Positions 1-64,000 of a DNA stretch of 64,000 bases are shown here, in pieces; the stretch's first letter is position 1, and each line of letters opens with the position of its first letter. The translations under genes and the position numbers were made by a program. The notes under the pieces are model-generated. The model ran no database searches, was not told where the DNA came from, and was given only the letters and a program-made list of their open reading frames with translations. Source of the DNA: Candidatus Micrarchaeota archaeon (GTDB lineage: Archaea; Micrarchaeota; Micrarchaeia; Anstonellales; Bilamarchaeaceae); contig JBBSVN010000003.1 in the NCBI GenBank assembly GCA_038046765.1, forward strand, positions 64,001 to 128,000, in the 5' to 3' direction.

Positions 1-723
1 TGCATCATCTAAATGAATTTCTGGCTTAGATCCACTAAAGGAATTCCCTTCCAAATCCGTCAGCATATTTTTTACTTTTTTCCTAAAAGCATCTTTAACT
101 GGAATCGCTCTTTTTGATCGGTCAATTTTGAGTACTCCCCCATCTTTTACAATTAAACTGCATTGAGGAAGTATTGAAAGAAGTGCTAGAAGCATTAGCC
201 CACCGACTTTTTCGTCAAGGTTTTCAATTTCTTCTCGCAAATATTCTATTATGTTCAAATTACTTTTTGGAATACACGCGCGAGGATCGAATAATTCAAA
301 GTGCCATTTGAACCTGTTTTCGCCCTTTGTTTCTTTTAGTTCATTGTTTCGATTTTTTTGTAATTTTTCAAAAACTTTTTCTACAAATTGCCGTGCATTT
401 GAAATGTCATCTTTAGAATAATCTCTAGTTTTAACTTGAGAAATAAATACTGCTAATGGCGAGGCATCAAGACCGATTGCCTTGAGCCCCTGGACTTTGG
501 CTCTTAGCACAGTTGTTCCAATACCGCAAAATGGATCTGCAATCAATACGTTTTCTTTTTGCTCGGTTATTTTTTCCCTAGTAATTGCCCATTCTACCAA
601 TTCAGGAGAAAACGCTTCTTTGTAATAAAACCAGTTATAAATCGCTTTAGTTTTGCTTATTTCGAATGTAACAAACGGAGCGAGGAACAAGTTTTCGGAT
701 ATTTTAATTGGAGTTATTGACAT
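1..723 (-). CDS. DNA methyltransferase (N4-C/N6-A type), 3' end runs off the window
   Basis: Not in the ORF track. ATG at 723 opens a frame that stays open to base 1: MSITPIK...IYNWFYYKEAFSPELV...IADPFCGIGTT...GLDASPLAVFISQVK (SAM-binding DPFxGxGTT motif). Confidence 0.85.
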   Translation of the reverse strand, partial: MSITPIKISENLFLAPFVTFEISKTKAIYNWFYYKEAFSPELVEWAITREKITEQKENVLIADPFCGIGTTVLRAKVQGLKAIGLDASPLAVFISQVKTRDYSKDDISNARQFVEKVFEKLQKNRNNELKETKGENRFKWHFELFDPRACIPKSNLNIIEYLREEIENLDEKVGGLMLLALLSILPQCSLIVKDGGVLKIDRSKRAIPVKDAFRKKVKNMLTDLEGNSFSGSKPEIHLDDA

Positions 724-839
724 AAATATAACTGTTAAAAGAAGTAGTTAAAAAGATAAAGAAAATCTAAACTTTTTTATAAACAATAGCTTTTCATAAA
801 GTTTTGCTGTAAAAACAGATTATCTACAATGTGTTAATT

Positions 840-2777
840 ATGTCAATTTCTTACTCCCAAGAACTAAATCCTGAACAGATGCAAATCATCGATAATGCTA
901 GCGGAGTCTGTCTAATTATCGCTGGTCCGGGATCTGGAAAAACAAGAACAATTCTATATAAAATTGCAAAACTTATTGAGGATGGAAATTCTCCTGAAAG
1001 TATTTTATTACTTACATTTACAAACAGGGCAGCGCAGGAAATGAAAAATAGACTGGAGAAACTGGTCGGTATTGGAGCTAAGAGAGTAATCGCAGGTACG
1101 TTTCATTCATTTGCAAACATTCTTCTAAGACGTCATGCGAGTTTAATCGGGTTTAATAATAAATTCACGATTCTAGATGAGCAAGATAGCGTTTCTTTAC
1201 TTAAAAAAATAATCTCAGATCGAAAAGCATTAACTGGTAGTACAGAAGTTTCAAGTAACGGAAAAAAAACAAAGAAAAAAGATGAACTAGCTGGTAACGA
1301 CCTTAAACGATTGATATCTCTGTCAAAACTAAGGATGATCTCTTTAGAAGATTTGGTAATGCACAGCGAACTAATTTACTTAAAGGATAATCTGCAGGAA
1401 CTAAACCTTATTACAGAGCGTTATGCTACAATAAAGAAAAATACAAATTGCATGGACTTTGATGATTTATTAGTTTATCTTTACATTCTGTTTCGTGATA
1501 ATGAAAACTTAAGAAAATTCTATTCTGGTATTTACCTAAGTATATTTGTTGACGAGTTTCAGGATACTGATAAATTGCAGTCTGCAACGCTTGACTTGTT
1601 ATACGATAAAGACCGGACAAAAAACTTTATCGTAGTTGGTGATGAATCTCAAAGTATTTACTCATTTAGAGGCGCTGAAATTCAAAACATACTAAAATTC
1701 AAGGATAAACATCAAGCAAAAGTTTTCTATTTACTTAAAAACTACCGAAGTACAAAACAAATCGTTGAACTTGTAAACGAAGTAATAAAAAACAGTAAAG
1801 AAGCCTTAGAAAAACAACTCGATGCTGTAGGTGAACATAAAGACGCCCAAGTTCCTGTTTTAATTGCAGTAAATAATCGAAAAGAAGAAGCATTTGCTAT
1901 AGCTGATGGAATAGAAGAGCAGGTTGCATGCAAGGAATCTGTTGCAGTTCTTTTTAGGTCTGTTTATTTGGCTTCTGAACTTGAACTGGAGTTATCTAAG
2001 CGTGGAATTACTTACGAATTACGTGGTGGTTTGCAGTTTTTTGACCAGCAACACGTAAAAGATTTAGTTGCCTTACTTAAGCTCTGTGTAAATAAGAATG
2101 ATTTTGCTTCGCTTAAAAGATTGTTCTTACTCTTTCCAGGAATTGGGGAGAAAAAGGCAGAAGACATGACTAATTTAGTACAAAAGCATTCTGTTGATGA
2201 CTTTAAGAAATCTATTGAAAACATTCGCCATCTTTCTCCTTTAGTTTTTGAAAAACTTAATTTTTCCTTAGAAAATAAAAACGCGGCAGGAGTCTTAAGT
2301 GCATTTTACGAATGTTTCTATTCTGGATATATGAAAGAATACTTTGATGATTTTGCAGAACGACAACTTGATATAGATGCGTTAATCAGTGTTGCATCGC
2401 AATATGAAAATATAGAAGAATTTGTTTCTGTTTTTGTCTTAAATAATAATGATAGTTTTAAGAAAAAGAATAAAGATAGCAGCGAACCAAAAGTAATCCT
2501 CTCAACAATTCACCAAGCCAAGGGTTTAGAGTGGGATAACGTTTATGTTATGGGATTAGCCGAAAGTTTATTTCCTTCTGCAAAAGCTAGTTATTTAGAA
2601 GAAGAGCGAAGACTGTTCTACGTTGCATCATCTCGTGCAAAGAAAAGATTATTCATGACTTATCCGCGGGTTGCAGATAGATTTTACAAGTTTGAAGAAC
2701 TTCCTGTTTCAAGGTTTGTTGCTGAACTACCGGAAACTGTTTATCGAATCGAAAAGAGTTGGAGCGAAGGAGATTAG
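840..2777 (+). CDS. UvrD/PcrA/Rep family SF1 DNA helicase
   Basis: Motifs AGPGSGKT, TFTNRAA, VDEFQD, VGDESQSIYSFRGA, NYRS, STIHQAKGLEW, EERRLFYVA. ATG 840 preferred to GTG 831. Confidence 0.95.
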   Translation: MSISYSQELNPEQMQIIDNASGVCLIIAGPGSGKTRTILYKIAKLIEDGNSPESILLLTFTNRAAQEMKNRLEKLVGIGAKRVIAGTFHSFANILLRRHASLIGFNNKFTILDEQDSVSLLKKIISDRKALTGSTEVSSNGKKTKKKDELAGNDLKRLISLSKLRMISLEDLVMHSELIYLKDNLQELNLITERYATIKKNTNCMDFDDLLVYLYILFRDNENLRKFYSGIYLSIFVDEFQDTDKLQSATLDLLYDKDRTKNFIVVGDESQSIYSFRGAEIQNILKFKDKHQAKVFYLLKNYRSTKQIVELVNEVIKNSKEALEKQLDAVGEHKDAQVPVLIAVNNRKEEAFAIADGIEEQVACKESVAVLFRSVYLASELELELSKRGITYELRGGLQFFDQQHVKDLVALLKLCVNKNDFASLKRLFLLFPGIGEKKAEDMTNLVQKHSVDDFKKSIENIRHLSPLVFEKLNFSLENKNAAGVLSAFYECFYSGYMKEYFDDFAERQLDIDALISVASQYENIEEFVSVFVLNNNDSFKKKNKDSSEPKVILSTIHQAKGLEWDNVYVMGLAESLFPSAKASYLEEERRLFYVASSRAKKRLFMTYPRVADRFYKFEELPVSRFVAELPETVYRIEKSWSEGD

Positions 2778-2798
2778 GTATGCCGATGCAGTTTTACT

Positions 2799-4007
2799 TC
2801 AATAACTATCGTATCCTTTTCTAAATGCTCTATATAAATGCGTTTCATTACTAAGTTCATTTTTAATCCTCTGTATTGCTGGTCTTCGGTCAGCCCATTC
2901 TAGAGGCACTGCTTCTTTTGAAATCCAGGTATGCTCAAAATCTATTCCTATTACTTCCTTTCCATTCCAGATTGCATTTCTTCCGGCGGCATCATTTATT
3001 GCTATCCCATTCTTATGCGCGAACCTAATAAACCTGCCATAAGCTTCCCAGATGGTTACCTCATTTATTTTGTCTAAACGGGTTCCTTCTACCCACCTAA
3101 ATAAAGAAAATTCTTGATCATTTACAAATAATTTTCCAAGTGGCCTTTCAACCTGTACACCGCGCTCTAGCATTACTTTAGCTTTTTCCAATTGGTCTGC
3201 TTCGCATGGATGCTGCAATAATACAGCTATATGATCAGATGTTTTATTATCAATTCTAGACATAGGAATATCACTGCTTTGAAGTGTGCTTCCAAATATT
3301 GCCAGTAAATTAGAATAATCATTTTGGAATATTGCCCAAAGAGGTTTGTGTCTTATAATTCTACGAATGTGTTTTGCAAATTCTTCTAAAATCGTGTGAT
3401 TAATCTCAACATCGCTTTCAATTCTTTCCTGAGTTTTTAAAGAATAAAAATAAAATTCATCTAGCATCTCTCTAATTTTTTCCTTACTAGAATTTGGTAT
3501 TCTTCTTTTTAACCAATATAAAGTATCCATAACTCTTCTGTTTTCTGTTATATCTAAGTAAAATGGCCAGTATTTCCATGCTTCGAGCTCTTTTATTGCG
3601 TTTAATGCAAATTCTGTTCCTCGTTCTTTATCATCTGTAAAATGTATGTACAAACTTCGTAAAAATAAGCAACCAGCTAAATAAACATGGAATCCATTAA
3701 TTAGATCAGTTACAAATATGTCCTTTGATTCTATTTTCATTTCCATAGGACTGCTAAAAGTTGCCATTGCCAAAAGTCTGCGTAGCTCTTTTGGATCCAA
3801 AGGTTGTTTTACTTCTTCGACTACTCCTCTAAAAAATGTTTCAAAATATTTAGATTCAACTCGGTATGCTTTTGGATATTTGCTTATTAATGGTTTAGCT
3901 CTTTTTCCATAAATACTTGGTTTTGTAGTTGCATTAGCAATTACTCTGCCTTCTGCTGATTTTGGATCTATTACCAAGACTGGACTATGCAATTGTCTTC
4001 TTTTCAT
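2799..4007 (-). CDS. Protein with C-terminal protein-kinase-like (Bud32/Kdo-like) domain
   Basis: C-terminal WVEG...AHKNGIAINDAAGRNAIW...IDFE resembles the catalytic loop and DFx motif. N-terminal region not recognised. Confidence 0.6.
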   Translation of the reverse strand: MKRRQLHSPVLVIDPKSAEGRVIANATTKPSIYGKRAKPLISKYPKAYRVESKYFETFFRGVVEEVKQPLDPKELRRLLAMATFSSPMEMKIESKDIFVTDLINGFHVYLAGCLFLRSLYIHFTDDKERGTEFALNAIKELEAWKYWPFYLDITENRRVMDTLYWLKRRIPNSSKEKIREMLDEFYFYSLKTQERIESDVEINHTILEEFAKHIRRIIRHKPLWAIFQNDYSNLLAIFGSTLQSSDIPMSRIDNKTSDHIAVLLQHPCEADQLEKAKVMLERGVQVERPLGKLFVNDQEFSLFRWVEGTRLDKINEVTIWEAYGRFIRFAHKNGIAINDAAGRNAIWNGKEVIGIDFEHTWISKEAVPLEWADRRPAIQRIKNELSNETHLYRAFRKGYDSY

Positions 4008-4039
4008 GTTATTTATAATGTTCGAAAGAGAATATAAAC

Positions 4040-4456
4040 TTAAGCTTTTGATTGGTTCGTTATTGCTTCCTTCGACAATCTATCTGCCCATTCATTCTCT
4101 TCCCTTGGAACGTGCTCGAACTTTACGTTTAATTGCATGCAAAGAGCAACTACTTTCCTATTTAATTCCTTTAAGTGCGGAGCCTTAACCTTATAAATTC
4201 CTTTTAACTGATTAACCAAAAGCTGGCTATCGCTTCGAACTAAGATTATCTCGTCCTTTTCTCCTTCTTTTTCTATAATTTTCCTTGTTTCCTCTAACGC
4301 TCGAACTGCGGCAGTATACTCTGCAATGTTGTTAGTTCCGTTTCCTAAAAATTCGCTAAGTTCTAAAATAGTTTTTCCATCTTTACGAATAACAACCCCT
4401 ATTCCCATAGGTCCGGGATTTCCAAAACAAGCGCCATCAATATTAATCGTAATCAT
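4040..4456 (-). CDS. rnhA: Ribonuclease HI
   Basis: IDGACFGNPG, TNNIAEY, SDSQL, HVPREENEWADRL. Likely start ATG 4456. Confidence 0.93.
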   Translation of the reverse strand: MITINIDGACFGNPGPMGIGVVIRKDGKTILELSEFLGNGTNNIAEYTAAVRALEETRKIIEKEGEKDEIILVRSDSQLLVNQLKGIYKVKAPHLKELNRKVVALCMQLNVKFEHVPREENEWADRLSKEAITNQSKA

Positions 4457-4559
4457 AAAAGAACCATACAAAACAATCGGGAGAAGCTTTTTTAAGATAA
4501 GCATTGTAAATAATTCTGAGTTATATATTCAAACTACTTAAATTAATCGAGGTGTATAA

Positions 4560-5348
4560 ATGGGAATGGGAGATTCTTCTAAAGAAGATACAATCACAAT
4601 GAATAAATCTACAGTTTATTTAGTAATAATCGCATTATTAGGAATTTTATTAATAGGATCAATTTTTACACAGGGCTTTGGTATTATTAAATCAACAACA
4701 GTCGCACCAACTCCGACACCAACCCCTACGCCAACTCCGACACCAACTCCGACACCAATAGGTGTAACTGCATTAGCTACTTTTAAGGGCTATGCACAAA
4801 AAATCGGATTGGATACTGCAAAATTCAACAGTTGTTTGGATACATCTAAATACAGTACAGAAGTACAAAAAGACTTTTCAGATGGATTAGCTTTAGGAAT
4901 TCAAGGTACTCCGTCATTTATGATAGGAAGACGAGATGGGGCTCCACAAACATTAGTTGGTGCTCAACCATATTCTGTATTTAAAGCTGCAATAGAAGCT
5001 GAATTAGCAAATACCAATCAAACAAATGTAACTACTAAAACAAGTACGTTTGCTGATGATGATCCTAAATTGGGGTTAGATAGTGCACCAATTCTGATTA
5101 TTGAATTCTCAGATTTTCAGTGCCCTTTCTGTGAAAGGTTCTACTCTGCTGCTTATCAAAATCTTCAAACAGATTATGTAAAAACAGGTAAGGTTCAAAT
5201 TGTTTTTAGGGACTTTCCTTTAAGCAACATACATCCAAAAGCAGAGCTTGCAGCTCAAGTTGCACAATGTGCATTTGAACAAGGTAAATTTGAAGAGATG
5301 CATGACGTTCTTTTCAAGAATCAAAATGAATGGTCAAACCTTAACTAA
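4560..5348 (+). CDS. Membrane-anchored DsbA-family oxidoreductase, circularly permuted
   Basis: TM helix and (PT)n linker, then the GIQGTPSF/GAQPYSVF half placed BEFORE the EFSDFQCPFC half. Confidence 0.85.
   Translation: MGMGDSSKEDTITMNKSTVYLVIIALLGILLIGSIFTQGFGIIKSTTVAPTPTPTPTPTPTPTPTPIGVTALATFKGYAQKIGLDTAKFNSCLDTSKYSTEVQKDFSDGLALGIQGTPSFMIGRRDGAPQTLVGAQPYSVFKAAIEAELANTNQTNVTTKTSTFADDDPKLGLDSAPILIIEFSDFQCPFCERFYSAAYQNLQTDYVKTGKVQIVFRDFPLSNIHPKAELAAQVAQCAFEQGKFEEMHDVLFKNQNEWSNLN
4706..4757 (+). repeat. Pro-Thr linker repeat within the DsbA gene
   Basis: CCAACTCCGACA-type units encoding PTPTPTPTPTPTPTPTP. Confidence 0.9.
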
Positions 5349-5392
5349 TTTTTTTTTATTTTTTAATTTTATATTTTTTATTAATCTTAATT

Positions 5393-6067
5393 ATGTCCGG
5401 GCGTAAAATTATGAAAAACTTGCATTTGATCTTTTTTACAATTTTTTTAGGATTTTTTTTACTTGGCTGTACTTCGCAGACTGATTATAAACAAATCAAT
5501 CTTTCAGAACTTGTTAAAAATAATTCAGAAAAAATCGGATCAGATTCTTCACCTGTTTTGATAATCGAGTTTTCGGATTTTCAATGTTTATTTTGTAGGA
5601 AATTTTATATCCAAAGTTGGCCGAGTATAAAAAGAGATTATATCGATTCTGGAAAAGTTCAGTTAATTTATAAAAATTTCCCACTTCTGGAGATTCATCC
5701 TGACTCGCAAATGGCAGCTGAAGCAGCAGAGTGTGCAAATGAACAGGGTAAATTTGAATTATTCCATGATGAACTTTATAATTTACAACAAGTAAAAGGA
5801 AGCGGAACTGTTCCAATTTCCAAACAGGATTTAAAAGATACGGCTTCTATAGCTTCTTTGGATTTGACTAAATTCAATATCTGCTTTGAATCTGGAAAGT
5901 ATGCTTTAGAAGTTCAAAAAGACTTTAGTCAAGGTGTTAAACTAGGGATAAAAGGTACTCCTGCATTTTTAATTATAAAAAGAGGGGGAACCAAAGCAAA
6001 ATTCTTATCCGGAGCATTACCTTATTCAGAGTTTAAAGCAGCAATCGATGAAATTTCATCTGAGTAA
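5393..6067 (+). CDS. DsbA-family oxidoreductase, canonical order, lipoprotein-like signal
   Basis: LLGC signal, EFSDFQCLFC, GIKGTPAF, GALPYSEF. May start at ATG 5411. Confidence 0.9.
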   Translation: MSGRKIMKNLHLIFFTIFLGFFLLGCTSQTDYKQINLSELVKNNSEKIGSDSSPVLIIEFSDFQCLFCRKFYIQSWPSIKRDYIDSGKVQLIYKNFPLLEIHPDSQMAAEAAECANEQGKFELFHDELYNLQQVKGSGTVPISKQDLKDTASIASLDLTKFNICFESGKYALEVQKDFSQGVKLGIKGTPAFLIIKRGGTKAKFLSGALPYSEFKAAIDEISSE

Positions 6068-6195
6068 TTCTCTGGTAAATATCTCTAGTAAATACTAGAT
6101 AAGCTTTAAAACACTCTTTTACATTTATTTAATGCATTATTGCTAGCTTTAATGCTGCTAAAATATCAATTAAACAAATTTATCAAATGATTTAA

Positions 6196-6930
6196 ATGGC
6201 AAACGTTAATATTGCAGAATTAAGAAAAGTGCGTGATTATAAAATCACTTCAATACGGGAGGATGTACATAATATTATCATACTGACTTTATCCTCTGTT
6301 ACTAGTGATAGATTACCAAATTCACTTCCAGGCCAGTTTCTAAATTTACATACAGCTGATTTAGAAAATAAACCCATATTTAGGCCATATTCAATAGCGT
6401 CTTCACCAGGTGTAACTGACTTAGAACTATGCATAAAAATACTTCCAGATGGAAAATTTTCTGCGCCACTAAGTAAAAAGAAAGTTGGTGATACAATTGG
6501 TGTTTCAGGTCCGTATGGTTTTTTTACATATGAAAACCAAACGAATGCTGTCTTTATGACTGCTGGGACGGGAATAGCGCCAATTATGGCTATGCTAAGA
6601 ACGATTGTTGAGAAAAATGTCCAAGGTAATTTCATTTTATTTTATTCAAATAAGACCAAAGATTCAATCATATACTTTGATGAACTTAATCAGATGATGG
6701 TTAAAAATCCAAGTATAAAAATTATATTTACACTAACTCAAGAAACAGACGGGCCATGGGCTGGGGAAAAGGGCAGAATTTGCGATCCTATGGTAAAAAA
6801 ATATCTTAATAAGGCTGAAGATTTTGATTATTATTTCTGCGGTCCATTGGAATTTATTAAGACCATGAAAACATGTGTTGTTTCTCTTGGGGCTAAACCG
6901 GAAAAAATAAAAGCAGAAGGTTGGGGTTAA
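6196..6930 (+). CDS. FAD/NAD(P)-binding oxidoreductase (ferredoxin-NADP reductase family)
   Basis: PGQF, RPYSIAS, GKFS, GPYG, AGTGIAP, YFCGP. Confidence 0.9.
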   Translation: MANVNIAELRKVRDYKITSIREDVHNIIILTLSSVTSDRLPNSLPGQFLNLHTADLENKPIFRPYSIASSPGVTDLELCIKILPDGKFSAPLSKKKVGDTIGVSGPYGFFTYENQTNAVFMTAGTGIAPIMAMLRTIVEKNVQGNFILFYSNKTKDSIIYFDELNQMMVKNPSIKIIFTLTQETDGPWAGEKGRICDPMVKKYLNKAEDFDYYFCGPLEFIKTMKTCVVSLGAKPEKIKAEGWG

Positions 6931-6939
6931 TATTAATAT

Positions 6940-7025
6940 TTAGCATTGAGCAATGAGCAGTGGGCAATGAGCAACTTATAATTAGTTTCGTGGCTCAGAG
7001 CACACGGCCCAAAGCTCAAGGCCAA
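6940..7025. repeat. Heptamer repeat block plus complementary heptamer block upstream of rpl11
   Basis: TTAGCAT TGAGCAA TGAGCAG TGGGCAA TGAGCAA ... TGGCTCA GAGCACA CGGCCCA AAGCTCA AGGCCAA. Confidence 0.7.
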
Positions 7026-7042
7026 ACTAATGGTGATTTTAT

Positions 7043-7507
7043 ATGAGTGAAAAAATAATTGATACAATCGTTGATGGAGGAAAAGCAACAGCTGGCCCGC
7101 CATTAGGTCCAGCATTAGGTCCATTAGGTGTACCAGCACCAAAAGTAATTGCAGATATAAATACAGCAACTAAAGCATTTGAAGGAATGAAAGTTCCAGT
7201 AAAAGTCATAGTAGAAACTTCTACTAAAACTTATCGAATTGAAGTAGGTACCCCTCCAATTGCTGAATTGGTAAAAAAAGCAGCAGGTGTAGAAAAAGGT
7301 TCTGGAACCAAAGAAGTAAAAGCAGGTAATATTACTTTTGAAAAAATAAAAGAAATTGCAACAAACGCTTCCAAATCTCTTGGTAAAGATCTTAAGCAAA
7401 AGGTCAAGGAGATTGCCGGTACCTGCGTAAGTATGGGTATATCTGTTGATGGCAAGGGTGCTAAAGACTTCATAAAAGCAGTAGATGAAGGTAAGTACTC
7501 CTTCTAA
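7043..7507 (+). CDS. rpl11: 50S ribosomal protein L11 (uL11), archaeal type
   Basis: VDGGKATAGPPLGPALGPLG, FEGMKVPVKV, GTCVSMG. GGTGA RBS. Confidence 0.97.
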   Translation: MSEKIIDTIVDGGKATAGPPLGPALGPLGVPAPKVIADINTATKAFEGMKVPVKVIVETSTKTYRIEVGTPPIAELVKKAAGVEKGSGTKEVKAGNITFEKIKEIATNASKSLGKDLKQKVKEIAGTCVSMGISVDGKGAKDFIKAVDEGKYSF

Positions 7508-7567
7508 TTCTATTTAATCCTTTTTTATTTTTTAAGTTTAGTTTTTAACTAATTTGGTAGTTTGTTT

Positions 7568-8458
7568 ATGGTATACACTAGTTTTCTCTCACCTATCGAT
7601 GACTATTCAAATCTCGCATTTAGACTTCTTTGTCAGCGTTATGGTGCGGAAGCAACATGTGTTCCGCTTGTAAATTCAACCGCACTTTCCCGAGACCGCT
7701 CTAAAATTTCATTAGTTGATGTTCATATCGATGAAAAAAATGTTGGTGTGCAGGTTGTTGGCAATGATGCGGAACAGCTTGCGATTTCGTGTAAAATAAT
7801 TCTTGAGGAAAAGCCATTTGTGAAGTGGCTAAATATTAATTGTGGTTGCCCATCTGCACGTACGATGAATTCTGGGGGTGGAAGTGCTTTTTTAAAATTT
7901 CCAGATAAGATTGCCTTAGCAGTAGAAAAAATAAAAAAACAATCAGACACACCTATGTCAGTAAAGATACGTATAAACGAAGATTTTGAAAATACTGTAT
8001 CTGTTTGTAAGACTTTAGAACGAGCCGGAGTTGACTTTCTAATAATCCATGCCAGAACCGCACGACAAGGTTATTCGGGTCAAGCGGACTGGGAATTTAT
8101 AAAAATGCTTAAAGAAAAGCTGTGTGTGCCTTTAGTTGGAAACGGGGATATTACTAGCCTTGATCAGGCAAATAAATATATCAAAGATGGCTATGCTGAT
8201 TCATTTATGGTTGCACGGGCTGCGATGCGAAATCCAAAGATTTTCTGCGGCCAGGCTCTTGAAAGCGAGCAAGAAAAGCTTGCGATTTTTCATGAGTACA
8301 TTGGTATTTATAAAACGTATTTCGGTTCTTTAGAATTAAAAGACCTAAAACTTAAATCAATGAATTTTTTAAATGGTATCCCAAATGCGGCATATTTTAG
8401 AGATAATATTGCAAGAGTTAAATCAACTGATGAGTTGCTTAATTTCCTTGATTTCTAA
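7568..8458 (+). CDS. tRNA-dihydrouridine synthase family
   Basis: NINCGCP, GGGSAFL, SVKIR, IHART, GNGDI, MVARAA. Confidence 0.92.
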   Translation: MVYTSFLSPIDDYSNLAFRLLCQRYGAEATCVPLVNSTALSRDRSKISLVDVHIDEKNVGVQVVGNDAEQLAISCKIILEEKPFVKWLNINCGCPSARTMNSGGGSAFLKFPDKIALAVEKIKKQSDTPMSVKIRINEDFENTVSVCKTLERAGVDFLIIHARTARQGYSGQADWEFIKMLKEKLCVPLVGNGDITSLDQANKYIKDGYADSFMVARAAMRNPKIFCGQALESEQEKLAIFHEYIGIYKTYFGSLELKDLKLKSMNFLNGIPNAAYFRDNIARVKSTDELLNFLDF

Positions 8459-8608
8459 TTTTATGCCATTTTTATACAACTTAATAAATAAATAATTCAT
8501 TCTGTGAATAAATTTTCTCAAATGTCAGGTTTAAATATCTACTTTTATCATAATAGTTAGTTTTCATATTAAAAAATAAATGTATCGAAAATATATAGGT
8601 GATAAATA

Positions 8609-9367
8609 ATGAAAAACTTTATAGTATTGAGCGTAGTGTTCATGCTATTAGTCTTTGGTTGTACTCAACAAACCAATACTAATACAACAAACACTCCAGC
8701 ACCAGTAAATAATGTGCCAACAACCCCAGCACCAACCGTGGCAAAAGCTGATTTTTCAATTGATTCTCCAGCCGTAGGTTCTACTGTAGCTTCTGGAACA
8801 GTTGTAGTTAAACTTACACCAAAGAATTTCAAAGTAGTTGCACCAGGTGCAAACGTAGCTGGTGAAGGTCATTTCCATCTATTTTTGGATGATGGTTCAT
8901 ACATACCATGTGCTTCAACAACTTGTGAAGTAACTAATGTATCAGCTGGTACCCATACAATTAAGGTAACGGTACAAAACAATGATCATTCAACAAACGT
9001 AGATGTCGCAGCAAAGAGTGTAACATTTACTGTTGCAGCTCCAGCAAGTGTTGCTCCAACACCAACTGGTGGATATAACTTTGAGATAGTATCTCCAACA
9101 GCTGGTTCTTGGGTAGATCGAGGCACTGTTACGGTAACTTTAAACCCATTGAATTTCCAGGTAGTTGCACCAGGTACTAATGCAGCAGGCCAGGGTCACT
9201 TCCACTTATTCTTAAATGGGGGTACTTACATACCGTGCGCATCAACAACGTGTACTGTTACAAATGTTCCTCCGGGACAAAATACAATTAAGGTAACGGT
9301 ACAAAAGAATGATCATTCTGATGCAGTAGGCGCAATGACAAAAACAGTTAGTTTCTACGTAAAGTAG
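8609..9367 (+). CDS. Lipoprotein with two tandem His-rich beta domains (putative metal binding)
   Basis: LVFGC signal. Internal repeat G(E/Q)GHFHLFL...YIPCASTTC...TIKVTVQxNDHS occurs twice. Confidence 0.75.
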   Translation: MKNFIVLSVVFMLLVFGCTQQTNTNTTNTPAPVNNVPTTPAPTVAKADFSIDSPAVGSTVASGTVVVKLTPKNFKVVAPGANVAGEGHFHLFLDDGSYIPCASTTCEVTNVSAGTHTIKVTVQNNDHSTNVDVAAKSVTFTVAAPASVAPTPTGGYNFEIVSPTAGSWVDRGTVTVTLNPLNFQVVAPGTNAAGQGHFHLFLNGGTYIPCASTTCTVTNVPPGQNTIKVTVQKNDHSDAVGAMTKTVSFYVK

Positions 9368-9449
9368 ATCTAATTTTTTTTCTTTTTATTTTTCTTTATT
9401 CTATTTTTAAAATTAGCCTTGATAATTTCTTTTTTTGATATTTTTTTCC

Positions 9450-9605
9450 TTATTTCTTTAGTTCCTTATATCTAATTAAGGTGTTCTTTTCTTGTTTTTC
9501 AATGGCATCCTTATATTTAATAAGGGCGACAATACCTATCCCTGTGCTGATAAAGCCAGCTATTGCAGCACTAATTAAGATTTTGTCTGAAAGTTTTCTT
9601 TTCAT
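9450..9605 (-). CDS. Small single-TM hypothetical protein (51 aa)
   Basis: Not in track: MKRKLSDKILISAAIAGFISTGIGIVALIKYKDAIEKQEKNTLIRYKELKK. Confidence 0.5.
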   Translation of the reverse strand: MKRKLSDKILISAAIAGFISTGIGIVALIKYKDAIEKQEKNTLIRYKELKK

Positions 9606-9642
9606 AAATAATATAATAAATAAAAAAAGATAAAAAGATACT

Positions 9643-10668
9643 TTATTCTGAAACTAATTTTTCAAGTAGTTTTATCGTACTAATTACATCGTCTACATGC
9701 GCTACGCCAACCGTAGAATGTATATATCTAGTTGCAACGCATACTGCAATTGAAGGTATCCCGCTTTTTACATTATGTACTGAAGCTGCATCTGTTGCTC
9801 CTCCTTCGATTACTTCTAGTTGCAGGTTAATATTCATCTTCTTTGCGGTTTCGATTATTTTTTGTGTGAGTTTTCTATCTGCTACGTTTCCGCGTGCGCT
9901 TGCTTCTACTAGAGTCACTACCGGACCTTTACCTAAGGCAACTGGTGCGTCATCTGGTTTTAATTCTGGGTGATCTCCTGCTACTGCGGTATCAACTGCA
10001 ATAAACGCGCGGGGGTCGAGCTTGTAGCTTGCAGTTTGGGCTCCTTTTCCAAATGTTGAAACTTCCTCTTGGCTCGTGCCTATTAATAGAATATTATGGG
10101 GCAATTCTTTTGCGAGTTTCAAAAGAATGTAGCAACCAATTCGATTATCAAGCGCCTTGCCAGAAATCATTTTTTCGCCCATGCGTTTAAACTGGGTTGG
10201 AAAAGATATGGGGCTACCTATTTCTATTCCCATATTTATTGCTTCCTCTTTATTTAATGCACCAATATCAATGAACATACTCCTATAATCTATTACGCTT
10301 TTTCGCTCTTCATCTTTCATAATGTGGGGTGGTTTACTTCCGATTACTCCAGTTAGAAGTCCTTTTTTTGTTCTTAAAAGTACTTGTTGGTTTACTAAAG
10401 TTCGGTCATCAATGCCGCCAATTTTTATAAACTTGATAAATCCCCTGTCGTCAATATGCTTTACCATTAGTCCAATCTCGTCCATGTGCGCGCCTAAAAT
10501 CAGCGGATTTTTGCCAATTACTTTATACGCAATGACATTTCCAAAATTATCAATTTCAGTCTTAAGTCCGGATTTTTTAAATTCCTCAACCATTATTTTG
10601 GCAATTTCATCTTCGTTCGAGCTTATTCCATCTGCTTCAGATAATTTTTTCATTAATTCGTAGTCCAT
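9643..10668 (-). CDS. M42 family (TET) aminopeptidase
   Basis: AHMDEIG, GKALDNRIG, QEEV, GGATDA, RYIHS. Confidence 0.93.
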   Translation of the reverse strand: MDYELMKKLSEADGISSNEDEIAKIMVEEFKKSGLKTEIDNFGNVIAYKVIGKNPLILGAHMDEIGLMVKHIDDRGFIKFIKIGGIDDRTLVNQQVLLRTKKGLLTGVIGSKPPHIMKDEERKSVIDYRSMFIDIGALNKEEAINMGIEIGSPISFPTQFKRMGEKMISGKALDNRIGCYILLKLAKELPHNILLIGTSQEEVSTFGKGAQTASYKLDPRAFIAVDTAVAGDHPELKPDDAPVALGKGPVVTLVEASARGNVADRKLTQKIIETAKKMNINLQLEVIEGGATDAASVHNVKSGIPSIAVCVATRYIHSTVGVAHVDDVISTIKLLEKLVSE

Positions 10669-10739
10669 ATATGCACCTTTAAATGTTATTGATCTAAATA
10701 TCGTACTTAAGTAATAAATTTCTTTGCAAGTTGTTAATT

Positions 10740-11645
10740 ATGCGTTGGCTTATTTATGCAATTATATCCGTTATAACTGCCGCTTTTTGGGAATTATTTT
10801 CAAAATTTTCCTCATCAAACAACCCGATATATAACAATATTATAATATATTTTACTGCATCTCTGCTTAGTCTGCTTTTTTTATTCTCATCAAAAAAAGA
10901 ATTTAGATTATCCAGGTGCGGTTTATTTTCGGGTTTTTTAGCCGGAATTGGAAACATATTTTTTCTTTTTGCATTATCTGAAAATAACCTAACTATTATT
11001 GCCCCTTTTGTATCTCTATCCGGGGTGATTTTCTTTTTCTTTTATTATATGCATGAACGTCCTAAATACAGTAATCATCAGAAATTTTTGGTGCTTTGCG
11101 GTTTTATTTTATCTATATCTGGAGTTTTTATTGTTTCTATTGGCAAGTTTGGCTTACTTGATTTTTTTAATTCAGTTATTACAAATCCATCTTATCTTTT
11201 ATTCGGTTCAGGTACAGCTATTCTATTTGGGGCTGCAACTTATTTTACTTTCCTTTCAGATGCTAAAGAAAAACAAACAGAAGAGATATATCTTTTTTCC
11301 AATTTCCTTTCCTCATTAATATGCGCTCTGTTTATACTACTTGTTTTTAGCCTTAATTTTTTCCCAAAATTTCAGGACAGAGGTCTAAATAATTATCTCT
11401 ATCCTTTTTCAAGTGGTGTTCTAGTTTTTCTTGCCGTTCTATTTGCATTCAAGGCATTTACGCGTACTCATTCTAAAAAAGGATTTGAACAAACCATTAT
11501 AAGTATAATAGTTAATAGTGAAGCAATTCCGATTCTTTTAATTTCTTATGTACTCTTATCGGAATTTGTTCCTTTTGCATTTGCCGGAACCATTCTGGCA
11601 ATAATGGGGTTATCTTTAATTAATTATGCAGCTAAATTAAAGTAA
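10740..11645 (+). CDS. DMT/EamA-like membrane transporter
   Basis: About 10 hydrophobic segments arranged as two repeats. Confidence 0.7.
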   Translation: MRWLIYAIISVITAAFWELFSKFSSSNNPIYNNIIIYFTASLLSLLFLFSSKKEFRLSRCGLFSGFLAGIGNIFFLFALSENNLTIIAPFVSLSGVIFFFFYYMHERPKYSNHQKFLVLCGFILSISGVFIVSIGKFGLLDFFNSVITNPSYLLFGSGTAILFGAATYFTFLSDAKEKQTEEIYLFSNFLSSLICALFILLVFSLNFFPKFQDRGLNNYLYPFSSGVLVFLAVLFAFKAFTRTHSKKGFEQTIISIIVNSEAIPILLISYVLLSEFVPFAFAGTILAIMGLSLINYAAKLK

Positions 11646-11664
11646 TTAAATTTTGGTGAAAACT

Positions 11665-12072
11665 ATGAAAAACATGAAAACAGACACAATTGTTGAAGAA
11701 GTAATGTTTAAGGCAAGTCCTCATGATGTTTATGAGGCATTCATGGACGAAAAAAAACATGCTAAATTTACCGATGCAAAAGCTAAAATAAGTCGAGACG
11801 TTGGCGGTAAATTTGAAGCTTACGATGGTACGATCAATGGTAAAAATCTTGAATTAGTTCCAGATAAAAAAATTGTCCAAGAATGGTACTGTGAAACAGA
11901 TGGCTGGCCAGAAGGACACTACTCAGTCATAACTATAATTCTTAAAAAGAACAAGGATGGTACAATTCTGGATTTTGAGCAAACAGGAGTGCCAAAAGAG
12001 GCATATGAAGATATCGAACAAGGTTGGAGTTCATATTATTGGGAACCTATGAAGAAAATGCTTGAGAAATAA
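11665..12072 (+). CDS. SRPBCC/AHSA1 domain protein
   Basis: VYEAFMD...VGGKF...ELVPDKKIVQEW...GWSSYYW. GGTGA RBS before ATG 11665. Confidence 0.9.
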   Translation: MKNMKTDTIVEEVMFKASPHDVYEAFMDEKKHAKFTDAKAKISRDVGGKFEAYDGTINGKNLELVPDKKIVQEWYCETDGWPEGHYSVITIILKKNKDGTILDFEQTGVPKEAYEDIEQGWSSYYWEPMKKMLEK

Positions 12073-12211
12073 CTGTTTAAACTTATCTATTCAATTATTT
12101 ATCTAATCTATAATTACAATTACAAGAAAAAGCAATTTCTTTGCGAACCGTCTGCTTTCTTTTTCTAAGAAGGACAGATGTAGGAAAGAAAGCGGTCGAA
12201 GGTGAATTTTA

Positions 12212-12367
12212 ATGGCAATAGTGGAATTTGGTGAATTTAAAGGAAACAAATTAATTATATTAAAAAGAGATGAAAGCGATCAATATGCATTTAGTTTTGG
12301 TAAAGGAAAGGCTAAACTTATTGTTGAAAATTTTGAAGCAATAAAGAAATTTGCTGAAGAAGAATAA
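12212..12367 (+). CDS. Small protein (51 aa), possibly PC4-like fold
   Basis: Not in track. AGGTGA RBS; MAIVEFGEFKGNKLIILKRDESDQYAFSFGKGKAKLIVENFEAIKKFAEEE. Fold is inference. Confidence 0.75.
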   Translation: MAIVEFGEFKGNKLIILKRDESDQYAFSFGKGKAKLIVENFEAIKKFAEEE

Positions 12368-12403
12368 TTCTATTTTTTATAATTTTTTATTTATCTTCTA
12401 TTT

Positions 12404-12742
12404 TTATTTCTTACCTCCTTCAAATACAGTAAGGACAACTGGAGTTATTCTATTTTTTACTTCTGATTCTTTATTTTTTATCTCTTGTTTTTCAAGTTTT
12501 TCTTTAACCTTTTCACGAATTATTTTCGCACGTTCAATTATCTTACCAATTAAGGCTAGGCTTTTTCCTTCTGTTAATCGGTCGTTAAACTCATCCATTG
12601 CCCTCTGTATCTTGGTTTTGAGTCTTTTTTTAATTCTAGCAAATCGAATGTCTGTAATTGGTCTAGGCTCGAAACTATGTTTTAATCGTTTCACTTTATC
12701 TCCCCTGATGGCCGCGTTTTTTCCTCCCTTCTCTAGCCTCAT
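12404..12742 (-). CDS. Basic hypothetical protein, possibly 3' part of a frameshifted gene with 12696-12878
   Basis: Lys/Arg-rich ORF overlapping the upstream ORF by 47 nt. Confidence 0.45.
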   Translation of the reverse strand: MRLEKGGKNAAIRGDKVKRLKHSFEPRPITDIRFARIKKRLKTKIQRAMDEFNDRLTEGKSLALIGKIIERAKIIREKVKEKLEKQEIKNKESEVKNRITPVVLTVFEGGKK

Positions 12743-12878
12743 CTAGTACTGCTTGCTTTCTTGAGCCTAAATCCTGTATAGTTTCACGAAGAGTTGATCT
12801 ACCATATCCAGCTTTTTTGACGTTTCCATCTTCATATGTTTTTCTACCTATTTCTTTAATCGCAGTTAGTCTAGTCAT
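12696..12878 (-). CDS. Short hypothetical protein, possibly 5' part of the same gene
   Basis: GGAGA RBS-like sequence upstream of ATG. Confidence 0.45.
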   Translation of the reverse strand: MTRLTAIKEIGRKTYEDGNVKKAGYGRSTLRETIQDLGSRKQAVLDEAREGRKKRGHQGR

Positions 12879-12931
12879 AATATCTCCAAATAGATATTAT
12901 CCGAAATGGTTTTTAATGGCTTCTTTTGACA

Positions 12932-13426
12932 TTATTTAATATGACAAGTAGCCATTCCGTGTTTTTCTAAGTATCTCTGATGGTATTCTTCAGCCCTGTA
13001 AAATTCGCTTGCCTTAGTTATTTCTGTTGCAATTTTATTCTGGTATTTACCTGATTTTTCAAGCTCTTCTTTAGCTTTTATTGCTTTTTTCTTTTGCTCT
13101 TCATTATGATAAAATATAGCAGATCTATATTGTGAACCGACATCTGGTCCTTGCCTGTTTAAGGTAGTTGGATTGTGCATACTCCAGAATGCTTCTAAGA
13201 GTTTTTCATAACTTATTATTTTTGGGTCAAAAGTTACTTCTACTGCTTCAGCGTGTCCTGTATCCTCTTCACAAACATTATGGTATGTAGGATTTTTTGT
13301 TTTTCCTCCCGTATATCCAACTTGGGTATCAGTTACTCCTTTAAGCTCCCTAAAACCAGCTTCAACTCCCCAAAAACAGCCTGCTGCAAAAGTTGCTTTA
13401 TCGTAAATCTTATTGTTTTTTTCCAT
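12932..13426 (-). CDS. msrA: Peptide-methionine (S)-S-oxide reductase
   Basis: [32 protein letters not shown]. Confidence 0.97.
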
Positions 13427-13445
13427 GTTTTTATCGAGTCAACTA

Positions 13446-14831
13446 TTATTTAAATAGTTTTGCCAGAATTTTTAGGATAAGTCTTAGCTTTGAACTTTTG
13501 TTTTTACCTCTCACTTCTAAATTGCCTAAAATAAGTGCCTTAACAAGTTTTTTGTTCTGCAAGATTTTTATTATCTTTTTTATTTCCTCCAATTTTTCGA
13601 TCTTTTTTCTAAACTCAGTTGCAAGTTTTTTGCCCTTAGTAGCTAAAACTAGCTTTTTTAGTTTACTTATTTCCTTTGAAAGCTTAGTTTCTAGTTTACG
13701 TGCCAAGTTCGAAACTTCCTTGCAAAGTTTTTCAAGTTTTTTAGGAGTTTTAATTTTAAGTGCTTCAATTAACTTGTTTCTAATCTGGTTTATTAATTTT
13801 TTGATAGTTATTGCAAATTTCTGTTTAGACTTTAATTGATTTAAAAAGTTGACTTTTAGTTTTTCAAATATCTGATTTTTCTGAATTTTAAAATTATTTA
13901 ATTTTTTATAGTTTAGTTTTTTATCTGATTTGAAATCATGAGCTATTCTTCTTATTAATTTAGGGCTGTTTTTAATTTTCATCCTAATACGCGGGCTGAA
14001 CTTATCAGAATCATCTAGACTTTTGTATTCTATTTTATCATCTTTGTCCATTCTTATTAAGGATGTAAACATATTGGAATGATTAAATATATCCCCATTA
14101 TGTGAATCTTGCAACTTTTCCGTTGTTTCTTGGAAATCTATTTTTGAGTAACCTAAATCTAAATTCATGTCCTTTACTTGAGGAATTAAAGTTGAATTAT
14201 ATTCTGTATCTAGAAAAAACAATTCATTTCTGAACATTCTTTCTTTAGCCCCTAGTTCTGCTCCTAAATTTGATTCTACGTTAATATTTGCAGTTATATT
14301 CAATTTACTTAGCTTATCGTACGTATTAGTTACATTCGCATCTTCAAATTTAAAACTTGGAAGTTTTGGTAAAAATAAGGTGCATTGCAGATTAAAATAA
14401 GGCGTTTCATTTTCATTTAATTTATCAGTCTCAGTTCTATCGTAAAATCTTTGATCAGATTTAAAATTAATATTAAAAAAATGAGTAATAATGCTGTTTT
14501 TTAGTTGGAGATCGAAAATTATATTGTTATTCTGTTGAAAATTTTCCTGATAAGGAATGGGAGAAGTGGAATTTAGAAAGGTGCTGTCTTGAAAAATATT
14601 TTTGTCTGAATTCATATTTTTTACTTTTAGTTCTTCTAGGCTTTGTTTTTCAAGAGCTTTAGCTTGATTTCTAGATATTATTTCCTCTTCTTTAACTGGT
14701 CTACATTTTAGAAATCTTTGTGCAATTATGTGTGGAGGACATACTCTTCCACTTCGTTCTGTCCCTACCCAGACCCTTCTAATGTTAAAAATTTTGTCTT
14801 TAAGGTATGCCTGAAACCTTTTCATTTCCAT
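13446..14831 (-). CDS. Hypothetical protein with Lys/Leu-rich low-complexity C-terminus
   Basis: 461-aa ORF; no recognisable motif. Confidence 0.6.
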   Translation of the reverse strand: MEMKRFQAYLKDKIFNIRRVWVGTERSGRVCPPHIIAQRFLKCRPVKEEEIISRNQAKALEKQSLEELKVKNMNSDKNIFQDSTFLNSTSPIPYQENFQQNNNIIFDLQLKNSIITHFFNINFKSDQRFYDRTETDKLNENETPYFNLQCTLFLPKLPSFKFEDANVTNTYDKLSKLNITANINVESNLGAELGAKERMFRNELFFLDTEYNSTLIPQVKDMNLDLGYSKIDFQETTEKLQDSHNGDIFNHSNMFTSLIRMDKDDKIEYKSLDDSDKFSPRIRMKIKNSPKLIRRIAHDFKSDKKLNYKKLNNFKIQKNQIFEKLKVNFLNQLKSKQKFAITIKKLINQIRNKLIEALKIKTPKKLEKLCKEVSNLARKLETKLSKEISKLKKLVLATKGKKLATEFRKKIEKLEEIKKIIKILQNKKLVKALILGNLEVRGKNKSSKLRLILKILAKLFK

Positions 14832-15102
14832 ATTAATCGCTTATATAATAAGATTAATAACTCGAAGTGATTGATCAAATATTATAATTTGTGCGTAACT
14901 TCCTTGTTTTGTCCTATATTATTCGATGCCTTTTTAAGGTTTGTTTTTTCTTCATTTTCTTTGTCCCTAGCGCTTGGAGTAGAATTTTCTTTCTTTTGTT
15001 TTACTTCTGGTTCAGACATATACTAAAATATTAAGGATATGAAATTAATAAATTATTGCTTCTTTTGAAACGTATCTACTTTTCTACAGCACATACTTCT
15101 TT

Positions 15103-15285
15103 CTATTTTTTCATTAACTCCTCTTTTTCTTTTCTTAGATCTTGTCTTTTTAGTTCCTTGTAAACCGCCTGATGAAAAGGGCAGGTCGTTTCACTTTCAG
15201 GCTTTGATTTTTTTATCATTTCATTCAATTCATTTCGCGGTTTTCCCCGAACGTACAAATAAAATAAAAATTTTGTTAAACCCAT
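15103..15285 (-). CDS. Small hypothetical protein (CPFH motif)
   Basis: 60-aa ORF. Confidence 0.5.
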   Translation of the reverse strand: MGLTKFLFYLYVRGKPRNELNEMIKKSKPESETTCPFHQAVYKELKRQDLRKEKEELMKK

Positions 15286-15436
15286 AAATTTATTCTAAGG
15301 TGTTTACTTTAAAATCCTAACTCCTACACCTTTTTAATATGTCGATTGCTTCTTCATCTTCTACTTGTGTAAAATTTTTATAAAATTGGCCAATTGCAAA
15401 AAGAGGGATAGACTTAAAATTAGAAAAAATAAAAAG

Positions 15437-15589
15437 TTAGTTATCTTCAGCCATCTTCTTATTTAGCTGTTCAATTTCGTAATGTAATTCCTTATTTTTC
15501 TTTAAAGGATCCATCTTGGCCTTTAATAATAAATCGTCAAGTCTTTTTCTAAGTATTGATTTTCTCTTTCCTAAATCCTTTTTGCTCAT
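15437..15589 (-). CDS. Small basic helical protein (50 aa)
   Basis: Not in track. AGGTGA RBS; MSKKDLGKRKSILRKRLDDLLLKAKMDPLKKNKELHYEIEQLNKKMAEDN. Confidence 0.7.
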   Translation of the reverse strand: MSKKDLGKRKSILRKRLDDLLLKAKMDPLKKNKELHYEIEQLNKKMAEDN

Positions 15590-15784
15590 TCCGATAAAAA
15601 TCACCTGTAATTTTTATTCTGTTGAAATCCAGCAGAATTTCCCCATCCCATAAAATGCACCAAATAAAAGTTTATTGTTAAATAAAACTAAACATACTAT
15701 GTTTTTATTGGTATTGGGTTAAATCGGTCGTCAGCACAAATTCAATAATTAAAAATCCCACCTAATATTATTAGTCTGATAAAT

Positions 15785-16471
15785 ATGGAATTTACCCAAG
15801 AACAAATCAGCGAAACAAATAGATTCATCCAAAAAGTCTACGCTTGGATGTTTTTAGGCTTACTTATTTCTGGTTCTATAGCCTTTTACACCTCTACACA
15901 GGATTGGCTCTTAACTTCAATCTTTGGGAACAAACTAGTCTTTTATGCTCTTTTGATTTTCCAACTAATCCTAGTTGGCGGTCTTGTTGCTTTTATTAAA
16001 AAAATTCCTTCTTACCTTGGTGCAACAACATTTCTTTTGTACTGTGCTATAACTGGTCTAACTTTATCAGTAATATTTATTGTTTTCGAGTTCAATTCAA
16101 TCATTCAGGTCTTTTTCATTGCAGCAGGCATGTTTGGTTTTATAAGTGTTTATGGGTACTTTACAAAAACCGATCTTACTGGGTTAGGTCATATTTTAAT
16201 TATGGGTTTATTCGGACTTATCCTTCTATCAATTGTTAATCTATTTATAAAAAATTCTTTTGCGGATATAATCATAAGTTTTATCGGAGTTGTAATCTTT
16301 ACTGGGTTAGCAGCTTATGATACTCAAAAGATTAAGAAAACAAATATTCTTGGAAACGAAGGTACTGATGAGGATCATAAAGAAGCAGTTATGGGGGCAC
16401 TTACATTATATTTGGATTTTGTCAATCTCTTCCTTAGTCTTTTAAAGTTATTTGGAAAAAGAAGAAGGTAA
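15785..16471 (+). CDS. Bax inhibitor-1/YccA family membrane protein
   Basis: FIQKVYAWM, YGYFTKTDL, AYDTQKIK, GALTLYLDFVNLF. Confidence 0.95.
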   Translation: MEFTQEQISETNRFIQKVYAWMFLGLLISGSIAFYTSTQDWLLTSIFGNKLVFYALLIFQLILVGGLVAFIKKIPSYLGATTFLLYCAITGLTLSVIFIVFEFNSIIQVFFIAAGMFGFISVYGYFTKTDLTGLGHILIMGLFGLILLSIVNLFIKNSFADIIISFIGVVIFTGLAAYDTQKIKKTNILGNEGTDEDHKEAVMGALTLYLDFVNLFLSLLKLFGKRRR

Positions 16472-16632
16472 TCTATGTCCTTATTACCAAATAATACATA
16501 TTTATTAGTTGGGGTCTAAGATTAATTTTATCGATGAAAGGGAAAATACCAAATGAAACAGTCATCCATGTGTAGCCCCCAATAAATTAGTTCGCGTTAG
16601 TTTGTTGGTTCGGTATAATTAATCTAGTAAAA

Positions 16633-17040
16633 TTATCTTATTCCCGTATCTATATCGATGTCCAAATTAGTTGTTTGGTTCGGTTTAATTTCGATAGTTG
16701 CTGGTAAGTTTCCTGCTCCGAATCTTTGATTCTGCTTTTCAAGGTCTATTAAATATTTTCCTACGGGTAACTGTAAATTATAGCTACCACTTAGTTCTGG
16801 TTTGATTATTGCGATTTTGGTTGTTTGGTCTAAGTTCCAAACATATAATTGCCATGCCTTATAAGTTTCATTTGTAGGTTGACATCTTGGATCTGGTGGA
16901 TAACGTTCAACAGGACAAATTGGGCCAATTGTAATTCTTCCGTTTAGCGTTCCCTTTTCCAAAGGTATAGTTTGAACACATCCGAAAATAAGTAGTAATA
17001 TCGAAAACACTAATGCTAAAAAGATTAGTTTTAGTTTCAT
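16633..17040 (-). CDS. Putative lipoprotein, beta-sandwich (carboxypeptidase regulatory-like)
   Basis: LIFGC signal, GPICPVE...C, ends DTGIR. Confidence 0.7.
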   Translation of the reverse strand: MKLKLIFLALVFSILLLIFGCVQTIPLEKGTLNGRITIGPICPVERYPPDPRCQPTNETYKAWQLYVWNLDQTTKIAIIKPELSGSYNLQLPVGKYLIDLEKQNQRFGAGNLPATIEIKPNQTTNLDIDIDTGIR

Positions 17041-17071
17041 ATGCTTAAGAATTAGTGCGAATTAATAATAG

Positions 17072-17222
17072 TTCGCTACGCCCCGAGGACAGTTATGAAC
17101 AGGTTAACCGTTCATCTGTCCTTAGTTCTCATTAACATTCGCCCCGAGGATCTAGTAAACGACGTTTCGTTAACTGTCTCCTCTGTGCTCCGCTCAACTG
17201 TGGTTTCGCTACGCCCCGAGGA
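17072..17222 (-). repeat. Direct repeats of the tRNA-Asn 3' end separated by hairpins
   Basis: CGCCCCGAGGA at 17079, 17140 and 17212; TTCGCTACGCCCCGAGGA at 17072 and 17205. Confidence 0.85.
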
Positions 17223-17325
17223 TGACTCGAACATCCGACCCCTTGATAACTATCTTTTGTTTAAGCCTATATCTAGACTTTAAACTGTTAACAGTCAAGT
17301 GCTCTACCTACTGAGCTATCGAGGC
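17212..17325 (-). tRNA. tRNA-Asn(GTT) with a 41-nt intron at 37/38 (17248-17288)
   Basis: Acceptor GCCTCGA/TCGGGGC with discriminator G, D arm GCTC/GAGC, anticodon stem CTTGA/TCAAG with GTT, T arm GGATG-TTCGAGT-CATCC. BHB: CUGU pairs with intron AUAG between two 3-nt bulges. CCA not encoded. Confidence 0.95.
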
Positions 17326-17663
17326 TTAAGTATTTGCCAGTTATAAACTCCTTACTAAAAGAAAAGAGCACGTTCTTATGATTTACCTGTTAGACGCAGC
17401 ACTATTAAAATACTAATGACTGCGTTAGCCGTTTACTAGTTGCATTAATTAACTTAGTTCTAGAGAATATAAATTAATCCCAAATCAATTTATTAAGCTT
17501 TCGTGTAAATTAGTAATAAATCTGCGTAACAAATCAGCTAAAGTATCATTTTTATAAAAACAATAGCTATATATACCCCATTATCTATATATATTATTTA
17601 ATAGTAGAATTTCTAAGAAATTAGAACCAAACTATAATAAAATAAAATATAGGTGAATAAGTA

Positions 17664-17804
17664 ATGGCATACGAAGGAGGAGACAGAACAATGTACGATG
17701 CTACATGTTCAAAATGCGGTCAACCATGTCAGGTACCATTTAAACCATCAGATGGTCGACCAGTTTACTGCAGGAATTGTTACAAACCAAAATCAAGATT
17801 CTAA
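17664..17804 (+). CDS. CxxC-x17-CxxC zinc-ribbon protein (46 aa)
   Basis: Not in track. AGGTGA RBS; MAYEGGDRTMYDATCSKCGQPCQVPFKPSDGRPVYCRNCYKPKSRF. Confidence 0.9.
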   Translation: MAYEGGDRTMYDATCSKCGQPCQVPFKPSDGRPVYCRNCYKPKSRF

Positions 17805-17877
17805 TCTTAATTTTAAAACAATTTCAGCATTTTTTTAATTTTTTCTTTATTTTTTCTTTTTATTAAAATAAATAGAT

Positions 17878-18864
17878 CTAATTTTCTCTAGACGTCATAT
17901 AATTAGTTAAATCAATTAATACTTGTTTAGCATGGCTTGTGTTTAATACATCTAAATTCTTTTTTGCACTTTCAATTAAATCTCTGGCTTTTTTGTCTGC
18001 TCTTTCAATTGAACCATACTTCTTGAAAAGTTCAATCACATACCTTATTTCTTTTTCTCCAGCTTTTCTTGATTGTAAAATTTCTTTAAGCCTTTTTGAC
18101 TCATCGTTTGTTGTTTTTTCCAGAGTATATATTACCATAAGAGTTCTTTTACCCTCAGTAATATCGCCGCCTATCTCTTTTTTATACTTCTCAAAATTTC
18201 CGGTGACATTTAATATATCATCTTGAATTTGAAATGCTTTTCCTATATTTTGCCCATATGTTTTAAGCGCTTCTCTTTCTTTTTGCGATGAATTAGCTAA
18301 GAACGCTCCGAGTTCGCAGGAAAATGCCATAAGTTCAGTAGTTTTTCCATCGATCATAGATATATACTCGCTTTCGCTTATGCTAAATTTATTATTTTGA
18401 TGCCAATCAAGTTCCCTTCCTTGGCCTTCAACAACTTTCTTAAAAGTCAAAGCGTACATTTTTTGTACTTCTTGTAACTTTGCGGGTTCTAAGTCCAGAT
18501 GAGTAATCTTTTGCCAGATCAAAGTATAAAGTGCGTCTCCTGAGTTAAGTGCAATAGGTAATCCATATTCTATATGTAACGTTGGTTTACCGCGCCTAAA
18601 TTCCGAATTATCGCAAATATCATCGTGAATTAGGGTAAAATTGTGGAATAGCTCGATTATTGCAGCGGCTTTAATTATTTTTTTAGGATCGCCGTTGCAG
18701 ACTTTATTGCATAAAATTGCCAAAAGAGGTCTTATCCGCTTACCTCCTCTTTTAATATACTCTAAAAGCATACCATAAACTTCTTTCGGTTCATTTGCAA
18801 GCGTTCGTTCGATTTCTTTTTCAATTTCTTGCATTTCTTCTTTTGCAATTTCGTAAAAAGACAT
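17878..18864 (-). CDS. Polyprenyl diphosphate (GGPP-type) synthase
   Basis: GGKRIRP, FTLIHDDICD, RRG, GQ, KT, FQIQDDIL, EGKRT. Confidence 0.95.
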   Translation of the reverse strand: MSFYEIAKEEMQEIEKEIERTLANEPKEVYGMLLEYIKRGGKRIRPLLAILCNKVCNGDPKKIIKAAAIIELFHNFTLIHDDICDNSEFRRGKPTLHIEYGLPIALNSGDALYTLIWQKITHLDLEPAKLQEVQKMYALTFKKVVEGQGRELDWHQNNKFSISESEYISMIDGKTTELMAFSCELGAFLANSSQKEREALKTYGQNIGKAFQIQDDILNVTGNFEKYKKEIGGDITEGKRTLMVIYTLEKTTNDESKRLKEILQSRKAGEKEIRYVIELFKKYGSIERADKKARDLIESAKKNLDVLNTSHAKQVLIDLTNYMTSREN

Positions 18865-18869
18865 TAGAA

Positions 18870-19175
18870 TCACTTCTTCACGATTTGTTTGTGGCTACAT
18901 TTATTACAAATAATTTCGAAACAATTTAACTTACGGTTAAAACTTACCTTAACCGTTTCTTCTAAAACCCATAAGGATTGGCATTTTCTGCAAAACTTTT
19001 GTTTTTGTGCCTCGCTTAATCGAATTTTATATTTTTTAACCATTTTCCATGCTAGCTCAATGTAGCGATGTGCAAGTTTTTTATCAACATTATAAACCTT
19101 TTCGGCTTCCTTTATATAAATATCAATCGCATCTTTTGCGATATTCTTTATAAATACTTTCTTATCATTCTTCAC
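18870..19175 (-). CDS. rnp4: RNase P protein component 4 (Rpp21/Rpr2)
   Basis: LAHRYIELAWKM...KIRL...KFCRKC...ICNKC zinc ribbon. Confidence 0.85.
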   Translation of the reverse strand: MKNDKKVFIKNIAKDAIDIYIKEAEKVYNVDKKLAHRYIELAWKMVKKYKIRLSEAQKQKFCRKCQSLWVLEETVKVSFNRKLNCFEIICNKCSHKQIVKK

Positions 19176-19180
19176 TATTA

Positions 19181-20026
19181 GTGATCAATTTGGAAGATTT
19201 TATATATCAATACTATCTAAAGCCAATAATAAATGGCGAAGGGTATAACCCAATTAATACTGCTACTTATGCAATAATTGCAATAATCTGTTTATACTTG
19301 ATTTTTCTAGCGTTTAAAAAGTATAACTTAAAGGTCGACCGTAATTTCGTAAAAGCAGTGTTTCCATTCGTACTTTTTGGTTCTACAGTTCGGGTGGTTA
19401 CTGATGCTATAACAAGCGGTGTGTTTAAACCCGTAACTATCGTTCACGAGCTTATTTTAAAATCTGGAATATACAATTACAGTTATTTTACGGTTACTCC
19501 TGGAATTTATATTATAGTTGCATTCTTGCTTTTTGCTTCTATGATCGTACTAAAACTACTTAAAAAGAGCGAATATTTAGGCTATGTTGGTGCAGTTCTT
19601 TTTGTATTTCATCTGTTACTTCTGATTCCTTTTATGACTTATTGGGTCAATTTGATTCCAGTTTTAGTTTTAGCACTAATTCCTGCTTTAATCGCAAGTC
19701 GCGTCTTTAAAAATGATTTTTCAACTTTAATGGTAGCCGGGCACGCGCTAGATGGGGCTGCAACCTTCTGGGTTATCGATGTTTTTGGGCCAAGCGTAGG
19801 TTTAAAATATTTCGAACAACACGTACTAGGTTCAGCTATAGGAGACTTCTTTGGTACTTATTTTGCTTTTTATCTGGTTAAAATCCTAATTGTGTTTGGA
19901 GTCTCTTATTTACTAATAAAAGAAAAAGAAGATGAAAACTTAAAGAATTTTGTTGCCTTAGCTATTGCAATTATGGGATTTGCGCCTGGAGTTAGGGATA
20001 TTCTTAGAATGCTTGTTGGTGGCTAA
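19181..20026 (+). CDS. DUF63-family membrane protein
   Basis: GYNPINT, VTPGIY, HALDGAAT, EQH, GFAPGVRD. Confidence 0.85.
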   Translation: MINLEDFIYQYYLKPIINGEGYNPINTATYAIIAIICLYLIFLAFKKYNLKVDRNFVKAVFPFVLFGSTVRVVTDAITSGVFKPVTIVHELILKSGIYNYSYFTVTPGIYIIVAFLLFASMIVLKLLKKSEYLGYVGAVLFVFHLLLLIPFMTYWVNLIPVLVLALIPALIASRVFKNDFSTLMVAGHALDGAATFWVIDVFGPSVGLKYFEQHVLGSAIGDFFGTYFAFYLVKILIVFGVSYLLIKEKEDENLKNFVALAIAIMGFAPGVRDILRMLVGG

Positions 20027-20038
20027 TTTTAATTTAAG

Positions 20039-20626
20039 TTGATTAACTTGATAGTTGGAATCGATCTAGCTGGTAGCGAGAAACGAGATACTGGATTTTG
20101 CGTAATCACAGATAAACTAGCTAAAGTTCAAATTCTTAATACAAACGAGCAAATAATTGAAAAAATTACAGAATTAGCAGACTTGATTCGCATTGTATGC
20201 ATTGATGCCCCCTTAACTTTACCTTCCGGAAGAATTTCTCTAGAAGAAAATAATGGAATTCATTTTAGGCAGTGTGATCTTGAACTTCGAAAATTAGGGA
20301 TTCGTTTTTTTCCAATTACACTTGGCCCGATGCGAATGCTCACTAAACGTGGAATGTTTCTAAAGGAAGAAATACTTAAGATTAATCCTAAAATTAAAGT
20401 TATTGAAGTTTATCCTGGGGCGAGTTACGATATTTTTAAAGTTAATCGCAAAGACGAAAAGCAAATAATCAAATGGATAAAATCTTTTGTAGAAATAAAA
20501 GATCTCGCATATACTCAAGACGAACTCGATGGAATTTGTTGTGCGATTACTGGGAAGTTATATTTGGAAGGTAAAGCTAGGGGGATTGGGAACGATGACG
20601 GAAAAATAATCATTCCAATTATTTAA
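20039..20626 (+). CDS. DUF429-family RNase H-like protein
   Basis: GIDLAG, IDAPL, IEVYP, DELD. Confidence 0.85.
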   Translation: MINLIVGIDLAGSEKRDTGFCVITDKLAKVQILNTNEQIIEKITELADLIRIVCIDAPLTLPSGRISLEENNGIHFRQCDLELRKLGIRFFPITLGPMRMLTKRGMFLKEEILKINPKIKVIEVYPGASYDIFKVNRKDEKQIIKWIKSFVEIKDLAYTQDELDGICCAITGKLYLEGKARGIGNDDGKIIIPII

Positions 20627-20628
20627 GC

Positions 20629-21408
20629 TTACCTTATATCAACTGGTCCAGCTAAAACCATCCTAAAGGAAACGTTCCCTGTTTGGTCAAAGAATTCCAT
20701 GCAAGGCGAATCATTAACTCGATGGGATTTTCCATTAGGCATTCTTAATACTGCATTGGTATCAACTGGTGCGCCGTTTTGATTCGGCATTACTGCATAC
20801 TTAAGATCTTGGTTTGTTGTTTGTCCTTCAACCCGAAAGTTTGAATTTATTGCAGAAACACTAGGTTTAATTGTTACATATCCTAAGGAATCCATTACAT
20901 GTGAATTTGTTTGTCGGTCTAATGTGTAAGTAAATGCGCCTTGATAAACTGCCATATTTATGCTTACAGGTATTCTTGATCCATTTAAATCATAAGAAAA
21001 AGCTAGAAGCGGTCCGTTATTAGTAACCGTTTGAGTTTCAATATACTTTCCGTTTGGTAATCTACCATATTGCTTTCCATTTGATGCATCAAAAACAATC
21101 TCACTAACTGAATAATACCTATTATTGGGTGCCTGTCCTTGGTTTATTATAAATGAACCGTCGATACTTGTTAGTCTAAAAAGTGTTCCTTGCGTTACGT
21201 TAGTTTGAGTTTCTCCGTCTCTAGTATAAGTCCAAGGACCCTGAATTCCCATTGCAGTTATCTGTTGTCTTGATACTTGCAAATATCTTTGTAAATTAGC
21301 TGCAGTTAATTCTTCCGGTAGTTCCTGTCTTTTTCTTGGTCTTGCTGCAAGTTTTTCTTCAATTGCTGGAGGTTTTACTTCTGGTTGCTTAAACGTTGGC
21401 GTTGCCAT
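20629..21408 (-). CDS. Hypothetical protein
   Basis: GGTGA RBS before ATG 21408 (MATPTFKQ). Confidence 0.7.
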   Translation of the reverse strand: MATPTFKQPEVKPPAIEEKLAARPRKRQELPEELTAANLQRYLQVSRQQITAMGIQGPWTYTRDGETQTNVTQGTLFRLTSIDGSFIINQGQAPNNRYYSVSEIVFDASNGKQYGRLPNGKYIETQTVTNNGPLLAFSYDLNGSRIPVSINMAVYQGAFTYTLDRQTNSHVMDSLGYVTIKPSVSAINSNFRVEGQTTNQDLKYAVMPNQNGAPVDTNAVLRMPNGKSHRVNDSPCMEFFDQTGNVSFRMVLAGPVDIR

Positions 21409-21460
21409 AAAAATATCACCAACGTAATTGGGGGGGGGCAAAGTTTATAATTCTGTCTAC

Positions 21461-21660
21461 AAATTCTGCAGAATTTGGAGATGTCGCAAAGAAACGTCTT
21501 TGCGAACATGCTCGTGAAGGGTGCTCCTCTTCACGACAGCCAGAGAAGACCTTCTGCTCTTCTCTGGATTTTGTGTTCGCGAGTTTAGTGTTTTGGATTT
21601 TTTGTTCAAAATTCCGAACACTTTTACCACTTTCTGGTCGATTTTTCGAACACTTTTTGT
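21461..21660 (+). ncRNA. Candidate structured RNA or palindromic element
   Basis: Several 8-12 bp stems (see findings). G-U pairs favour the + strand. Confidence 0.4.
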
Positions 21661-21663
21661 TTT

Positions 21664-22398
21664 TTACAAGCTTTCCAAAAACTCTTCTTCTAAGAAATGT
21701 AATTTTCCCGGAACAATTATTGCAAAAGGCGATTTACCTAATTGATCTACCTTGGTTAATAGTTCTTCTATTTTTCCATAATTTATTTTCTCGTCCTTTT
21801 CTCCAATTCTTGATAAAACAGCAATTGATTTATTCGTCAAAAATTCTTCTGTATCTGTTTTCTTTATTAGTTCCAGTCCGAGTTTAGCTTCCATCGGTTC
21901 TGGTTGCGTATCTAATAAAACCAGTGTATGTGCTCCTCTTTCTAAGTTTTCCTTAATTAGATTAAACCATGAATCAGGTTTATACTTCTCTCTTGGTGTT
22001 GCAATCGAAGCTGTTTTTCCAAATTTATATATTTGTAATCCGCATTTACCAGCTGCTGCTACAAAAATCGAAGAATTATGGATAACAAGCGTTTCAATTT
22101 TTGCCTTTTTCATATCTATAAGTAATGCGCTATGCGTTGTTGCGGTTAAAGGATCGCCACCACAAAGTAATGCAATTCTTTTCTCCTTAGCTCGTTTAAC
22201 TAGAAAATCACTTTCAATTGATTCGCGTTCAAGTAGGTTTATTTTCTTGTCTAACCTTTTTTCCAGTTCTGCTATTTTTTCCTTTTCCATTGGCAAGGTA
22301 TACGCTTCTATATATATTTCATCACACTTTTTAAGTTCTTCCATGCCTAACTCTGTTAAATCAAATGCGATTCCAGTACCGATTAAAGTGAATTTCAT
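21664..22398 (-). CDS. dph5: Diphthine synthase
   Basis: IEAYT, GDPLTATTH, HNSSI, GLQIYKFGKT, GAHTLVLLD, IVPGKLHFLE. Confidence 0.95.
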   Translation of the reverse strand: MKFTLIGTGIAFDLTELGMEELKKCDEIYIEAYTLPMEKEKIAELEKRLDKKINLLERESIESDFLVKRAKEKRIALLCGGDPLTATTHSALLIDMKKAKIETLVIHNSSIFVAAAGKCGLQIYKFGKTASIATPREKYKPDSWFNLIKENLERGAHTLVLLDTQPEPMEAKLGLELIKKTDTEEFLTNKSIAVLSRIGEKDEKINYGKIEELLTKVDQLGKSPFAIIVPGKLHFLEEEFLESL

Positions 22399-22438
22399 GA
22401 TTTATTATTGATAAGTTAATAATTAATAGTTGAGTCAT

Positions 22439-22879
22439 ATGTCTACTAAACCCAAATACAAACCAAAGCCACCTAAACCATCTGCAAAAGTTCGTGCAGA
22501 AAAGGATATTATGCTTGCTACACCTACTGCCATGGCAAATATTGCAAGAATGCGCAAAGATCGAATGAAAAGGTTACCTAAAGAAGAGCTGCTTGTTAGA
22601 AATTTAGATGATGCAAAGCTTAATTACTCAAGGGTTTTAGATACATTATTTGTCTTAGGCAGAAAAGACCATGATGAATCAATAAGATTACTTGCGTTAA
22701 TTGCGCTATTAAATACTTATGGAAGAATTTTAGACTCAAAAACAGTACTAACTGTTTTTAGTGTCCGATTGCCTACTATTGATGGTTCTTTTGAAGTAGA
22801 TTTAGCTAAAAATAAGGTTACTTTTTCTTCTTTTAGAGACCAGATATTTGATATTTGCGATCTTTTAAAAACAAGCTAA
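22439..22879 (+). CDS. Hypothetical basic protein, paralogue of the next gene
   Basis: Shares TPxAMA..R..R and GSFxVDLA motifs with 22894-23322. Confidence 0.75.
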   Translation: MSTKPKYKPKPPKPSAKVRAEKDIMLATPTAMANIARMRKDRMKRLPKEELLVRNLDDAKLNYSRVLDTLFVLGRKDHDESIRLLALIALLNTYGRILDSKTVLTVFSVRLPTIDGSFEVDLAKNKVTFSSFRDQIFDICDLLKTS

Positions 22880-22893
22880 ATAGATTAATTTTA

Positions 22894-23322
22894 ATGGTTG
22901 ATCTTATGCGTGAAAAAATTCAAGTACACAGGAATAACCCAAAGCCGCTATCCAAAGAAGCTAAAATAAGAAGAAAAAGAATCCATGCAGACATAATTGT
23001 TACACCTAGAGCAATGGCGCGTGCAAATACAGAAAGACGAAAACGTTTTGCTAACTTTCCGCCTGCAATAGATTTTGATACAGTAAAAACAGAAACACCA
23101 GAAAATATTAAAAAAGCTAGAAAAGCAAGGAGTTTATCTCAAAATCAGGATGTTAAGGATGCATTAACTGTGCTTATAGATTTATATAATAAAATAATTG
23201 AATTAGGGGAAATAAAATTATCTCATCAAATTGGCAGCTTTGTTGTTGATTTAGCTGCTGGTACAATAACGAAGATAGGATCTTCTAATAAATCGTTCAA
23301 AATCGGAGAACTTTTAGATTAA
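22894..23322 (+). CDS. Hypothetical basic protein, paralogue of the previous gene
   Basis: Same motifs; start 22894 or 22906. Confidence 0.75.
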   Translation: MVDLMREKIQVHRNNPKPLSKEAKIRRKRIHADIIVTPRAMARANTERRKRFANFPPAIDFDTVKTETPENIKKARKARSLSQNQDVKDALTVLIDLYNKIIELGEIKLSHQIGSFVVDLAAGTITKIGSSNKSFKIGELLD

Positions 23323-23335
23323 TAAAAATTAATTT

Positions 23336-23740
23336 TAAGACGCGGTATTTAAGGAGTAGATATTTTACCGCGTCCTAGTTTTTCTTTATAGAAAAGTTTG
23401 CATACTATTCGCTTTAGGGTCCAAGCAACCAGCGTGTGCTTTGCTAATATCTAACCAGACTTCTCTCGCGATACGTCTGTCCTTGATACCGGGCATTAGA
23501 CAGCAAGGTCAGAGGTTTAAGACTTGCAATAGATTATATTCTAAATGCACTGTTACGAATTCCCATTTACAGATGCACAAGATTCCAAGGACAATTGTAT
23601 AGGCCTCAAACTTTTAATGGATGGCTCCTAGTTTCCTAAGATTTTTTGTTTTACCGCTCCATCATACTTGGTTTATCCAGCGAATAATATGCGTTGAATG
23701 CAAGAGCATTCAATCCTTCAAACATAAGCCCGAAGGGAAT
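23336..23740 (-). ncRNA. Candidate large structured non-coding RNA (~400 nt), family not recognised
   Basis: No ORF; many nested helices whose G-U pairs work on the minus strand; GAAA-capped hairpin; probable pseudoknot; upstream TATA box. Confidence 0.65.
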
Positions 23741-23757
23741 ATTAATACAAAAGAAAG

Positions 23758-23778
23758 ATTTAAATAGATTTATTTTTA
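23758..23778 (-). promoter_or_regulatory. BRE/TATA promoter for the candidate ncRNA
   Basis: Minus strand AAAAATAAATCTATTTAAAT, with the TATA ~20-25 nt upstream of the first hairpin. Confidence 0.5.
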
Positions 23779-23817
23779 CCTTGGAGAACTAGTTTCACAT
23801 TGTTTTCCTTAGACTAA

Positions 23818-24186
23818 CTAAAAAATTAGTTTATCTCCGATTAGGATGTTATGATTCTTTGTAAAATTAGCGTTTACTTCTAAGATGTATTTTGCTGATT
23901 CTGATGAACAAACCGTTTGAGATGGAAACATCGAAGAAGAAAGTTTTTCTATCGTAATTATTCTTTTATCTTCTGAAATAAAAATAACGTCCAGTGGAAT
24001 TAGTGTAAACATATTCCATATTTTATAGTTGCCTGATTTGTCAAAGATAAATAACATTCCCTGGTTTTTTGCTAAGGATTTACGAAACATTAATCCAATT
24101 ACTTTTTTTATAAAAGTGTCTGCCACTTCGAGTTCGAGCGATATCTCCTTTGATTTAGTTTTTATTAAAATTTTTTTAGTAAACAT
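23818..24186 (-). CDS. DUF192 family protein
   Basis: EVADT...GLMFR...GMLF...PLDVIFI...YILEVNA. Confidence 0.9.
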   Translation of the reverse strand: MFTKKILIKTKSKEISLELEVADTFIKKVIGLMFRKSLAKNQGMLFIFDKSGNYKIWNMFTLIPLDVIFISEDKRIITIEKLSSSMFPSQTVCSSESAKYILEVNANFTKNHNILIGDKLIF

Positions 24187-25120
24187 ACTCAACAAATCTC
24201 GCACGCTCTTGTTTATTGTTCGAACTTATAATAAGTGAATTTGTAGTTATTTGATTCTCATCCTTTCTAACTCCCTTTAGTAAATCGCCATCAGTAACGC
24301 CTGTTGCGATAAATGTCATTTCTCTTCCTTTTGCTAGTTCGTCTATATTGTAAATCTTATCTAAATCAGTTATTCCCATTTTGTGCGCTCGTTCCTTTTC
24401 ATTATCATCTTTGCATTTTAATCTTCCTTCAAAGTATCCTCCTAATATTTTTAATGCAACTGCAGTAATCGTTCCTTCTGGTGCTGCACCAATTCCTAGA
24501 AGCATATCTACATTGCAAATCTCAAAAGCAGTAGTTACTCCTCCAAACACATCCCCGTCAGTTATGAGTTTTACATTTGCGCCCTTTGCCTTTATTCTAG
24601 AAACGATCTCCGCATGTCTTGGTCGATCTAGGACAACAACCGTAATTTGATATAATTCTTTACCTGTTTTTTTAGCAATTGCATCTAAATTTTCTTCAAC
24701 CGATTTAGATAAAGATACAACATTGCCAATTTTAGGCCCAACTGCTATTTTTTCCATGTAAACATCTGGGGCGTGAAATAAATTCCCTTCCGGAGCTGCT
24801 GCAAATACGCAAATCGCATTTGGTTTATTTTCAGCACATAAATTAGTTCCTTCTAAAGGATCAACGGCAATATCTACCTTTAAACCGGTTCCTTTGCCTA
24901 ATTTTTCGCCAATAAAAAGCATTGGCGCTTCGTCTCGTTCGCCTTCTCCGATTACTACTGTTCCGTCAAATTCGATATCATTAAACTTAGCGCGCATCGC
25001 TTTAGTTGCTGCATCATCCGCAGCGTGTCGATCATTTTTACCAATCCAAGGGTAAGACGCGATTGCTGCTGCGATAGTAACTTTTAGGAATTCTGTTTCG
25101 AGTTGTTTAGTTATTTTCAT
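24176..25120 (-). CDS. glpX: Fructose-1,6-bisphosphatase class II
   Basis: VIGEGERDEAPML, DIAVDPLEGT, YMEK, DGDV, ATGVTDG. Confidence 0.95.
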   Translation of the reverse strand: MKITKQLETEFLKVTIAAAIASYPWIGKNDRHAADDAATKAMRAKFNDIEFDGTVVIGEGERDEAPMLFIGEKLGKGTGLKVDIAVDPLEGTNLCAENKPNAICVFAAAPEGNLFHAPDVYMEKIAVGPKIGNVVSLSKSVEENLDAIAKKTGKELYQITVVVLDRPRHAEIVSRIKAKGANVKLITDGDVFGGVTTAFEICNVDMLLGIGAAPEGTITAVALKILGGYFEGRLKCKDDNEKERAHKMGITDLDKIYNIDELAKGREMTFIATGVTDGDLLKGVRKDENQITTNSLIISSNNKQERARFVEYVY

Positions 25121-25141
25121 GTAAATTACCTTTTGTGGATT

Positions 25142-26155
25142 CTATTTCGTATTATAAACTCCCTTCATATGCTCAATCGTAGTTGGTACGTAATCATAAG
25201 CGTGTCCAGCTGAACCAAATGCAATAAATCTTTCCTTAATTACTTTTTGCATTGCTTCCCGAGCTGGAGTTAAATATTCCCTTGGGTCAAATTTATCTGG
25301 GTTTTCATAAAGAAATTTTCTAACTGCTGCAGTTGAAGCGAGTCTTAAATCAGTATCAACATTTATTTTCCTAACTCCCGCTGCTATCCCCTCTTTAATT
25401 GCCCATAAAGGAACGCCATAAGTTGGTGCTAGTTTTCCGCCGTATTTATTTATCTGTGCAAGTAACTCTTGTGGAACTGAAGAAGATCCATGCATTACCA
25501 TATGTAAATTAGGACATCGTTTATGAATTTCACGAATAATATCCATTGCAAGTAAGTTTTTATCTGGGTCTGGTTGTACTTTAAATTTATAAGCGCCATG
25601 AGATGTTCCAATAGCAACTGCGAGCGCGTCAACACCCGTTTCATGAAGAAACGTTTCAACCTGATTCGGGTCAGTTAAATGAATTTTTCCAGAACCTACT
25701 CCATCTTCAATCCCACCTAAAGTTCCAAGTTCTCCTTCAACTGTTACCCCGAATTTATGAGCATATTCAACTGCTTCTTTGGTTACCTTTACGTTTTCTT
25801 CATAAGTTGTTGGAGTTTTCGCATCTTCTTTTAATGATCCATCAAGCATTACTGAAGTAAAACCCAAGGAAATTGCTGTTTTAACTGATTCCAGATTGTT
25901 TCCATGGTCTAGGTGTAGTGCGATGGGTATTTTCGGGTATTTCTCAACACAAGCCATCATGATATTTCTCAAAAATATAAGATCGCTGTATTTTAACGCA
26001 CCACGAGAAGCGGCCATTATAACTGGAGAAGAAACTTCTTCGGCTGCACGCATTATCGCTTGCGCCTGTTCCATGTTGTTAACGTTAAAATGCGGTACTC
26101 CGTACTGTTTTTTTGCTGCTTCATCTAAGATTTGTTTCATAGGTACTAAAGGCAT
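25142..26155 (-). CDS. fba: Fructose-bisphosphate aldolase class II
   Basis: LHLDHG, SVMLDGS, VEGELG, GTSHGAYK, MHGSS, KINVDTD. Confidence 0.95.
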   Translation of the reverse strand: MPLVPMKQILDEAAKKQYGVPHFNVNNMEQAQAIMRAAEEVSSPVIMAASRGALKYSDLIFLRNIMMACVEKYPKIPIALHLDHGNNLESVKTAISLGFTSVMLDGSLKEDAKTPTTYEENVKVTKEAVEYAHKFGVTVEGELGTLGGIEDGVGSGKIHLTDPNQVETFLHETGVDALAVAIGTSHGAYKFKVQPDPDKNLLAMDIIREIHKRCPNLHMVMHGSSSVPQELLAQINKYGGKLAPTYGVPLWAIKEGIAAGVRKINVDTDLRLASTAAVRKFLYENPDKFDPREYLTPAREAMQKVIKERFIAFGSAGHAYDYVPTTIEHMKGVYNTK

Positions 26156-26283
26156 AAGTTTCACCTTGGATTATTATTTTTGCAACTCTTTTAACACTTG
26201 ATAAGAAGGAGTTGAATTCGACCCCTTTGAAATTATTATTTGTTTATAAATTTTATATTGGCTACCTTATTTATATCTCTTGT

Positions 26284-27150
26284 TTAACTTTTTGAAGCTT
26301 CTTTTTCAACTAAAATTTTCTTATTTCTTACTCTTACTTCTGTTAATTCATTATAATTAGCTTGTGTCGATACGCTTGTACCTGTTTTTTCTTCTAGTTC
26401 TTTCCTAGCATTTCCCGCAACAGTTCCGCCTTGAACTGCAGCGTCCTTATTTTCCGGAAATCCTTGCGCATCCTTCTTTTTCGCAATTTCGGTTGTTGAA
26501 GCTTCACCTAGCATGGTAAATATCAGTTCAAGATCTGTCATGTGATCACGCAAATTATCTTTTGGATTATCAAGTGCTTTGAAATTTTTGTATTCTGATG
26601 GAGTCATACCAAATGTTGCCTTGCTAATTTCAGATGTAAGAATAGCATATTCTAAATGTTCTTTCACACCGCGTTTTTTCCATTCTTCTGTTAGTTCATC
26701 CCGAACTGCGATTCCACGCATTCGTTTTTCAATCCAAGAATCAGAATAACCTTTTTGTTTATATATTTCACGCATACGTTTTGTCGCGATTTCAGGATTT
26801 TCAATCTCTTCAAGTCGTTCATAACCCACTTTGGCTAACCAGAGTTTGAAAGGTTCTGCTTTGGGTGATGGGATTGATTGAATTAAACGAAATAATTGCT
26901 CGGTATCTGCAACATCGGTTAGACGCATTTTGCCATCAGTAGCTTCCATTTTCAAACTGTGACAATTTGTCACGGTTTCATTTCCTTGAGCTTTTAAACG
27001 CTCTTTAAGTTTACGCCAGTAAGCACCGGGATCAACACTGTCGGTTAAAACCGCAAGAACATCAACAATAGAAAAATACCATTTATGGTTAACTTCGTTC
27101 CAAATTCTACGAACTTTTTTTTCTTCAAACAAGATTATGCCGTTGCTCAT
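26284..27150 (-). CDS. BRO-N domain (phage antirepressor-like) protein
   Basis: WYFSIVDV, YWRKLKERL, DGKMRLTD, IQSIPSPKAEPFK, NLRDHM. Start ATG 27150. Confidence 0.9.
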   Translation of the reverse strand: MSNGIILFEEKKVRRIWNEVNHKWYFSIVDVLAVLTDSVDPGAYWRKLKERLKAQGNETVTNCHSLKMEATDGKMRLTDVADTEQLFRLIQSIPSPKAEPFKLWLAKVGYERLEEIENPEIATKRMREIYKQKGYSDSWIEKRMRGIAVRDELTEEWKKRGVKEHLEYAILTSEISKATFGMTPSEYKNFKALDNPKDNLRDHMTDLELIFTMLGEASTTEIAKKKDAQGFPENKDAAVQGGTVAGNARKELEEKTGTSVSTQANYNELTEVRVRNKKILVEKEASKS

Positions 27151-27244
27151 ATTATACGCCTTTTTTATCAGAAAATTCGTTATTTTACTTAAGCAGGTTA
27201 AGGAATAAAAATGTACTTGCATTTAATAATCCATTGATGATTCT

Positions 27245-28141
27245 ATGAATTCCAAGATACTTGCACATTACCTTGATTTTTCTACGTATACCTATCCCGG
27301 ACTATACTTATCAAAGCTAAAAAATGATTTACCTGATGAGGTTAGATCTATAGGAGAGTTTGTTAGAAGGCAAATAATTCATCGTTCAACCTTGAAAGAT
27401 GGAAATATTGGAACGAATTTAGATAAAAAATTTGGAGATATGAATAAAGTTGCATGGTACAAACAACCAGAAGATGATATTTTAACAACTGCTTCATCAA
27501 TGTTCGCTGAATTATACCATCGCAATTCACTTGGTTTTATAAAAAATAGAAAAGAAAATGACAAATTAATTCTTACCTGTAGGTCTACCTCAATTTTAAT
27601 GGCCTCGATTTTAAAATCAAAAAGTATTCCATGCAGGGTTCGTTCTGGTCATGCCCCATATTTTGATATGGGGGAACTAAGAAATGTTAGTACTGATCAT
27701 TGGATAAATCAATATTGGAATTCTAAAGAAAAAAGATGGATTACTATTGATGTTGATGGAAGCTGGAGTATGAACGAACCTCTTAATGCTTACGATTTAC
27801 CTTTGGGTAAATTCTATTTCCCTGCTGATTCTTGGCTTGGCATTCGTTCTAGTATACTAGATCAAAATAAATTTCGGAATGCAGCGCCAGAAAAAGGTTT
27901 AATTACTGTTTGCTGGGCATTATTTTACGATTTTCACTGTTTAATGAATGATGAGGTTATTTACCTTCATGTCCCAGAACCAGCTACTTATATAAAATTT
28001 AATAAGTTGTCTAAACAAGAATTAGAAGAAATTGATAATTTAGCTGTTTTAATGCAAGACCCAGATAAAAATTTCTTTGACTTACAAAAAATTTGGGAAA
28101 CTAATAAGAAATTTAGGTTGTTAAAGGGCGGATTATTATAG
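27245..28141 (+). CDS. Transglutaminase-like domain protein
   Basis: TCRS...PCRVRSG...DHWINQYW...RWITIDVD (Cys-His-Asp triad). Confidence 0.85.
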   Translation: MNSKILAHYLDFSTYTYPGLYLSKLKNDLPDEVRSIGEFVRRQIIHRSTLKDGNIGTNLDKKFGDMNKVAWYKQPEDDILTTASSMFAELYHRNSLGFIKNRKENDKLILTCRSTSILMASILKSKSIPCRVRSGHAPYFDMGELRNVSTDHWINQYWNSKEKRWITIDVDGSWSMNEPLNAYDLPLGKFYFPADSWLGIRSSILDQNKFRNAAPEKGLITVCWALFYDFHCLMNDEVIYLHVPEPATYIKFNKLSKQELEEIDNLAVLMQDPDKNFFDLQKIWETNKKFRLLKGGLL

Positions 28142-28166
28142 TAAAAATATTTCGTGTTGTTCAAAT

Positions 28167-29225
28167 CTATTTCACAAAATAAAACAACACCGCAATAATC
28201 AAATACATTATCACTAACTGTGCTCCTTCAAACCAGTTCGTGCTTTCATCTGATGAAATTTCGTTTACAATTAATACACTAGCAAATACTGCAATTATTT
28301 CAAATGGAGTAAACACCAAATCCATAGGTTGCTTCATAACTATTCCTGCTAATACTGCAACAGGAGCTACAAACAATGCAATCTGCAAACTAGAACCAAC
28401 AGTTATCCCTATTGCGACATCAAGTTCATTTTTCATTGCAAAAGATACTGCGGAAATATGTTCAGCTGCGTTACCTACTATTGCAACTATTACTGCACCA
28501 ATAAATAGTTCAGTTAAATTAAAACTTTTTGCAAATGTTTCTATCTGAGCAACAAATATTTCGCTGATTAATGCGAGAAAAACTGTTGATATTAGAAGAA
28601 CTAAAATTGCTTTATTCCGACTCCACTTTGGTTTTTCATCTTCATGACTTTTATGGCTATGACTGGTAAATAAATGACTATGCGTTTTTAGAGAAAACAA
28701 TATGCTAAGTAAATATAACGAAATTAATAAAATTGAAACAATAATGCTTAACCCTAGTTCGTCTTTTGGATTTCTTACCTGATCTGGCATTAAATGGAAT
28801 AAACTAGGAATCATAATGCTCATAAAAGCAATTAAAAGCATGGTTGCATTTAGTCCTGCCAAATGCTTTGAAAATTTCTGTTCCTTGTATTTTAAACCAC
28901 CTAGTAACAAACTTAGTCCAAGAACGAAAAGTATATTGCCAATTATACTCCCTGCTATCGATGCTTTAACTAAGTCAAGTAATCCTTTATTGATTGCCAA
29001 AAGTGCGATTATTAATTCAGCTGCGTTTCCAAATGTCGCATTTAATAATCCGCCAATATGCCCGCCATATATTTTAGCTAATTCTTCAGTTGCTTCGCCC
29101 ATTTTAGCGGCTAATGGTAGAATCGCAAGTAATGAAACTACAAAAAGTATCGTGCTGTTTGTTCCGATATAATTTAACGCGAACGCTAAAAATACAAAAA
29201 TAAATAAAATATCCTTAATTTGCAT
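28167..29225 (-). CDS. Ca2+/H+ antiporter (CAX/ChaA family)
   Basis: ATFGNAAE and GNAAEH alpha repeats; GSSLQIALF. Confidence 0.95.
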   Translation of the reverse strand: MQIKDILFIFVFLAFALNYIGTNSTILFVVSLLAILPLAAKMGEATEELAKIYGGHIGGLLNATFGNAAELIIALLAINKGLLDLVKASIAGSIIGNILFVLGLSLLLGGLKYKEQKFSKHLAGLNATMLLIAFMSIMIPSLFHLMPDQVRNPKDELGLSIIVSILLISLYLLSILFSLKTHSHLFTSHSHKSHEDEKPKWSRNKAILVLLISTVFLALISEIFVAQIETFAKSFNLTELFIGAVIVAIVGNAAEHISAVSFAMKNELDVAIGITVGSSLQIALFVAPVAVLAGIVMKQPMDLVFTPFEIIAVFASVLIVNEISSDESTNWFEGAQLVIMYLIIAVLFYFVK

Positions 29226-29802
29226 ACTGTTTGTACACCCAATCATTCATTTTTTGAGCTTTGCTTTTATAATAATAACCAAAAGTTAATCCAAATATCA
29301 ATCCACCTAAATGCGCTGCGCTTGCTGTTCCTGAAGCAGGATTAAAAGAACCGATTAATTCTAAGACAAACCAAATTATAGTCATTGTTCGAATTGAAAC
29401 TGGAAAAAAGAAGAATAACAAAGTTAGTTCAGGCATTAAAATCGAAAGCGCTCCGAGCATTGCGTAAATTGCCCCGCTAGCCCCTAATGCTGGAATGGGT
29501 GGAATTATTCCAAAATAAATAGTAACTAGATACGCGATGCTACCAATAATCCCCCCAAATAAGAATAAAATCAAGAAATCTCTTTTACCAATCGTATTTT
29601 CAAGGTAAGGACCAAAGGCAATTAGCGCGTATGCATTGAAAAAAAGATGCATTACTCCACCGTGTAAAAATATGCTCGTAATTAACATCCAAGGCATTAA
29701 GTTTGTTGGATTTAGTATAAACATTTTTTCGAAACCAGGAACGGATAGTTGGACGACAAATACAACTACAATTAAAAAAAGCAAAATATGTGTTATTTTC
29801 AT
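29215..29802 (-). CDS. Rhomboid intramembrane serine protease
   Basis: FLHG..HLFFN, GASGA, AHLGG. Confidence 0.95.
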   Translation of the reverse strand: MKITHILLFLIVVVFVVQLSVPGFEKMFILNPTNLMPWMLITSIFLHGGVMHLFFNAYALIAFGPYLENTIGKRDFLILFLFGGIIGSIAYLVTIYFGIIPPIPALGASGAIYAMLGALSILMPELTLLFFFFPVSIRTMTIIWFVLELIGSFNPASGTASAAHLGGLIFGLTFGYYYKSKAQKMNDWVYKQYAN

Positions 29803-29823
29803 GAGTTTTCAACCTTTCCCGAG

Positions 29824-30621
29824 CTATTCTTTCAAATAATTAATCGTTTCTTTTCTAGAACTAATAAATGCTTCGATTTCAACGTACTTTTCCATTCCAG
29901 CGTCTTTTATTTTCTTAAGTAAGTTCGCTTCGATCTGGAAAACTCCTGCACTACTTTCCATCTCAACGTAGATACTTATTGGTTTAGTTTTCCCTTCTTT
30001 AACCCTTACCTTTGTAATCGATAGTGCGCTTAATCCGTGCATGTCTCGTTTTCCTTTTTCGTATGGAATTCTTGCTCGTCCTTGTTCCATATCACATCCA
30101 TCTGCAAGAGGCACAATTTTAGCTTCTAAACTAGTCGATTGATAATTTCCCATGTGACAAAGTATTGCTTCTAAGATTAACTTCTTTTTTCTTTCGTTTA
30201 GTTCGTTAATTTCATTTGTTGTATGGTATAATCTATCTAATATTCCTTTTACTATAAAAAATCCAGTTAATTCATGTTGATCGCGTAATATCGAGTTTCC
30301 AATGTCGTGTAAGTATCCTGCGATGATTACAACCTCCAATGCATCTTCAAACGTTGCTTTTTTACATTCTTTTAGAAGGTTTGGTTTAATTCCTTTAGAA
30401 TATAAAATTTGAAGTATTTTTGCACTTATAAAAGAAACAATTTTAGCGTGAACATCTCCGTGGTCGTTGTAACCAAGTCTACCAACAGTTACATCGTTAC
30501 TAATAACAAGCGCTAGTTCGATTTCTTTATCCGTTCGTAAAAAGTCAAGGGTCTTTCTAGCTTTAGGGAATTCTTTTATTTCATCGTCCAAGTTTTTGTT
30601 AATTGTTTCACGAAGGTTCAA
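29824..30621 (-). CDS. HD-superfamily phosphohydrolase
   Basis: YNDHG..H, LHDIGN, CHMG, ADGCDM. Confidence 0.9.
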   Translation of the reverse strand: MNLRETINKNLDDEIKEFPKARKTLDFLRTDKEIELALVISNDVTVGRLGYNDHGDVHAKIVSFISAKILQILYSKGIKPNLLKECKKATFEDALEVVIIAGYLHDIGNSILRDQHELTGFFIVKGILDRLYHTTNEINELNERKKKLILEAILCHMGNYQSTSLEAKIVPLADGCDMEQGRARIPYEKGKRDMHGLSALSITKVRVKEGKTKPISIYVEMESSAGVFQIEANLLKKIKDAGMEKYVEIEAFISSRKETINYLKE

Positions 30622-30633
30622 AGAATCACCAAA

Positions 30634-32166
30634 TTAAGAACGTTGTTGTTTTGCTTCGTATTCTTCTAAAAGTTTTAGGACTTTCTCTGAAGATTTTGTA
30701 GATTGGTCATTATCTTTCCAATATTTTACGGACTCCTTTTTATAGTCTATTGCCGTTTTTCCATCCGCGTCTTTTATATCCACGCGTGCACCTTTTTCTA
30801 GGAGTAATCTTATTCTATCTATTCCCTCATTTGTAACAGCCCAAATAAGGGGTGTTCTTCCAATGTTATCTTTGGCATTTATATCCGCACCATTTTCTAA
30901 TAAAATTTCAATTCTTTTTTTAGTTTCTCTTTCTGAAACCTCATGATATACACAAGTTATTGCGTGGTGGATAGGAGCCCAACCTCTTTGGTCTTGTGCA
31001 TTAACATTTGCGCCTTTTTCGATTAAAAGTTTAATTGTAGATAATTTTCCACGCTCGTTTAAAGCTTCCATCAAAGGAGTTTCTTGATTTCCATTTCGAC
31101 CGTTTACATTAGCTCCAAACTTAAGTAATAGCTTAATTAGATTATTATCCCCCCATCTAGCAATCCTACCTAATAATGTAAATTCCCGTCCAATCTGAAC
31201 TTTTCTTACTTTGTTTAAATCAAAATCACTATTTGCTGCAAATATTTCGATTAAAAGTCGCTCCATTAGTTTAGGCTTGTCGTACACATAGTCTAGGATT
31301 GTTTTGCCGTCATCATCTTCTAACAAAGGATCAGCTCCATTTCTTATCAAATGTTCTAAAACTCCTTTATCCCTCCAAAAAAAGCAAAAACGTTTAATCG
31401 CAGTTATTAAAGGTGTAGAGCCGTCACCTCTTCGTGCATTTATATCTGCCCCGTATTTTAGTAAAAGATCGATCATAGGAATATTTCCGTTCCACACTGC
31501 CACAGACATAGGACAACCGTGATCAATAAGAGAAGGATCTTTTAGATTTATTTCAGAGATAATCAATTCTGCGGTTTCTAAGTTATTACTTCTAACTGCC
31601 ATCCACAATGCATTTCCTCCTTTATCATCTATTTCAACTACACTTGCTTTATGTTTTAAAAGTAGTTTAACCATTTCAGAATTTCCTTTTTCAGCAGCAT
31701 GCATTAACGCAGTCTTACCTTTTTCATCTTTTGCATTTACTTCGGCTCCACTTTCAAGCGCTTCTTCTAATTTTCTAATGTTTCCTCTTTTTGCTGCATC
31801 CAGTAATTTTTTATTATGTTCCATTGCCCAGTTTTCAACTAGAATATCTCTTCTTTGTAATGCTCGTTGTTCTGAATGCGGTGAAGTTGTTAATTCTCTT
31901 TTTTGCCCCCCTTGCAATAATGCATTAGCACTTATTACATACTTTTCTGCTTCTTTCATTATTCTTTCTAGTTCCTTTGAACTTTTTGATTTTCTAGATT
32001 TTTTTGCTTGCTTACTGGCATTTTTTATATTAAGTAAAGCTCCAAGCTTATTAGAACTAGTTAATGTTATTCCTTTTTCTATTGCAAAATCGTTTATCTT
32101 GTCTTGTAGTTCTTCGGGTAACTGTGAAATTTTTAGATTTCGTATTATTTCGAATTCTGGTTTCAT
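30634..32166 (-). CDS. Ankyrin-repeat protein
   Basis: Repeated GxT(A/P)L...LL..GAD(I/V)N units. Confidence 0.92.
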   Translation of the reverse strand: MKPEFEIIRNLKISQLPEELQDKINDFAIEKGITLTSSNKLGALLNIKNASKQAKKSRKSKSSKELERIMKEAEKYVISANALLQGGQKRELTTSPHSEQRALQRRDILVENWAMEHNKKLLDAAKRGNIRKLEEALESGAEVNAKDEKGKTALMHAAEKGNSEMVKLLLKHKASVVEIDDKGGNALWMAVRSNNLETAELIISEINLKDPSLIDHGCPMSVAVWNGNIPMIDLLLKYGADINARRGDGSTPLITAIKRFCFFWRDKGVLEHLIRNGADPLLEDDDGKTILDYVYDKPKLMERLLIEIFAANSDFDLNKVRKVQIGREFTLLGRIARWGDNNLIKLLLKFGANVNGRNGNQETPLMEALNERGKLSTIKLLIEKGANVNAQDQRGWAPIHHAITCVYHEVSERETKKRIEILLENGADINAKDNIGRTPLIWAVTNEGIDRIRLLLEKGARVDIKDADGKTAIDYKKESVKYWKDNDQSTKSSEKVLKLLEEYEAKQQRS

Positions 32167-32176
32167 AATTAAACCT

Positions 32177-32695
32177 TTATTTATTAGGCTTTATATACTC
32201 AAAACCTTTCTTTTCAAAAACGATTTTAGTTATCTCTGTTATAAAATCCCTGCCATCGTTTAAAACCTTATTTGCCTCTTGTGAAGTTATCTCACCTAAG
32301 CCATAAGAAGCCTTTATTCTTTCTGTTTTTGCATATTCTAAAGAATCCGAGTATGTTTTGCTTAACTTTTTTGCTTTCTTTACGTATTCTGTATAATCTG
32401 GGAATACTTTCCTTTCTTGAACATAAAATGTTTCAAAAGCTACGATTGCACATTCATGTGATCGTGCATCTAAACCAATTAGCCATAAACTTGCCATTGT
32501 TGCGTGATACATTGCGTAATAAGAACAGGTAATTGTCCAGTCGAAGAACTTAAATTCGTTCATTTTTGTTGCAGCTAACAAATTTTTGTTGGCTTTTTCT
32601 AAGTGTTCCTCTGCTTTATTTACGCTTTCCTGAACTTTTATTAGTCTTTTAGGTATTTCTCCAGAACCTTCAAAACACCGATCGAGTAAATTCAT
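32177..32695 (-). CDS. HEPN domain protein (MNT-HEPN module)
   Basis: SYYAMYH, RSHEC, ERIKASY; ATGA overlap with the upstream gene. Confidence 0.88.
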   Translation of the reverse strand: MNLLDRCFEGSGEIPKRLIKVQESVNKAEEHLEKANKNLLAATKMNEFKFFDWTITCSYYAMYHATMASLWLIGLDARSHECAIVAFETFYVQERKVFPDYTEYVKKAKKLSKTYSDSLEYAKTERIKASYGLGEITSQEANKVLNDGRDFITEITKIVFEKKGFEYIKPNK

Positions 32696-33354
32696 ATTGG
32701 TTCACCTAGTTTTAGGATTTGCCTAGAAAATTCTTCATCAGCATACAAAACAATCCTATCTTGCCAAATTGTTGAGTATATCGGCTCTTTTTTCCACTTT
32801 AATTCCATTTCTTTTAATTCTATGGTATGTATTTCAAACTTTTTTCCAGTTAGGGCATACATTTTTTCTTTAACTAAGCCAACATATTTATCAAAGCTAG
32901 AATCTTTATTTTTAACTACTACAAGTAAATCTATGTCACTTTCATCTTTAGCGTCTTTTCTTGCCACTGACCCAAAAAGAAGTATGAATTTCATGTCTGT
33001 TTTTGTTCTTCCTACGGCTTTTTTTATTAAATCTTCTGACATTAGTTCGTTTAACATTTTTTGAACCCATACTTGTACTTTTGGATTTTTAGAGTAAAAT
33101 TCTTGTCTCCTTTCCATTTCTAAAATAGAAAATACTTTTAGAACAAGTTCATTCATGGGGTTTATCTGATATTCTTTTATTTTACCTTTTGTAACTGCTT
33201 TTAGTGTATTTATTTTTTCTAGTTCTTTTAAATAGTAATGAACTCTTTCATAAGATAGTTTACAATTTTTAGCGATTTCTCTTATATACAGGGGTTTAGT
33301 TGGAGCACTAAAGAATACTTGCAGAATGTCCTTTGCATTGTCAATGTAGATCAT
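32692..33354 (-). CDS. wHTH + minimal nucleotidyltransferase (MNT)
   Basis: YIREIAK HTH; LFGSVAR...SDIDLLV. Confidence 0.9.
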   Translation of the reverse strand: MIYIDNAKDILQVFFSAPTKPLYIREIAKNCKLSYERVHYYLKELEKINTLKAVTKGKIKEYQINPMNELVLKVFSILEMERRQEFYSKNPKVQVWVQKMLNELMSEDLIKKAVGRTKTDMKFILLFGSVARKDAKDESDIDLLVVVKNKDSSFDKYVGLVKEKMYALTGKKFEIHTIELKEMELKWKKEPIYSTIWQDRIVLYADEEFSRQILKLGEPI

Positions 33355-33386
33355 AATTAGACTAGAACGGATTAGTTTTTAAATAT

Positions 33387-33422
33387 ATTGAAAAATCAAT
33401 CATATGATTGGAATTCCAATCA
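33387..33422. promoter_or_regulatory. Chained palindromes (putative operator) upstream of MNT-HEPN
   Basis: ATTGAAAAATCAAT, CAATCATATGATTG and TGATTGGAATTCCAATCA overlap; ATTG/CAAT recur every 10 bp. Confidence 0.55.
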
Positions 33423-33432
33423 ATAGGCTAGA

Positions 33433-34854
33433 TTAGCTATTTATCATTTTTTTTATCTTCTCCATCGTCTCTTTAGGGTCAGCCTTGAAATTGGTTTTTC
33501 TTAAAACTTGCCCAACTAAGAAATTGATTGATTTTTCATCCCCCGCTTTAATCTTGTCAATCGTTTCTTTATTTTCTGCAATGACCTCTAAAATTATTTT
33601 ATTTATGTCTAGACTTGCTTCACCTTCTTGTTTACTAAGTTCATTTAATTTTTTCTCTGGGTCATCAAACATTTTCTTAATCAATTCCTTAGCTTCCCTT
33701 TCAGTTATCTTTTTACTTTCAATAGCAAACATCAATTCTAAGAAGTTTTCTTCTTTAGGGCATGTTTCAATTTCATAGTTATGCCAGTTTGCGCATTTTA
33801 AAAAATCTCCAACAAGCCATTTAGCTAAGTTTTCTGGATTTTTATATATTGCCAAGCATTTCTCAAAGTATTCATAAAGCCCACGCTTAAACGCAAGCGG
33901 GGTTGCAATTTGGGGAGCTAGTTTATACTTAGCTAAGATTTCTTCATAAACTTCTGTAGGTAACCTCTTCATGCCTTCTATTGCGTTTTCAATATCAACA
34001 CTATTTAATTCAATAGGCAATAGGTCAGGTTCATAAATATACCCGTAGTCTTCTTCCTGTTCTTTCTTTCTAAGTAAGATTGTGGTTTCTGTTTCCTCTG
34101 AATACATCCTCGTTTCTCTTGTGATTTTGTCTCCTCTGGTTTTCAAGAAAATCTGTCTTGATAATTCGGCTTTTAATGCCTTTTCTAACGCATCACTTCC
34201 AGATATGTTTTTTAGTTCTACTCTTTCGCCTCCTTCAATTGAAATATTGGCGTCAGTACGCATGCTTCCTTCTCGATTCGGATCAATAATCCCAACATAG
34301 CTTAAAATTTCAAATAATTTTTTTACGTAAGTTACTGCTTCACTTATTGCAGTAAAATCAGGTTCAGTAACAACTTCGCATAAGGGAATACCCGACCTAT
34401 TATAATCAACTAAAACTCCGCTCGCAGTTCCAATATGGCCTCCAACATATTCTACCTTTCCAGGGTCTTCTTCTAAGTGCGCACGAGTAATTCTTATCGT
34501 CTTTTCGCTCTTATTTGAAGTTTCAATAGTAAACTTTCCAGGGCCCGCAATAGGTTCATCATACTGCGTTGTTTGGTATGCTTTTGATAAATCAGGGTAA
34601 AAATATATTTTTCTTGCAAACCTTGAATTATGACTTATTTTGCACTGCATAATTGTTGCAAGTTGTATTGCAAGTTCAACAGCTCGTTTATTTAGTCGCG
34701 GTTTAGAACCTGGAAAACCTAAGCATATCTCACAAGTATTCTGATTTGGTTCTGTAGAAGAGCCTTGCTCGGCTGAACAAGCGCAAAAGAGCTTACTTTT
34801 AGTGTTTAATTGAACGTGAGATTCAAGACCGATTTTAATTTTTACTTGTTGCAT
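33433..34854 (-). CDS. gatB: Asp-tRNA(Asn)/Glu-tRNA(Gln) amidotransferase subunit B
   Basis: IGLESHVQL, RKIYFYPD, HLEEDPG, DYNRSGIPL, ELKNI. Confidence 0.95.
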   Translation of the reverse strand: MQQVKIKIGLESHVQLNTKSKLFCACSAEQGSSTEPNQNTCEICLGFPGSKPRLNKRAVELAIQLATIMQCKISHNSRFARKIYFYPDLSKAYQTTQYDEPIAGPGKFTIETSNKSEKTIRITRAHLEEDPGKVEYVGGHIGTASGVLVDYNRSGIPLCEVVTEPDFTAISEAVTYVKKLFEILSYVGIIDPNREGSMRTDANISIEGGERVELKNISGSDALEKALKAELSRQIFLKTRGDKITRETRMYSEETETTILLRKKEQEEDYGYIYEPDLLPIELNSVDIENAIEGMKRLPTEVYEEILAKYKLAPQIATPLAFKRGLYEYFEKCLAIYKNPENLAKWLVGDFLKCANWHNYEIETCPKEENFLELMFAIESKKITEREAKELIKKMFDDPEKKLNELSKQEGEASLDINKIILEVIAENKETIDKIKAGDEKSINFLVGQVLRKTNFKADPKETMEKIKKMINS

Positions 34855-34883
34855 ATGTGTTCACTAGTTTTATTTATTTTCGG

Positions 34884-36305
34884 TTACTTTTTTACTATCT
34901 TCTCAACTCCCTTTCCAAATTCAAAGAGTGTATTTTCTTCCAAATGATTACAAATTAATTGCGCTGCGATAGGTAGTCCGTTTGATTTAGCAATAGGAAT
35001 TGATAGATGGGGTAATCCAATTAAGTTGGGTGGAATGGTACATTTATCAAGCGCGTAATTCTGCATTGGTGTCAATTTCTTTATATCACTAAATTTAGGA
35101 GGTAAAATTGGCATTGCGGGAGTTACGATTGCGTCAAACTCCTTGAAGACTTTAGTAAATTCTTCCTTTATTTTTGTTCGAACTTTTGTTGCTTTTAAGT
35201 AATATTTCTCCTTGTATCCAGCAGTTCGAACAAACGTACCAAGAATGATTCTTCGTTTTTCTTCACTAGAAAAGTATTTTGACCGTATGTTTGTAAAGTG
35301 TTCATTAAAGCTGCCCTTTATCTCTTCTTGAGCTCCATAACGCATTCCATAGAATTTAGCTAAGTTTGAACTAGCTTCTGCAGTTGCTATAATATAATAG
35401 ACATAAGTAGCATAATCAATTATTGGAAGTGAAATTTCTTTGTATTTAATTCCTTCTTTTTCTAGTTTTTTAATAAAATCCCAAAATTCTTTTTTAACTA
35501 CTTCATCGCAGTTTTCAACCATTTCTTTTACTATTGCAATTTGTTTTACGGGTTTTATTTTTGGTTCGCTTACTTGTAAACTTGTTTCATCCTTAATGTC
35601 ACGACCAAACATTACTTTTGATACAATTTCACAGTCTTCAACTGTTTTTCCAAGCGTTCCGATTTTATCTAAACTATTGGCGTAATCAATTAGTCCGTAA
35701 CGTGAAATTCTGCCGTAAGTAGGTGTAAAACCAATAACATTGCAGAATGCTGCGGGTGCAGTTATACTTCCTCCGGTAGATTCTCCAATCGCAACATGAG
35801 CATTTTTTATCGCGAGCGTTGCAGCTCCGGCTCCACCACTACTTCCACCGCAACTTCGCTCTTTATCAAGCGGGTTTTTAGGAATAGGCATATTTGCTCC
35901 AACGTTCGTATTAAAAGTCCCAAAACCGAAGGAATCCATGGCAGTTTTTCCGATTATTATGGCGCCTTGCTCCTCTAATTTACTAATTGCAGTTGAACTA
36001 AAGGGCGGAATATAACTAGATAATATCGCACTTCCGCACGTTGTCCGAATTCCTTTGGTACAAAGATTATCTTTTACCGAGATAGGAAGTCCCAATAAGG
36101 ACAAGTTATTTGCCTTGCCATCTTTGATCGCTTGCTTTAGCAACTTGGCTCTTTCTAGCGCGTATTCTGTACTGGGTGTTATAAAAAAGTTGAACTGATC
36201 GTTCGCTTTTTCCCCGTCTTCAAGAGTTTTTTGCGTATGCTCTAGAATATCTAATTCTCCGGATTGAATTTGTTTTATAAATGTTTTAATTGACAAAAGT
36301 ATCAC
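34884..36305 (-). CDS. gatA: Amidotransferase subunit A
   Basis: VKDN, GGSSGG, ESTGGSI, RYGL, KRRIILGT. Confidence 0.93.
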   Translation of the reverse strand: MILLSIKTFIKQIQSGELDILEHTQKTLEDGEKANDQFNFFITPSTEYALERAKLLKQAIKDGKANNLSLLGLPISVKDNLCTKGIRTTCGSAILSSYIPPFSSTAISKLEEQGAIIIGKTAMDSFGFGTFNTNVGANMPIPKNPLDKERSCGGSSGGAGAATLAIKNAHVAIGESTGGSITAPAAFCNVIGFTPTYGRISRYGLIDYANSLDKIGTLGKTVEDCEIVSKVMFGRDIKDETSLQVSEPKIKPVKQIAIVKEMVENCDEVVKKEFWDFIKKLEKEGIKYKEISLPIIDYATYVYYIIATAEASSNLAKFYGMRYGAQEEIKGSFNEHFTNIRSKYFSSEEKRRIILGTFVRTAGYKEKYYLKATKVRTKIKEEFTKVFKEFDAIVTPAMPILPPKFSDIKKLTPMQNYALDKCTIPPNLIGLPHLSIPIAKSNGLPIAAQLICNHLEENTLFEFGKGVEKIVKK

Positions 36306-36378
36306 GTTTAATTAGTAACTAATAACTATAGATATTACCTAATTTAGATTTTTAAACCATCCCTGGTATAAGAAATCT

Positions 36379-37551
36379 ATGAAATTTTTCAAAAAAATTG
36401 GAATTACGGTATTATTCTTTCTTTTCGCATTAAATCTTACTTTTTCTGATAACTTATTTAGCAGGTTACAGTTTTCTAGTGCAAACCAATTTGGTGTACC
36501 ACTTGAGAATGTATCCTTTTCCATAGAGTGTACGAGCGATAGAAATCCGTATCCTACTTTTCCATTAAATGGTAAATCTTTTGCATGTTCGACAGATAAG
36601 ACGGGCAAGTGTTTCCCAGAAATATGTTATGCTTGTCCAGCTAATTCAGAAGTTAAGGTTTATGCTAAATACTACGCTACTGAAAATTACCAGGTAATTT
36701 GGAAATGGGCTGGATATTCTAGTGAATCTGGTTTTCCAGGTACCTGTTCATATTTTAAAAGTCCACCATCAAACGATCTGTCTCCATTCACTTTTAGCAC
36801 TTATACTTTAGGAGTAAATCTAAAAGATCAGAATAACGAATACGTAAGCGGGGCAACGGTAACTGTGGGTTCGACCTCGGGTTTTTACACAACGTGCATT
36901 GCTGATAATCTTGGAACATGTATGATTTACAACATACCTGAAGACGCTTACAATGTAAAAGCAAGTTATCAAGGAACAGAAAATCAAACATCAATCAATC
37001 TTGACGCAGATAAAGTAATCAATTTAAGATTAGACAAATCAAACTTAAGATTAACATTCAACTTTTTGGATAAACAAAACCAACCATTATCTGGGGTAGA
37101 ATTGTATGTTTATTCAGTTAATAAAAATAAATATCTAGTTTCAAAAATATCCGCTAGTTCAACTGAATATGTTTCAGTTTCACAAGGAGATAACATAAAC
37201 TACTTGGTAAAATACCGGGGAACGGTTGTAAAATCAGATCAATTTGTGGCAAGAACAAATAGCGAACTAAACGTAACTGTTGGCTGTGATAGATGCCAAG
37301 ATGGAAGTTGTAGCTTTTATTGTCCTAGTACAAATAATCAAGTCAATAATAATCCAAAAACAGCAGAAGTACCTGTGATTGTTACACAAAATAATTCTAA
37401 TGAGTCGAATCTAACTCTTTTAGCGAACAATAATGATAAATCTGTACCGACAAATCCTAATTCGAATGATTTGCTAATCGGACTAGCTTTAGGAATGATT
37501 TTAGTTTTAGCACTTCTGGGAGTGTATTTACTAATAAAAAATAGACGATAA
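36379..37551 (+). CDS. Secreted, Cys-rich, C-terminally anchored surface protein with beta-sandwich repeats
   Basis: Signal peptide, repeated DxNxxP(L/V)SG-type units, C-terminal TM followed by KNRR. Confidence 0.7.
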   Translation: MKFFKKIGITVLFFLFALNLTFSDNLFSRLQFSSANQFGVPLENVSFSIECTSDRNPYPTFPLNGKSFACSTDKTGKCFPEICYACPANSEVKVYAKYYATENYQVIWKWAGYSSESGFPGTCSYFKSPPSNDLSPFTFSTYTLGVNLKDQNNEYVSGATVTVGSTSGFYTTCIADNLGTCMIYNIPEDAYNVKASYQGTENQTSINLDADKVINLRLDKSNLRLTFNFLDKQNQPLSGVELYVYSVNKNKYLVSKISASSTEYVSVSQGDNINYLVKYRGTVVKSDQFVARTNSELNVTVGCDRCQDGSCSFYCPSTNNQVNNNPKTAEVPVIVTQNNSNESNLTLLANNNDKSVPTNPNSNDLLIGLALGMILVLALLGVYLLIKNRR

Positions 37552-37573
37552 TGACTCGCTCTAGATTAGTTAT

Positions 37574-38056
37574 TTAGTCTTGGTTTAATTTTTTTATTTC
37601 TTCTAAAACTTCTTTTGCGTGTCCTTCTGGGTTTACGTTTTCCCAAATTCTTAGGATCTCTCCATCTTTTGCGATTAAGAACGTCGTTCGCATCGACCCC
37701 ATATGTTCTTTTCCCATAAATTGTTTTTTCTGCCAGACGCCGTATGATTGATTAATTTTTTTGTTCGTGTCTGCAATTAAATTGATCGTAAGTTGTTTTC
37801 CTTCTACAAATTTTTTGTGTGAATCACAATCGTCTTTACTTACTCCTAAAATCACAGCGTTCGCTTGAGCAAACTCATTATTTAGCTTTGTAAAATCTAA
37901 TGCTTCAATTGTGCACCCAGGAGTATCATCTTTTGGGTAAAAATATACTACAACGTATTTCCCTAGAAAATCTTTAAGAGAAATTTCTTTTTTATCTTGG
38001 TTTAGGCCAGAAAATTCAGGTGCTTTTTCTCCGATTTTTAGTGTTACGTAAGACAT
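37574..38056 (-). CDS. bcp: Peroxiredoxin BCP
   Basis: YFYPKDDTPGCTIEA. Confidence 0.93.
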   Translation of the reverse strand: MSYVTLKIGEKAPEFSGLNQDKKEISLKDFLGKYVVVYFYPKDDTPGCTIEALDFTKLNNEFAQANAVILGVSKDDCDSHKKFVEGKQLTINLIADTNKKINQSYGVWQKKQFMGKEHMGSMRTTFLIAKDGEILRIWENVNPEGHAKEVLEEIKKLNQD

Positions 38057-38108
38057 AGATTAAACTATGCTAAGTAAATTTAAAAAGAAATGATACGTAA
38101 AGATTAGC

Positions 38109-38654
38109 ATGGGAATGTTTGATACTATATTTATTAACGTTCTTTGTCCGTATTGTAAAAAAGAGCACAACGACATCCAAACAAAGGCATTTGCAAACTT
38201 CCTAGATGAATATAAAACAGGGGATTTGCTTGAGCATTCTCCAATTGAGAACGATATTTTAAAAAGAGCTGCTTACGATTCCTGCGATGAGGCACATGAC
38301 TTATTCTATTGCGATATTAAAGTAAAAAACTATAAATTAGTTGGACTTGGTAAACCAGTTAAGAATGAAAATTATGTTAAAAAACGAACTGAACTAGAAA
38401 AGAAAATCAAGGAAAGCACTAGATACAAGAAAAAAGTAAAAGAAACAGATAAAATGTATTCCAATATTCCAAAATTGTTAAAACAACTTAAATGGAAAAA
38501 TCAAAAACCAATAAAAGATATAAATTTTGAAATCAAAAGAAACCCTGATTTAAGAGTACTTAACAAAAAAGGTGTTTATCAGAAAGCAAAAATTAAGAAA
38601 TTCACTAAAGATAAGATTATTATAGAATTTCTAAAAGAAACTAAGAATAAGTGA
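38109..38654 (+). CDS. Hypothetical CxxC protein (MGMFD start), paralogue of 44925-45512
   Basis: MGMFDT...CPYC...QTK.F...Y..GD...YDSC...FYCD...GKPVK. Confidence 0.8.
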   Translation: MGMFDTIFINVLCPYCKKEHNDIQTKAFANFLDEYKTGDLLEHSPIENDILKRAAYDSCDEAHDLFYCDIKVKNYKLVGLGKPVKNENYVKKRTELEKKIKESTRYKKKVKETDKMYSNIPKLLKQLKWKNQKPIKDINFEIKRNPDLRVLNKKGVYQKAKIKKFTKDKIIIEFLKETKNK

Positions 38655-38659
38655 GATAC

Positions 38660-38908
38660 ATGGTAAACCTGATGGTTGAAGTAACAAATCCTGAACTTAA
38701 TGCCACGGAGGATTTAATTACTGCATGGACACTGTGTAATGCTCATCTTGTAAAAAGAGCTAAAGATGAAGCCGAACTTTTTTCTTGGCAAAATTCTTGT
38801 AAGTCCTGTCAAAAAGAAAAAAAGAAAATTCGTGATCGATCACTAAAACTTTGGGGGAAGTTAGTCCGAGCTTATGATTCACCAAAGCGTAAGAAACATA
38901 AAAAATAA
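38660..38908 (+). CDS. Small hypothetical protein with C/H/CxxC
   Basis: Immediately follows the upstream gene; start 38651 or 38660. Confidence 0.6.
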   Translation: MVNLMVEVTNPELNATEDLITAWTLCNAHLVKRAKDEAELFSWQNSCKSCQKEKKKIRDRSLKLWGKLVRAYDSPKRKKHKK

Positions 38909-39111
38909 TCAAGAACAAACAATGGTAGGATATTCTTAGAATTTCTAAGTATTATTTAGATTGAGAAAATATACATGAAATAACTTGAAAAACCTAGATA
39001 TTCTCCGACGTAAATTTTAGTGCATTCCATTCTTCGGTACACTTTTGTTTTTACAGCTGGCCTAAACGGACGAAAAAAGCTGACTGCTTTTTGCAAAGAT
39101 TTTTATATAAG

Positions 39112-39127
39112 TTATAATATATTATAA
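39112..39127. promoter_or_regulatory. Palindromic operator candidate upstream of AbrB-VapC
   Basis: TTATAATATATTATAA between the TTTATATA box and the AGGTGA RBS. Confidence 0.45.
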
Positions 39128-39139
39128 TAAGGTGATACT

Positions 39140-39358
39140 GTGGCTGATGTTTTTCGTACTAAACTTAGAAAAATCGGAAGTTCCGTTGGTGTGTTAATTC
39201 CAAAGGAACAACTTCAAAATTTGGAAGTAGATGTGGGAGATGAAATAGATGTTGCTTTGCTAACGCATAAAAAACTTGCTGCAATCCAATCGGGTTTTGG
39301 TATGGCCAAACATTTTACCAAACCATTTGAAAGAGATAAAAAATCAAGGGAATTTTAA
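39140..39358 (+). CDS. AbrB/MazE-type antitoxin
   Basis: LRKIGSSVGVLIPKE...VGDEI. Confidence 0.85.
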   Translation: MADVFRTKLRKIGSSVGVLIPKEQLQNLEVDVGDEIDVALLTHKKLAAIQSGFGMAKHFTKPFERDKKSREF

Positions 39359-39744
39359 TGTTGCTTGATACTTCAGCCTGGATAGAATATTTTAAGGAGA
39401 CAGAATTAGGCTTAAAAGTAAAGAAATTTATAGAGGAAAAACCAGTAGTTTATACCTGCCCTATAACTTTGGCCGAAATATCTAACTGGGTTTATAAAAA
39501 TAACGAAGAACCATTTCCTTATATATTTAAAATAAAGGAAATTTCCAAGATAATTGAACTTGATGAGGACATGTTAGTTAACGCCGGTAAAATCTACTAC
39601 CAGGAACGAATACAAAAAAAGAATGAAAAAATTGGAATGATCGATTGTATTATTTATTCATGTGCAAACTTTCATGGACTAAAACTACTAACTAAGGATG
39701 GAGATTTTGGTGCATTATCTGATGTGGAATTACTTAAGGAATAG
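39358..39744 (+). CDS. vapC: PIN-domain toxin
   Basis: LLDTSAWIEY, TLAE, IDC, LLTKDGDF. Confidence 0.92.
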   Translation: MLLDTSAWIEYFKETELGLKVKKFIEEKPVVYTCPITLAEISNWVYKNNEEPFPYIFKIKEISKIIELDEDMLVNAGKIYYQERIQKKNEKIGMIDCIIYSCANFHGLKLLTKDGDFGALSDVELLKE

Positions 39745-39816
39745 TTAAAGTTGTTAGAAAAGGAAAGAAAAGATAGCTATTTAAATGTTGGATGCTGAAA
39801 GATAATCGGTGAAATT

Positions 39817-40575
39817 TTGTCCAAATTATTATCATTTCAAAGAATTACAAAACCCGTAGTAACAACTTTGCTTGCAGCATCTTTAGTTTTTGGTTGTAAA
39901 AAATCAGATCCCCCTTCTTCAATACATGAATTTTCATTAGCGTCTTGTCCTATGCCAGTTCTTAAATACCCAAGAACGGGAAGCTGGATGGATAGACAAA
40001 GGTGATTTGAAAATCATGTGTTTCTAAGAATAAGAGATGAGTCGCAAGAAAGTGAATTAAGATATGAAGAAAATAGACAACGCATAAAAATAAGAGACAG
40101 TCTACATGACGAAATTCAAAAGGAACACGATCCGCAAAAAAGAGCAATTTTATTGGACTATCTTATTTCCAATGGTACGGTTTCCACTCGATCTCGACAT
40201 AGTTATGATCTTGAAGCGATGGAAATATTGCGTGCCCATCTACATTCTAAGATGCCTGAAGAAGCAAACCGAGCAGTGCAATTACTTTTGTGTGTTTTGT
40301 CGATAAGTCCTTTATATGCTGGTCCTTATGGTAACGATCTGGAAACAAAACAATCGGAAGATTTGACACGTCGTACTGCAAGACGTATGTTAACTGAAGC
40401 ACTAGATAATGAAATAGTCACTCCATGTCTTAAAGCTGAAATAGTATCTGCTACAAATGTCCAATTGGATGAAAAAAATAATGCAAATCCGCCTAAATCT
40501 AAAGAATGGGACAAACGACACAGAATTTTAGACCCTTATTACTATATGCCTCCATGTTGTGAAATGTATTTGTGA
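39817..40575 (+). pseudogene. Lipoprotein-like reading frame interrupted by one in-frame TGA (40003-40005), or two adjacent genes
   Basis: Track ORFs 39817-40005 and 40018-40575 share a frame: ...DRQR*FENHVFLR... Confidence 0.5.
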
Positions 40576-40784
40576 AGTATATTAAAAACCGTTTCACAGT
40601 AAACCATTTTCCTTTTTCAAAACTGTAACAGTAAACCAAACACGCATCGAAAAAAGCGTTTTTAGCATATTGGTTTACTACAACAATGTTTAGCGAACAT
40701 ACTCGAACAGGAAAGCAAGCTTAAACGGGTAAAAGATAGCGAAAGATTGGATTTGATATGGTTTTGACCATAACTGGTGTACTG

Positions 40785-41558
40785 CTATGAGGTTAAGACG
40801 GAAGAGGGTTTACTTAGACAATGTTTTACAGCAATAACATTTAGAAGTAAAAATATCATATTAAGTTCACTTTCGATTATTTCAATATCATGAATTTGAT
40901 TTTCTTCTATGCCTGTATAAATGAAATTTCGATCAGAAGTGGAATGTATATTTATTCTTTTCTGATGATGAACGATATCTTCTCTGATTCTTAATTCTCC
41001 TTGCTCTTTTTCTAATTTTTCTATATTTCCGTAACCTGTTTCAAGAATTTTTTTAATCCTACCTAGGTGGCTTTTATCCAGATACTTAACCCAATTTTTA
41101 TCCCAATTTTTAAGAAGATGATTCATACTATATGGGTATTTCCAATTCTTAGAATTTTCATACCCCTCTTTGACAGATAATTCTTTTAAAACTCCAACTA
41201 GGTCATCGTAACAGATCTTTAAGTAAATAAATATCGTTTCTATATTTGTTGTTAAATGATTTAATGCATAAACTGCGGAAGGAAAATCTTCTTCTTTGTC
41301 ATAAATATTAAAACTTGCTTTATTTTCTAGCATTAGTCTATAATAATACAATATAGAAATAATACAGTGATTAACATGATCAAAGTTTTTAACTTTGTTC
41401 GAATAATATGCCAAGGATATATCAGTTAATTGAGCATTTAGTGAATCATATTTTTTTGCATCTTCTAAGTTCGGGATCATCGTTTTTGCTTTGTCAAGAT
41501 ATTTTTTTCGCATAGTTTTTGTTTCTTTATCCTCAAAAAATTCACTTATAATATCCAT
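40785..41558 (-). CDS. Helical hypothetical protein with HEPN-like Rx4H motif
   Basis: REDIVH near the C-terminus; upstream ETIFIYLK..YD helix. Confidence 0.55.
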   Translation of the reverse strand: MDIISEFFEDKETKTMRKKYLDKAKTMIPNLEDAKKYDSLNAQLTDISLAYYSNKVKNFDHVNHCIISILYYYRLMLENKASFNIYDKEEDFPSAVYALNHLTTNIETIFIYLKICYDDLVGVLKELSVKEGYENSKNWKYPYSMNHLLKNWDKNWVKYLDKSHLGRIKKILETGYGNIEKLEKEQGELRIREDIVHHQKRINIHSTSDRNFIYTGIEENQIHDIEIIESELNMIFLLLNVIAVKHCLSKPSSVLTS

Positions 41559-41600
41559 TTAAATCATCATCTTTCTAAATTTTTCTTATCTTTTCTAACA

Positions 41601-42209
41601 TTATCTTATATTCAATAATCTCATTATCCCTGTTGATGCAACGCATAAAACAAATAGCATAATCATTATAATAATTAAAGGCTTTGTAGACCTCCAGAAA
41701 GATTCAAACTTGGATATTTTCTTAACTTCTGCCTTAACTGTGTTTTGCTCTAAGAGTTCCGCAAATTTTTCATATTCTTTTTTATCCATACTATTAAATC
41801 TTAAATCAGATTTTTCTCTCTCATAAAAGATTGTTAAAATATACGTAGTACCCATTTTACTGTACTCGAACCATTTCTCAATCTTTGTAATTTTTGAATA
41901 TCCAATAAATTCTTTATCTTCAACAGAATCTTTAAAAGCCAGAGGAAAGGTGTATTTTATGAAAAATCGCCTAACAATTATACCTTTTTCGGTCAGTTCG
42001 TATTGCCTCATTCCACTTCTAAAACCCATATCAAAGATCAGATAAATGAAAAACAGCGTACCTAAAATAGCTAAGATAGGATTGCCTTTAAAAAATGCAA
42101 TGAATAGAAAACCTCCAATCAAAGTAAATATTCCTAAAAATAGGGCGAGTGTATTGAAGCTGGGTGTTGGGTTTATTTTCGGATATGTATAATTTGTTTC
42201 GTCCGTCAT
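41601..42209 (-). CDS. Membrane protein (2 TM, PH-like domain, TM)
   Basis: Hydropathy plus YELTEKGIIVRR...YSKITKIE. Likely start ATG 42209. Confidence 0.65.
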   Translation of the reverse strand: MTDETNYTYPKINPTPSFNTLALFLGIFTLIGGFLFIAFFKGNPILAILGTLFFIYLIFDMGFRSGMRQYELTEKGIIVRRFFIKYTFPLAFKDSVEDKEFIGYSKITKIEKWFEYSKMGTTYILTIFYEREKSDLRFNSMDKKEYEKFAELLEQNTVKAEVKKISKFESFWRSTKPLIIIMIMLFVLCVASTGIMRLLNIR

Positions 42210-42280
42210 CCTTCCCGCCCGCACATAAACTCGATTTCGTTTAATCTTAAATCTTTTTTAGTAATTCTAAAACTTATTTA
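42197..42280 (-). repeat. Promoter/RBS/start cassette repeat, copy 1
   Basis: TTCCCGCCC...CTCGATTTCGTTTAATCTT...TTCTAAAACTTA. Confidence 0.85.
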
Positions 42281-42349
42281 ATCAGCTCAAATTGGAGATT
42301 TTAAATAAAGTTCTCCTGTATTATCACTGCTTAAAACATTTAAAGAATC

Positions 42350-42790
42350 TTAGTATTCTTCAGAGGACCTTTTTAAATTTCTGATCGCAATCACTGTAAA
42401 AAATACACCTAAAAAGGTTATAAATCCAGAGATTTGAGGTGTTATTCTTGTCAATTCTGCTTTAAGAATTGTTATGACAATCATTACAAATATAAATACA
42501 GGTATGCAAATTATAAAATCTAGGATAAAATTCAATGTCGAAATTGCAAAATTCTTAAGAAAAATCATTCGAGTTAGGGCAAATAGAAACGCAACTATCA
42601 AAACCAACGGAATTGCAAGGAAAAAATTCATGTAATATTCTAGAAAAAGTTTTTCAAAATTTAAATACTTTGAAAGTAGATATAGTGGAGAAGGAAAAAA
42701 CAGGGAGAATAAGAAGAACAGACCCACTAATAATTGAACATAATCTAATAACCCCAAAATTATTTCTTGTAGATCTTCCATTTCTTTCAC
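42350..42790 (-). CDS. 4-TM membrane protein
   Basis: Hydropathy pattern. Confidence 0.65.
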   Translation of the reverse strand: MKEMEDLQEIILGLLDYVQLLVGLFFLFSLFFPSPLYLLSKYLNFEKLFLEYYMNFFLAIPLVLIVAFLFALTRMIFLKNFAISTLNFILDFIICIPVFIFVMIVITILKAELTRITPQISGFITFLGVFFTVIAIRNLKRSSEEY

Positions 42791-42829
42791 ATGTTATTGC
42801 ATATTTACATTATTTTTTCTAAAACTTAT

Positions 42830-43060
42830 TTATATCTTCTTAAGTAATTCAAAATATTCTTCTCTTGAAATTCCAACTTCTCTAAGTATTACAAGAATTA
42901 AACCAACACCAACATCTTTCGAACGTATCGGCACAATCGTAATCTTCTTAGTTTGCGCATTTTCAAGTATCGCATGGGATCCTTTATGTCTAACTTCAAG
43001 GTACCCCAATAGATTTAGTAATTTAATTAACTTTTTTCCAGGAATAGGAGTTAATCTCAT
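42830..43060 (-). CDS. hicA: HicA toxin
   Basis: RHKGSHA...IVP...ILREVGISREEY; ATGA overlap with hicB. Confidence 0.9.
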   Translation of the reverse strand: MRLTPIPGKKLIKLLNLLGYLEVRHKGSHAILENAQTKKITIVPIRSKDVGVGLILVILREVGISREEYFELLKKI

Positions 43061-43299
43061 GAAATCGACGCTACAGGCACAGCGACTTTTCTAACTTCGA
43101 TAAATTTCATTGGGTTTTCTACTTTTGATTGTGTGTATTCCAAGTACAAATCCATTGCTTCTTTAATATTTTCAACTACTTCGTTTATTGTATCGCCTTC
43201 GGTATGACAGCCAGGTAATTCTGGAACATATGCAACATAAACTTTATTCTCGTCTTGTTCGATTACGACTTCGTATTCTTTTATTTTTGATTTTTGCAT
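43057..43299 (-). CDS. hicB: HicB antitoxin
   Basis: VPELPGCHTEGDT...NIKEAMDLY. AGGTG RBS before ATG 43299. Confidence 0.92.
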   Translation of the reverse strand: MQKSKIKEYEVVIEQDENKVYVAYVPELPGCHTEGDTINEVVENIKEAMDLYLEYTQSKVENPMKFIEVRKVAVPVASIS

Positions 43300-43348
43300 A
43301 TTTGACACCTTAAAACATATGATTTTTATTCTATTTAATTATTTGTTT

Positions 43349-43420
43349 TTTCGTCCGTCATCATTCCCGCCCGCATAAACTCGATTTCGTTTAATCTTGA
43401 ATATTTTTATAAATTCTAAA
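43349..43420 (-). repeat. Cassette repeat, copy 2, followed by a 9-codon stub
   Basis: Same core; opens MMTDEKTNN* (43335-43364). Confidence 0.85.
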
Positions 43421-43436
43421 TCTTTCTTAGTTCTCA

Positions 43437-43565
43437 CTACTTATAAGCTAACTCCTTAAGCGTTTGTTTCTTAGCATTAATAATCTCAAGGATTAAATCG
43501 TCAACAGACTTTCCATCTATGCTTTTGACAACCTTGATTTTCTCATTTTTCTCGTTGTTCATCAT
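43437..43565 (-). CDS. Small protein (42 aa), possibly antitoxin-like remnant
   Basis: Not in track: MMNNEKMRKIKVVKSIDGKSVDDLILEIINAKKQTLKELAYK, opened by cassette copy 3. Confidence 0.5.
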   Translation of the reverse strand: MMNNEKNEKIKVVKSIDGKSVDDLILEIINAKKQTLKELAYK

Positions 43566-43630
43566 TCCCGCCCACATAATCTCGATTTCGTTTAATCTTA
43601 AATATTTTTATCTTTTCTAAAACTTACTTA
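43558..43630 (-). repeat. Cassette repeat, copy 3
   Basis: Same core sequence. Confidence 0.85.
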
Positions 43631-43791
43631 GACGTTAATACTTGTGATCGTACTTTTTCGCAACTATGGTCCAAACAAGACTTATACAACAAAATAACCT
43701 GACGAATAGCTTCCGGTCTATTTGTTGCACAACCTGTCTTGATCATTCCATCTAAGATATCCAAAACATCGTCTTGTAGTTTAATTTTCAT
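43624..43791 (-). CDS. Ribbon-helix-helix (CopG-like) protein (55 aa)
   Basis: Not in track. ATGA overlap with vapC; MKIKLQDDVLDILDGMIKTGCATNRPEAIRQVI... Confidence 0.65.
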   Translation of the reverse strand: MKIKLQDDVLDILDGMIKTGCATNRPEAIRQVILLYKSCLDHSCEKVRSQVLTSK

Positions 43792-44186
43792 TTTAACAAC
43801 TCGTTTTTATATTTTATTGCCTTTAGAATATTTTCATCATAACAAGCAACAGGCATTTGCAAAAATTTAGCTAAGAAAACTATTGAGGCGTCAATATAAC
43901 TAAGCTTAAACTGTTGATTCTTAAACTCCTTGAGAGTAGATAAACGATCTTCAAGTTCCCAGTGTTGGACAAAAAAATTCTCTTCGGCATATTCTAAAAA
44001 TGTCTTTGCAGCATTTAACCCATTATAGTACAGTAGAACAGTAGCAGTTTCGCCTAATATATGCTCAGTAATCATGAGGTCAATCTTTTTTTCTTCATAC
44101 TCTTTCATATCTTTTATTGCTTTGTCATGTTGGGAGTCTTTTTCATGAAAAAATGCAACTAAAAATGAGCTATCTGCTAAAATCAT
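43788..44186 (-). CDS. vapC: PIN-domain toxin
   Basis: ILADSSFLVA, ILGE, LSYIDAS, YD. Confidence 0.9.
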   Translation of the reverse strand: MILADSSFLVAFFHEKDSQHDKAIKDMKEYEEKKIDLMITEHILGETATVLLYYNGLNAAKTFLEYAEENFFVQHWELEDRLSTLKEFKNQQFKLSYIDASIVFLAKFLQMPVACYDENILKAIKYKNELLK

Positions 44187-44187
44187 T

Positions 44188-44454
44188 TTAATCACGTTTA
44201 CCATATAACACATTATCAATATTCTTGCTTAGGTTAGGATCATTAGATTTGAATGCGATTTTATTATACACAGTAAAAATACTTTTCTTACGCTTTTTAA
44301 GACCATGTTTTTGTTGTTCTCTAATGTGAACTTTTACTAAAAAAACAATGTCGGTAAGTGCTTCTCCAATGCTTTTACTATTTTCATGAGCATAATCATA
44401 AATAAATTGTTTAGTTCTTTCATCAACATTTCTTACAGCAAATATATCAGACAT
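44188..44454 (-). CDS. Antitoxin (RHH-like N-terminus) paired with vapC
   Basis: FAVRNVDE...SIGEAL; C-terminal SKNIDNVLYG typical of VapB-like antitoxins. Confidence 0.75.
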   Translation of the reverse strand: MSDIFAVRNVDERTKQFIYDYAHENSKSIGEALTDIVFLVKVHIREQQKHGLKKRKKSIFTVYNKIAFKSNDPNLSKNIDNVLYGKRD

Positions 44455-44463
44455 ATTAACACC

Positions 44464-44516
44464 TGTTTAACATGTGTAACAAACAGTTTATAAAGCTTGT
44501 TAAACTTGTTTAACAA
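44464..44516. promoter_or_regulatory. Operator repeats flanking the TATA box of the second vapBC operon
   Basis: TGTTTAACA, TGTGTAACA, TTTATAAA, then perfect inverted repeat TTGTTAAAC-TT-GTTTAACAA (44497-44516). Confidence 0.65.
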
Positions 44517-44580
44517 ATTCTTTTAATTTTCTCAAATTATTTTAGTATTTATAAGTATTATCTAGATTTATTCTAACGAT

Positions 44581-44754
44581 TCATTTTATGTATTCGAAGT
44601 ACAAATCCATTGCTTCTTTGATATTTTCAATTACTTCGTTTATCGTATCTCCTTCAGTATGGCAACCAGGTAATTCTGGGACATATGCAACATAAACTTT
44701 GTTCTCGTCCTGTTCGATTACAATTTCGTATTCTTTTATTCTTGATTTTTGCAT
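44581..44754 (-). CDS. hicB: Orphan, shortened HicB, near-identical to 43057-43299
   Basis: MQKSRIKEYEIVIEQDENKVYVAYVPELPGCHTEGDT...; no hicA downstream. Confidence 0.8.
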   Translation of the reverse strand: MQKSRIKEYEIVIEQDENKVYVAYVPELPGCHTEGDTINEVIENIKEAMDLYFEYIK

Positions 44755-44924
44755 ATTTGACACCGTATTAATTTCAAATATTCCCTCCAAACATCGTCTT
44801 TTTTTTTGTTACTCCAAATATCTAAGTTAGCATATACACTAAGTTTTCTAATATCTACTTCCTCTTTATCGATAGATTGCATTTTTTCTACACCAAGTAT
44901 CATTCATAAATCTCACGTCTGTTT

Positions 44925-45512
44925 TTATATACTTATATTTGAACTTTTCTTTTTTTTAAGCCATGTCGTTAGATTTCCCCAACTTATTTTCTTGTCTTTT
45001 ACAAGTTCTAGGATCAACTTAGTCTTAGTCAATTTCTTTATTTTGGCTTTGTACCTAATGCCTTTCTTATCAGTAATTCTAAACTTTGGATTTTCCTTAA
45101 GATCGACAAAAACAGTTGATCTAGTTTTCTTTCGAGTAGCAAACCATTTCTTCAATTGTTCTGCACTTTTCTCCCTTTCTAGTTGAAGTTCTTTGTATTT
45201 TTTAGGTCCAAGTCGGCGCTTTTCTTCTAATTCTCTTTCTTGTTCGATAATTTCTTCCTTAACGGGTTTTCCTACTCCAATAAATCTGCAGTTCTTTATC
45301 TTTACGTCGCAATAAAATCTCTTTGTAGTAATAGTACAAGAATCATAAATAGCATTTTTCATGCGTCCATTCTCAATTGGACAATAAATTAAGCGATCTC
45401 CGACTTTGTATGTGTTCAGTGTACAATCAAACGATTTGCTTTGAAATTCCGACAATTCTTCTTTACAGTAAGGACACTTGACTTTAACTATGAACGTATC
45501 AAAAAGACCCAT
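44925..45512 (-). CDS. Hypothetical CxxC protein (MGLFD start), paralogue of 38109-38654
   Basis: Shared motifs along the whole length. Confidence 0.8.
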   Translation of the reverse strand: MGLFDTFIVKVKCPYCKEELSEFQSKSFDCTLNTYKVGDRLIYCPIENGRMKNAIYDSCTITTKRFYCDVKIKNCRFIGVGKPVKEEIIEQERELEEKRRLGPKKYKELQLEREKSAEQLKKWFATRKKTRSTVFVDLKENPKFRITDKKGIRYKAKIKKLTKTKLILELVKDKKISWGNLTTWLKKKKSSNISI

Positions 45513-45579
45513 GCTTTAATCTAGAGCTAGAAGAATTATATTTGTATGTAAAGTAGAATTTTTATTTAATTTTCTTCTT

Positions 45580-45752
45580 TTACTTTAGCTTAATCTTAAC
45601 ATCTCCAAGAATACTTGCCTGACAAAGTAAACGTTCATTTGAATGATTAGAATTATTAGTTACATGTTGACCAAAATAACGCATTTCGTTTGGTGTTTTT
45701 CTAGTTAAATTTTCCATCTTTATTTTGTTGTACCATGATAGCCGTATTTAAG
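45580..45752 (-). pseudogene. Degraded 2Fe-2S ferredoxin remnant
   Basis: MENLTRKTPNE...ERLLCQASILGDVKI (45580-45717) matches the ferredoxin C-terminal RLxCQ motif; the upstream Cys cluster is lost or out of frame. Confidence 0.55.
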
Positions 45753-45846
45753 TTGCATAAATCCACAGAAATAATTATGTAAAATGTAAATTATAAACAA
45801 ATGTCACTTAATGGCAGTTTATTAAATAAATGTGAGATATATTTTC

Positions 45847-46737
45847 ATGCAAGAAAAAGAATTCTTCGACTGGCTATCAACTTACACCGATGCAGAAAAA
45901 TGCCTAAGCAGCTTTTATAATCAAAAGCAGTTCTTTAGGGTAAATACAATTAAAATGAGCACTGAAAAATTTCAGGAAACTACTAACTTAAAATGTGAAA
46001 AAACAAAATATTACGAAGCCGCATTCGAACTAAAAGAAGAAGCGAGCTACCAACTTGGCAAAACTTGGGAATATTTTCTAGGATATATTTATCCTCAAAG
46101 CATGCCATCCATATTGGATTCGTTAGCTCTAAATCCTAAACCAGAAGATATTGTACTAGATGTTTGTGCATCGCCCGGTTCTAAATTCTCGCATATGGCA
46201 ATGTTAATGGAAAATAAAGGTGTTTTAGTTGGAAACGAACTTAAAAAAGAAAAGATCTCAACTTTATATTCAACTATAAATCGTTTAAACATCTTAAATT
46301 GCATTACAACTATAAGAGATGGTACAAACTTGAACTGGAGGGAAAGATTTACTAAAGTGCTTTTAGATGCTCCTTGTACTGCATTAGGCAGTGGAGACGG
46401 TGCATCAAAACGCTGGGAGATAGAAAACTCACAAAGAATATCTGTTTTACAGAAAAAAATGATTTTTAGTGCTTATGATTCATTAAAAGCAGGTGGAGAA
46501 TTAGTTTATTCAACTTGTACTTATGCAAAAGAAGAGAACGAAGAGGTTGTAAAAAACTTATTAGAAAATGTAACAAATGCTAAACTTGAAACCATTAAAT
46601 TTGACGATGACGCGAATATTCCTCATGAAAATGGATTAAGCGAGTATGGAGATGAATTTAAAAAATGCATTCGGATTTATCCGCAACATTTAGAAAGCGA
46701 GGGATTTTTCATTGCTAAGATAAAGAAAGGGGAGTAG
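45847..46737 (+). CDS. RsmB/NOP2/Sun family RNA m5C methyltransferase
   Basis: LDVCASPGSK, LLDAPC, VYSTCT...EENE, EGFFIA. Confidence 0.95.
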   Translation: MQEKEFFDWLSTYTDAEKCLSSFYNQKQFFRVNTIKMSTEKFQETTNLKCEKTKYYEAAFELKEEASYQLGKTWEYFLGYIYPQSMPSILDSLALNPKPEDIVLDVCASPGSKFSHMAMLMENKGVLVGNELKKEKISTLYSTINRLNILNCITTIRDGTNLNWRERFTKVLLDAPCTALGSGDGASKRWEIENSQRISVLQKKMIFSAYDSLKAGGELVYSTCTYAKEENEEVVKNLLENVTNAKLETIKFDDDANIPHENGLSEYGDEFKKCIRIYPQHLESEGFFIAKIKKGE

Positions 46738-46793
46738 AATAATTTGAAATTGCACGTTTATATGGGTGAAGAGTAAATTGTTGGTTGATATTT

Positions 46794-47228
46794 ATGGGAA
46801 TTGGATACAAAGAAAAAAACTTTAAAAGATATTTGGAAAATCATTTCGAAATATTCTTACCTCCTGGCGTGCAGATATTTTATACGCGAGGAGTAAGGGT
46901 AGGCAATAAAGATATAGATAAAAGTAAAATCGATGGAGAACTAGGATACGCTGCTTGTGATTTTGGATTTAACCCAACAAATGCAATAGTTCAGAACTTT
47001 GGATACATTGCAAAGAAAAATGTAAAAGAACTTGATGAAAAACAAGCTAAGGAATTTGCTTCTGGAAAATCAATACCGTGCAATCTAGGAAAAAGTAAGA
47101 GTAAACAATTAATAATGAAGTATAAAACACATATAATTGGTTTAGGATTTTATGATAAGGATAAGAAGAGAATAGTTAATAAAATCCCTGAAAAAAGAAG
47201 AAGGGAAATTATTAACCAAATTAATTAA
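46794..47228 (+). CDS. PUA-like partner of the m5C methyltransferase (RsmF C-terminal/NIP7-like)
   Basis: Adjacent to the methyltransferase; PT..VQ.FG...KNV.EL...A..F..G...IGLG pattern. Confidence 0.55.
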   Translation: MGIGYKEKNFKRYLENHFEIFLPPGVQIFYTRGVRVGNKDIDKSKIDGELGYAACDFGFNPTNAIVQNFGYIAKKNVKELDEKQAKEFASGKSIPCNLGKSKSKQLIMKYKTHIIGLGFYDKDKKRIVNKIPEKRRREIINQIN

Positions 47229-47235
47229 TGACGAT

Positions 47236-47310
47236 TTATTTTTTAGATTTTTTCTTTGATGCTGGCTTTGCTTTTGATTTTACTTTTGCTTTAACTTTTT
47301 TCATTGCCAT
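47236..47310 (-). CDS. 24-aa lysine-rich peptide
   Basis: Not in track. GGTGA RBS and upstream TTTATAAA; MAMKKVKAKVKSKAKPASKKKSKK. Confidence 0.6.
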   Translation of the reverse strand: MAMKKVKAKVKSKAKPASKKKSKK

Positions 47311-47468
47311 GTGTTTTTCACCATTTGTTATTGTTATCTTTACCAAACGGCGATAATTTATAAATGTATGTGTAAAAATCGAGGAAAGATTCTATAATCC
47401 GCGTATTTTGTAAATAATTCATAAAAAAATAAATAAAAAATAAAAAATATTTTTTTGACAATATAAAA

Positions 47469-47831
47469 CTAGAACTTAAAAATAAATTTTAAAATAAAAA
47501 AGAGGATAAGAATTGCAAATATAAAAATTACACCTTCCTTGAACCAGCTATTGATGCTAGTTTTAGTTACGGTCTTTACAAAATCCACGACCTTTTCCTC
47601 ACCGATTTTTTGTTTTAGGATTTTTATAAGTTCATCTCCTTCTTTTAAACTTAATCTAATATACCTTGTTTTGGAATCAAAATGAACATAAAAATCATAG
47701 ACGAGTGTCCCTAACCGCGTACTAGCACGATAAAGCTCCACGCTAGTTATTTTTTTATAAGGAACTTCAGTTCGATTTAATCCTAAAATATCTGAAACAA
47801 AAACTGATTTTTCATTAAAGTCTTTTGCCAT
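47469..47831 (-). CDS. PH-like domain plus C-terminal TM protein
   Basis: Architecture resembles the C-terminal half of 41601-42209. Confidence 0.55.
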   Translation of the reverse strand: MAKDFNEKSVFVSDILGLNRTEVPYKKITSVELYRASTRLGTLVYDFYVHFDSKTRYIRLSLKEGDELIKILKQKIGEEKVVDFVKTVTKTSINSWFKEGVIFIFAILILFFILKFIFKF

Positions 47832-47834
47832 ATT

Positions 47835-48329
47835 CTAAACCTTCAAATAAGCTTTATTAATAACAACCGCTTCGACAGGCCAGTCATCGTGCATTCCATT
47901 TCTTTTTGTTTTAACTTTTTTTATTTCATCTACTACTTCCTTGCCAGAAACTACTTCGCCAAATGCGGCATAGCCTGGATTGCTTGGGCTGTAATTTAAA
48001 GATGAGTTACTAGTTACATTAATAAAAAACTGAGCCGTTGCACTATTTGGCTGGTCTGTTCGTGCCATTGCAATAGTATATTTATCATTTTTAACTCCGT
48101 TTTTTGATTCAAGCATAATTGGTTTTCTTGAAACTTTTTTTTCTTTTCCATCAAAAGTATAACCACCACCTTGGATCATAAAGTTAGAGATTACACGGTG
48201 AAAAATCGTTCCATTGAAGTGCCCTTCTTTTACATAAGCTAAAAAATTTTGAACAGTAATCGGAGATCTACCTTCAAATAGTTCAATTTCAATATTTCCT
48301 TTAGTTGTTTCTAAAACTACATTAACCAA
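47835..48329 (-). CDS. Cyclophilin-type peptidyl-prolyl isomerase
   Basis: FHRVISNFMIQGGG, IAMART, SATAQFFIN. Likely TTG start after AGGTGA. Confidence 0.95.
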   Translation of the reverse strand: MVNVVLETTKGNIEIELFEGRSPITVQNFLAYVKEGHFNGTIFHRVISNFMIQGGGYTFDGKEKKVSRKPIMLESKNGVKNDKYTIAMARTDQPNSATAQFFINVTSNSSLNYSPSNPGYAAFGEVVSGKEVVDEIKKVKTKRNGMHDDWPVEAVVINKAYLKV

Positions 48330-48380
48330 AATAATCACCTAAATCAAGAGTTATTTACTAAATTAATTTATATAAAGGAT

Positions 48381-49043
48381 TTATAATGAATATACTCTAC
48401 TCGCATCATGTTCAACTGGATTAAGATGAAAGACATTTGACAAAGTAAGATGATCAGACACTAAATCCAAAATACGTACAACATACGGTAAACTAGTTGT
48501 GGAAGGTTTTGCCAGATCAACTAAATATAACTGTTCACTCAGTTCAACTACATTAAACGCGTATGATAGATCTTCAAATTGACTTTGATTTGATTTACCT
48601 AAGATAAGGTAACTATGAATTCCTTGTATTTGAAGCGCAAGTTGGAATATTAATGATTTTTCTAAATCTTTACCTTGAGGAACTTCCATATTTTGACCTA
48701 GAAAAATCCTCCATAATGGAAGAACACAAATATTTTGTTCGTTATTGACTCCGTGTTTGACAAAAAGATAATTTAATGTATGGTCTAAAACAGGTTCTTT
48801 TACTGTTCGATTAATCATAAAATAAATAAAAAGAATCTGATCTCTTAAGGAAAGTATAGATTTAATTCTTGGACAAAAGGATTTTATCAATGGTTCAGAT
48901 ATGGCATCGTAAGAATAAGCTGCGTAATCGCTCTTTGGTATAAGGTCACCAATTTTTATTTGAGAGAATACTGCTTTTGGACTTCGATAATCAGCAACTG
49001 CCCTACTTGAAAGAATATTTCTGATATGGGCGATTTTTTCCAT
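48381..49043 (-). CDS. Transglutaminase-like fold, apparently lacking catalytic Cys/His
   Basis: GKDLEKS...QGIHSYLI.G...YAFNVV...YLVD. Confidence 0.5.
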   Translation of the reverse strand: MEKIAHIRNILSSRAVADYRSPKAVFSQIKIGDLIPKSDYAAYSYDAISEPLIKSFCPRIKSILSLRDQILFIYFMINRTVKEPVLDHTLNYLFVKHGVNNEQNICVLPLWRIFLGQNMEVPQGKDLEKSLIFQLALQIQGIHSYLILGKSNQSQFEDLSYAFNVVELSEQLYLVDLAKPSTTSLPYVVRILDLVSDHLTLSNVFHLNPVEHDASRVYSL

Positions 49044-49177
49044 AGATTAATAGTATTAACAACGTTTTTTAAACAATATAGATACAATTTTTAACACACT
49101 ATTTTTTCTTATTTTTAGAATTTAAATTTTGAGTATTATCTAAATGGTCCTTTTTGAGTATAAAGTTTTGATTTACC

Positions 49178-49309
49178 CTAGTCTTTACTAAATAGTTTTG
49201 TTACGATTTTAACCCCAGATGGACCGATACTAGAACTTATATTCGTTTTACTTAGATTAATGCTAAGTCCTGGAAAAGTAGACTGTTTCTTCAAAAATGA
49301 GAACTCCAT
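49178..49309 (-). pseudogene. Frameshifted DUF4236-like fragment
   Basis: MEFSFLKKQSTFPGLSINLSK, one-base shift, then ISSSIGPSGVKI. Confidence 0.55.
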
Positions 49310-49317
49310 AAGAAATA

Positions 49318-50121
49318 TCATCGTCTTTTGGATTTTTTAATCTTTGATTTTTGTCTTGGCTTATATAATGTTTTGATAACTGTTTCTGTTTGGGGAGCAG
49401 AAGTATTAAGTTCATCAATTTTCTTATGAATTTCTGTTAAAAGTTCTGAAACATTCTCTTTTGGTTTTTCATCGATCGTAGTTTGTTTTGTTTTTATATC
49501 ATCTAATGCTTGTGTGTGCTGAGTAATGATTTCAGCATTTTTATGAAGCCGATCTGCGATAGCTCCTAGTTTTTCGTTTAGTCCCTTTAATTCTTCTATC
49601 ATTATTTCATGAGAGTCCGCATGTTTTGTTTCAATATCTCTTGCTTTTTTACTCATAAATACTAGGGAATTTGTGAGTTCATGATAATTGCTTACACCTG
49701 GAATAGTTATGTCTTTTTCAACAACAAAATGCGCAGCAGTCTCAATATGCAGTGTAGCCAGACCAAACAAAACCTCATAAGTATTTCTTGAAATAGTAAC
49801 GTTCTGAATTTTATCATATGGAACAATATAATCAAGCCTTTCAATTATACCTTTACGAATGATAAGATCCTTTTCCCTTAACGCATAGCTAAAACGAGCG
49901 TACTTGAAATGAACGTAAAGATATGGGATAATCAGTGCAGCTATTGCAACAAGAAATAATTCAATACTATTTTGAGGAAGTAAAAGAGATGCGATAAAAA
50001 GTCCAATAATAATTGGTACAAACAAAGCGATTTTTTCTAAATACCAAACGATCTTTATTTTTGGACTTAATAAGTTAGAAGTAACCTGAGCATCTAAAGG
50101 AGAATTAACACCATTTGCCAT
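49318..50121 (-). CDS. Bacterial PH-domain (YdbS-like) membrane protein with coiled-coil tail
   Basis: IRKGII...VPYDKIQNV...FGLATLHIETA. Confidence 0.85.
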   Translation of the reverse strand: MANGVNSPLDAQVTSNLLSPKIKIVWYLEKIALFVPIIIGLFIASLLLPQNSIELFLVAIAALIIPYLYVHFKYARFSYALREKDLIIRKGIIERLDYIVPYDKIQNVTISRNTYEVLFGLATLHIETAAHFVVEKDITIPGVSNYHELTNSLVFMSKKARDIETKHADSHEIMIEELKGLNEKLGAIADRLHKNAEIITQHTQALDDIKTKQTTIDEKPKENVSELLTEIHKKIDELNTSAPQTETVIKTLYKPRQKSKIKKSKRR

Positions 50122-50182
50122 ACTAATCTTTTGTTAATAAGTGTTTAAATAATATAACTAAGATTTATGTTTGGTGATAATA

Positions 50183-50350
50183 ATGGCAGTTTTAGAATGT
50201 TCAAATAATTGTGGCTCGAAAGTAGAATCAAATCGATGCTGTGGAGAACCGATGAACTTAGTTGATGAAAATCTTAAATGTAATGATTGCGGTAAGCACG
50301 TTAGTGCAAATCGTTGCTGCGGAAAAACGATGAACGAAAAGAAACAATAA
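50183..50350 (+). CDS. 55-aa tandem desulforedoxin-like metal-binding protein
   Basis: Not in track. GGTGA RBS; two Cx2-3CG-x7-CCGxxM units. Confidence 0.8.
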   Translation: MAVLECSNNCGSKVESNRCCGEPMNLVDENLKCNDCGKHVSANRCCGKTMNEKKQ

Positions 50351-50387
50351 ACAAAAATATTTCTTTTAATTTTTGAACTATCTTTTT

Positions 50388-50837
50388 CTATCTTTTTAAT
50401 TCCCGTATTTTTTTTGCAAAGTCAGTTACATCTTCAAACTCATGGTAAACGCTTGCAAAACGAACATATGCAACTTTATCAAGACGTTTTAGTCTCTTCA
50501 TAACCATTTCTCCTATTTCTCTGCTCTGTATTTCTGTTTTTTCCATTTTTCTTAGTTCTCTTTCGATATCATCGACAAGAGATTCCATTTGTTCCGTAGT
50601 TACCGATCGTTTTTCGCAGGATGCCATAATCCCCTTAAAGATTTTTTCATAGGAAAAAGGTTGCTTCTCACCATTCTTCTTAATTACAAATAAGTCAAGC
50701 ATTTCAATTCGCTCATAAGTAGTAAAACGTTTTTTACACTTTATACATTCTCTTCTTCTTCTTATTGAATCCTTAGAAGTTGTTTCTCTGGAATCTAATA
50801 CCTCAGTTTTAGAATTGGAACAATAAGGACAATGCAT
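50388..50837 (-). CDS. nrdR: Transcriptional repressor NrdR
   Basis: MHCPYC...VLDSR...IRRRREC..C..RFTTYE, ATP cone, VAYVRFASVY. Confidence 0.96.
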   Translation of the reverse strand: MHCPYCSNSKTEVLDSRETTSKDSIRRRRECIKCKKRFTTYERIEMLDLFVIKKNGEKQPFSYEKIFKGIMASCEKRSVTTEQMESLVDDIERELRKMEKTEIQSREIGEMVMKRLKRLDKVAYVRFASVYHEFEDVTDFAKKIRELKR

Positions 50838-50902
50838 ATTATAGACTCTTATTAAATGAATAAAAAGGTTTGGCTAAGGAAGAAAAAATGAAAGAGAAGT
50901 GC

Positions 50903-51154
50903 TTAACGAGAAAATGAACATGCTACCCGTCTTGTTCGAACTTTATCTAATCGCATAGGGCAAGTTTCTGCGAGCATCGCTGCATCACGCATAGTAAGTT
51001 TTGCACGAGATCGTAAATCCGTAATTGACATATTTTTTGGGTGTCTAGTTCTAGATTCAGAAGTACATTCTTCTGCTCTTTCTCTAAGCTTTCGCGCAAA
51101 GCCAGCCAGCTTCTCTCGAACATCAAAATAATAGGAATCGTTTATATTACACAT
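50903..51154 (-). CDS. Hypothetical protein
   Basis: ORF only. Confidence 0.5.
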   Translation of the reverse strand: MCNINDSYYFDVREKLAGFARKLRERAEECTSESRTRHPKNMSITDLRSRAKLTMRDAAMLAETCPMRLDKVRTRRVACSFSR

Positions 51155-51199
51155 ATCAATCACAGCATTTTATTAAAACAAACAAAATAAAAAGATAAG

Positions 51200-52024
51200 T
51201 TAAACCGTATTTTTAGGTTTAAAAGCACCTTGTAATTCATCAGGATTAAACAGAACAGCATTACCCGTGTTTACGTATTTGTAAAGTTCAACTACGAATA
51301 TACTTTGTAATGTACTTTCAACTAAGAATACTGCAACTAGGTAAACAATACCAATCACTAATACCGGCAAGAATAATATTCCAGTAAATGCGCTTAACAT
51401 AATTGCACCAATTCCAATCAGGTAAAGTATAAAGAAAACAACTCCAATTCCAAAACCAGCAGTTACTGCTTGTCCCCAGCCTTTTTTGATTAGTTCAACG
51501 GATCTTTGTATTGCAGTTATTGGATTTACATTTTCAAATACGATTACTGGGATTACAAAGAATGTCGCTAGAGACCAAACCATTCCGATTGCATTTACTA
51601 CTAAACTTGCAATAAGTCCGCCTATTCCCCTTTGCTTGTTTGCTTCTCCTCTTAAAAAACTTAGGATCATTCCTACGGTTGCTGCGATTGCGGCCCAGCC
51701 AATTATGTTTAAGATTCTTGTAAATGAAAACGAAATACTTTCCATTAGTGAAACTGGTTTTCCTTCGATTTTATTATTAACTGCATGAACTAAAGAAGTG
51801 TTAAAGAAGATAATTACAAAGTAGGATAGGAAATAGAATATTGCCGAAAATAGAATTAATGGTGCATCAGAATTGAAAACGAATATTGGTGCGATAAAAG
51901 ACAGTAATAAAGCGATAAGAAATATCCCGCTTATTAATGGAAAGAATAAGAGCTTCTTTTCGCTCATTAAAACATCAAAGCTTTTTTTAACAATTACGAA
52001 TGATTTTGTAAAGTTTTCAAACAT
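51200..52024 (-). CDS. Multi-TM membrane protein (DUF6159-like)
   Basis: KKLLFFPLISG, IIFFN, WAAIAATVG, WSLATFFVIPV...E, W. Confidence 0.75.
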   Translation of the reverse strand: MFENFTKSFVIVKKSFDVLMSEKKLLFFPLISGIFLIALLLSFIAPIFVFNSDAPLILFSAIFYFLSYFVIIFFNTSLVHAVNNKIEGKPVSLMESISFSFTRILNIIGWAAIAATVGMILSFLRGEANKQRGIGGLIASLVVNAIGMVWSLATFFVIPVIVFENVNPITAIQRSVELIKKGWGQAVTAGFGIGVVFFILYLIGIGAIMLSAFTGILFLPVLVIGIVYLVAVFLVESTLQSIFVVELYKYVNTGNAVLFNPDELQGAFKPKNTV

Positions 52025-52071
52025 AAATAATCGCCTCCTGATAGGATTATACTAGTAAGAAATTTAAAGGA

Positions 52072-52464
52072 TTACTTGATACACTCTCTAAGTTCTAAAT
52101 AGATGTTTTGATCTCTTATTTCATTGACTTTTATTTGATAAGTATCTTGATCAGAACCTAATACATGAAAAGAAACACCAAGAACAGTAGAATTGTTCTT
52201 TACTGAATAAACTTTGTATGGTACTCCTATTTGGATTGCAGGATCAATGGGAGAAGTAGCGAGTTTTGTTAACGTTCTTTTTTCATCAACAATGTTTTTA
52301 TCTATAGGAACTTCTTTTCTAGTTAAAAATTCGATAAAGTTCCCTTTAACGCAGTGTGCTTCACTATTAAATCTTCTTATATCTTCAGAAAAAGGTTTTT
52401 GACAGCAAAAGAATAAAGCGGCAGATAAAACCAAGGAAGATGGCTTTGTAGATTTAAATCGCAT
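52072..52464 (-). CDS. Hypothetical (lipo)protein
   Basis: Signal-like N-terminus with Cys. Confidence 0.55.
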   Translation of the reverse strand: MRFKSTKPSSLVLSAALFFCCQKPFSEDIRRFNSEAHCVKGNFIEFLTRKEVPIDKNIVDEKRTLTKLATSPIDPAIQIGVPYKVYSVKNNSTVLGVSFHVLGSDQDTYQIKVNEIRDQNIYLELRECIK

Positions 52465-52497
52465 AAGTAATAAATAGAAATAAAAGATAATAAAAAA

Positions 52498-53298
52498 TTA
52501 ACGACCCAACTTTTTAATCAATAAATCGTCAATTTTATGACTTGGCTTTCTTGGTTGTGGTTCGATTTGTTTTCGTCTTAAACTTCTAAATGGATCTGGT
52601 AAATCAAACACATCTCTTTTGCTAGAAATTCCAAAGGCATCAGGCTTATAAGTGGTTGAAGTTTCTTCTAATATTCTTGCTAATTTGTCGGCTAAACAAT
52701 CAACTGGACTTTCGTGTCTTGATTTAGTTGCTAATTCCAGCGGTTGCATTAAATCAATTAGTGTATTTTTATATGCTGTAATAAATATTCTATGTTCTTC
52801 GATTCTTGGTCTAGGATTTCTATTATTTGCAGTTCTTTCTAAATCATCTAAAAGCTTTGTTAAACCACCTATCCCAAGTTCTGCAACTGAAAACGCAGAA
52901 AAACAGGTTGATAAAGTTGACCTGGGTTTTATTGCGTCTAGCAAAATTCTTAATTCGTAATCTACCGACCCAGCATTTTGAACCGTATAATGCTCACCTA
53001 TTTTTACCATATTTGCGCTAACTGCTGGTCTTTGCCTGTCAATTGGTGAATTAGAATATTCTTTTGGTTGATGTAAGTTCACTACAAAATCAGAATTATC
53101 TGGGATGTCATGAAACCCAAGGGTTTGAGAAAAATAACTGTATGATACAGCACTAGGGTAAACGCTTTCTAATAATTTCTGAATGTGTTTAGCCTCTAAT
53201 TCTCCTGAACGAGCAAAAATTTCAAATGGTACAAACTGCCCGTCAATTAAACAAGTTCCGCTAAAACAATCTTTCATAGAATAGTCTTTTGTTGCCAT
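52498..53298 (-). CDS. Hypothetical protein
   Basis: GGTGA RBS; 266-aa ORF. Confidence 0.65.
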   Translation of the reverse strand: MATKDYSMKDCFSGTCLIDGQFVPFEIFARSGELEAKHIQKLLESVYPSAVSYSYFSQTLGFHDIPDNSDFVVNLHQPKEYSNSPIDRQRPAVSANMVKIGEHYTVQNAGSVDYELRILLDAIKPRSTLSTCFSAFSVAELGIGGLTKLLDDLERTANNRNPRPRIEEHRIFITAYKNTLIDLMQPLELATKSRHESPVDCLADKLARILEETSTTYKPDAFGISSKRDVFDLPDPFRSLRRKQIEPQPRKPSHKIDDLLIKKLGR

Positions 53299-53372
53299 AT
53301 AATCACCACAATAATAACAATATTACAACAAAAGAGTTTATAAAGATTGCGTTTATCCTTGGATTATCATTT

Positions 53373-54857
53373 TTAATCAACTAACATCAATCCGGGGTCT
53401 TCCAGATGAGATTTAACCATATTGGCAAACCTTGCAGCCTGCGCTCCATCAATTAATCGATGATCGAAAGTAACAGTGAAATTAAGCATTTTTCTAACTC
53501 GAATTTCGCCATTACGAACTACTGGGCGATCCTCCATCTTATAAATTCCTAAAATCGCAACTTCAGGATAGTTTATTATTGGAGTAGCAAATACACCCCC
53601 AACGCTTCCTATGTTCGTAATCGTAAATGTTCCACCTTTCATTTCATCTAGAGTTAATTTCCTAGCTCTAGCTTTTTCTGCTAGATCATTAATCTCTTTA
53701 GCTACTTCCATAACTGTTTTTCTATTTGCATTTTTAATTACTGGAACAAGTAATCCTTCAGGGGTATCAACTGCAACTCCTACATTGTAGTATTTTTTAA
53801 AAACAATTTCGCCTTTTTGATCATCGATGCTTGCATTAAAATCAGGGAAGTTTTTAAGCGCGGAAACTGCTGCTTTCAAGATAAATGATAAGTAAGTTAG
53901 TTTTATTCCCTTTTGTGCTGCGATTGCCTTACTTCTTTCTCTAATACTTACTAGTTCAGTAACATCTGCTTCTTCCATATGTGTAACATGAACTGCAGTT
54001 CTTGCGCTAGTTACCATGTGGTCAGAGATTATTTTTCTTATTCCCTTAAATGCTACTCGCTCGACTTCACCATCTACGGTTACGCTCATTTGTTTTGGAA
54101 CTTGATTTTGTGCTGGAGCTGTTTGCGCAATCGAAGATAAGAACGATGATTCGCTTACCGAAGGTTGTGATTGAACAATTTGAACTTGAGGTTGCTGTAC
54201 TTGAACAGTTTGAGTAGTTTGTTGTGCTTGCATTGTTTGTGCTTGTACTATTGGTTGCTGCACTGGAGCTCCTGCGGCTTTTTTAACATCTTGTTCAGTA
54301 ATTCTTCCATTATCCCCGCTTCCAATTACCATTTCTAAATCTACACCTAACTCGCGTGCGATTTTACGAACAAACGGTGTTGCTTGCACATGGCCTGGTT
54401 TAGTAGTTACTGCTGGAATTGGTTTAATTTGATCGGGTGCTGCTTTTTGCTCAATCTTTGGCTGTTCGTGAATTGGTTGTATTTGAACGATTGGTTCAAT
54501 AGGCTGAATTTGTACCGGTGCTTGTTTTGGTTGCTGAACTTGTGGAGCTGTTTGTGACTGTGTTGGTGCTGCTTGAACTGATGCATGTATTGGTGCGCTT
54601 GTTCCTTGATACGTTTCACCTGGTTGCCCTATAACCATGAAGACTTTTCCAACATGAGTAACTTCTCCTTCTTTTCCAAATAATTTAAGCATTATACCCG
54701 CTTTTGGAGAGGGCATTTCAACTACTGCTTTATCAGTTTCTAAATCTGCGATAACTTGATCTGCTTTAACAGTATCTCCTTCTTTAACATGCCATTTTTT
54801 TATTATTCCTTCGTGAATACCTTCTCCTAAATCTGGCAATTTAAATTCATAAACCAT
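53373..54857 (-). CDS. pdhC: 2-oxoacid (pyruvate) dehydrogenase E2, dihydrolipoamide acyltransferase
   Basis: Lipoyl ETDKA, E3-binding ATPFVRKIARE, DHRLIDG; Gln/Pro-rich linkers. Confidence 0.93.
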   Translation of the reverse strand: MVYEFKLPDLGEGIHEGIIKKWHVKEGDTVKADQVIADLETDKAVVEMPSPKAGIMLKLFGKEGEVTHVGKVFMVIGQPGETYQGTSAPIHASVQAAPTQSQTAPQVQQPKQAPVQIQPIEPIVQIQPIHEQPKIEQKAAPDQIKPIPAVTTKPGHVQATPFVRKIARELGVDLEMVIGSGDNGRITEQDVKKAAGAPVQQPIVQAQTMQAQQTTQTVQVQQPQVQIVQSQPSVSESSFLSSIAQTAPAQNQVPKQMSVTVDGEVERVAFKGIRKIISDHMVTSARTAVHVTHMEEADVTELVSIRERSKAIAAQKGIKLTYLSFILKAAVSALKNFPDFNASIDDQKGEIVFKKYYNVGVAVDTPEGLLVPVIKNANRKTVMEVAKEINDLAEKARARKLTLDEMKGGTFTITNIGSVGGVFATPIINYPEVAILGIYKMEDRPVVRNGEIRVRKMLNFTVTFDHRLIDGAQAARFANMVKSHLEDPGLMLVD

Positions 54858-54961
54858 AGTGTAGCACCTAATTATCCTAGTTATAATCGAATAAGTATTA
54901 CATTAGAATTCGGAAGAAAAGGTTAAAAAGGGTGAAGATGAATTTATGGGAAATGACGAAA

Positions 54962-55201
54962 TTAGAATTTCTTACCATAATAAAGTTCTAAGAATTCATC
55001 TCGTGTTAAATTTGCTTGTTTTATTATACTAAGAAGCGTTCCTATTGCTAATTCTCTATGAAGAGGAACTACTGGTCTAAACTTCCCCTTTTCATCTTCC
55101 CTGAACATAATTACATGACTACCTGTTTGATCTAATTGTCTAAACCCAAGTTTACCTAGAATTTTTATAACTTCTAAACCTGAAACTATTGGCAGTTTCA
55201 T
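54962..55201 (-). CDS. hicA: HicA toxin
   Basis: QTGSHV...VPLHRELAIGTL. Confidence 0.92.
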   Translation of the reverse strand: MKLPIVSGLEVIKILGKLGFRQLDQTGSHVIMFREDEKGKFRPVVPLHRELAIGTLLSIIKQANLTRDEFLELYYGKKF

Positions 55202-55203
55202 TT

Positions 55204-55425
55204 TTACACCGTAATTGTTGCAATCATCGGTTCTTGTCTGTGAAGAGATTTTAATTGTTCTACCTCTTCTTTATCTGCATGTTTAAGGTATAATCCTACA
55301 GCATCTTTTAAATTTTTTAGTGCTTCTTCTACATTTTCTCCTTGGCTTGTAATTTGAAGTTCTACACAGTGAGCAACGTACCATTTATCTTCTTTTTCTA
55401 TGATTGCAGATAATTTGTAATCCAT
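55204..55425 (-). CDS. hicB: HicB antitoxin
   Basis: YVAHCVEL..TSQGENVEEALKNL. Confidence 0.9.
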   Translation of the reverse strand: MDYKLSAIIEKEDKWYVAHCVELQITSQGENVEEALKNLKDAVGLYLKHADKEEVEQLKSLHRQEPMIATITV

Positions 55426-55477
55426 TTTTACACCTGATTTATTTAAATCAAACCGTCTTTATAACCTTTTTGTATCT

Positions 55478-56011
55478 TTATTTTTCCGTTCTAAAACTAA
55501 ATCTATCGATAGAATATGCTAAACCTACGCCTAACCCATACGCAAGAAAATCTTTAGGATCATAAGTTCCACCAAGAACATGATATTTTTGCCCAATTTC
55601 CATAATACTTGGAAGTAGAAGCCAAAATGCTGAAGTAGTAAGTGGAGTCTTACCAATTAGAAAAAACCTTGGACTTGAAATTGTTTCGTCAAAAGCGTTA
55701 TGAATACCTTTTTGTTTATTTATTTTTAATATTTGTTTAAGTAAGTACATGCTTCTAGTAAGATTATAAGAAACAAATGGAAGCGCGACATCAAAGAATT
55801 GACCTCGTATAGATGGCGGCAATTTTAATGAAGTTTTTAATTGAATGAACCGACCAACAAAATAAAAGGCTACAGCTGTTAAACCAATTCGAATGAACCT
55901 TTTTTGTTGTAATAATGTTTTTTTATGTTCTAGGAGATCTTGCTTAGATAAGGGACTAGGATTACGCTGTCGATCAACTCTTTCCTTAAATTTTCTTAAT
56001 GATTTTTGCAT
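55478..56011 (-). CDS. Membrane hypothetical protein
   Basis: EIGQ...GGTYDPKDFLAYGLG motif. Confidence 0.65.
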   Translation of the reverse strand: MQKSLRKFKERVDRQRNPSPLSKQDLLEHKKTLLQQKRFIRIGLTAVAFYFVGRFIQLKTSLKLPPSIRGQFFDVALPFVSYNLTRSMYLLKQILKINKQKGIHNAFDETISSPRFFLIGKTPLTTSAFWLLLPSIMEIGQKYHVLGGTYDPKDFLAYGLGVGLAYSIDRFSFRTEK

Positions 56012-56017
56012 AAATTT

Positions 56018-56401
56018 TCACTTTCGATCTACAATAAACCTCCAGCCTTCTTGGCAATATATTGGCAGCGGAAGTTTATCATGATAGCCAACTATCCTAA
56101 TACAAGTAACATCTACAATTTCAATAGTTTTTGCATCACAGGTAACCTGGTAACGAATATCGCGTATTTCTTCATCTGCAGTTAAAACTTGTTTTTCAGG
56201 TTTAATTGCATCGCAGGTTCGATTAGCAAAACTAGTCATTGACTCTACCTTTCTTTTAGCTAATTCTTCTAACTGTTGATTTATTTTCGCAAATGATAAA
56301 AGAACTCTTTCTTCTTCCGTCAATGGAGTTTGTTTTTTAGGACTACTTGCACAGCCTAATACAAGAGAACTCGCAAAAATTACTTTTTGAAGCATTTTCA
56401 T
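56018..56401 (-). CDS. Putative lipoprotein
   Basis: LVLGC signal. Confidence 0.6.
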   Translation of the reverse strand: MKMLQKVIFASSLVLGCASSPKKQTPLTEEERVLLSFAKINQQLEELAKRKVESMTSFANRTCDAIKPEKQVLTADEEIRDIRYQVTCDAKTIEIVDVTCIRIVGYHDKLPLPIYCQEGWRFIVDRK

Positions 56402-56435
56402 ATAGTTATTATGTTACAATAAGTTTATAAAGATG

Positions 56436-56702
56436 CTAATTAAGTGATTTCTTCTTTCCTTTCGTATTTAAACCAATCAAAACGTTCAACATCGCAATCA
56501 GAGTCGCAACAACATTCAATGCTAAGAAGATTAAGTCGCCAAGTAAATAACTGTAAACTGCCAAGCATAGACTTCCTAATGAATAAAGAATACTAAATGA
56601 AAGGGGAAGATTAGATTTTCTTGTTTTAACTAAATTATAAGTTTCGTAAATCCACCCGATCAAAATTAAAGATAAACCAACAATCCCTAAAAGTTCAAAC
56701 AT
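56436..56702 (-). CDS. 3-TM PQ-loop/SemiSWEET-like protein
   Basis: Three hydrophobic helices; D.IF..LN pattern. Confidence 0.6.
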   Translation of the reverse strand: MFELLGIVGLSLILIGWIYETYNLVKTRKSNLPLSFSILYSLGSLCLAVYSYLLGDLIFLALNVVATLIAMLNVLIGLNTKGKKKSLN

Positions 56703-56704
56703 AC

Positions 56705-57220
56705 TTATTTTTCACCATAGGAATTTATTAACGTTTCAAAACGCACAGCAGCAGCATTATTTCTTAATTTAAGGTGCATCTCTAAAAAGGAGTGTAACGT
56801 ATGTCCTTGATCAGTTGTAAGATCTTTTCTTGCACTATGTTCTAATAATAATTTAGCGTAATGTTCGAGCAACTCAAATGCACAAAACATTAAAGGGGTA
56901 ATTCCTATTGAACCGTCCCTCTGGTCTGGATCTGCACCTCTTTCTAGTAAAAGTTTAAATGATTCAAATTGACGCTCTAGTATTGCAACAATTAATGTCG
57001 GAGCATCTTCTCTATAATTATTATAATTTTCACCAGTTTCATCATAAGTATTTCTTGTATTCACATTTGCCCCTTGATCTAAAAGATTTTTCATCCCAGT
57101 TAGATGCCCGTTTCTTGTAGCATCAAGAAGAGCTCGATTTAGGGCTCTTTTTAGATCTACAGGTAGAACACGCGCAGTTGTTTTAGGTAAAGCAAGAACT
57201 AATTGATGAGCAGATGACAT
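56705..57220 (-). CDS. Ankyrin-repeat protein
   Basis: LLDQGANVN, LLERGADPD, TPLM. Confidence 0.85.
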   Translation of the reverse strand: MSSAHQLVLALPKTTARVLPVDLKRALNRALLDATRNGHLTGMKNLLDQGANVNTRNTYDETGENYNNYREDAPTLIVAILERQFESFKLLLERGADPDQRDGSIGITPLMFCAFELLEHYAKLLLEHSARKDLTTDQGHTLHSFLEMHLKLRNNAAAVRFETLINSYGEK

Positions 57221-57327
57221 AAAAATCGTTAAATAGATGATGTATCGATTAATTAATAAAAGTTAAATGAAACTACAGAAAGAAAATAATAGTATCAGAA
57301 ATTAATAATAAAAAATAATAAAATAAA

Positions 57328-58305
57328 CTAAAAACTCATTACATATTCAACTCCCTTAATTACTTTTCCAGCATCGGGGAAGAAATAATCCTCTAATTTT
57401 GGTAATGGAGTTACAACATCGTAAGCGGTTACACGCTTTACTGGTGCCTTGAGGTCTAATAAAGCTTTTTCATTTATTCTTGCAATTACTTCCGCGCCTA
57501 CACCAAGATTACGAGGAGCTTCATGAACAACTACGCATCGTCCGGTTTTTTTAACCGAGTTAATGATGGTTTCAGTATCAAGTGGAGCAACGGTTCTAAG
57601 GTCGATTATTTCACAGTTAACATTTTTCTGTTTTAATTGTTCGGCAGCATCCATACAAACTCGAACCATCGCGCCATAAGTTACTAGTGTTACATCGCTT
57701 CCTTCCTGAACGATTTTAGCCTGCCCAAATGGAATTGAATACCTTTCTTCTGGTACTTCTTCCTTAAATGCTCGATAAAGTCTTTTTGGTTCAAAGAACA
57801 TTACTGGATCTTCGCTATCTAATGCTGAAACAAGTAATCCCTTTGCGTCATATGGGCCAGAAGGTATTGCAACAATAATACCTGCGTTATGAGCGTATAA
57901 TGTTTCGGGCGCTTCGCTGTGATGCTCTAAAGCTCGAACACCTCCACCATAAGGAGATCGAATTATAATTGGACATTTATGGCTTCCATTAGACCGTGTT
58001 CTAAATCGAACCATGTGTGAAACAATATGATCATACGCAGGCGGGATAAACCCTTCAAACTGCATTTCGCAAACAGGTTTAAGTCCGTAAGCTGCCATGC
58101 CAATTGCGCATCCAATTATTCCAGCTTCAGATAAGGGAGTATCAATTACGCGAGTTTCACCATACTTTTTAATTAAACCATCAGTTACACGGAAAACTCC
58201 GCCATCATAACCAACGTCTTCGCCCATAACGACAATCTTTTCGTTTTTTGCCATTTCTGACATTAAAGTAGAATTAATTGCTTCGACTAAATTCATTTTT
58301 ACCAT
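57328..58305 (-). CDS. pdhB: 2-oxoacid (pyruvate) dehydrogenase E1 beta
   Basis: GEDVG..GGVFR, DTPLSE, EHHS, FEPK, IDLRT. Confidence 0.95.
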   Translation of the reverse strand: MVKMNLVEAINSTLMSEMAKNEKIVVMGEDVGYDGGVFRVTDGLIKKYGETRVIDTPLSEAGIIGCAIGMAAYGLKPVCEMQFEGFIPPAYDHIVSHMVRFRTRSNGSHKCPIIIRSPYGGGVRALEHHSEAPETLYAHNAGIIVAIPSGPYDAKGLLVSALDSEDPVMFFEPKRLYRAFKEEVPEERYSIPFGQAKIVQEGSDVTLVTYGAMVRVCMDAAEQLKQKNVNCEIIDLRTVAPLDTETIINSVKKTGRCVVVHEAPRNLGVGAEVIARINEKALLDLKAPVKRVTAYDVVTPLPKLEDYFFPDAGKVIKGVEYVMSF

Positions 58306-58326
58306 AGCATAATCACCAGAGAAAAA

Positions 58327-59418
58327 TTACTGCACAGCACCCTTTTCTTTAAGGTATGTTGAGAGTTCATTCATTTGTTCAACTAAATGCGGAGGCATTT
58401 TAGCATAAGTATATTTGAACATATCTTCGTAGTTATCGAGCTTTTCATTTTCAGCTTCTTCAACTGCTTTTTCAATGTCTGCAGTTATTTTTTCTGCGGT
58501 TCGCTTTTCCATATCTTCATTCCAATAACCGTTTCGCTCTAAGTATATCCTAAATCTTTTTATCGGATCCTTTGCTTCCCATTGCTTTACATCATCAGAT
58601 GATCGATATTTAGTCGGATCATCAGCAGTAGTGTGTAAACTCATACGGTAAGTTACTGCTTCAATTAAAGTTGCGCCTTCGCCGCGCTTGGCCCGATCAT
58701 AAGCTTCCTTTGTGACTTTATAAACTCCTAAAACATCATTACCATCAACTTGAACGCTTGCAACATTGTAGGCTAAACCTTTTTGAGCGATTGTTTTAGA
58801 TGCGGTCTGTCTTGATCTTGGAAGCGAAATTGCCCATTGATTATTTTGACAAAACAATATCGATGGGGTTTTGAAAACTCCTGCAAAATTCATCGCAGCG
58901 TGGAAATCGCCTTCGCTTGTTCCGCCATCTCCAAAGTAAGAAATGGTTGCAATATTGTGTTTTAAAATTTTTGATGCCCATGCAATTCCAACACCATGTA
59001 ATGCTTGAGAGGCAATTGGAATTGAAACCATCAAATTATTTTTATAAGACCCTTCCATTTTCATTCCTTTTTCGCTTCCCATCCAATAAGTAAATAAATT
59101 TTTTAGTGATAAGCCTCTCCATAAATAAACTGCGTGTTCTCGATAACTTGGAATCATCCAATCTTCTTGGTTAAATGGAGCGATACTTCCAACCTGGGCT
59201 GCTTCCTGGCCTAAAGAAGGTGGATAAGTAACTAGTCTTCCTTGTCGCTGTAATTTTAAGCATTTATCATTAAACATTCTAGTGAGTAACATTGCAACGT
59301 ACATCCTAAGCAACATATCTTTTGGTAGCTTTGGATCTAGATTTTCGTCGATATTTCCATCTTTGTCTAATACTTGTACGTAGTTTATACTACCTTCGAA
59401 TACTTTTTCAATAGGCAC
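58327..59418 (-). CDS. pdhA: 2-oxoacid (pyruvate) dehydrogenase E1 alpha
   Basis: QRQGR, GQEA, ThDP motif GDG...NN, HTTADDP. Confidence 0.95.
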   Translation of the reverse strand: MPIEKVFEGSINYVQVLDKDGNIDENLDPKLPKDMLLRMYVAMLLTRMFNDKCLKLQRQGRLVTYPPSLGQEAAQVGSIAPFNQEDWMIPSYREHAVYLWRGLSLKNLFTYWMGSEKGMKMEGSYKNNLMVSIPIASQALHGVGIAWASKILKHNIATISYFGDGGTSEGDFHAAMNFAGVFKTPSILFCQNNQWAISLPRSRQTASKTIAQKGLAYNVASVQVDGNDVLGVYKVTKEAYDRAKRGEGATLIEAVTYRMSLHTTADDPTKYRSSDDVKQWEAKDPIKRFRIYLERNGYWNEDMEKRTAEKITADIEKAVEEAENEKLDNYEDMFKYTYAKMPPHLVEQMNELSTYLKEKGAVQ

Positions 59419-59605
59419 GTTTTCACCTTTATTTTAATATTAATAATACTAGCATGAGAATAGGATTAGGTCTTTATTAGAAAAGAAAGCATTTAAATAA
59501 TTTATTATTTGACTTCGTGAATTGACGATATCTAAACTGAGCACCAGAAGGTTTAAAATTAGAATAAGAACAGGTTATTAAGAAGCATTTATTTAGGTGA
59601 TATTT

Positions 59606-60175
59606 ATGGCTATGGCAATTAAGGAAAAGGAAGTAGAATTTACTGCGAATACTGCAACTTGGTTGAAAAATGAATTAGGAAATAATAGCTTTGATTTACT
59701 TTCTAAAGGACTTAAGGATAGCTCGGTTTTCAGAAAGGATGTACCAAAGGGTATGAGCGCAGATACTTTTAGTAAAGTAAATCTAATCGCATCAAGTAGT
59801 AACTCGGATTCACCTCTTTTAAAATTGAATAAAGAAACTGGGAAATATTATATGAATGACAAAATGATTGCAGAATATCGAAAAGCAGATAATTCAGAAA
59901 TAGCAGCTAGATCGAAAGAAATCAAGTTTGAACATTTAGGGAGAACAATTCCAGTAAAATTAAAAGACATGACAACAGTTAGAGTAAGTGCAGCACCAGA
60001 GAAAAAAATAGTTTTTGAAAAAGGTTTAGAAATAAAAGGTAAAATAAAACCAAAAGATAAAGGAGAACTTACGGTTGATCAACATTTAAAAGAAAGGGAA
60101 CAAACTACAAAACAAGTTAAAGAATACTTTCAAGCGATTGTAGATCCGATAAAGGGTAAAAAGAAGGACGCGTAA
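59606..60175 (+). CDS. Hypothetical protein
   Basis: AGGTGA RBS. Confidence 0.65.
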   Translation: MAMAIKEKEVEFTANTATWLKNELGNNSFDLLSKGLKDSSVFRKDVPKGMSADTFSKVNLIASSSNSDSPLLKLNKETGKYYMNDKMIAEYRKADNSEIAARSKEIKFEHLGRTIPVKLKDMTTVRVSAAPEKKIVFEKGLEIKGKIKPKDKGELTVDQHLKEREQTTKQVKEYFQAIVDPIKGKKKDA

Positions 60176-60191
60176 ACAAACAGTTTTTTAG

Positions 60192-60785
60192 TTATGCGAT
60201 CTTATCCAAAAAATACTTTGGTTCATTACCAACTTTCCATTTTATCGAGCAACCCATGCTCGGCATTGTTTCAACAGAAGAATTCCCTGTTTCTAAAACT
60301 TGTTTTATCGCATTTTCTAGATCATTTGATTTTGCATTTTCATTAGGTTGTTTGTGCGCGTCATCGATTCTGCCATGATAAACTAATCTTCTTTGTTCAT
60401 CAAATAAATAAGGATCAGGCGTGCACATGGCACCATACTTCTTTGCTACTTCCTGTGTCGGATCGTGCAAATATGGAAAATTAAAACCTTGCTCCATCGC
60501 AGTTTTTGTCATTCCTTCAAAACTATCTTCCGGATGATGAGTTGGATCATTTGGATTAATTGCAACTACATCTAATCCTTTATCCATGTACCTTACTTTT
60601 AATTTTTTTAGGTATTGTATTTTTGGTAGGACATATGGACAATGATTACAAATGAAAATAACTAATAAAACTGGTTTTCCAAAATCTCTTAATGAGTAAG
60701 ATTTGCCACTTATTGATCTTAAACTAAAATCCGGAGCTTGATCTAATCTTTTAAGAACTTTATAAGTAGAAGTTACTAGTACCAT
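60192..60785 (-). CDS. Thioredoxin-like AhpC/TSA family protein
   Basis: FICNHCPYV, YGAMCTPD, GRIDD, GCSIKW. Confidence 0.93.
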   Translation of the reverse strand: MVLVTSTYKVLKRLDQAPDFSLRSISGKSYSLRDFGKPVLLVIFICNHCPYVLPKIQYLKKLKVRYMDKGLDVVAINPNDPTHHPEDSFEGMTKTAMEQGFNFPYLHDPTQEVAKKYGAMCTPDPYLFDEQRRLVYHGRIDDAHKQPNENAKSNDLENAIKQVLETGNSSVETMPSMGCSIKWKVGNEPKYFLDKIA

Positions 60786-60892
60786 TGTACACCACCCGAG
60801 TTTTAATTTTGATTGATATAGATCGTATAATCGATCAACAAATAAGAAGTTAACTAAAATTATTAAAATGAGAAAATCTTTTAGGTGAACGG

Positions 60893-61168
60893 ATGGTCAA
60901 ATTCGAACAAGGAATTTTAAGAAGAAGTGTAAGAGCAGTACACACGGATCAAGAATTTTTATATCGAATCAAAGGACTAAATCCACCAATTCTTCACTGA
61001 AGATACAAACTACTTATAGATAGATTAGATGATAATAGCGGAGGAATAATATTGAAAGGAACATATAGTGAAGTTAAAGAAAAACTAAACGGTCAGCCAT
61101 TTGAAAAAATGGGATTAGTTATGTTATCCGAAGCAGCTAAAGCGATTGCTGAACCAAGGATGAAATAA
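60893..61168 (+). pseudogene. Reading frame of 92 codons with one internal TGA (60998-61000)
   Basis: Not in track. AGGTGA RBS; MVKFEQG...PPILH*RYKLL...EPRMK. Confidence 0.55.
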
Positions 61169-61173
61169 ATTAA

Positions 61174-62331
61174 TTAAAAATAACTAGATAGTTTCCTTTG
61201 AACATTTAATTCCTTAAGTAGAACACTTTGTGCTTTGAACCTTGAAAACGGCAATTTTAATTTTGATTTAATGTAATTTGTTGCTGAGCCTAAATCATAA
61301 AACTCTTTTGGTTTTGTTTCTAAAGCGTGCATAGTTTCCATTCGACAAAGCCAAACACCAGTTGGAATGTAACCTTGCCAAGCTTCACGAAACACTATCG
61401 CTCCTGCCTGCTTTTTTTCTTGTGCTAATTTTTTACAAACTTCCATTTTTACAGAATAATAGCATCCACCTACACTAGAATATTCTTTCTTAGGCCGGTT
61501 TGTTTCGTAATCGCTAAAAATTACTTCTTCTTTGTCCATTACATGAATAAATGATTCCATCCATTCGTATTGCCAAGCGGTTGGAACTAAAAGAATTGCA
61601 AAATAATTATTTAATGCAGAAAATTCATAAACTCTGTAAGTTTCAATTGTTGGATTGTGTCTTACTTGCGCTAGAAAATGATCTGCAAGTATTGAATCAG
61701 CAGCAGTAATACTCCAACGTGTTGGAACTAGTTTTCTATTTTTTTCTAAGCCAAATGAACCCGTAGATAATGCTTTTTGAATCTGTGAAAAGTCGACTTT
61801 ATTTTTGAATAGATCGATTACTGCTTCTTTTGACCGTAAATCGGTATCGTAATGTGCTTTTTCTAAGTTATGTTCAAATTTTACATTACCAATATCAAAC
61901 TTATCGAGCGCGGCACTAGGACCAAATGGCGCATGGTCATCGTTAAATGTAAATCCTTTAGGTTTACTATGAAACTCTGCTTCGCTTTCAACAGAATTTT
62001 TAGCTAGGGAAATTTCTTGTAAATTATTAACTAATTTATTTTTTAGGTCGTTAATTGAAACAGTGCTTTTGCCACGAACTAAGTTAAGACGAAATTGAAC
62101 GATGTCTTCGATTTTTTTATTATTAGAAATCCAATGTTCGGGAGCATCGAGTATTGATGTATCCCCGTATTCGTTACTCATCATTGGCCCAACGTAAACT
62201 TTGGGATATCCGAAACTTCCGATAAAGACTGATGGCGGGCTAGTTCCTTCTAGCTTTTCTCCTACTTCTACGCTTCGAAATTGCATTTTTGAAGTAAGTT
62301 TTTTTAAGTAAGCAGATTTGCCAAAGGACAT
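61174..62331 (-). CDS. nreA: Archaeal DNA repair protein Nre
   Basis: SPPSVFIG..GYPKV, LVPTRWSITA, GGCYY, C-terminal PIP box QRKLSSYF. Confidence 0.92.
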   Translation of the reverse strand: MSFGKSAYLKKLTSKMQFRSVEVGEKLEGTSPPSVFIGSFGYPKVYVGPMMSNEYGDTSILDAPEHWISNNKKIEDIVQFRLNLVRGKSTVSINDLKNKLVNNLQEISLAKNSVESEAEFHSKPKGFTFNDDHAPFGPSAALDKFDIGNVKFEHNLEKAHYDTDLRSKEAVIDLFKNKVDFSQIQKALSTGSFGLEKNRKLVPTRWSITAADSILADHFLAQVRHNPTIETYRVYEFSALNNYFAILLVPTAWQYEWMESFIHVMDKEEVIFSDYETNRPKKEYSSVGGCYYSVKMEVCKKLAQEKKQAGAIVFREAWQGYIPTGVWLCRMETMHALETKPKEFYDLGSATNYIKSKLKLPFSRFKAQSVLLKELNVQRKLSSYF

Positions 62332-62375
62332 GATAGAATATACTGGATTAAATTAAAAAAGAGAATGAAAAAAAA

Positions 62376-62957
62376 TTAATTTGGAGTATGCGCTTTATCA
62401 ATATCAGCTTTCTCAATTACCTGATCTAAAATCGGGGTAGTTGCATCATAAAAACGACCTAGTAATTTATGTAACTTGTGATCTAGATATCTAGCTAAAG
62501 CGATGGGTATAGTTCCACCAAATACAAAAATGAATGCTGATGCATAAATTAGTTTACTACTTAATTGATTTGTAGTAAGTGCAGAATGTTTATCTAATTG
62601 TTTTGTTATAATTAAATAACCTAAAGAAATAGCACCTAGCAACATTATTGATGAACCTTTAAGCATCAAGAAAATATCTATTTTGTTGTAACTTTCAATT
62701 AATTTATTAATTTTATCGTGCAATTCTTGGGTTTGAGTTATCAAACTGAGTCTCACAGACCTAATTCTTAGAGGTTGATGAGCTGCTGAACTATTGCTAG
62801 TTAGGGAAGATATGTTTTCTAAGTTTTTCAACTCTTCTTCAACAGTTCTTTTTTCTTTGACAAAAGTTTTTATGCTTTCTAATAGAACAGAAATTCTGCC
62901 AAATCTTTTAACAGGAAGTTTAGTTTCTGATTGAGATTGTATATGTAACGTTTTCAT
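62376..62957 (-). CDS. 2-TM hypothetical protein
   Basis: Hydropathy pattern. Confidence 0.6.
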   Translation of the reverse strand: MKTLHIQSQSETKLPVKRFGRISVLLESIKTFVKEKRTVEEELKNLENISSLTSNSSAAHQPLRIRSVRLSLITQTQELHDKINKLIESYNKIDIFLMLKGSSIMLLGAISLGYLIITKQLDKHSALTTNQLSSKLIYASAFIFVFGGTIPIALARYLDHKLHKLLGRFYDATTPILDQVIEKADIDKAHTPN

Positions 62958-63060
62958 AAATAAGAATACTCATCCAACCTTTAAATATCTATCGTTTTTT
63001 ACCTTTTTTAGCGACTTTAATTAAAATCCACTTAAAAATATAGAAGATAATAAATAGAAC

Positions 63061-63117
63061 GGTCAGTAGATTGACTGATTTTGGTGAGTTTTGGTCAGCA
63101 GATTGACCGATTATGGT
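63061..63117. repeat. Two tandem 25-bp palindrome-containing repeats (period 32)
   Basis: GGTCAGTAGATTGACTGATTTTGGT and GGTCAGCAGATTGACCGATTATGGT. Confidence 0.8.
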
Positions 63118-63130
63118 TTTGACAATTATT

Positions 63131-63952
63131 TTAAAGCCCGATTAAAGCCTTAATCAAAAATGGCAGTAAAGCAATAATTCCTATAATTAAAGTAAAGTAA
63201 TAAAATTTAATCTTCTTAGCTAATTCAAGCATAAATGACATCATTAAATATGCACTTATTGTTGAAGCGATTATCCCAACTAAAATTACAGGAAAACTTA
63301 GGTTAAAACCATCTATAAAGTTAAAACCAAGTATTGCAAGAGCAATCATAGGGATACTCATGATAAAACTTAGTCTAACCGCTCGAACTTGATCAATATT
63401 AGAAAGTAATAGGGCAGATTCAGTTATCCCACTCCTACTTATACCGGGTAAAACTGCTAAGCCTTGAGCTAAACCAGTAAATATTGTTGTTTTAAGGTTA
63501 AGCTCCTTATTTCCTGTTTGTGCTTTTGAAAAATACATTATCGCACTCATTACAAGCATAATTAGACCAACAACTGCAAGAAATGTAGTTCCAGTTAATT
63601 CGCTAAAACTATCCTTTACAGATAAATATAGTGGGAGCGCAACAATCGCAGTAAAAAATAATGAAATTATCATGAAGTAGAACAGACGTTTGTCTTCGCT
63701 TAAACTTGAAAAATTCTTTAGGTCTTCAACATCTGGCCTTATAAATAGCATAATAAAAAGTTCCTGCCTAAAAAGATAGATTGAAGCAATAAGATCTCCT
63801 ATATGGACAATTATTGCAAAAGCTAGAAGGTCGTTAAAAGGTAAATTATAAAGAAGAGTGCCGAATAATAAAACTTGCGTCTTACTACTAACAGGTATCC
63901 ACGCGCTAATTCCCTGAATTATTCCTAATACTATTGCTTGAAAAATGTCCAT
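63131..63952 (-). CDS. uppP: Undecaprenyl-diphosphate phosphatase (BacA family)
   Basis: GIIQG...PVSS, PGISRSGIT, SF.MSIP. Confidence 0.88.
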   Translation of the reverse strand: MDIFQAIVLGIIQGISAWIPVSSKTQVLLFGTLLYNLPFNDLLAFAIIVHIGDLIASIYLFRQELFIMLFIRPDVEDLKNFSSLSEDKRLFYFMIISLFFTAIVALPLYLSVKDSFSELTGTTFLAVVGLIMLVMSAIMYFSKAQTGNKELNLKTTIFTGLAQGLAVLPGISRSGITESALLLSNIDQVRAVRLSFIMSIPMIALAILGFNFIDGFNLSFPVILVGIIASTISAYLMMSFMLELAKKIKFYYFTLIIGIIALLPFLIKALIGL

Positions 63953-64000
63953 ATAAGAGATTATGACTAAAACTTTAAATAATATCTTTGGGCTTAAAAG

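Follow-up and report, generated by a model that had tools for sequence, protein, structure and literature searches.

[quoted passage not shown] The RNA that we discuss here resembles it, as described there, in being made by a stand-alone ncRNA gene whose leader and trailer form a BHB, and in having a new loop at the junction. However in Thermoproteus the canonical SRP gene is missing (PMC4731332, in the same part of the text), whereas in our case there is an SRP RNA elsewhere in the host genome and the circle has no SRP match. Other archaeal BHB circles described are tRNA introns (that of tRNA-Trp being a C/D guide), rRNA introns, the intron in the 5' UTR of HVO_1309 and, in addition, circular pre-rRNAs (PMC7714728, PMC12558985 and PMC12918454, in their accessible parts). 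As far as those accounts go, they have in common with our RNA the BHB motif, the EndA/RtcB route and a circular product. However, as those accounts have it, each lies within a tRNA, rRNA or mRNA and the known product is the exons or body of that host, whereas our RNA has no host gene and short unconserved flanks, with all conserved structure in the excised part.

Other classes are comparable in fold or in form. OLE, ROOL, GOLLD and raiA, which are described as linear RNAs, are in the accessible descriptions like our RNA in having a multi-domain covarying fold, a pseudoknot, their own promoter, a patchy distribution and no known catalysis, but are bacterial or phage RNAs and mostly larger, whereas ours is archaeal, 250-264 nt and flanked by a BHB. 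The archaeal circular omega RNAs of IS200/IS605 are also structured circular RNAs with a pseudoknot, but in the part of the account available they lie at IS200/IS605 elements and are without a BHB (PMC12558985), whereas no IS200/IS605 gene was recognised beside the window copy of our RNA, which is also without a guide segment that varies. In the descriptions accessible, viroid-like circular RNAs and Obelisks are likewise small circular RNAs seen as cyclic metatranscriptome contigs. To our knowledge none of these has a DNA template, whereas the circle here has a chromosomal template and is branched, not rod-like.

The known BHB circles are introns, rRNA intermediates or the permuted form of a known RNA, and the locus that we describe seems to be a gene with no other role than the making of a circle of new fold. 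It represents a real and new ncRNA family, in which the class of RNA is new and the route of circularisation already known. We consider it probable that this is a stand-alone gene for a covarying, pseudoknotted RNA that is released as a 258-nt circle by the tRNA splicing endonuclease EndA and the ligase RtcB and acts in trans as a stable folded scaffold or decoy for a protein partner.

The locus is in a stretch of 64,000 nt from a Candidatus Micrarchaeota archaeon (contig C3 of the host genome, 64001-128000), the whole of which is referred to as the window. It has a DUF192 gene upstream and on the other side two convergent orphan ORFs, followed by a gene of the tetrapyrrole methylase family (Pfam), which we infer to be that for diphthine synthase, dph5. 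The RNA is single-copy in the host genome.

Fifteen sequencing runs are listed for 22900-24200, four of them RNA runs (two samples from one aquifer study), and when compared with 22400-24700 each of the four gave exactly one contig, 288 nt long and without mismatches, that covers only 23414-23671. The contig returns on itself after 258 nt, joining 23671 to 23414 with a 2-nt ambiguity, and its length, 288 being 258 + 30, would be that of a cyclic path assembled with 31-letter words. Leader, trailer and precursor were not seen in any of the four RNA runs, nor was anything else across the 2.3 kb. The circle is 100% identical to the chromosomal locus. Its joint is present in RNA run X11 and absent from DNA runs X1, X4 and X5 (0/3); X1, which is possibly the source of the assembly, has one 5,380-nt contig that crosses the locus linearly, and the cover in X4 and X5 is sparse. 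Expression is judged from assembled contigs of unassigned strand, and missing RNA-contig cover of flanking genes was left out of any expression ranking. Other pieces of the host genome found with 100% identity in X11 (17165-17330, 20650-20900 and 21606-21734) have a depth of 2 against 23.5 for the circle, contig depth being a poor measure of expression.

The original prediction was of an RNA of about 400 nt, and the species found in the transcriptomes is instead 258 nt and cyclic. What it had described as two closing helices proved to be a BHB processing stem, which it missed, but its proposal of a new or divergent large ncRNA stands in that the RNA is stand-alone, covarying and pseudoknotted and belongs to no Rfam family. 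The two helices are separated by a helix of 4 bp (23675-23678 with 23417-23420) and a pair of 3-nt bulges (23672-23674 and 23414-23416), which together make the BHB, recognised by us after the circle had been seen. The rule for a BHB is that the cut comes after the second bulge base, and the excised piece so predicted, 23672-23415, is 258 nt, the same size as the cyclic contig; the length would be no different for other cuts made symmetrically within the bulges, so that the data place the cut in the bulges but not at a particular base. The mature form is most likely this BHB-derived circle of 258 nt, and since the flanks are short and unconserved the circle is likely to be the product. The parts of the gene, in window coordinates, are as follows.

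23758..23765, minus strand: TATA-like box with an A-rich stretch just upstream, the likely promoter, as read from the sequence.
23693..23740, minus strand: 5' leader with a semi-conserved hairpin (23714-23738) and a lineage-specific one (23694-23713), without RNA cover and outside the circle.
23679..23692, minus strand: outer processing stem, 5' strand, pairing with 23400-23413 (14/14 standard pairs).
23672..23678, minus strand: 5' side of the BHB, made up of one strand of the central helix (23675-23678) and the 3-nt bulge (23672-23674) in which the joint falls; predicted cut between 23673 and 23672.
23415..23672, minus strand: mature 258-nt circular RNA, from the cyclic contig and the BHB prediction, its register uncertain by +/-1 base.
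23665..23671, minus strand: inner 7-bp stem, 5' strand, pairing with 23421-23427 and after ligation the stem of a 7-nt junction loop.
23615..23664, minus strand: domain 1, with a helix, an A-rich asymmetric loop and a variable hairpin; a large insertion is tolerated in L036.
23515..23611, minus strand: domain 2, with a helix, a conserved 3-nt bulge and an internal loop that holds one pseudoknot strand (23586-23593), from the homologue alignment.
23552..23570, minus strand: apical loop of domain 2 (19 nt) with a conserved G run (23562-23564), from the homologue alignment.
23428..23509, minus strand: domain 3, with a long helix, the pseudoknot partner (23478-23485) and a tip (23457-23478), from the homologue alignment.
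23414..23420, minus strand: 3' side of the BHB, made up of the other central helix strand (23417-23420) and the 3-nt bulge (23414-23416) in which the joint falls; predicted cut between 23415 and 23414.
23400..23413, minus strand: outer processing stem, 3' strand (trailer), pairing with 23679-23692.
23336..23377, strand unassigned: 12-bp hairpin outside the circle, not a family feature.

The 5' hairpins and the 3' hairpin are leader, trailer or neighbour-gene elements that lie outside the mature RNA. The 12-bp hairpin, which had been thought to end the RNA, is possibly a terminator for the RNA gene or for the convergent ORF; of the two 5' hairpins predicted, that at 23714-23738 is semi-conserved and that at 23694-23713 is not a feature of the family. 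A TATA-like box is present, as predicted, and similar ones can be seen by eye about 20-25 nt before the leader in most homologues, but a de novo motif search upstream of the RNA did not isolate the box cleanly. There is, again as predicted, no overlap of the RNA with any ORF of 70 aa or more. Upstream of the RNA at loci L024-L045 there is a short pyrimidine-rich motif that occurs near the promoter at up to three places (ahead of the A-rich stretch, following the TATA-like box and at the start of the leader) and may be the site of a regulator. At L038-L044 (genus g3) and at L033, L035 and L037 (genus g7) the trailer sequence is repeated in the 5' leader, so that a hairpin formed early in the leader would compete with the final stem of processing for the use of one strand; this may be a switch, acting during transcription, that sets the time at which the BHB forms.

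With a covariance model built from 5 sequences, 151 genomes yielded 22 copies, which belong to 19 genomes of a single family (likely of the Micrarchaeota). The central helix of the BHB has at least 3 of its 4 pairs in 22/22 copies (4/4 in 11 copies, and 3 with one mismatch in the window copy), and the BHB is also present in 7/7 full-length metagenome copies. The inner stem has at least 5 of its 7 pairs in all 22 copies, and the predicted circles are 250-264 nt in 20 copies, with 190 and 314 nt in the other two. The outer stem is lineage-specific in sequence, with a duplex of -12.9 kcal/mol or better in 20/22 copies, L032 and L036 being without a strong one. The host genome encodes RtcB (contig C3) and EndA, the latter as a 409-aa frame with two PF01974 matches (contig C4) plus a second match of 175 aa. 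Micrarchaeum has a broad-specificity three-unit splicing endonuclease, as stated in the accessible parts of PMC3239211 and PMC3488258, and we infer that the host enzyme is of that type. We regard excision and ligation by EndA and RtcB as highly probable.

Folding of region 23330-23745 gave -126.8 kcal/mol and z = -5.48 on the minus strand, a value that 0/100 shuffles reached, and z = -2.65 on the plus strand, which bears out the original prediction of a structured RNA on the minus strand. Most of the helices it listed are also where it put them: the 14-bp closing helix (23679-23692/23400-23413) has 14/14 standard pairs, the 7-bp helix (23665-23671/23421-23427) and the helices of domains 1 and 2 have standard pairs throughout, and the same is true of the 8-bp pseudoknot (23586-23593/23478-23485), which covaries among homologues. 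The domain 3 helix (23496-23506/23441-23454) has to be redrawn, being in register over the first 6 positions only, and the homologue alignment pairs these strands otherwise.

When 5 sequences were aligned plainly with MAFFT, RNAalifold found two-sided changes in 44/99 pairs. In the alignment of 20 copies to the model, which has L034 and L036 left out, includes the 5 rows that built the model and leans toward the structure, 63/83 pairs have two-sided changes and 88.9% of cells are paired, compared with 71.5% in shuffled controls and 29-41% when the partners are slid. Two-sided change is seen in this alignment in 4/6 pairs of the pseudoknot, although it is absent from the model, and in 4/7 pairs of the inner 7-bp stem. 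Among 7 distinct metagenome copies outside model building the figures are 43/82 pairs with two-sided changes and 91.4% of cells paired, with all 5 pseudoknot pairs paired and 1 two-sided change among them. The RNA has a pairwise identity of 43-93% among 20 of the 22 copies, and retention of the fold over that range implies selection.

One rival reading is that the circle is a ribozyme, either new or the remote and permuted relic of a known one, whose active site would fold only once the circle is closed. Its size and multi-helix junction, together with a pseudoknot that covaries, an A-rich loop and a tip of GNRA/S-turn-like form (the tip of domain 3, 23457-23478, is presumably an S-turn-like loop with a GNRA tetraloop), are all typical of catalytic RNAs with a tertiary fold, and in 47 columns at least 19 of the 20 copies have the same base. 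However the BHB and inner stem hold many of the bases that are most conserved, and there processing alone would explain the conservation, and there was no match to an Rfam ribozyme or intron for any copy as scanned in genomic order. Nor did we see by eye what we take to be the signatures of group I/II introns or RNase P, and on balance we think a ribozyme unlikely.

Known RNAs were considered in turn. In Rfam there was no match at the gathering score for the RNA in the window, only noise at E up to 10, and none for 19 homologue loci at E up to 1. The scans were in genomic order only, but a permuted family would be expected to give local matches over large pieces, of which there were none. RNase P RNA and SRP RNA (the latter also in permuted form) are rejected, as the RNA matches neither and candidates for both, the search for which had been proposed, were found on other contigs of the host genome: an SRP-like RNA at C2:85574-85833 (E 3.9e-17) and an RNase P-like RNA at C5:35937-36199 (E 8.5e-13), both below the Rfam cut-off. 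In each of these we see by eye what we take to be the typical motifs (P4-type for RNase P). 5S RNA and a missing piece of 23S are rejected as 5S and a full-length 23S are found elsewhere in the host genome, and a group I/II intron or catalogued ribozyme as there is no catalytic core match in Rfam for the window or the 19 homologue loci. There is no match to the Rfam models for OLE, ROOL, GOLLD or raiA. An intron of the BHB type in a tRNA, rRNA or mRNA does not fit, there being no tRNA or rRNA at the locus, a complete 23S elsewhere, and flanks of the kind described above. An RT-associated ncRNA (retron, DRT or DGR) is rejected as no RT is adjacent and RT is present in 6/19 RNA-positive genomes and 22/80 of the others in the family, and a Y RNA with Ro60 as there are 0 TROVE matches in the host genome (89.7% complete). 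The chromosomal locus with syntenic homologues, and no ribozyme match, dispose of a viroid-like replicon. Rolling-circle translation is not indicated, since the length is divisible by three in 9/22 copies and the longest Met-started frame is 19-79 aa, none being endless. The tip of domain 3 is like a 23S hairpin at about position 462, with 13/14 identical bases in 2/22 copies and 11/14 in the window copy, but the longest exact matches are of 9-12 nt and shuffles give equal ones.

The RNA has a narrow distribution among the genomes searched. By blastn it matched 5/60 genomes of the same family, and outside the family gave a single match of 23 nt, in another family, with no extension beyond it. 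A second covariance model, built from 19 sequences, found the same 19 genomes among the 99 in the family, in 10/23 genera, and in other families covariance model searches found 0/60, 0/124 and 0/132 genomes (overlapping samples, strict filters and incomplete genomes). Metagenome dph5 loci have a copy in 8/61 cases, of which 7 are full length and 6 are counted as distinct here (7 in the covariation test above), one being 98% like a known copy. The dph5 loci of two Candidatus Micrarchaeota records, with 53-54% identity in the dph5 protein, have no copy. Viral contigs were scanned with three motifs and yielded 7, 0 and 0 stretches respectively, none of the 7 scoring as a homologue, and blastn of phage records gave no match, these searches reaching close or motif-identical copies only. 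As the RNA was not found in 80 of the 99 family genomes it is unlikely to be essential.

Such a distribution is what makes one consider a domesticated or selfish BHB intron that has left its host gene and is folded only for its own stability, doing nothing for the cell. Presence is patchy within genera (5/8, 4/7, 1/2 and 1/2), three genomes have two copies each, and in three g7 genomes without the RNA there is a clean absence at the syntenic spot, DUF192 being followed at once by the neighbouring gene and the model finding no match. However DUF192 is in the flank at 9/22 loci, dph5 at 7/22 and one or other at 12/22, across several genera, and the tree of 20 of the 22 copies groups them by genus, with starred clades for g3 and g7, which together indicate long vertical retention. 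No conserved ORF and no endonuclease ORF was found inside the circle in the 22 copies, and the selection implied by the conserved fold also argues against a selfish element, which we think no more likely than a ribozyme. The RNA is long-retained, dispensable and apparently stable, with conserved tertiary-type elements.

There is some variation among the copies. In genome G002 two copies are in tandem (contig C45:2449-3070), each with its own BHB and outer stem. L036 has large insertions and L034 an internal deletion; the latter, in genome G001, is without about 60 nt that are kept in the near-identical metagenome copies L077 and L078, which may be a deletion or an assembly error.

The biogenesis that we propose is very likely correct, although several steps are deduced. 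A precursor of about 340 nt would be transcribed from its own TATA-like promoter, as the sequence suggests, and its leader and trailer pair into a stem with the BHB motif, as structure and conservation show. EndA would then cut both bulges, judging from the position of the joint and the established chemistry of the BHB, and RtcB would join the ends. The circle accumulates, with precursor and flanks unseen, in the contigs of one study. Ligation would free the C-rich strand of the central helix in the 7-nt junction loop, where it could pair with the G run of domain 2, and such pairing might lock a compact fold; the folded circle might then, at a guess, bind a protein or the translation machinery. 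Pairing of 3-6 bp between the junction loop and the domain 2 loop is possible in 20/20 copies, but shows no covariation and is no better than with swapped partners (swap test p = 0.42).

As to function, a trans-acting folded scaffold or decoy is our best guess, offered tentatively and put ahead of a ribozyme, an intron relic or a guide. Tests for a partner gave no Ro60/TROVE in the host genome, and RT does not track the RNA across the family genomes. We also suggest, more speculatively, a class of gene whose only product is a covalently closed RNA machine with a tertiary fold (a ribozyme or the core of an RNP), inactive until it is circularised: the strand blocking the junction would be removed by the tRNA splicing machinery, and the loop newly made at the junction would dock into domain 2. 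This would be a new functional class of RNA in DPANN archaea and not a permuted known RNA.

The G-rich loop of domain 2 could alternatively be that of a guide or antisense RNA, pairing with a pyrimidine-rich target in its own leader or in a tRNA, rRNA or mRNA. The conserved G run is exposed in the 19-nt loop, and several leaders are complementary to it by eye, convincingly so. However this pairing failed the swap test, the loop against its own 100 upstream bases giving -7.73 kcal/mol for native and -8.68 kcal/mol for swapped partners (p = 0.996). There was also no match to a C/D or H/ACA guide, and the loop varies little, unlike that of a programmable guide, so that we think this reading quite improbable. 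Least probable of all is that the cyclic contig arose as an artefact of the library or of assembly, the functional RNA being a linear transcript of about 340 nt, or that the spliced leader-trailer is the product, as for an intron in a 5' UTR: the evidence is from contigs only, in one study, with 2-nt microhomology at the joint, dph5 is downstream on the same strand at 7/22 loci and Haloferax has a BHB intron in a 5' UTR (PMC7714728, in the part accessible), but leader/trailer sequence is absent from all 4 RNA runs, a conserved BHB is exactly at the joint, and the flanks are short and unconserved with downstream genes often convergent or unrelated. A reverse-transcriptase jump across the stem at the 2-nt microhomology could also give such contigs.

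If, as we think, the locus is a stand-alone gene for a circular RNA, then the substrate range of the archaeal splicing machinery is widened, in hosts that are reduced-genome archaea with few described ncRNAs, and a compact natural circular RNA is offered for structure work. A search for others could match BHB-flanked intergenic folds in archaeal genomes to cyclic metatranscriptome contigs. We found no such RNA in published literature by title or abstract for Micrarchaeota, DPANN, BHB or ornate RNAs, coverage of subscription journals being limited. The accessible text of two language-model surveys (10.64898/2026.10.21.760802 and 10.64898/2026.09.22.753630) has 0 mentions of Micrarchae or DPANN, and their supplements or cluster atlases could list the sequence unannotated; that of PMC12918454 also has 0 mentions of either. 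A catalogue of circular contigs (10.1101/2022.07.19.500677, of which part is accessible) could likewise hold the sequence unannotated.

Several other features of the window and host genome are worth recording. In the window the tRNA-Asn gene (17212-17325, minus strand) has a 41-42-nt intron, and the piece 17165-17330 in RNA run X11 is unspliced. ARAGORN found only 12 tRNAs in the host genome, which suggests that there are many non-canonical introns. A 101-aa ORF at 18870-19175 (minus strand) is presumably the RNase P protein Rpp21. The host genome has two reverse transcriptase loci with 221-aa open frames, at C4:12424-12858 (minus strand; locus L076 1291-2363) and C4:70963-71385 (minus strand), which we take to be DGR-like, and at L076 the RT is split into ORFs of 150 aa and 191 aa. 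About 20 family genomes have the same RT frame of about 220-260 aa, starting near profile position 60-70, so that the split looks conserved (a frameshift, an intron or a two-subunit RT). The two basic orphan ORFs between the RNA and dph5 (22430-22879 and 22855-23322, both plus strand) have no Pfam match and are weakly alike (26%, E 1e-5), and relatives have different orphan genes at this spot beside the RNA, which resembles an insertion hot spot.
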